A DNA stretch of 10,259 bases from IMG/VR virus record IMGVR_UViG_3300042471_001635, one strand, 5' to 3'. The stretch is from a virus. Lineage: Duplodnaviria; Heunggongvirae; Uroviricota; Caudoviricetes. The notes beneath the pieces are model-generated. The model did not search any database. It was not told the origin of the DNA and saw nothing but the letters and a program-made list of their open reading frames with translations. The position numbers and the translations under genes are program-made. The first letter of the stretch is position 1. The number at the start of each line of letters is the position of its first letter. This document shows positions 1 to 10,259 of this stretch, one piece after another.

Positions 1-2
1 CC

Positions 3-3000
3 TCAGGAACATCCGGCACAACGGGTACGTCTGGTACATCAGGAACATCCGGTACAACTGGAACTAGCGGTACCTCAGGAACTTCTGGTACAACTGGAAC
101 CAGTGGAACTTCAGGTACATCAGGCACATCAGGAACATCAGGTTCTTCAGGAACAAGTGGTACAGACGGAACTTCGGGTACTACTGGAACATCAGGCACA
201 TCAGGTACGAGTGGTACAACTGGTACTTCAGGTACAAGTGGAACTTCTGGTACAACTGGAACTAGCGGTACATCAGGTACGAGTGGTACAACTGGTACTT
301 CAGGTACAAGTGGAACTTCAGGTACAACAGGAACCTCAGGAACATCTGGTACAACAGGTACAAGTGGTACATCAGGAACGTCTGGTACTACTGGAACATC
401 TGGTACAAGTGGTACATCAGGTACATCAGGTACATCAGGTTCTTCAGGGACGAGTGGTACAGACGGAACCTCAGGCACAAGTGGCACATCTGGTACAACA
501 GGAACAAGCGGTACATCCGGCACGAGTGGAACAACTGGTACGTCAGGTACTTCAGGTACAAGTGGAACAACAGGTACTAGCGGAACTTCAGGTACATCTG
601 GAACTACAGGAACAAGCGGAACCTCAGGAACTTCCGGTACTTCAGGAACATCTGGTACTAGCGGAACCTCAGGAACAACTGGTACAAGTGGAACTTCTGG
701 TACAAGTGGTACATCTGGTACAACAGGTACGAGTGGAACTTCAGGTACTTCAGGAACATCTGGTACAAGTGGTACGTCTGGAACAACAGGTACTTCAGGA
801 ACATCTGGTACAAGTGGAACATCAGGAACATCAGGTACTTCAGGTTCAAGTGGAACGTCAGGTTCTTCAGGAACTTCAGGTTCAAGTGGAACATCAGGTT
901 CTTCAGGAACTAGTGGGTTTAGTGGTGTGTCAGGTGGACGAACCCTCTATATGAACTATAGTGTAAACACTAGTTCTGCAATAGGTACTCCAACGTATAA
1001 ACAATTGGGAGATTTCATTTCAGCACCTTTACAAACAATTTCAACAGGTTCAGTTGCAGGAGGAGTTACGGTCACAGTTGCAAGTTTTGCAACAGACACT
1101 GGAGTTCCAAATAATCCTGTGTTTGACGGAGGTATGTATACAGCTTTCTTGCATTTTCAATCAAATAACTCTTCAGCATGGGTATTTTATGTTGAATTTT
1201 ATACATACACAACAGGAGGAACCGAAACTTTAGTCTTCTCAACCTCTGAAACACCTTCTATATCGAGCAGTTCAATACAAATGTACATTGCTGATGGATT
1301 TTACAGTGGTAGTACAATTAATACTTCAGATAGAATTGTTGCTAAGGTTAAAGCTAGAAATACAGACGCACAGGCACATACATTAACATTCTATACAGAG
1401 AACAATCAGTATTCATATCTTTCAACTCCTTTAGCAGCAGTTGAAGGAAGTTCAGGAACATCAGGAACTAGTGGTACATCAGGTTCAAGTGGAACCTCAG
1501 GTACGTCCGGTACTAGTGGCACAAGTGGTACGAGTGGTACTTCAGGAAGTAGTGGTACTTCTGCAACATCAGGAAGTGCGGGTACTTCAGGAACATCAGG
1601 TACAAGTGGCACATCAGGAACATCTGGTACAACAGGTACAAGTGGTACATCAGGAACCTCTGGTACAACAGGTACAAGTGGTACATCAGGAACCTCTGGT
1701 ACTACAGGAACCTCCGGTACATCAGGAACTTCTGGTACGACTGGAACCTCAGGTACATCAGGAACTTCTGGTACGACTGGAACTTCAGGCACTTCAGGAA
1801 CTTCAGGTACAACTGGAACCTCAGGTACTTCGGGAACATCAGGTACGACTGGTACAAGTGGTACTTCAGGTTCTTCAGGTACGAGCGGAACAGATGGTAC
1901 TTCAGGAACAAGCGGAACATCTGGTACAACTGGTACAAGCGGTACATCAGGAACTTCAGGTACAACTGGTACTTCAGGAACAAGCGGAACATCTGGTACA
2001 ACTGGTACTTCAGGAACAAGCGGAACATCTGGTACAACTGGTACTAGTGGAACTTCAGGGACATCAGGAACATCAGGTTCTTCAGGAACAAGCGGAACGG
2101 ATGGTACATCAGGAACAAGTGGTACATCAGGTACTTCAGGCACTTCAGGTACAACGGGTACCTCAGGAACTAGTGGTACATCTGGAACGAGTGGTACAAC
2201 AGGAACAAGCGGTACATCAGGAACGAGTGGTACAACAGGAACAAGTGGTACATCGGGTACTTCAGGTACATCAGGTTCTTCAGGAACTAGCGGTACGGAT
2301 GGAACTTCAGGAACAAGTGGTACTTCAGGAACATCAGGTACAACTGGAACAAGCGGTACATCAGGAACATCAGGTACAACAGGTACTAGTGGAACTTCAG
2401 GGACTTCAGGTACAACAGGAACCAGTGGTACTTCAGGTACTTCAGGTTCTTCAGGAACTTCTGGTACAACAGGAACATCAGGAACGTCTGGTACAACAGG
2501 AACATCAGGAACGTCTGGTACAACAGGAACATCAGGAACTAGCGGAACTTCAGGAACCTCTGGAACTTCAGGTTCTTCGGGAACTAGTGGTACAGACGGA
2601 ACATCTGGTTCAAGTGGAACATCTGGTTCAAGTGGTACTTCAGGTACAACTGGAACATCGGGTACAAGTGGAACGTCAGGAACATCAGGAACATCAGGTT
2701 CTTCAGGAACAAGCGGAACGGATGGTACATCAGGAACAAGTGGTACATCAGGTACTTCAGGCACTTCAGGTACAACGGGTACCTCAGGAACTAGTGGTAC
2801 ATCTGGAACGAGTGGTACAACAGGAACAAGCGGTACATCAGGAACGAGTGGTACAACAGGAACAAGTGGTACATCGGGTACTTCAGGTACATCAGGTTCT
2901 TCAGGAACTAGCGGTACGGATGGAACTTCAGGAACAAGTGGTACTTCAGGAACATCAGGTACAACTGGAACAAGCGGTACATCAGGAACATCAGGTACAA

Positions 3001-5486
3001 CAGGTACTAGTGGAACTTCAGGGACTTCAGGTACAACAGGAACCAGTGGTACTTCAGGTACTTCAGGTTCTTCAGGAACTTCTGGTACAACAGGAACATC
3101 AGGAACGTCTGGTACAACAGGAACATCAGGAACGTCTGGTACAACAGGAACATCAGGAACTAGCGGAACTTCAGGAACCTCTGGAACTTCAGGTTCTTCG
3201 GGAACTAGTGGTACAGACGGAACATCTGGTTCAAGTGGAACATCTGGTTCAAGTGGTACTTCAGGTACAACTGGAACATCGGGTACAAGTGGAACGTCAG
3301 GAACATCTGGAACGACGGGTACTAGTGGAACTTCAGGAACATCAGGTACTACAGGAACGTCAGGTACTAGCGGAACTTCAGGAACTACTGGAACATCAGG
3401 AACAAGTGGAACATCAGGAACATCTGGTACAACTGGAACAAGCGGAACCTCTGGTACTACAGGAACAAGTGGTACTTCGGGAACTAGTGGAACTTCAGGA
3501 ACATCTGGCTCATCAGGAACGAGCGGAACGGACGGAACATCTGGTTCAAGTGGAACATCGGGAACATCAGGTACTTCAGGTACGACAGGTACAAGTGGTA
3601 CTTCAGGAACTACTGGAACATCAGGAACAAGTGGAACATCAGGTACAAGTGGCACTAGTGGTACAACAGGAACAAGTGGTACATCTGGTACTACAGGAAC
3701 AAGTGGTACATCTGGTACTACAGGAACAAGTGGTACAAGTGGAACCTCAGGTACAACTGGAACAAGTGGAACGTCTGGTACAAGTGGTTCATCAGGAACA
3801 AGTGGAACGGATGGTACATCTGGAAGTTCAGGTACTTCAGGTACATCTGGAACTTCAGGAACAACAGGTACATCAGGCACAAGTGGTACTAGTGGTACAA
3901 CAGGTACTTCAGGTACATCTGGAACTTCAGGTACGACAGGTACTTCAGGTACATCTGGAACTTCAGGAACAACAGGCACATCAGGTACAAGTGGTACTAG
4001 TGGTTCATCAGGAACAAGTGGTACTGATGGTACATCGGGAACTTCAGGCACATCGGGAACCTCTGGAACAACTGGAACAAGCGGTACTTCAGGTTCAAGT
4101 GGAACATCAGGTACAACTGGAACAAGTGGTACTTCAGGTTCAAGTGGAACATCAGGTACATCAGGTACAACTGGTACAAGTGGCACTTCTGGAACTACGG
4201 GTACATCAGGTTCTTCTGGAACAAGTGGTACAGATGGGTCTTCAGGAACTTCAGGAACAAGTGGAACTACAGGTACTTCTGGCTCATCAGGTACGTCAGG
4301 TACAAGCGGAACTACAGGTACTTCAGGAACAAGTGGTTCATCAGGAACATCTGGTTCATCTGGCACTTCAGGTACTAGTGGAACGACAGGAACATCAGGT
4401 ACTACCGGTACATCAGGAACAAGTGGTTCATCAGGAACATCTGGCTCATCTGGTACTTCAGGTACTAGTGGAACGACAGGAACATCAGGTACTACCGGTA
4501 CATCAGGAACAAGTGGTTCATCAGGAACATCTGGCTCATCTGGTACTTCAGGTACTAGTGGAACGACAGGTACATCAGGTACTACGGGTACATCAGGTAC
4601 TACGGGTACATCAGGAACAAGTGGTTCATCAGGAACATCTGGCTCATCTGGCACATCTGGAACAAGCGGAACGACAGGTACATCAGGTACTACGGGTACA
4701 TCAGGTACTACGGGTACATCAGGAACAAGTGGTTCATCAGGAACATCTGGCTCATCTGGCACATCTGGAACAAGCGGAACGACAGGTACCTCTGGTACTA
4801 CGGGTACATCAGGTACTACGGGTACATCAGGAACAAGTGGTTCATCAGGAACATCTGGCTCATCTGGCACATCTGGAACAAGTGGAACGACAGGTACCTC
4901 TGGTACTACGGGTACATCAGGTACTACGGGTACATCAGGGACAAGTGGTTCTTCTGGTACCTCTGGAACAAGTGGAACATCGGGTACATCAGGAAGTTCA
5001 GGTCTTGGTACAATTAACAACAATGTAAACAATTATGTTCTTACCGCGACTGGGACCGCAGGAACTATAAACGGCGAGGCAAATCTACAATTTGACGGTA
5101 CAACATTATCTGTTACGGGCGATGCTACGATTACAGGTTCACTAACAGCGGCATCCAAGTCATTTGACATCCCACACCCAACAAAAGAAGGATATAGATT
5201 AAGATACGGTGTGTTGGAAGGTCCTGAACACGGAGTTTACCACAGAGGTAAAGCTACAAGCGAAATAATTGAATTACCTGATTATTGGAGTGAATTGGTA
5301 GACCTTGAAACAACAACAGTTCATCTAACACCTATCGGAAAGTCAAACGACCACTTCGTGGTGAAAGTTGAAGAGAACACAGTTGTGATTGGCTCTGAAA
5401 CAGGTGAAATAAACGCTTACTTCATGGTTCAAGCTGAACGTAAAGACGTGGAAAAGGTCTTGTTAGAGTACAAACCGAATAAATAA
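3..5486 (+). CDS. Giant Gly-Thr/Ser triplet-repeat (collagen-like, proline-free) fibre or surface protein, 5'-truncated by the window edge (at least 1827 aa)
   Basis: Reading codons from position 3 (tca gga aca tcc ggc aca...) gives no stop up to 927, and 3 and 927 share a frame. The ORF-track start GTG at 927 lies inside ...GTS-GFS-GVS-GGR. Stop TAA at 5484-5486. Synonymous third-position variation across the repeats supports this frame as the coding one. The fibre role is inferred from the G-X-Y tracts and the C-terminal domain. Confidence 0.9.
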   Translation, partial: SGTSGTTGTSGTSGTSGTTGTSGTSGTSGTTGTSGTSGTSGTSGTSGSSGTSGTDGTSGTTGTSGTSGTSGTTGTSGTSGTSGTTGTSGTSGTSGTTGTSGTSGTSGTTGTSGTSGTTGTSGTSGTSGTTGTSGTSGTSGTSGTSGSSGTSGTDGTSGTSGTSGTTGTSGTSGTSGTTGTSGTSGTSGTTGTSGTSGTSGTTGTSGTSGTSGTSGTSGTSGTSGTTGTSGTSGTSGTSGTTGTSGTSGTSGTSGTSGTSGTTGTSGTSGTSGTSGTSGTSGSSGTSGSSGTSGSSGTSGSSGTSGFSGVSGGRTLYMNYSVNTSSAIGTPTYKQLGDFISAPLQTISTGSVAGGVTVTVASFATDTGVPNNPVFDGGMYTAFLHFQSNNSSAWVFYVEFYTYTTGGTETLVFSTSETPSISSSSIQMYIADGFYSGSTINTSDRIVAKVKARNTDAQAHTLTFYTENNQYSYLSTPLAAVEGSSGTSGTSGTSGSSGTSGTSGTSGTSGTSGTSGSSGTSATSGSAGTSGTSGTSGTSGTSGTTGTSGTSGTSGTTGTSGTSGTSGTTGTSGTSGTSGTTGTSGTSGTSGTTGTSGTSGTSGTTGTSGTSGTSGTTGTSGTSGSSGTSGTDGTSGTSGTSGTTGTSGTSGTSGTTGTSGTSGTSGTTGTSGTSGTSGTTGTSGTSGTSGTSGSSGTSGTDGTSGTSGTSGTSGTSGTTGTSGTSGTSGTSGTTGTSGTSGTSGTTGTSGTSGTSGTSGSSGTSGTDGTSGTSGTSGTSGTTGTSGTSGTSGTTGTSGTSGTSGTTGTSGTSGTSGSSGTSGTTGTSGTSGTTGTSGTSGTTGTSGTSGTSGTSGTSGSSGTSGTDGTSGSSGTSGSSGTSGTTGTSGTSGTSGTSGTSGSSGTSGTDGTSGTSGTSGTSGTSGTTGTSGTSGTSGTSGTTGTSGTSGTSGTTGTSGTSGTSGTSGSSGTSGTDGTSGTSGTSGTSGTTGTSGTSGTSGTTGTSGTSGTSGTTGTSGTSGTSGSSGTSGTTGTSGTSGTTGTSGTSGTTGTSGTSGTSGTSGTSGSSGTSGTDGTSGSSGTSGSSGTSGTTGTSGTSGTSGTSGTTGTSGTSGTSGTTGTSGTSGTSGTTGTSGTSGTSGTSGTTGTSGTSGTTGTSGTSGTSGTSGTSGSSGTSGTDGTSGSSGTSGTSGTSGTTGTSGTSGTTGTSGTSGTSGTSGTSGTTGTSGTSGTTGTSGTSGTTGTSGTSGTSGTTGTSGTSGTSGSSGTSGTDGTSGSSGTSGTSGTSGTTGTSGTSGTSGTTGTSGTSGTSGTTGTSGTSGTSGTTGTSGTSGTSGSSGTSGTDGTSGTSGTSGTSGTTGTSGTSGSSGTSGTTGTSGTSGSSGTSGTSGTTGTSGTSGTTGTSGSSGTSGTDGSSGTSGTSGTTGTSGSSGTSGTSGTTGTSGTSGSSGTSGSSGTSGTSGTTGTSGTTGTSGTSGSSGTSGSSGTSGTSGTTGTSGTTGTSGTSGSSGTSGSSGTSGTSGTTGTSGTTGTSGTTGTSGTSGSSGTSGSSGTSGTSGTTGTSGTTGTSGTTGTSGTSGSSGTSGSSGTSGTSGTTGTSGTTGTSGTTGTSGTSGSSGTSGSSGTSGTSGTTGTSGTTGTSGTTGTSGTSGSSGTSGTSGTSGTSGSSGLGTINNNVNNYVLTATGTAGTINGEANLQFDGTTLSVTGDATITGSLTAASKSFDIPHPTKEGYRLRYGVLEGPEHGVYHRGKATSEIIELPDYWSELVDLETTTVHLTPIGKSNDHFVVKVEENTVVIGSETGEINAYFMVQAERKDVEKVLLEYKPNK
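6..914 (+). repeat. Coding Gly-X-Y tract 1 (at least 101 triplets of GTS/GTT/GSS/GTD), open at the window start
   Basis: Gly codon every 9 nt from 6 to 915; the register continues through GFS, GVS and GGR to about 941. Confidence 0.95.
942..1445 (+). other. Non-repetitive, probably beta-rich globular domain (~168 aa) between the two repeat tracts
   Basis: TLYMNYS...YLSTPLAAVE, with alternating hydrophobic/aromatic and polar segments (MYTAFLHF, WVFYVEFYTY, RIVAKVKARN, LTFYTE). The fold is not identifiable by eye. Confidence 0.65.
2061..3307 (+). repeat. Perfect 621-bp tandem duplication (2061-2681 and 2682-3302, match extends to 3307)
   Basis: Line-by-line comparison shows identity including synonymous positions; flanking mismatches at 2060/2681 and 2687/3308. 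Confidence 0.9.
4331..4950 (+). repeat. Higher-order tandem array: two 90-bp units then four 108-bp units
   Basis: The anchor aagtggttc recurs at 4331, 4421, 4511, 4619, 4727, 4835 and 4943 (spacings 90, 90, 108, 108, 108, 108). Confidence 0.9.
5004..5483 (+). other. C-terminal domain of the fibre protein: short beta-repeat stalk plus a 'KSFDIPHP...LEGPE...LPDYW...AERKD' module of the kind seen at phage fibre C-termini
   Basis: Motifs NGEANLQFDG, SKSFDIPHPTKEGYRLRYGVLEGPEHGVYHRG, IELPDYWSELVD, TVHLTPIG, VQAERKD. Recognised from memory of phage fibre-like proteins, not from a database search. Confidence 0.55.
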
Positions 5487-5491
5487 AATTG

Positions 5492-5521
5492 AAAAGGGAA
5501 GTGAAAACTTCCCTTTTTTTT
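5492..5521. terminator. Bidirectional intrinsic (Rho-independent) terminator between the convergent genes
   Basis: Perfect 11-bp inverted repeat AAAAGGGAAGT (5492-5502) / ACTTCCCTTTT (5507-5517) with a GAAA (GNRA-type) loop. The T run at 5514-5521 serves the + strand, and the A-rich 5' flank gives a U tail on the - strand. Confidence 0.88.
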
Positions 5522-6191
5522 ATCTATTATCTATGTAAATTATAATTTCAGTAAAAACATCAATGAACTCATCAGTCCAAAATTTTTCTTCAATATTCAG
5601 TCCATTCCAAGACCTGACCTTAAAATTTGGGAAAATCCTCAAATAAGTATCTCTGAAAATTCTGAATTTGGTTTTCAATTCTGGAGTTCTCAAATGCCAT
5701 TCTCCTACAATTTTTCTGACATTTGATTTTATCCAAAATAAGTTTTCAATATTAAAAATATCATATTCGCCACCCTCACAATCAGTTTTCAAAAAATCAA
5801 TTTTGGAAATATTGTAATTTGAGATTACAGATTTGAATGTGGTTGAATATAGTTTATTTTTGTCTTGGTTTTCAAAAACAAATTCAAAATTGAATTCACC
5901 ATCAACATTAGAGATACCTTTATTAATTTGTGTAACAGGACCGAAGTTAGTGTTCTTAACAAGTGTAACAAATTCGGCTAAAGAGGGTTCAAACGCAAAA
6001 ACATGAGAAGGTTTTTTATCCAATATAGAGAAAGTAAAAGGACCCAAACTTGCTCCTACATCAAAAACAACGTCCCCTTGTTCCACCTCAAAGTATTTTT
6101 CATATAGATTATCTATAAAAATTTCTTTATAAACGGTCTCTTTGAAACCCTCATAACACTGAGGTTCCCAAATGAAATTTTCTAAATTCAT
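5520..6191 (-). CDS. FkbM-family (Methyltransf_21) SAM-dependent methyltransferase, 223 aa
   Basis: Motif I DVVFDVGASLG, then VFAFEP and IDFLKTDCEGGEY, which match the FkbM family pattern. Its ATG overlaps the upstream TGA (ATGA at 6191-6188). Confidence 0.88.
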   Translation of the reverse strand: MNLENFIWEPQCYEGFKETVYKEIFIDNLYEKYFEVEQGDVVFDVGASLGPFTFSILDKKPSHVFAFEPSLAEFVTLVKNTNFGPVTQINKGISNVDGEFNFEFVFENQDKNKLYSTTFKSVISNYNISKIDFLKTDCEGGEYDIFNIENLFWIKSNVRKIVGEWHLRTPELKTKFRIFRDTYLRIFPNFKVRSWNGLNIEEKFWTDEFIDVFTEIIIYIDNR

Positions 6192-7260
6192 AATAAGTGT
6201 TGAATTTGTTTGATTAACATTTCTGATGTTATTGATTTATGACATTCAAAATGTCTCTCAGTACCTTTATGTACTGGGCACCAATCCCAATCACCCTTAT
6301 CAAAAGAAAATTCAGGTTTATTCCAACAACCATTACAAACTGATAAGTTTATAATTCTTGTACAGTTTGATTGGAATTCGTGGTCAGGGGTGGTGAAATT
6401 ACTTATCATCACAACATGTTTACCCATCCCCCAAGCAAGCCAGCTTAATCCACTCGATAGTCCAATGAAAAATTCGCTATGATGAATAACATTCATTGTA
6501 TTTTCCATTGAGGTATCAGTAATTCTAATTTGGTTTTCAAAGGGATTGTTTTCTTTGGAAACATTTACCACTTTATAACCTAATGATGTTAGATAATTTA
6601 TGGTTTCTTGCCAACCTTCTCTTGTCCAAAACTTACATCCCGCAGTAGAATTGGTGGCAATTGTCACATACTTATCCGCATATGGTCTTTCTTTAATTTC
6701 ATAATGTATCTTTGGTTGTATTTCTTTGAATTCTAATCCAAGAATATCAGTTGCAGTTTGTTGTAAAGGAATTAGGTTAGGTTTCGTAGGTTGCATATCT
6801 ACGTTATAGAACCAACCAAGTTTATACATTCCGTGAATATTATTCACTACAGTTCCAGGTGTTACAAATATCACATCAGGGTAAACAGATTCAAAAAGAT
6901 GATTCCAAAAAGTTGAAACAACTACCTCACAATTATTATGTTTTCTAAATTCTTCAACATATGGAACCCATGAAATAGTATCACCCAAAGACTTGGAATC
7001 AAATGCGATGTAAACACGTTTACCTTCATAGTTCAGGGTGTTTTCATAAACCAAATTGTCATTTTCCCATACTTTGGTATTCCATCTTGTAAAATACTGT
7101 CTGTTAAGTTTAACCCAACTATTAATCGGTAGTAGGTTTTCATAATGTAAAACCCCTTTCTCATCAAAAAACTGAACTTTGAACTTATTCTCACTTTTAC
7201 CTTTAATTTCGATAAAAGGTTGATTTATGAAATATTGTGTAACTGACAATTTGCTCTTAA
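6188..7260 (-). other. Autotransporter heptosyltransferase (BAHT; TibC/Aah-like, GT9-related) domain with iron-finger motif
   Basis: N-terminal beta subdomain followed by SKSLGDTISWVPY (Asp at 6980-6982), STAGCKFW (Lys at 6632-6634), EFFIGLSSGLSWLAW, MISNFT and C-x2-C-x15-C-x11-C (Cys at 6337, 6328, 6280, 6244). Confidence 0.85.

Positions 7261-10259: not shown

Follow-up and report, generated by a model that had tools for sequence, protein, structure and literature searches.

A TibC/Aah-type glycosyltransferase domain encoded beside a proline-free, Ser/Thr-rich collagen-like fiber in a tailed phage and its relatives

Does a phage glycosyltransferase act on the giant repeat protein encoded next to it? 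The question is raised by a 10,259-nucleotide stretch of viral DNA (the window), in which a collagen-like fiber gene lies opposite a two-gene unit for a multi-domain glycosyltransferase (GT) and an FkbM-family methyltransferase. The last domain of the GT protein is of the TibC/Aah type (BAHT). To our knowledge, the TibC/Aah enzymes described so far all modify pathogen autotransporter adhesins, their known substrates are beta-helical autotransporter repeats and not triple helices, and glycosylation of phage-particle proteins is known experimentally from mycobacteriophages only. The first-pass annotation of the window proposed a self-contained system in which the BAHT domain attaches heptose to the Ser/Thr fiber, the fused GT domains extend the glycan and the methyltransferase caps it.

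The fiber reading frame holds 498 Gly-X-Y triplets in three tracts (103, 13 and an uninterrupted 382, the longest), nearly all of them GTS, GTT or GSS. Thr occupies 90% of X positions, Ser 80% and Thr 17% of Y positions, and the tracts contain 978 Ser/Thr residues in all, close to the initial count of at least 496 triplets with about 1000 hydroxyl sites. Stabilizing Pro/Hyp is absent from X and Y (0 Pro), and charge is limited to 13 Asp among 996 X/Y positions; GTD triplets recur every 42-105 residues inside tract 3. The Pfam Collagen profile scored 24.2 bits on a single fiber fragment, below its cut-off of 27.2. We consider the frame correct because it spans two non-repeat domains and finishes in a conserved phage domain, and we rejected two long open reading frames (1406..5032, minus strand; 1441..5028, plus strand) as by-products of the repeat. 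The globular insert gave no Pfam match; similar inserts are also present in other viral collagen-like proteins.

The C-terminal knob is common to 46 cultured phages, in one of which it belongs to a "tail fiber-like protein" amid structural genes, and T4-like cyanophages have homologs of it, as does a "tail fiber-like protein" of a Flavobacterium phage. Modeled in three copies, the knob was predicted to form an intertwined trimer, with a score of 0.96 versus 0.02 for the best control, a mark attained by 20 of 30 proteins whose solved structures are pairs and by 1 of 23 whose structures are single chains. Predicted contacts agreed to at least 96% between runs, with a partner pLDDT of at least 94. 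A search of the fold against the PDB gave no significant match, the weak rows being phage fiber tips. We propose a trimeric, proline-free, collagen-like fiber closed by a trimeric knob typical of aquatic myophage fiber proteins. Presumably carried on the virion, it would measure about 0.43 µm if it were a triple helix throughout, with a rise of 0.286 nm for each residue.

Table 1. Features of the window (amino acid positions refer to the encoded protein).
Feature	Coordinates	Strand	Details
Collagen-like fiber gene	3..5486	+	1827 aa; 5' end beyond window
Gly-X-Y tract 1	6..932	+	103 triplets; X and Y 98% Ser/Thr
Globular insert domain	933..1445	+	aa 311-481; splits collagen-like tract
Gly-X-Y tracts 2 and 3	1446..5009	+	13 + 382 triplets
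C-terminal beta-rich knob	5004..5483	+	aa 1668-1827; phrog_17490, E 3e-40
Bidirectional intrinsic terminator hairpin	5491-5518	.	11-12 bp stem, T-runs both sides
FkbM-family methyltransferase gene	5520..6191	-	223 aa
Multi-GT open reading frame	6188..10258	-	at least 1356 aa; 5' end open at window edge
TibC/Aah-type (BAHT) domain	6197..7189	-	aa 1024-1354 of GT protein; TIGR04414
GT4 (GT-B) domain	7229..8311	-	aa ~650-1010; PF00534
GT-A domain "domX"	8339..9253	-	aa 336-640; predicted GT6/GT8-like fold
GT25-family domain	9254..9961	-	aa ~100-335; PF01755
First domX copy, C-terminal 90 residues	9989..10258	-	cut by window edge

The reading frames and their orientation confirm a unit of at least five GT domains plus FkbM that converges on the fiber gene. 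The overlap and the terminator described at first were also located: an ATGA at 6188-6191, where by coordinates the FkbM start codon overlaps the GT stop codon, and the terminator hairpin, which lies inside the 33-bp gap between the convergent fiber and FkbM genes. The FkbM protein matched PF05050 with 35.8 bits (cut-off 22.7) and TIGR01444 with 50.5 bits (cut-off 37.7). As a glycan "cap" it is less secure than annotated, since its presence varies among relatives: only 11 of 72 related loci have an FkbM gene downstream as here. Some other relatives have a fused FkbM domain instead.

From its N terminus, the GT protein comprises a partial GT-A, a GT25, a complete GT-A, a GT4 and the TibC/Aah-type domain, and it has no membrane-like segment (maximum KD19 1.1). 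The GT4 assignment is supported by PF00534 (50.1 versus 26.4 bits, E 3e-13), and that of GT25 by PF01755 (28.2-38.1 bits, cut-off 24), the profile being covered partially. The domX region matched no Pfam family, and its likeness to GT6/GT8 derives from its predicted fold, a Rossmann-like GT-A model (pLDDT 88) similar to BoGT6a and to the GT6 blood-group transferases GTA/GTB (Foldseek probability 1.0 for each; TM 0.45-0.58). All 22 homologs keep both Asp residues of its DxD motif, D102 and D104, and its final 90 residues share 51% identity with the truncated N-terminal copy. Counting domX as a GT-A glycosyltransferase on the basis of this fold brings the GT domains to five. The BAHT domain scored 283.5 bits against TIGR04414 hepto_Aah_TibC (cut-off 200; model positions 27-373 of 374) and aligned to the TibC structure 4rap with E 9e-50. 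Wherever related loci extend far enough upstream (72 loci), GT4 directly precedes BAHT on its N-terminal side, and the same holds for Mel-JY01 and LR756501; overall GT module content differs among relatives.

Co-occurrence of BAHT with GTS-repeat proteins against background was the check suggested for this locus. In IMG/VR, 62 loci encode a related BAHT and continue for 3 kb or more downstream. A Ser/Thr collagen-like gene follows in 48 of them, each time on the other strand, a tract being defined as no fewer than 10 Gly-X-Y triplets in which Ser/Thr make up 60% or more; such counts overstate independent events because related loci share ancestry. The 80 control loci, which total 1.24 Mb and come from Immutovirus-like phages bearing the same knob domain, contain no such tract (Fisher 1e-25 versus 48/62). 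In the reverse direction, BAHT was present in 7 of 120 arbitrary viral stretches with (G-[ST]-[ST])x8, among the matches listed, and pattern matching across 2.9 million contigs yielded only about 94 BAHT stretches. The pairing persists over four different gene orders, including that of the cultured Microcystis phage Mel-JY01, whose record leaves the collagen-like reading frame next to the BAHT-containing CDS unannotated. The two genes converge here, point the same way in Mel-JY01 and the loci L168, L193 and L283, and diverge in megaphage LR756501.

The association has exceptions in both directions. Roughly one in five related BAHT loci with sufficient flanking DNA lack a Ser/Thr collagen gene, among them L358 and LR756504, where 41 kb contain none; none is seen either in the two closest relatives, L002 and L003, whose contigs reach just 0.9-3 kb beyond the GT gene on its upstream side. 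In some BAHT loci of this kind, YadA-head-like repeat fibers are encoded downstream. Conversely, BAHT is absent within 10 kb of many giant Ser/Thr collagen-like fibers (L095, L102, L106-109), and the fiber therefore does not require the enzyme.

A tree of 121 BAHT-family sequences, with a Gly-Ser/Thr tract as the neighbor label, divides along the same line. In the classical bacterial clade none of 16 loci has a tract neighbor; AIDA/pertactin autotransporters occupy that place and are confined to this clade, whereas the present BAHT, which lies in a clade separate from TibC/Aah, adjoins the collagen-like fiber. The tract-associated clade unites all phage sequences with Methylococcales, Arenicellales, Bdellovibrionota and other bacteria, and 62 of its loci have a tract neighbor while 8 have none. 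The label changes 8 times on the tree versus 21 times in shuffles, none of 500 shuffles being as low. Bacterial rows alone give 24 of 28 with tract neighbors in the phage-containing clade versus 0 of 16 in the classical one (Fisher 1e-8). The bacterial neighbors in the tract clade are not phage genes but encode small proteins with (GTS/GSS)n tracts, either secreted or lipoproteins. Overall, this branch of the TibC family associates strongly, across lineages, with Gly-Ser/Thr repeat proteins.

Because the pairing exceeds chance, survives changes of gene order and is mirrored in a tree split by neighbors, we regard the fiber as the probable substrate of the adjoining TibC/Aah-like enzyme, with a probability of roughly 0.65 based on gene neighborhood. 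The annotated action of BAHT on its neighboring fiber thus gains from co-occurrence across controls, gene orders and lineages; the self-contained and heptose parts of the proposal fared worse, as discussed below.

GT genes in the tail-fiber regions of pelagimyophages are usually interpreted differently (PMC7029224), as remodeling the host envelope. On such an account the GT protein and methyltransferase would alter LPS, capsule or S-layer, for instance to block superinfection, and would adjoin the fiber through a shared hypervariable host-recognition region. GT4, GT25 and GT9-type domains are indeed typical of LPS and capsule pathways, and the variation in module content among relatives recalls O-antigen loci. 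We nonetheless find this explanation unlikely. The BAHT domain scores 283 bits as a protein O-glycosyltransferase equivalog versus 22.7 bits for LPS heptosyltransferases, the GT protein is predicted to be soluble, and members of the same clade sit next to Gly-Ser/Thr tract proteins on bacterial chromosomes, which have no phage fiber region to share. In a 321-kb relative, moreover, the sole Ser/Thr-rich collagen gene adjoins the GT cluster, whereas about 45 kb separate the cluster from the collagen genes of the Gly-Ala-Gln type.

The enzyme might instead modify other virion proteins (capsid, tail tube or other fibers), the adjoining fiber being a minor acceptor or none. Phage GTs furnish the capsid and tail-tube glycans of mycobacteriophages (Freeman et al. 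2023, as cited in PMC12619734), and the BAHT loci with YadA-head-like fibers in place of a Ser/Thr collagen gene fit this idea. It is rather improbable, however, given that the association is specific to Gly-Ser/Thr tracts across gene orders and bacteria and that no further Ser/Thr-rich acceptor is encoded near the cluster within the window.

The catalytic residues of the domain are intact. With the TibC-TibA and Aah-AIDA-I systems of E. coli (4rap, 4rb4; PMC4358343) the locus shares a homologous catalytic domain with the same catalytic Asp, Thr/Lys/Trp residues and iron finger and, judging by genes, the same logic of a cytoplasmic enzyme beside a repetitive Ser-rich surface protein that is modified many times. 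TibC and Aah are, however, stand-alone proteins with an autotransporter beta-helix as neighbor, whereas here BAHT closes a chain of five fused GT domains and the neighbor is a Gly-Thr-Ser collagen-like phage fiber. Equivalents of Asp110 (catalytic base), Lys230 (phosphate binding) and Trp305 (sugar contact) are present here and in 76 of 76 distinct phage homologs. The second phosphate-binding residue, Thr226, is likewise matched here and in 75 of the 76 (Ser in one). The four-Cys iron finger (C-x2-C ... C ... C) is kept here as in TibC and is conserved across the 76, with a gap at the fourth Cys in a single sequence. We consider it very improbable that the domain is mainly a non-catalytic binding or assembly factor holding fiber chains before trimerization, with transfer minor or lost: TibC binds its substrate TibA in a stable complex (PMC4358343) and the adenine-contacting Arg is missing from most phage homologs, but essentially all 76 keep the residues above, and a domain always fused or adjacent to more GT domains makes little sense without a first sugar.

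That Arg bears on the donor. In TibC, Arg286 contacts adenine, the basis of ADP-sugar specificity, and its mutation abolishes or largely diminishes activity. TibC-type activity consists of heptosyl transfer from ADP-heptose by a dodecameric ring. At the Arg286 equivalent, which is approximate because the alignment adjoins an indel, 64 of the 76 phage homologs, this one included, have Thr and 2 have Arg. The residue was rejected as a marker of the tract-associated clade, whose bacterial members show Arg, Val, Ile or Met. Neither gmhA nor rfaE-domain-II was matched in the complete 321-kb relative or Mel-JY01, and nucleotide sugars would therefore come largely from the host. ADP-heptose pathway and NTP-transferase genes were likewise absent from the relatives searched, and only two SDR epimerase/reductase genes turned up, distant from the GT cluster. 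These results make a self-contained system doubtful and leave the proposed heptose uncertain; the sugar that we infer is not necessarily heptose.

We infer the substrate role of the fiber, the order of steps and the structure of the glycan as follows. In the cytoplasm of the infected cell, the soluble five-domain GT protein would act through its C-terminal TibC/Aah-like domain, which may start the glycan by attaching one sugar to Ser/Thr hydroxyls in the Gly-Thr-Ser tract. A second sugar could then come from GT4, the domain that always adjoins it, and further ones from the variable GT-A and GT25 modules, after which the FkbM methyltransferase might O-methylate a sugar. The outcome would be a densely glycosylated fiber.

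In cuticle collagen of the vent worm Riftia, galactosylated Gly-X-Thr stabilizes the triple helix. More tentatively, and with considerably less confidence than we hold for the substrate itself, we suggest that a TibC/Aah branch in phages and bacteria is dedicated to Gly-Ser/Thr-Ser/Thr repeats, that its O-glycans structurally replace hydroxyproline and that shuffling of GT domains yields a strain-specific glycan. If the fiber is indeed glycosylated, a separate TibC/Aah branch would gain a new substrate class, Gly-Ser/Thr "collagen-like" tracts, and the stability of proline-free collagen-like repeats would be explained. Large aquatic phages would commonly bear glycosylated fibers, methanotrophs and other bacteria would hold similar secreted glycoproteins, and GT genes in phage fiber regions, usually dismissed as host LPS modifiers, would have a reason to be there. 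The hypothesis is directly testable because the cultured phage Mel-JY01 bears the same pair.

Other glycosylated surface proteins offer partial parallels. In BclA, Gly-X-Thr triplets reportedly bear O-linked oligosaccharides ending in a modified sugar. [quoted passage not shown] 2004, as listed in PMC9614988) is a spore-surface protein with Pro-rich triplets (GPT) and GTs unrelated to BAHT, in contrast to the proline-free phage fiber. Mycobacteriophages Che8, Corndog and Myrna carry O-linked glycans placed on structural proteins by phage GTs (Freeman et al. 2023, cited in PMC12619734), and the likeness would lie in phage GTs decorating the phage's own structural proteins. The acceptors in those actinobacteriophages are the C-terminal tails of capsid and tail-tube subunits, and neither a BAHT-type enzyme nor a collagen-like acceptor is reported for them. 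In Mimivirus, L230 and the collagen-like L71 (PMC9614988) likewise unite a viral enzyme with a viral collagen-like protein, but L230 belongs to a eukaryotic giant virus and hydroxylates Lys and glucosylates the hydroxylysine (PMC9614988), whereas our tracts lack Lys and the enzyme is of another family.

A giant-virus origin of the window itself was ruled out by PHROG matches, phage relatives in IMG/VR and homologs in cyanophages and a Flavobacterium phage, in line with the phage context first proposed. No near-identical DNA was found among cultured phages. The promoter motif TAnnTTTG was not enriched in a related locus (19 versus 23.5 expected) and is thus uninformative on the host. The nearest cellular matches are short Chitinophagaceae and Bacteroides MAG contigs. 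The window is part of a large tailed phage that probably infects Bacteroidota, a guess at the host whose whole basis is these matches, the Flavobacterium phage homolog and an SprB repeat in a neighboring gene of a relative.

The two long genes of the window face each other (table), and the arrangement recognised by the first-pass annotation, a Ser/Thr fibre convergent on multi-glycosyltransferase (GT) and FkbM genes, is confirmed by open reading frames and profile matches. The fibre contains 498 Gly-X-Y triplets, in agreement with the at least 496 originally counted, distributed over tracts of 103, 13 and 382 with Thr at 90% of X positions and Ser (80%) or Thr (17%) at Y. These tracts hold 978 Ser/Thr residues, no Pro and 13 Asp as the only charged residues, and span ~0.43 µm if fully triple-helical (computed at 0.286 nm per residue). 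A Pfam search assigned the globular insert to no family. The tracts run into a 160-aa C-terminal domain matching phrog_17490 (E 3e-40), which fixes the reading frame; long open reading frames in alternative frames are therefore by-products of the triplet repeat, and two of ~1200 aa, at 1406-5032 (-) and 1441-5028 (+), were rejected as genes. The 13 Asp all occur as Gly-Thr-Asp, the sole charged triplets, between aa 52 and 1408; neighbouring ones within a tract lie 42-105 residues apart, in many cases 66, 69 or 99, which suggests a higher-order repeat unit of some 22-33 triplets.

Features of the convergent fibre and glycosyltransferase region
Feature	Position	Strand	Remark
Collagen-like fibre ORF, 1827 aa	3..5486	+	5′ end beyond window
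Globular insert between fibre tracts	aa 311-481	+	single interruption
Bidirectional hairpin terminator	5491-5518	both	occupies 33-bp gap between convergent genes
FkbM methyltransferase gene	5520..6191	-	profile matches
Multi-GT gene, at least 1356 aa	6188..10258	-	end overlaps FkbM gene by ATGA

The C-terminal domain of the GT protein matches the bacterial autotransporter heptosyltransferase (BAHT) model TIGR04414 at 283.5 bits (cut-off 200), and the TibC structure aligns to it with an E value of 9e-50. We compared the residues named for TibC (PMC4358343) with those of the window enzyme and 76 distinct phage homologues. The window enzyme keeps equivalents of the catalytic Asp110, of Thr226, Lys230 and Trp305, and of all four Cys in the iron finger; among the homologues these positions are essentially invariant, the exceptions being one Thr226 replaced by Ser and one gapped fourth Cys. 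By sequence, the domain genuinely belongs to the TibC/Aah family. N-terminal of it lie GT4 and GT25 domains, a 300-aa GT-A domain and, at the N-terminus itself, a truncated first copy of the latter (51% identical), bearing out the earlier count of at least five GT domains; no membrane-like segment was found in the protein. The 300-aa domain had no match in Pfam, and its model (pLDDT 88) adopts a GT-A fold, contains an invariant DxD motif and most resembles BoGT6a of Bacteroides and the GT6 blood-group transferases. GT4-BAHT is the constant core in 72/72 phage loci, among which GT-A is common (63) and GT25 rare (7), and some relatives instead fuse an N-terminal FkbM or GT32-type domain; by comparison, the window enzyme is unusually elaborate. 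The methyl cap proposed earlier would be optional, a downstream FkbM gene of the window's type occurring in only 11 of the 72 loci.

The pairing of BAHT domains with Ser/Thr collagen genes, posited by the first-pass annotation, exceeds background whether approached from the enzyme or from the tract. Of the related BAHT loci, 62 retain 3 kb or more of downstream sequence; in 48 of these it encodes a stretch of ten or more Gly-X-Y triplets with a Ser/Thr content of 60% or higher, on the opposite strand every time, versus 0/80 control loci of Immutovirus-like phages (Fisher 1e-25). The best 80 loci encoding the fibre's C-terminal knob (phrog_17490) divide into 17 that have a BAHT neighbour, of which 16 encode a Ser/Thr collagen tract and the other is cut at its 5′ end, and 63 that have no such neighbour, of which 52 lack Gly-X-Y altogether. 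Conversely, BAHT domains accompany 7 of 120 arbitrary viral (G-[ST]-[ST])x8 stretches, far above their collection-wide frequency. Gene order varies by lineage: convergent in the window, co-directional in Microcystis phage Mel-JY01 and three further contigs (L168, L193, L283), and divergent in the huge-phage record LR756501. The 321-kb relative (IMGVR_UViG_3300031951_000003) has a single Ser/Thr-rich collagen gene, which adjoins its GT cluster.

Roughly one-fifth of BAHT loci with sufficient flank have no Ser/Thr collagen gene, and numerous giant Ser/Thr fibres lack a neighbouring BAHT. Among the loci without the collagen gene are the two closest relatives, on contigs that stop just upstream of the GT gene, the huge-phage record LR756504 and L358, an Immutovirus-like control contig whose BAHT domain (16863-17798, +) is 43% identical and whose 20 kb contain no Gly-Ser/Thr tract. 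Some loci without a Ser/Thr collagen gene instead carry big downstream fibre genes (L029, 17120-20989, -; L067, 16313-20980, -) of YadA-head-like repeats (GGGxxNxASG or NTTGxxNxAxG) terminating in sequence like the S74 intramolecular chaperone; such fibres could serve as acceptors in its place.

With the aligned phage domains as query, species-representative genomes yielded 80 loci, and a family tree was built from 121 sequences. A well-supported classical clade comprises Enterobacteriaceae, Burkholderiaceae, Alphaproteobacteria and Negativicutes, with AIDA/pertactin autotransporters as neighbours and Gly-Ser/Thr tracts in 0/16 scorable loci. The other clade unites all phage sequences with Methylococcales, Arenicellales, Bdellovibrionota and others; here the tract is present in 62 loci and absent in eight. 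The tract label changes 8 times on the tree versus a shuffled mean of 21 (0/500 shuffles as low), and bacterial rows alone give 24/28 versus 0/16 (Fisher 1e-8), although the pairing counts cover loci related by descent, not independent events. In the bacteria, (GTS/GSS)n occurs in small proteins with a signal peptide or in lipoproteins, encoded often within 0.1-1.5 kb of the enzyme gene. This clade split is the strongest evidence that the phage-containing branch may recognise the tract itself. In Arenicellales and other Gammaproteobacteria (L379, 8402-8839, - and 11134-11784, -; similarly L381, L383, L385, L389 and L393), small lipoprotein-like genes flank the BAHT gene; their products begin with a lipobox-like GCGGGG, carry (GSS/GTS)n and finish in a poly-Asp tail, and one also has a carboxypeptidase-regulatory-like domain. 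In Methylococcales (Candidatus Methylomicrobium oryzae; L402, 11166-11867, - and 12015-13328, -), the tract protein has a signal peptide and, further on, KNGADDG followed by (GTS)n and a globular domain, and a subtilase gene adjoins it.

Overall, we consider the window fibre a probable substrate of the BAHT-containing enzyme, with a likelihood of about two in three. TibC/Aah enzymes have been described only together with autotransporters (PMC4358343), mycobacteriophages are a known case of phage virion glycosylation (Freeman 2023, as cited in PMC12619734), and fibre-region GTs of aquatic myophages are usually taken as host LPS modifiers (PMC7029224). Within the library searched, a single paper mentions both 'collagen-like' and 'heptosyltransferase', and does so incidentally. 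What we infer are the sugar identity, the order of steps, the methyl cap, and where on the virion the fibre sits and what it does there. A heptose donor is not supported: Arg286 of TibC, the adenine contact to which ADP-sugar specificity is attributed (PMC4358343), is aligned, next to an indel, with Thr in the window enzyme and in 64/76 phage homologues, and gmhA and rfaE-domain-II had no match in the complete 321-kb relative or in Mel-JY01. ADP-heptose is not necessarily the donor, and the same missing matches argue against a 'self-contained' system, at least for sugar supply.

Relatives of the TibC-like domain number at least 93 in IMG/VR (contigs of 8-321 kb, 49-69% identity), and three sequences (four records) in phage records derive from two huge metagenomic phages and Mel-JY01. 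The knob occurs in 46 cultured phages, mostly T4-like cyanophages, and in one Flavobacterium phage it ends a 'tail fiber-like protein' amid structural genes. Its three-copy model scores 0.96 (best control 0.02), a mark attained by 20/30 proteins solved as pairs and 1/23 solved as single chains, with contact agreement of at least 96% between runs and pLDDT of at least 94; this prediction fits a trimeric fibre. The nearest cellular matches come from Chitinophagaceae and Bacteroides, on short MAG contigs, SprB repeats occur in a neighbouring gene of one relative, and the host is likely a member of the Bacteroidota.

Further observations concern individual relatives. In Mel-JY01 (PP395634.1), an unannotated ORF for a collagen-like protein of 1016 aa or more (2-3049, +; Gly 25%, Ser/Thr 40%, one 149-triplet run) is open from the record start and overlain by two antisense 'hypothetical proteins' (1-651 and 739-2298, -). 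The 321-kb relative (321139 bp) carries several collagen-like genes of Gly-Ala-Gln or Gly-Pro-Thr type (268-275 kb, -; Ser/Thr 9-28%) ~45 kb from the GT cluster. A second sugar-related cluster lies at 84-90 kb (L449, 4444-9907, +), far from the fibre; it comprises genes for an FkbM methyltransferase and two SDR-type sugar epimerases/reductases together with four unassigned genes, with phoH immediately downstream. The 'direct terminal repeat' by which this contig is marked as complete falls within the repetitive fibre gene, and at both contig ends the first 40 bases reappear every 144 bp; the repeat may stem from assembly across the collagen-like tract and not from a true genome terminus.

What the first reader, a model, noticed from the sequence alone, without database searches (positions are those of the whole stretch)
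3..5000. Proline-free Thr/Ser 'collagen' with a tract longer than vertebrate fibrillar collagen
Seen in sequence: strict Gly-every-third register over 395 triplets (one Gly-to-Ala) plus at least 101 more upstream, with no Pro and no charged residue except Asp. Established: collagen rise is about 0.29 nm per residue, so tract 2 would span roughly 340 nm as a triple helix. Gly-Thr-Ser has low intrinsic triple-helix propensity, but glycosylated Thr stabilises the hydroxyproline-poor Riftia cuticle collagen, and Bacillus BclA is a glycosylated bacterial collagen. Gly-X-X repeats can also form polyglycine-II bundles (snow flea antifreeze protein). Inference: folding may depend on glycosylation by the neighbouring enzyme. 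Here Thr is mostly in X and Ser in Y, unlike Riftia. A mucin-like disordered brush or an antifreeze-glycoprotein-like role are alternatives.
Basis: partly seen in the sequence, partly recalled or inferred. Interest (0 to 1): 0.72.

Follow-up and report, generated by a model that had tools for sequence, protein, structure and literature searches.

The report
Proline-free collagen-like phage fibre, probably glycosylated
An uncultured large phage encodes a fibre at least 0.4 micrometres long, built almost only of Gly-Thr-Ser triplets with none of the usual collagen stabilisers, next to an enzyme of the family that attaches sugars to serines of bacterial adhesins, so sugars may be what holds this collagen together.

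Summary
ORF 3..5486 (+, 5'-open) reads at least 104 Gly-X-Y triplets, a 165-residue globular insert, 396 more triplets with one Gly-to-Ala, then a 158-residue C-terminal domain. The tracts contain no Pro. The only charged residue is Asp, apart from two residues at the tract edges.

It is the fibre of an uncultured T4-type phage. The C-terminal domain is a widespread phage fibre knob, and the insert is a sugar-binding-type jelly roll. In 48 related fibre genes (18,437 triplets), Gly keeps its register for up to 952 triplets, with about one frame-shifting break per 460.

The 1,281-residue neighbour ends in a TibC/Aah-family protein O-glycosyltransferase module. It matches TIGR04414 at 283.7 bits (cut-off 200) and PDB 4RAP at E 9e-50, with the catalytic Asp and all four iron-finger Cys conserved. 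TibC modifies Ser, not Thr, and Ser fills 72% of the family's Y positions. This module occurs beside Gly-X-Ser fibres but not beside Gly-X-Thr or Gly-X-Gln ones.

My best reading is a glycosylated collagen-type triple helix. Neither the fold nor the glycan has been tested. Length alone is not exceptional for prokaryotic collagens.

This scan found the same family earlier on other DNA. I reached the TibC result before reading those notes.

The parts
3..941 (+). Collagen-like tract 1: at least 104 Gly-X-Y triplets (mostly GTS and GTT). It is open at the 5' end, so the N-terminal anchor of the fibre lies outside the window.
   Evidence: Translation and triplet count. Pfam PF01391 E 6.4e-46.
942..1436 (+). 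Inserted 165-residue globular domain: a jelly-roll beta-sandwich of the galactose-binding / carbohydrate-binding-module type. The same module recurs between Gly-X-Y tracts in many mosaic phage fibres.
   Evidence: 28% identity over the full length to the inserts of L017 and L019. 33 further IMG/VR loci carry it. AF2 model: pLDDT 85.6, pTM 0.85. VIA Z 14.0 (rmsd 2.9, 154 aligned) to the 8yzn C-domain, Z 13.6 to 6nff, and Z 7-9.6 to carbohydrate-binding modules. Foldseek E 2e-7 to the CocE C-domain.
1437..5009 (+). Collagen-like tract 2: 396 triplets from nt 1446, with one Gly-to-Ala (ATS). It has a (GTS)3-GTT sub-period, a GSS-GTS-GTD marker every 14-35 triplets (mostly 22-35), and a 621-nt exact tandem duplication at 2061-3307.
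   Evidence: Pfam PF01391 E 1e-84 on its first 600 residues.
5010..5144 (+). Conserved neck (TINNNVNNYVLTATGT..GEANLQFDGTTLSVTGD). It directly follows the tract in the knob-bearing Gly-X-Ser relatives examined. It is duplicated or extended in some of them.
   Evidence: Alignments and architectures. Low monomer pLDDT of 37-66. I infer, without a test, that such low monomer confidence fits a segment that is ordered only in the trimer.
5145..5486 (+). C-terminal knob with the invariant KSFDIPHPTKEG..LEGPE motif followed by a beta-sandwich, plus the stop codon.
   Evidence: PHROG 17490 E 8e-40 and PHROG 28536 E 6e-36. tblastn: Flavobacterium phage immuto 'tail fiber-like protein' at 54.5% and 33 Synechococcus phage records. 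AF2 core pLDDT above 90. VIA Z 8.0 (rmsd 1.9, 65 aligned) to the cyanophage Pam1 tailspike tip, Z 6.5 to AP22 gp53 fibre, Z 6.2 to R2 pyocin fibre. 5,934 cluster representatives at E <= 1e-3.
5491..5518 (.). Bidirectional intrinsic-terminator hairpin between the convergent fibre gene and the methyltransferase gene.
   Evidence: A 12-pair stem followed by a T-run is found on both strands.
5520..6191 (-). FkbM-family methyltransferase (223 aa). Its ATG overlaps the stop codon of the glycosyltransferase gene (ATGA), so the two form one operon.
   Evidence: PF05050 35.8 bits (cut-off 22.7). TIGR01444 50.5 bits (cut-off 37.7). Overlap read directly from the sequence. Syntenic in L004-L012, L019 and L021-L024.
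6191..7189 (-). TibC/Aah (BAHT) family protein O-glycosyltransferase module. It is the C-terminal module of the 1,281-residue enzyme.
   Evidence: TIGR04414 283.7 bits (cut-off 200), residues 949-1279. PDB 4RAP TibC E 9e-50. The equivalents of Asp110, Thr226, Lys230, Trp305 and Cys339/342/358/370 are conserved here and in 15 other phage copies, whereas Arg286 and Pro300 are not.
7202..8353 (-). GT4-type (GT-B) glycosyltransferase module.
   Evidence: PF00534 50.7 bits (cut-off 26.4), residues 741-891. PHROG 2170.
8354..9286 (-). Module without a family match. It carries a DxD-like motif (VDADS), so it is probably a GT-A glycosyltransferase. The in-frame extension at 10034-10258 repeats its C-terminal part.
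   Evidence: Sequence read. No Pfam or PDB sequence match. Conserved in relatives. The GT-A assignment is inference only.
9287..10258 (-). GT25-type module (residues 1-249) plus an in-frame upstream extension that runs off the window. The enzyme may therefore be longer than 1,281 residues.
   Evidence: PF01755 32 bits (cut-off 24). PHROG 2835. Weak PDB sequence match to procollagen galactosyltransferase 1, E 0.02 over about 35 residues. The ORF is open at its 5' end.

Best explanation
The ORF is the C-terminal 1,827 residues of a fibre protein of an uncultured freshwater T4-superfamily phage, probably a jumbo phage.

Proposed mechanism:
1. Three chains are brought into register by the C-terminal knob and neck.
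2. The Gly-Thr-Ser tracts zip up from there into a collagen-type (polyproline-II) triple helix.
3. This gives a thin shaft of at least 0.43 micrometres, interrupted once by a trimer of jelly-roll, sugar-binding-type domains and tipped by a receptor-binding-type knob.

The tract has no Pro and no Lys-Asp/Glu pairs, so it lacks both known intrinsic stabilisers. The convergent operon next door encodes a four-module glycosyltransferase ending in a TibC/Aah-type protein O-glycosyltransferase, followed by an FkbM methyltransferase. I propose that, in the cytoplasm, the TibC-like module puts the first sugar on Ser, which occupies the Y position. The GT4, GT-A and GT25 modules then extend the glycan and the methyltransferase caps it. 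Glycosylated Ser in Y would play the part of hydroxyproline, or of the galactosyl-Thr of Riftia collagen. It would also give the fibre a hydrated, protease-resistant coat.

Shown:
- the sequence periodicity and its conservation;
- the phage origin of the relatives;
- knob and insert homology and predicted folds;
- the family membership of the enzyme and the integrity of its catalytic residues;
- gene adjacency.

Inferred:
- trimer and triple helix;
- that the fibre is the enzyme's substrate;
- Ser as the acceptor;
- any effect of the glycan on folding.

My odds:
- phage fibre with a periodic, ordered shaft: 0.85
- collagen-type triple helix: 0.6
- fibre glycosylated by the neighbouring enzyme: 0.65
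For: Periodicity and selection:
- 500 triplets show free third-base variation in the Gly codons and one first-position substitution.
- In 48 dereplicated Gly-X-Ser fibre ORFs (18,437 triplets), uninterrupted runs reach 952 triplets.
- Of 174 short interruptions, 127 keep the register (Gly replaced by Ala, Lys or Asn). 37 are a two-residue 'xS', which is a triplet lacking its Gly, the classical G4G type (my classification from prior knowledge). Only 3 are a single residue.
- X and Y are strongly asymmetric across the family. Y is Ser in 71.6% of triplets. X is Thr 41%, Ser 28%, Ile 6.6% and Leu 4.6%.

Fibre identity:
- The knob matches PHROG families and annotated tail-fibre-like proteins, and sits near baseplate genes in cyanophages.
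- The knob fold resembles the tips of phage fibres and spikes that, to my knowledge, are trimeric.
- Contigs of relatives carry a gp23-type capsid gene.
- P0127 has the same N-terminal anchor and knob as L013 but no tract, so the tract behaves as an insertable spacer.
- A prophage fibre collagen domain with a C-terminal trimeriser has been shown experimentally to form a triple helix (PMC3368898).

Glycosylation:
- The enzyme module scores above the TIGR04414 cut-off, matches TibC at E 9e-50, and keeps all catalytic and iron-finger residues. These residues are invariant in 16 phage copies sharing 38-69% identity.
- TibC modifies Ser and not Thr, and acts in the cytoplasm (PMC4358343).
- A TibC-like ORF lies in the fetched flank of 23 of 45 loci with at least 30 Gly-X-Ser triplets, against 3 of 72 other loci. 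Those three are a truncated fibre, a G-T-N/S fibre and a short Gly-X-Ser fibre. It is found at 0 of 9 Gly-X-Thr loci and 0 of 6 Gly-X-Gln loci.
- Two more Gly-X-Ser contigs carry it elsewhere on the contig.
- It occurs in at least four different gene arrangements.
- Glycosyl-Thr turns a random-coil (Gly-Pro-Thr)10 peptide into a triple helix (cited in PMC11923368).
Against: - No trimer model could be run, and no experiment exists on any member of the family.
- From memory of host-guest peptide data (Persikov et al.), Thr in X and Ser in Y both have low triple-helix propensity.
- The proposed universal Lys-Gly-Asp/Glu 'folding code' of collagens (PMC11923368) is absent here.
- One relative (L023) replaces Gly with Lys, Asn or Arg at most of its interruptions, which recur about every 8th triplet. 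A collagen helix tolerates such replacements poorly.
- About half of the Gly-X-Ser loci show no TibC-like gene in the DNA fetched. Three fragmentary contigs (20-22% complete) have none at all.
- The co-occurrence counts are not phylogenetically independent.
- Known TibC/Aah substrates are beta-helical autotransporters, not collagen-like chains.
- The heptose-binding Arg286 is replaced, and no ADP-heptose kinase gene was found in five related contigs. The sugar is therefore unknown.
- Phage glycosyltransferases in fibre regions have been interpreted elsewhere as modifying host LPS (PMC7029224).
Confidence: 0.55

Rival explanations
1. The tract is a disordered, heavily O-glycosylated mucin-like brush or flexible tether. 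Gly-Thr-Ser merely gives flexibility and many acceptor hydroxyls, and no triple helix forms.
For: - Gly, Ser and Thr are typical of disordered linkers.
- About two hydroxyls per triplet sit beside a protein-Ser glycosyltransferase.
- G-T-S has low intrinsic helix propensity (from memory).
- Tract length varies freely between near-identical phages, 199 against 252 triplets.
- The same anchor and knob occur in a relative with no tract at all (P0127 versus L013).
Against: - A disordered linker has no need for Gly at exactly every third residue. Here it is kept for up to 952 triplets across lineages whose X residues have diverged to Ile, Leu or Val.
- Third-base variation is free, yet there are almost no first- or second-base changes in the Gly codons.
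- Only about one register-shifting break occurs per 460 triplets.
- X and Y are not interchangeable: Ser is 72% of Y but 28% of X.
- Hydrophobic Ile and Leu fill X in some relatives (for example L106), which is odd for a brush.
Confidence: 0.2
2. The tract folds back on itself into a polyglycine-II bundle, as in snow-flea antifreeze protein. It might act in ice binding or as a flat adhesive surface, rather than forming a three-chain collagen helix.
For: - Gly-X-X periodicity fits polyglycine-II as well as it fits collagen.
- A Thr-rich face would result, and the source is a cold freshwater habitat.
- L023 has a regular non-Gly residue about every 8th triplet, which could mark turns.
Against: - The window's tract and the 925-952-triplet relatives show no periodic turn signals (Pro, Gly-Gly or loops).
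- Tract lengths vary continuously rather than in bundle-sized steps.
- The chain ends in a neck and knob that resemble the tips of trimeric fibres.
- The snow-flea protein is about 80 residues long with disulfides (from memory), and nothing comparable is present here.
Confidence: 0.07
3. The fibre is a collagen-like shaft, but the glycosyltransferase operon does not act on it. The operon modifies host envelope glycans, another virion protein or DNA, and its adjacency to the fibre reflects the variable fibre region where phages collect such genes.
For: - Fibre-region glycosyltransferases of pelagimyophages have been read as LPS modifiers (PMC7029224).
- GT25, GT4 and GT9-like families are mostly LPS enzymes.
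- About half of the Gly-X-Ser loci lack a TibC-like neighbour in the flank fetched.
Against: - The last module scores as a TibC/Aah equivalog (283.7 bits), not as an LPS heptosyltransferase (TIGR02193, 22.8 bits).
- The known members of that family characterised in the TibC paper (TibC, Aah) glycosylate proteins (PMC4358343).
- The module is found beside Gly-X-Ser fibres but never beside Gly-X-Thr, Gly-X-Gln or tract-less fibres that carry the same knob.
Confidence: 0.25
4. The tract is an assembly artefact or is read in the wrong frame, and no such protein exists.
For: - Two forward frames and one reverse frame are open across the repeat.
- There is a 626-nt exact internal repeat.
- Some relatives show frame switches inside the tract (L004, L009).
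Against: - Only the Gly-Thr-Ser frame runs without a stop from tract 1 through the conserved insert, tract 2, the neck and the knob.
- More than 40 independently assembled contigs have the same architecture.
- Codon use in the tract matches the flanking genes.
Confidence: 0.03

Closest known systems
EPclA/EPclB, collagen-like tail-fibre proteins of E. coli O157:H7 prophages (PMC3368898)
   Same: A phage fibre protein with a Gly-X-Y domain followed by a C-terminal trimerising domain. The rod-plus-knob shape was seen by EM, and the triple helix was shown by CD.
   Different: EPclA is Pro-rich in X and about 22% charged. It is not glycosylated and is far shorter, a 47-kDa protein. Its flanking domains (PfN, PCoil, PfC) are unrelated to the knob and insert found here.
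[quoted passage not shown]
   Same: A microbial collagen-like filament rich in Thr, O-glycosylated with a methylated sugar cap, and ending in a C-terminal trimeric beta-sandwich. The protein-language-model search placed the tract next to BclA-type clusters (score 0.88; a lead only).
   Different: BclA repeats are Gly-Pro-Thr, with Pro in X and Thr in Y. There are tens of triplets rather than hundreds. Its glycosyltransferases belong to other families, and it is a spore protein, not a virion protein.
TibC-TibA and Aah-AIDA-I of E. coli (bacterial autotransporter heptosyltransferases; TIGR04414; PDB 4RAP, 4RB4; PMC4358343)
   Same: The enzyme family is the same. The catalytic Asp, three of the four sugar-binding residues and the four-Cys iron finger are all kept. 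It is a cytoplasmic enzyme encoded beside a long repetitive Ser-rich substrate, which it modifies many times over.
   Different: Here the module is fused behind three other glycosyltransferase modules and sits in a phage. The putative substrate is a collagen-like chain rather than a beta-helical autotransporter. Arg286 and the Pro300 stereoselectivity position differ, so the donor sugar may not be heptose.
Riftia pachyptila cuticle collagen (galactosyl-Thr in Y; Mann et al. 1996, as cited in PMC11923368)
   Same: A collagen poor in hydroxyproline, whose stabilising position carries a glycosylated hydroxy-amino acid.
   Different: In Riftia the residue is Thr in Y and Pro is still common. Here Y is Ser, X is Thr and there is no Pro at all. 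The glycosylation here is only inferred.
Mycobacteriophage virion O-glycosylation (Freeman et al. 2023, as cited in PMC12619734)
   Same: Phage-encoded glycosyltransferases that decorate the phage's own structural proteins.
   Different: The targets there are short C-terminal extensions of the capsid and tail-tube subunits. The enzymes belong to other families, and no collagen-like substrate is involved.
Snow-flea antifreeze protein (polyglycine-II bundle)
   Same: A Gly-X-X period with small residues.
   Different: It is about 80 residues of short helices joined by turns in a single chain. The window's tract shows no turn signals and ends in a fibre knob.

Membership tests
Collagen triple-helix repeat proteins (Pfam PF01391) | Gly at every third residue over long runs | tested here: met
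   104 + 396 triplets with one Gly-to-Ala. Relatives reach 952 uninterrupted triplets.
Collagen triple-helix repeat proteins (Pfam PF01391) | Score above the Pfam gathering threshold | tested here: met
   278.6 and 154.4 bits against a cut-off of 27.2. The model mainly rewards the Gly period, so this adds little beyond the row above.
Collagen triple-helix repeat proteins (Pfam PF01391) | A known sequence stabiliser: Pro/Hyp in X/Y, or Lys-Gly-Asp/Glu charge pairs | tested here: not met
   The tracts contain 0 Pro and 0 Lys. There is one Arg, at a tract boundary, and Asp is the only acidic residue within them. PMC11923368 holds charge pairs to be general.
Collagen triple-helix repeat proteins (Pfam PF01391) | Three chains forming a triple helix | not testable with these tools
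   Only monomer prediction was available. This needs CD, SEC-MALS, EM or multimer modelling.
Phage tail-fibre / receptor-binding proteins | Homology of the distal domain to annotated fibre proteins of cultured phages | tested here: met
   PHROG 17490 at E 8e-40. 54.5% identity to the Flavobacterium phage immuto tail-fibre-like protein, plus 46 phage records. Located beside baseplate genes in cyanophages.
Phage tail-fibre / receptor-binding proteins | Distal-domain fold of known trimeric fibre tips | tested here: inconclusive
   VIA Z 8.0 (rmsd 1.9, 65 aligned) to the Pam1 tailspike tip, and Z 6.5 / 6.2 to the AP22 and R2 pyocin fibres. Foldseek against the PDB gave E > 0.04. Z values around 8 are in the range of common beta-sandwiches.
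Phage tail-fibre / receptor-binding proteins | Presence in the virion | not testable with these tools
   No cultured phage carries the Gly-X-Ser form.
BAHT: TibC/Aah autotransporter O-heptosyltransferases (TIGR04414) | Score above NCBIfam's equivalog cut-off | tested here: met
   283.7 bits against a cut-off of 200, model positions 27-373 of 374. PDB 4RAP at E 9e-50.
BAHT: TibC/Aah autotransporter O-heptosyltransferases (TIGR04414) | Catalytic base Asp110 and the four iron-finger Cys (339, 342, 358, 370) | tested here: met
   All are aligned and conserved in the window (numbering from PMC4358343). All are invariant in 16 phage copies.
BAHT: TibC/Aah autotransporter O-heptosyltransferases (TIGR04414) | The four heptose-binding residues (Thr226, Lys230, Arg286, Trp305) | tested here: not met
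   Thr226, Lys230 and Trp305 are conserved, but Arg286 is Thr here. In the 16 phage copies that position is Thr in 7, Val in 5, Ala in 1 and Arg in 3. The donor sugar is therefore open.
BAHT: TibC/Aah autotransporter O-heptosyltransferases (TIGR04414) | An autotransporter adhesin as the adjacent substrate | tested here: not met
   No autotransporter lies in the window or in related loci. The adjacent repetitive Ser-rich gene is the fibre.
BAHT: TibC/Aah autotransporter O-heptosyltransferases (TIGR04414) | Dodecameric ring assembly and Ser-specific transfer | not testable with these tools
   This needs biochemistry. Here the module is fused to about 950 upstream residues, which may not be compatible with the TibC ring.
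FkbM-family methyltransferases | Score above the curated cut-offs | tested here: met
   PF05050 35.8 bits (cut-off 22.7). TIGR01444 50.5 bits (cut-off 37.7).
Snow-flea-type polyglycine-II antifreeze proteins | Short Gly-X-X segments joined by regular turns within one chain | tested here: not met
   The triplet map of both tracts shows no turn-like breaks. Sequence similarity to the snow-flea protein was not searched.

The most novel reading that the evidence does not exclude
Phages have evolved a third way to stabilise a collagen helix. The chain has no proline and no salt bridges. Its Y-position serines are glycosylated in the cytoplasm by a virus-encoded TibC-type enzyme that is fused to elongating glycosyltransferases and coupled to a methyl-capping enzyme. 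The result is a self-contained 'collagen plus glycan' kit that builds sub-micrometre virion fibres. Called-protein databases largely miss these genes because the repeat is open in several frames.
Probability: 0.35. Interest if true: 0.82.

Novelty: new variant of a known kind. Interest (0 to 1): 0.66.

Why it matters
If the tract does form a triple helix, it is a natural counter-example to the view that collagens need imino acids or Lys-Asp/Glu clamps. It would make the idea that glycans can substitute for hydroxyproline directly testable, using two genes that can be co-expressed in E. coli.

It would also extend the TibC/Aah protein-glycosylating family from bacterial adhesins to viruses. Phage virion glycosylation would then reach well beyond mycobacteriophages.

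A proline-free, hydroxyl-dense collagen that can be glycosylated by an enzyme is of interest as a recombinant biomaterial. For phage ecology, fibres of 0.4-0.8 micrometres would greatly enlarge the capture radius of a virion in dilute lake water.

There is a practical point as well. The long Gly-X-Ser forms are common in viral contig DNA but nearly absent from sets of called proteins, so surveys based on predicted proteins under-count them.

Tried and rejected
- **Source contig.** An exact 38-mer from the window was not found in IMG/VR. The N-terminus of the gene therefore could not be recovered. The window may be a whole short contig broken in the repeat (my guess).
- **Knob structure searches.** Foldseek of the knob against the PDB gave nothing below E 0.04. 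A knob profile against PDB sequences also gave nothing.
- **Insert domain by tblastn.** This found no relative. Homology appeared only after direct alignment.
- **First coordinates for the L017 insert.** My guess was wrong and was corrected.
- **The repeat finder.** The output on the tract was uninformative, so I mapped the triplets by script instead.
- **ADP-heptose pathway.** No rfaE kinase domain (TIGR02198) was found in five related contigs, including a 321-kb one. I do not claim heptose as the sugar.
- **Unassigned second glycosyltransferase module.** No PDB or Pfam match.
- **GT25 module versus procollagen galactosyltransferase.** The match is weak (E 0.02, about 35 residues). I treat it as a family signature, not as evidence of collagen specificity.
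- **Literature.** Seven full-text searches found no paper on Gly-Thr-Ser phage fibres or on TibC-like enzymes in phages. The library lacks most subscription journals, so this is not proof of absence.
- **Readings considered and rejected.** I rejected a giant-virus (Mimivirus-type) collagen, because the relatives carry a gp23-type capsid gene and phage PHROG families. I also rejected a bacterial surface protein, because no window or relative ORF matched any but phage or enzyme families and the context is a phage contig; I did not screen for signal peptides or anchors.


Full report
**1. What is in the sequence**

The window has three genes. On the + strand one ORF runs from the first bases to 5486. 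Its translation reads:
- a serine;
- 104 Gly-X-Y triplets;
- a 165-residue non-repetitive stretch;
- 396 further triplets;
- 158 non-repetitive residues and a stop.

A script count gives GTS 350, GTT 85, GSS 46 and GTD 13. There is one Gly-to-Ala (ATS) and no Pro. No charged residue occurs inside the tracts except Asp.

The other frames are also open over the repeat. Only this frame continues through both non-repetitive domains.

The DNA is much less regular than the protein:
- TRF finds only 64-70% matches.
- 43 distinct 9-mers encode GTS in tract 2.
- Ser uses both AGY and TCN codons.
- The first-position codons of tract 2 are GGT 197, GGA 172, GGC 21, GGG 5 and GCA 2.

The period is therefore held by selection on the protein, not by recent slippage alone. 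There is one exception, an exact 626-nt repeat at 2061-2686 and 2682-3307 (offset 621 nt). It makes the exact triplet number uncertain in a short-read assembly.

**2. It is a phage fibre**

The last 158 residues match two PHROG families of unknown function at E 8e-40 and 6e-36. By tblastn they match 46 phage records:
- a 'putative tail fiber-like protein' of Flavobacterium phage immuto, at 54.5%;
- small proteins of T4-like cyanophages that lie just after the baseplate hub genes.

IMG/VR holds 434 stretches that encode a relative. A full HMMER pass over 1.84 billion representative proteins finds 5,934 at E <= 1e-3.

An AlphaFold2 model built with 36 sequences has a confident beta-sandwich core, with pLDDT above 90 for residues ~80-150. 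Its best structural matches are the distal tips of phage fibres and spikes:
- cyanophage Pam1 tailspike, Z 8.0, rmsd 1.9 over 65 residues;
- AP22 gp53, Z 6.5;
- R2 pyocin fibre, Z 6.2.

These scores are suggestive, not decisive.

The contigs of the closest relatives are 137-321 kb and carry a gp23-type major capsid gene. The source is thus a T4-superfamily phage, probably a jumbo one. No whole genome is held for the window.

**3. The family and its register**

I read the fibre ORF in each related locus. The pattern is a mosaic family:
- an N-terminal anchor of 45-300 residues;
- one to several Gly-X-Y tracts;
- optional globular inserts;
- a conserved neck (TINNNVNNYV...LxFDGSTLxVTG);
- the knob.

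Uninterrupted runs reach 925, 938 and 952 triplets (L030, L028, L027).

Across 68 dereplicated ORFs (17,735 triplets), Y is Ser in 71.6%. X is Thr in 41%, Ser in 28%, Ile in 6.6% and Leu in 4.6%. Gly-X-Gln, Gly-X-Thr and ordinary Gly-Pro-[Ile/Gln/Lys] proteins occur in related loci, and the Gly-Pro type sometimes lies on the same contig as a Gly-X-Ser fibre.

In the 48 Gly-X-Ser ORFs (18,437 triplets) there are 174 short interruptions:
- 127 are three residues long and keep the register (ATS, KTS, NTS);
- 37 are a two-residue 'xS';
- 3 are a single residue.

That is about one register shift per 460 triplets.

One called protein (P0127, 69% knob identity) has the same N-terminal anchor as L013 but no tract. 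Near-identical phages differ by 53 triplets (L007 versus L008). The tract therefore behaves as a length-variable spacer under a strict period-3 rule.

**4. The insert**

Residues 314-478 align over their full length at 28% identity with the inserts of L017 and L019. The module (YYFNES...YYTEG..YYSF) occurs in 33 further IMG/VR loci, flanked by Gly-X-Y tracts wherever the flank could be read, and combined with various tips.

The AF2 model has pLDDT 85.6 and pTM 0.85. It is a jelly roll of the galactose-binding type:
- Z 14.0 (rmsd 2.9, 154 aligned) to the C-domain of 8yzn;
- Z 13.6 to 6nff;
- Z 7-9.6 to many carbohydrate-binding modules;
- Z 7.1 to the cyanophage A-1(L) short-fibre binding domain.

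A second glycan-binding site midway along the shaft is a reasonable inference. No ligand can be named.

**5. The neighbouring enzymes**

A bidirectional terminator lies at 5491-5518. Convergent on the fibre gene beyond it are an FkbM methyltransferase (5520-6191) and an ORF of at least 1,281 residues. Their stop and start codons overlap as ATGA.

Pfam finds GT25, GT4 and a weak GT9 signal. NCBIfam resolves the GT9 signal. Residues 949-1279 score 283.7 bits on TIGR04414 ('autotransporter strand-loop-strand O-heptosyltransferase', cut-off 200). The LPS heptosyltransferase model scores only 22.8 bits. The only PDB sequences matched are TibC, at E 9e-50.

I compared that alignment with the residue numbers in the TibC paper (PMC4358343):
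- Conserved: the catalytic base Asp110; the sugar-binding residues Thr226, Lys230 and Trp305; and all four iron-finger cysteines.
- Not conserved: Arg286, and the Pro300 and Ser294 positions.

The same pattern holds in 16 distinct phage copies with 38-69% identity. The enzyme therefore looks active, but its donor sugar may not be heptose. No ADP-heptose kinase gene was found in five related contigs.

**6. Is the fibre the substrate?**

This is inference from three observations.

First, the known members of this family characterised in that paper (TibC, Aah) glycosylate repetitive Ser-rich proteins encoded next to them. They do so in the cytoplasm, which is the only compartment a virion protein sees before lysis. 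They modify Ser, not Thr (PMC4358343). Ser is the residue that defines the Y position of this fibre class.

Second, a TibC-like ORF lies within the fetched flank of 23 of 45 loci that have at least 30 Gly-X-Ser triplets, against 3 of 72 others. Those three are a 5'-truncated fibre whose relatives are Gly-X-Ser, a G-T-[N/S] fibre, and a short Gly-X-Ser fibre. None of the 9 Gly-X-Thr loci, the 6 Gly-X-Gln loci or the many tract-less loci with the same knob has one. Two more Gly-X-Ser contigs carry it further away.

Third, the pairing recurs in several gene orders: convergent and immediately downstream, upstream, downstream on the same strand, and fused to different partner modules.

These counts share ancestry and are not independent. 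Roughly half of the Gly-X-Ser loci, most of them short fragments, show no such gene.

**7. Structure of the tract**

A strict period of three, with Gly in the first position, fits a polyproline-II-type helix with Gly facing a tight core. With a neck and a trimer-type knob at the C-terminus, the obvious form is a collagen triple helix nucleated from the C-terminus. This has been shown experimentally for the prophage fibre EPclA (PMC3368898).

Points against ease of folding:
- There is no Pro and no Lys. The Lys-Gly-Asp/Glu clamps that a 2025 study holds to be common to collagens of all domains and viruses are therefore absent (PMC11923368).
- From memory of host-guest data, Thr in X and Ser in Y are poor helix formers.

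That same paper recalls that (Gly-Pro-Thr)10 is a random coil until its Thr residues are galactosylated. Glycosyl-Ser in Y is thus a plausible stabiliser.

The disordered-brush reading does not explain the Gly period or the X/Y asymmetry. The polyglycine-II-bundle reading lacks turn signals in this protein. However, L023 has a non-Gly residue about every eighth triplet, often Lys, Asn or Arg, and it remains unexplained. The protein-language-model search only confirms that the tract looks like collagen and BclA-type clusters (score 0.88-0.90; a lead only).

**8. Known or new**

Collagen-like phage fibres, glycosylated microbial collagens (BclA) and phage virion glycosylation are each known. Long prokaryotic collagen-like chains of up to about 2,000 triplets are also on record (PMC11923368). 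Length alone is therefore not news.

What I did not find described in seven full-text searches:
- a proline-free, charge-pair-free Gly-Thr/X-Ser fibre class;
- any TibC/Aah-family enzyme in a phage.

UniProt holds knob-bearing relatives under automatic names such as 'Collagen triple helix repeat [uncultured Caudovirales phage]'.

The long Gly-X-Ser forms are almost absent from called-protein sets. Of 120 long knob proteins, only 2 have 30 or more triplets. Of the 142 nearest representatives, only 5 have 10 or more, and none is a long Gly-X-Ser form. More than 40 IMG/VR contigs nevertheless encode them at the DNA level. A likely cause is that gene callers pick another open frame or a late start.

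This scan has already reported the same family on other DNA. Those notes agree with this report. I had obtained the TibC result before reading them. Their remark about missed frames prompted my check.

**9. Verdict**

The triple helix and the glycosylation are well motivated but untested.

Noticed in passing
window 2061-3307: An exact 626-nt stretch occurs twice (2061-2686 and 2682-3307), 621 nt (69 triplets) apart. This is longer than short reads, so the copy number in this part of the tract may be mis-assembled, or the duplication is very recent.
   Followed up: partly
window 6188-10258 (-): The glycosyltransferase ORF has no stop upstream of its first Met and runs off the window. The 75 in-frame residues before the Met repeat the C-terminal part of the enzyme's own second module (YAPF.EETI.NVLLWK...). 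The enzyme may therefore carry a fifth, duplicated module, or a paralogous gene may abut it.
   Followed up: partly
window 5145-5222 (knob residues 46-71): The most conserved part of the knob is not the beta-sandwich but the lead-in KSFDIPHPTKEG.RLRYG.LEGPE. Lys50, Phe52, Ile54, His56, Pro57, Lys59 and Glu70 are invariant in 36 diverse sequences. A single invariant His per chain could form a metal site on the trimer axis, as in some T4 fibres. This is speculation.
   Followed up: no
L119 and L120 (the two ends of the 321,139-nt IMG/VR contig that holds L006): The 344-nt 'direct terminal repeat' behind this contig's classification as complete lies wholly inside the fibre gene's Gly-X-Y tract. 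The contig is broken in the repeat. The end overlap may be a true circular closure or a repeat artefact.
   Followed up: yes
L023:1-7227: A relative with about 650 triplets has a non-Gly residue at the Gly position about every 8th triplet (24 residues): Ala most often, otherwise Lys, Asn, Ser or Arg. There is never a register shift. This is hard to reconcile with an ordinary collagen helix. It may mark regular kinks, or a different polyproline-II packing.
   Followed up: no
L027, L028, L030, L031, L020 (other ORFs on the same contigs): The phages with the longest Gly-X-Ser fibres also encode separate, ordinary Pro-rich collagen-like proteins (Gly-Pro-[Ile/Gln/Lys], 66-338 triplets per locus). 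Both chemistries therefore coexist in one virus.
   Followed up: no
L004:7736-10474 and L009:6185-10474: In these relatives the fibre reading frame switches inside the tract to the 'QEH/LQV' frame. This points to frameshifts from assembly error, or to real pseudogenes or programmed shifts within the repeat.
   Followed up: no
window 9287-10033 (-): The only PDB sequence similarity of the GT25 module is to human procollagen galactosyltransferase 1 (E 0.02-0.04 over about 35 residues). GT25 is the CAZy family of the collagen galactosyltransferases (my prior knowledge). The match is too weak to carry meaning on its own.
   Followed up: partly

What the first reader, a model, noticed from the sequence alone, without database searches (positions are those of the whole stretch)
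6188..7260. TibC/Aah-type heptosyltransferase domain outside its known autotransporter context, with catalytic residues and iron finger intact
Seen in sequence: LGDT Asp, CKFW Lys 116 codons later, and four Cys spaced 3/16/12 residues apart. Established (recalled, not looked up): TibC uses Asp110 and Lys230, binds Fe through Cys339/342/358/370 (the same 3/16/12 spacing), forms a dodecameric ring and acts as a stand-alone enzyme on autotransporters such as TibA and AIDA-I. No autotransporter is visible in this window, and the domain is a C-terminal fusion. Inference: it is redeployed onto a non-beta-helix substrate. If ring assembly is retained, the ring would display 60 or more GT domains. The donor may be host ADP-heptose (implying a Gram-negative host) or a different nucleotide sugar.
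Basis: partly seen in the sequence, partly recalled or inferred. Interest (0 to 1): 0.78.

Follow-up and report, generated by a model that had tools for sequence, protein, structure and literature searches.

The report
Phage TibC-like fibre-glycosylating enzyme domain
A lake-water phage carries a true but "thumbless" relative of the E. coli adhesin-sugar-coating enzyme TibC as the last of five sugar-transferase domains in one giant protein, and it most likely sugar-coats the phage's own proline-free Gly-Thr-Ser collagen-like fibre encoded next door; no experiment has tested this.

Summary
Residues 949-1279 of the minus-strand ORF match TIGR04414 at 283.7 bits (cut-off 200) and TibC (PDB 4rap) at E 9e-50. 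The model overlays TibC at TM 0.91, against 0.41-0.52 for WaaC/WaaF. Asp1018, Thr1130, Lys1134, Trp1198 and Cys1233/1236/1252/1264 align with the TibC residues.

Three things differ from classical TibC/Aah:
- The beta-hairpin thumb that builds the dodecamer ring is deleted.
- The adenine-contact Arg286 is Thr.
- The domain ends a protein that is 1570 aa in a longer contig holding the window: GT-A, GT25, GT-A, GT4, TibC-like.

There is no autotransporter. A convergent gene encodes a >=1827-aa fibre whose repeats are almost only Gly, Thr and Ser. This pairing recurs: 26 of 36 dereplicated viral lineages have a collagen-like ORF downstream, against 1 of 43 upstream. In the reverse test the counts are 14/19 against 0/30.

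Best reading (0.6): priming O-glycosylation of the phage's own Ser/Thr-rich fibre, with the glycan extended and methylated by the neighbouring domains. A ring is doubtful and the donor is open.

This scan reached a similar reading on other DNA (e1-5385743, e1-5361287, e1-1842438, e1-5335795). I found no paper describing it.

The parts
6191..7273 (-). TibC/Aah-like (BAHT-type) domain: N-terminal beta-barrel plus GT-B catalytic core plus Cys4 finger. Residues about 921-1281 of the in-window ORF.
   Evidence: TIGR04414 at 283.7 bits against a cut-off of 200. TibC 4rap at E 9e-50. AF2 model pLDDT 94.8, TM 0.91 to 4rap.
6980..6982 (-). Asp1018 in LGDT, equivalent to the TibC catalytic base Asp110.
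   Evidence: Alignment, codon check. Invariant in 54 of 54 phage homologues.
6632..6646 (-). Thr1130 to Lys1134 (T-A-G-C-K), equivalent to the TibC beta-phosphate contacts Thr226 and Lys230.
   Evidence: Residue roles from PMC4358343.
6497..6499 (-). Thr1179 at the position of TibC Arg286, the adenine N1 contact.
   Evidence: Thr in 52 of 54 phage sequences, Arg in 3 of 3 bacterial BAHTs. Arg in nearly all classical BAHTs from cellular genomes.
6521..6565 (-). Short loop (NVSKENNPFENQIRI) where TibC has the beta-hairpin thumb. About 10 residues, including the F265/V266 tip, are missing.
   Evidence: HMMER alignment. MAFFT alignment with three bacterial BAHTs. This segment is 15 residues here and 24 in classical BAHTs.
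6242..6337 (-). Cys4 'iron-finger' motif: C1233, C1236, C1252, C1264, with F1262 at the TibC F368 position.
   Evidence: Metal binding was not tested.
7244..8356 (-). GT4-type GT-B domain (Glycos_transf_1).
   Evidence: PF00534 at E 2e-13, residues 741-891. phrog_2170 glycosyltransferase.
8354..9286 (-). GT-A domain with a DxD motif (YVDADS), GT8/Nucleotid_trans-like. No Pfam hit.
   Evidence: Invariant D113 and D115 in 38 homologues. Weak profile hit to the Skp1 alpha-galactosyltransferase 6mw5, E 0.23. Atlas leads to viral GT8/PF03407 clusters.
9284..10033 (-). GT25-family GT-A domain.
   Evidence: PF01755 at 32 bits against a cut-off of 24. phrog_2835 glucosyltransferase. Weak PDB hits to procollagen galactosyltransferase 1, E 0.02-0.04.
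10034..10258 (-). In-frame end of a further GT-A domain. The gene runs off the window; the full protein is 1570 aa.
   Evidence: Translation. L169:5292-10004 in a contig 100% identical to the window. The extra N-terminal domain is 48% identical to the internal GT-A domain.
5520..6191 (-). FkbM-family methyltransferase, 223 aa. Its start overlaps the stop of the glycosyltransferase gene by 4 bases.
   Evidence: PF05050 at E 1e-8 and TIGR01444 at 50.5 bits. Coordinates.
5491..5518 (.). Hairpin with T runs on both strands between the two convergent genes: a bidirectional terminator-like site.
3..5486 (+). Giant collagen-like fibre gene, 5' end cut by the window (>=1827 aa). Its Gly-X-Y runs are T533, G501, S445, D13 of 1497 residues, with no Pro, Lys or Glu. 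A non-collagen insert lies at about residues 314-481. This is the candidate substrate.
   Evidence: Translation, composition. Tandem 9/18/36-base periodicity. Conserved convergent synteny.
4965..5483 (+). C-terminal globular domain of the fibre. In cultured phages this domain sits in the tail or baseplate gene region.
   Evidence: phrog_17490 at E 6e-40. 40-55% identity to Flavobacterium phage immuto 'tail fiber-like protein' and to small cyanophage proteins beside baseplate genes.

Best explanation
The stretch encodes the C-terminal domain of a cytoplasmic, five-domain phage glycosyltransferase that is 1570 aa when complete. The domain belongs to a phage-specific clade of the TibC/Aah (BAHT) protein O-glycosyltransferases.

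Proposed mechanism:
1. During late infection the TibC-like domain uses Asp1018 as the base to transfer the first sugar from a nucleotide sugar onto Ser/Thr hydroxyls. The donor is probably a heptose-type one supplied by the host.
2. The main target is the phage's own Gly-Thr-Ser collagen-like fibre, encoded convergently next door. The Thr/Pro-rich mucin-like proteins on the other side of the cluster may be further targets.
3. The fused GT4, GT25 and two GT-A domains and a neighbouring stand-alone GT9 extend the glycan.
4. The FkbM and Methyltransf_24 methyltransferases and a sulfotransferase decorate it.

The fibre repeats have no proline and no salt-bridge residues, so glycosylation may be what lets them form or hold a triple helix, and it would give the virion a glycan coat.

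Shown: the identity of the domain, its residues, the fusion, and the synteny. Inferred: the acceptor, the order of the steps, the donor, and the role in folding. The enzyme probably does not form the TibC dodecamer, because the thumb is missing.
For: Family membership: TIGR04414 at 283.7 bits against 200, TibC at E 9e-50, and TM 0.91 to 4rap against 0.41-0.52 for WaaC/WaaF.

Catalytic and sugar-phosphate residues and the Cys4 motif are invariant in 54 phage homologues.

Classical BAHT genes lie directly beside their substrate genes. By the same logic:
- 38 of 62 TibC-seeded viral loci with >=3 kb of downstream flank have a convergent collagen-like ORF within 5 kb downstream; 0 of 75 with >=3 kb of upstream flank have one within 5 kb upstream.
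- After dereplication at 90% identity the counts are 26/36 (24 of them Ser/Thr-rich) against 1/43. At 70% identity they are 14/18 against 0/23.
- Reverse test, seeded with the fibre's C-terminal domain: 14 of 19 Ser/Thr-collagen fibres have a TibC-like domain within 10 kb, against 0 of 30 non-collagen carriers of that domain.
- The cultured Microcystis phage Mel-JY01 has the same pairing.
- In cellular genomes and MAGs, collagen-like neighbours occur only beside non-classical forms.

The fibre repeats hold 978 Ser/Thr in 1497 residues, with no Pro, Lys or Glu.

Precedents from papers:
- (Gly-Pro-Thr)10 is triple-helical only when its Thr residues are galactosylated (PMC11923368).
- C. difficile SgtA, encoded beside bclA3, O-GlcNAcylates Thr in its GPT repeats (PMC7157674).
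- Mycobacteriophage virions are glycosylated (cited in PMC12619734).

The extended cluster also carries a GT9, two methyltransferases and a sulfotransferase.
Against: - There is no biochemical evidence of any kind.
- The synteny is not universal. About 28% of dereplicated lineages have no collagen-like neighbour within 7 kb, and these include L002 and L003, the two closest TibC-domain relatives.
- The loci are related phages, so the counts are not independent events.
- In the 735-kb phage LR756501 the fibre-domain gene lies 180 kb from the TibC-like gene.
- Arg286, whose alanine mutant abolished or largely diminished TibC activity (PMC4358343), is Thr, so the donor, or even activity, could differ.
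- gmhA and hldE-domain-II models found nothing in two complete relatives, and the host is unknown.
- Which of several Ser/Thr-rich neighbours is modified cannot be told from sequence.
Confidence: 0.6

Rival explanations
1. Host-envelope remodelling. The multi-glycosyltransferase and its neighbours act on host glycans (LPS core, capsule or S-layer glycan) during infection, for example to block superinfection. This is how phage GT9 genes are usually annotated.
For: The Pfam GT9 and GT25 families are named for LPS enzymes. A huge-phage paper reads a phage 'heptosyltransferase I' as an LPS-modifying auxiliary gene (PMC10747093). A second GT9 with weak WaaC/WaaF similarity lies in the cluster.
Against: The domain scores 23-27 bits on the WaaC model against a cut-off of 185. 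It keeps the TibC-specific beta-barrel and Cys4 finger. It falls in the TibC superfamily tree, not with WaaC. An LPS role does not explain the one-sided, convergent pairing with Ser/Thr-rich fibres.
Confidence: 0.12
2. The same enzyme class with other protein targets. The TibC-like domain modifies the Thr/Pro-rich mucin-like modular proteins on the other side of the cluster, other virion proteins (capsid or tail tube, as in mycobacteriophages), or a host protein, and the collagen-like fibre is not its acceptor.
For: Three consecutive Thr-Pro-rich proteins (1291, 517 and 732 aa) flank the cluster in contigs that contain the window. About a quarter of lineages have no collagen-like neighbour.
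Against: Thr-Pro-rich neighbours were found in only 11 of 80 related loci, about three lineages. Collagen-like neighbours are found in most.
Confidence: 0.18
3. Glycan hypermodification of phage DNA by the fused transferases, with the TibC-like domain recruited for a non-protein acceptor.
For: Phage glycosyltransferases that glycosylate DNA are well known (cited in PMC12619734). The Methyltransf_24 neighbour matches a PHROG labelled DNA methyltransferase.
Against: No hydroxymethyl-pyrimidine pathway gene appeared among the called genes of the about 21 kb of contigs read; their Pfam and PHROG hits were glycosyltransferases, methyltransferases and a sulfotransferase, and no pathway model was searched. 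The closest characterised relatives all act on protein Ser. The synteny is with structural Ser/Thr-rich genes.
Confidence: 0.04
4. A structural or degenerate domain: an inactive TibC-like module kept as a fibre-binding or scaffolding part of the enzyme.
For: Arg286 is lost and the thumb deleted. Both were needed for TibC activity in E. coli (PMC4358343).
Against: The catalytic Asp, Thr/Lys, Trp and all four Cys are invariant across a clade whose members are down to about 48% identical. That pattern indicates selection on catalysis.
Confidence: 0.06

Closest known systems
TibC (ETEC) and Aah/AAH (DAEC): bacterial autotransporter heptosyltransferases (BAHT; NCBIfam TIGR04414; PDB 4RAP/4RB4; PMC4358343)
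   Same: The whole protomer fold (N-terminal beta-barrel, GT-B core, Cys4 finger) at TM 0.91. The catalytic Asp, the Thr/Lys phosphate contacts and the heptose-contact Trp are kept. Ser at the P300 position matches AAH. The gene lies beside a giant repetitive Ser/Thr-bearing protein.
   Different: About 30-36% identity, and a separate, strongly supported phage clade. The beta-hairpin thumb is deleted and Arg286 is Thr. The domain is fused as the last of five GT domains rather than standing alone at about 400 aa. The neighbour is a collagen-like triple-helix candidate, not an AIDA-type beta-helix autotransporter. The host and the donor are unknown.
BclA / BclA3 collagen-like exosporium glycoproteins with the adjacent glycosyltransferase SgtA (Bacillus, C. 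difficile; PMC7157674)
   Same: Gly-X-Thr collagen-like repeats are O-glycosylated on Thr (Ser is accepted) by a transferase encoded next to the substrate gene, and the glycan is then extended.
   Different: SgtA is an O-GlcNAc transferase of another family. The repeats there are Gly-Pro-Thr; here they are proline-free Gly-Thr-Ser. That system is bacterial spore surface, not phage.
Mycobacteriophage virion glycosylation (Freeman et al. 2023, as cited in PMC12619734)
   Same: Phage-encoded glycosyltransferases modify the phage's own structural proteins in the host cytoplasm.
   Different: The targets there are the C-termini of capsid and tail-tube subunits. The transferase families differ, and there is no TibC-like domain or collagen-like substrate.
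Giant-virus (Mimivirus) collagen and fibril glycosylation; animal procollagen galactosyltransferase (GT25)
   Same: A virus-encoded collagen-like protein together with virus-encoded glycosyltransferases. A GT25-family domain is present here too (weak PDB hits to COLGALT1).
   Different: Those enzymes glycosylate hydroxylysine. The fibre repeats here hold no lysine, and those viruses infect eukaryotes.
LPS heptosyltransferases WaaC/WaaF (GT9)
   Same: The same CAZy-level GT-B family (Pfam PF01075 hit at 22.3 bits).
   Different: Far below the family cut-offs (23-27 bits against 185). Fold TM is only 0.41-0.52. They have no beta-barrel and no Cys4 finger.

Membership tests
BAHT (TibC/Aah, TIGR04414) | Full-length match to the curated family model above its cut-off | tested here: met
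   283.7 bits against a cut-off of 200, profile positions 27-373 of 374.
BAHT (TibC/Aah, TIGR04414) | Protomer fold: N-terminal beta-barrel plus GT-B core plus finger module | tested here: met
   AF2 model with pLDDT 94.8. TM 0.91 and rmsd 2.1-2.9 A to 4rap/4rb4 over about 370 columns.
BAHT (TibC/Aah, TIGR04414) | Catalytic base Asp110 and sugar-phosphate/heptose contacts Thr226, Lys230, Trp305 | tested here: met
   D1018, T1130, K1134 and W1198, each invariant in 54 of 54 phage homologues.
BAHT (TibC/Aah, TIGR04414) | Arg286 contact to adenine N1 (basis of ADP-sugar specificity; R286A abolishes or largely diminishes activity) | tested here: not met
   Thr1179 here. Thr in 52 of 54 phage sequences, Arg in classical BAHTs. 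Role from PMC4358343.
BAHT (TibC/Aah, TIGR04414) | Four Cys of the 1Fe-0S iron finger (C339/342/358/370) | tested here: met
   C1233/1236/1252/1264 with the same 3/16/12 spacing. Only the sequence was tested. Iron binding cannot be tested here.
   A 10-residue deletion. The segment is 15 residues against 24 in classical members.
BAHT (TibC/Aah, TIGR04414) | Dodecameric ring | not testable with these tools
   The sequence shows only that the thumb contact is missing. SEC-MALS or cryo-EM is needed.
BAHT (TibC/Aah, TIGR04414) | Gene adjacent to an AIDA-type autotransporter substrate | tested here: not met
   None in the window or in the 16-21 kb contigs that contain it. Bacterial members checked do have one.
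BAHT (TibC/Aah, TIGR04414) | Placement inside the classical TibC/Aah clade | tested here: not met
   The window falls in a separate clade of 56 rows (SH-aLRT 100), nearly all viral. The classical forms make their own clade with support 100 (quick ML tree, midpoint root).
BAHT (TibC/Aah, TIGR04414) | Transfer of heptose from ADP-heptose to protein Ser | not testable with these tools
   Needs an enzyme assay. No gmhA or hldE domain II in two complete relatives.
LPS heptosyltransferase I/II (WaaC/WaaF) | Match to TIGR02193/TIGR02195 above the cut-off, and a WaaC-like fold | tested here: not met
   22.8-27 bits against 185.3. TM 0.41-0.52.
Collagen-like triple-helix protein (the candidate substrate) | Long uninterrupted Gly-X-Y runs | tested here: met
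   Runs of 312, 39 and 1146 residues in the window. Triple-helix formation itself was not tested, and the usual stabilisers (Pro, Lys-Glu/Asp pairs) are absent.

The most novel reading that the evidence does not exclude
Phages of lakes and seas carry their own clade of TibC-type protein O-glycosyltransferases, built into single-chain glycan assembly lines. Its job would be to hyperglycosylate proline-free Gly-Thr-Ser collagen-like fibres. The sugars, rather than hydroxyproline or salt bridges, would be what makes these triple helices fold. The result would be glycan-coated, mucin-like virion fibres, made by an enzyme that has given up the dodecameric ring and perhaps the ADP-heptose donor.
Probability: 0.35. 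Interest if true: 0.8.

Novelty: new variant of a known kind. Interest (0 to 1): 0.62.

Why it matters
Outside autotransporter loci, TibC/Aah-type enzymes have been studied only in Burkholderia BimC. Phage virion glycosylation has been shown only recently, in mycobacteriophages.

Here a large family is involved. It has 761 clusters at E<1e-30 (50%-identity representatives) in the representative library and at least 93 IMG/VR contigs. Its members place a TibC-type priming domain inside multi-enzyme proteins beside giant Ser/Thr-only collagen-like fibres.

If confirmed, this would:
1. Add a new substrate class and a new oligomeric state to the BAHT family.
2. Supply the enzyme behind the long-standing idea that Thr glycosylation stabilises hydroxyproline-free collagens.
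3. Show that aquatic phages coat their fibres with methylated, possibly sulfated, glycans, which bears on adsorption, host range and particle stability.
4. Offer compact one-chain glycosylation modules for glyco-engineering.

It also exposes an annotation hazard. The NCBIfam 'equivalog' model would name these phage proteins 'autotransporter strand-loop-strand O-heptosyltransferase'.

Tried and rejected
- Complex prediction on two copies of the TibC-like domain with Fe gave no verdict (score 0.00). It says nothing for or against dimerisation.
- The look-up of sequencing runs listed no RNA holder, so expression is untested.
- No whole genome is held for the window.
- gmhA (TIGR00441) and hldE domain II (TIGR02199) models found nothing in relatives G001-G003 or in Mel-JY01. 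Only relatives were searched, not this phage.
- A psbA/Photo_RC search of five relatives was negative, so a cyanophage origin could not be shown. The host stays unknown.
- The GT-A domain at residues 250-580 has no Pfam or PHROG hit. A 38-sequence profile gave only E 0.23 against the PDB. Its GT8-like label rests on the DxD motif and on Atlas leads.
- The GT25 link to procollagen galactosyltransferase is weak, E 0.02-0.04 over 37 residues, and is treated as a lead only.
- Literature searches for TibC/heptosyltransferase with phage, cyanophage or collagen-like terms, and for Mel-JY01, found no description of this system.
- I considered whether the long antisense ORFs in the repeat (1406..5032 minus, 1441..5028 plus) could be real genes. 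I rejected them because the Gly-Thr-Ser frame runs into a C-terminal domain with strong phage homologues.
Full report
**What is in the window.** The window holds two convergent transcription units.
- On the + strand, 3..5486 is the 3' part of a giant gene. Its product (>=1827 aa in the window) is almost entirely Gly-Thr-Ser / Gly-Thr-Thr / Gly-Ser-Ser triplets. It is broken by one non-collagen insert and ends in a globular domain.
- On the - strand, 6188..10258 encodes a large glycosyltransferase that runs off the window.
- It is followed, with a 4-base overlap, by an FkbM-family methyltransferase (5520..6191).
- A hairpin with T runs on both strands (5491-5518) lies between the two stop codons.
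- G+C is about 30% outside the repeat and 48% inside it, as the Gly, Thr and Ser codons require.

**Check of the observation.**
- TIGR04414 (hepto_Aah_TibC) matches residues 949-1279 at 283.7 bits, against a cut-off of 200.
- phmmer against the PDB finds only TibC, at E 8.9e-50.
- In that alignment, and by codon check, LGDT Asp1018 equals TibC Asp110. CKFW Lys1134 equals Lys230, 116 codons later. Cys1233/1236/1252/1264 equal Cys339/342/358/370, with 3/16/12 spacing.
- An AlphaFold2 model built on 53 sequences (pLDDT 94.8) overlays TibC at TM 0.91. WaaC, WaaF and another GT9 reach only 0.41-0.52, and the WaaC model scores 23-27 bits against a cut-off of 185.

**How it differs from TibC/Aah.** I aligned 54 non-redundant phage domains with three bacterial BAHTs that lie beside autotransporter-type genes: AIDA-I, an AIDA-repeat protein and an 'outer membrane protein'.
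- Asp110, Thr226, Lys230, Trp305, Phe368 and the four Cys are conserved.
- Arg286, which hydrogen-bonds adenine N1 and whose alanine mutant abolished or largely diminished activity, is Thr in 52 of 54 phage sequences.
- The beta-hairpin thumb is missing: about 10 residues are deleted, including the Phe265/Val266 tip. Mutating that tip reduces the dodecamer to dimers and abolishes activity in TibC.
- Position 300 is Ser, as in AAH, which tolerates both heptose epimers.

In a maximum-likelihood tree of 136 domains the window falls in a clade of 56 rows (SH-aLRT 100). That clade is nearly all viral and thumbless. It is separate from the classical clade (support 100) that holds Aah-type enzymes of Enterobacteria, Burkholderia and Selenomonadales. 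Two further bacterial groups lie between them: one with a 21-residue thumb and a hydrophobic residue at position 286, and one thumbless but with Arg. The tree was a quick search with a midpoint root, so only the separation is claimed, not its direction.

**The whole protein.** The ORF has no stop upstream of its first ATG, and the 75 residues there look like the end of a GT-A domain. A metagenome contig that contains the whole window at 100% identity (L169) shows the complete 1570-aa gene. Its domains are:
1. GT-A with DxD.
2. GT25.
3. A second GT-A, 48% identical to the first.
4. GT4.
5. The TibC-like domain.

The same contigs show further genes:
- Upstream on the same strand lie a stand-alone GT9 protein (314 aa, with an LGDT motif, not a TIGR04414 member) and a Methyltransf_24 protein.
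- Divergently transcribed lie a Sulfotransfer_4 protein and then three consecutive Thr/Pro-rich, Cys-rich modular proteins of 1291, 517 and 732 aa.

The full-length protein begins directly with the first GT-A domain, which fits a cytoplasmic enzyme. No signal-peptide or transmembrane predictor was run.

**What it is part of.**
- No genome is held for the window.
- The DNA is present in full in 20 lake-water metagenome runs from 2020 and 2024. These may include its source.
- The fibre's C-terminal domain matches phrog_17490 (E 6e-40). It is 40-55% identical to a Flavobacterium phage 'tail fiber-like protein' and to small proteins beside baseplate genes of T4-like cyanophages.
- The closest loci come from large freshwater phages, including a 321-kb genome with terminal repeats.
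- The element is therefore a phage, and the fibre is most likely a virion appendage.

**Evidence for the substrate.** Classical BAHT genes lie directly beside their substrate genes. I asked what lies beside the phage domain.
- Of 62 IMG/VR loci with at least 3 kb downstream, 38 have a collagen-like ORF (>=100 residues of Gly-X-Y runs) within 5 kb. All 38 are convergent. None of 75 loci has one upstream.
- Counting one locus per 90%-identity cluster gives 26/36 (24 of them Ser/Thr-rich) against 1/43. At 70% identity it is 14/18 against 0/23.
- The triplets are Gly-Thr-Ser with essentially no proline in nearly all of them.
- The reverse test starts from the fibre's C-terminal domain. Of 19 fibres with Ser/Thr-rich collagen repeats, 14 have a TibC-like domain within 10 kb. 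None of 30 complete non-collagen carriers of that domain does.
- Cultured cyanophages that lack the enzyme carry the domain on short non-collagen proteins.
- The cultured Microcystis phage Mel-JY01 has an unannotated Gly-Thr/Ser-Ser collagen-like ORF two genes upstream of a 1226-aa protein ending in a TibC-like domain.
- Among cellular genomes and MAGs, collagen-like neighbours occur only beside non-classical forms. Classical forms lie beside large same-strand ORFs.

These counts come from related phages and are not independent events. About a quarter of lineages, including the two closest relatives by TibC domain, have no such neighbour.

**Why a sugar coat makes sense.**
- The in-window repeats are 533 Thr, 501 Gly, 445 Ser and 13 Asp in 1497 residues, with no Pro, Lys or Glu.
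- Both known ways of stabilising a triple helix, imino acids and Lys-Glu/Asp salt bridges, are therefore absent.
- (Gly-Pro-Thr)10 is a random coil that becomes triple-helical when its Thr residues are galactosylated, and Thr-containing triplets are over-represented in bacterial and viral collagen-like proteins (PMC11923368).
- C. difficile SgtA, encoded next to bclA3, adds O-GlcNAc to Thr, and also Ser, of its collagen repeats (PMC7157674).

I therefore propose that the TibC-like domain primes Ser/Thr of the fibre. The other transferases then extend the glycan, and the methyl- and sulfotransferases decorate it. The order of steps and the role in folding are inferences.

**Ring and donor.**
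- The Cys4 finger, which in TibC supports the back-to-back dimer and substrate binding, is retained. A dimer prediction gave no verdict.
- The donor remains open.
  - The heptose and phosphate contacts are conserved, and a second GT9 in the cluster argues for a heptose-type sugar.
  - Against an ADP-heptose donor, the adenine contact is lost.
  - gmhA and hldE-domain-II models found nothing in two complete related phage genomes.
  - The host is unknown.

**Rivals.** The alternatives are action on host LPS or capsule (the usual annotation of phage GT9 genes, e.g. PMC10747093), action on the Thr/Pro-rich neighbours or other proteins, DNA glycosylation, or an inactive scaffold domain. None is excluded by experiment. 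The TibC-specific architecture, the invariant catalytic residues and the one-sided synteny make each less likely than fibre glycosylation.

**Novelty.**
- The family is large: 1515 representative clusters at E<=0.001 and 761 at E<=1e-30. Most of the best 150 are proteins of 500-2000 aa.
- I found no paper that describes TibC-type enzymes in phages or pairs them with collagen-like fibres. Absence from this library is not proof.
- Earlier notes of this scan reached a similar reading on other DNA (e1-5385743, e1-5361287, e1-1842438, e1-5335795). I had written my reading down before seeing them, and I re-derived each point here.
- I class it as a new variant of a known kind: a true BAHT relative with a changed oligomerisation element, a changed nucleotide contact, a fused context and a different likely substrate.

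Noticed in passing
L169:3719-4663 (+), outside the window, 5.3 kb beyond its right end: A second, stand-alone GT9-family protein (314 aa) with an LGDT motif and a Cys-rich C-terminus. It is not a TIGR04414 member and is only weakly like WaaC/WaaF (25 bits). It is 19% identical to the TibC-like core.
   Followed up: partly
L255:9086-16958 (+), outside the window: Three consecutive proteins (1291, 517 and 732 aa) built of Cys-rich globular modules joined by long Thr-Pro-Thr-Gln/Glu mucin-like linkers. They flank the glycosylation cluster on the side away from the collagen-like fibre. Similar neighbours occur in only about three related lineages (11 of 80 loci).
   Followed up: partly
L169:2730-3656 (-) and L169:4671-5288 (+), outside the window: A Sulfotransfer_4 protein and a Methyltransf_24 protein lie in the same cluster, which suggests sulfated and methylated glycans. 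The methyltransferase's PHROG label is 'DNA methyltransferase'.
   Followed up: no
window 3-5486; L169, L170, L171: Contigs carrying the identical FkbM protein differ in the length of the fibre repeat: the antisense ORF is called at 1208, 1001 and 929 aa, and identity to the window is 100%, 98.5% and 91.6%. Every contig shown by the two look-ups ends inside the repeat. This is either repeat-number variation in the population or assembly collapse.
   Followed up: no
window 909-1445 (+), fibre residues about 314-481: A non-collagen, probably beta-rich insert interrupts the Gly-Thr-Ser repeats. It has no Pfam or PHROG hit, but it recurs in fibres of several related loci (L016-L018, L021, L027, L029, L032, L071).
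   Followed up: no
L001 (Microcystis phage Mel-JY01, PP395634.1) 2-3049 (+): A 1016-residue open frame with 606 residues of Gly-Thr/Ser-Ser collagen-like repeats is not annotated. The record instead lists three other CDSs there, two of them on the opposite strand. The frame starts at the first bases of the linear record, so the gene may be cut by the record's ends. The neighbouring 1226-aa 'methyltransferase FkbM' shows GT4 and TibC-like domains but no FkbM hit in Pfam.
   Followed up: partly
L186, L188, L190 and others (cellular genomes): Two bacterial groups of TibC-like proteins are neither classical nor phage-type. One has a 21-residue thumb and a hydrophobic residue at position 286 (Methylococcales, Bradyrhizobium and others). 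The other is thumbless but keeps Arg286 (Gammaproteobacteria, Arenicellales). Most have no large adjacent ORF, so their substrates are unknown.
   Followed up: partly
window 6188-7273 (-): TIGR04414 is an 'equivalog' model and this phage domain passes its cut-off. Automatic annotation would therefore call the protein 'autotransporter strand-loop-strand O-heptosyltransferase' although no autotransporter is present.
   Followed up: yes
window 5491-5518: A 12-bp-stem hairpin flanked by T runs on both strands sits exactly between the two convergent stop codons. It looks like a shared bidirectional terminator.
   Followed up: partly
window 1406-5032 (-) and 1441-5028 (+): Very long ORFs in other frames and on the opposite strand of the repeat are by-products of the 9-base periodicity. 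Gene callers picked one of them (1208 aa) instead of the Gly-Thr-Ser frame in the public contigs.
   Followed up: yes
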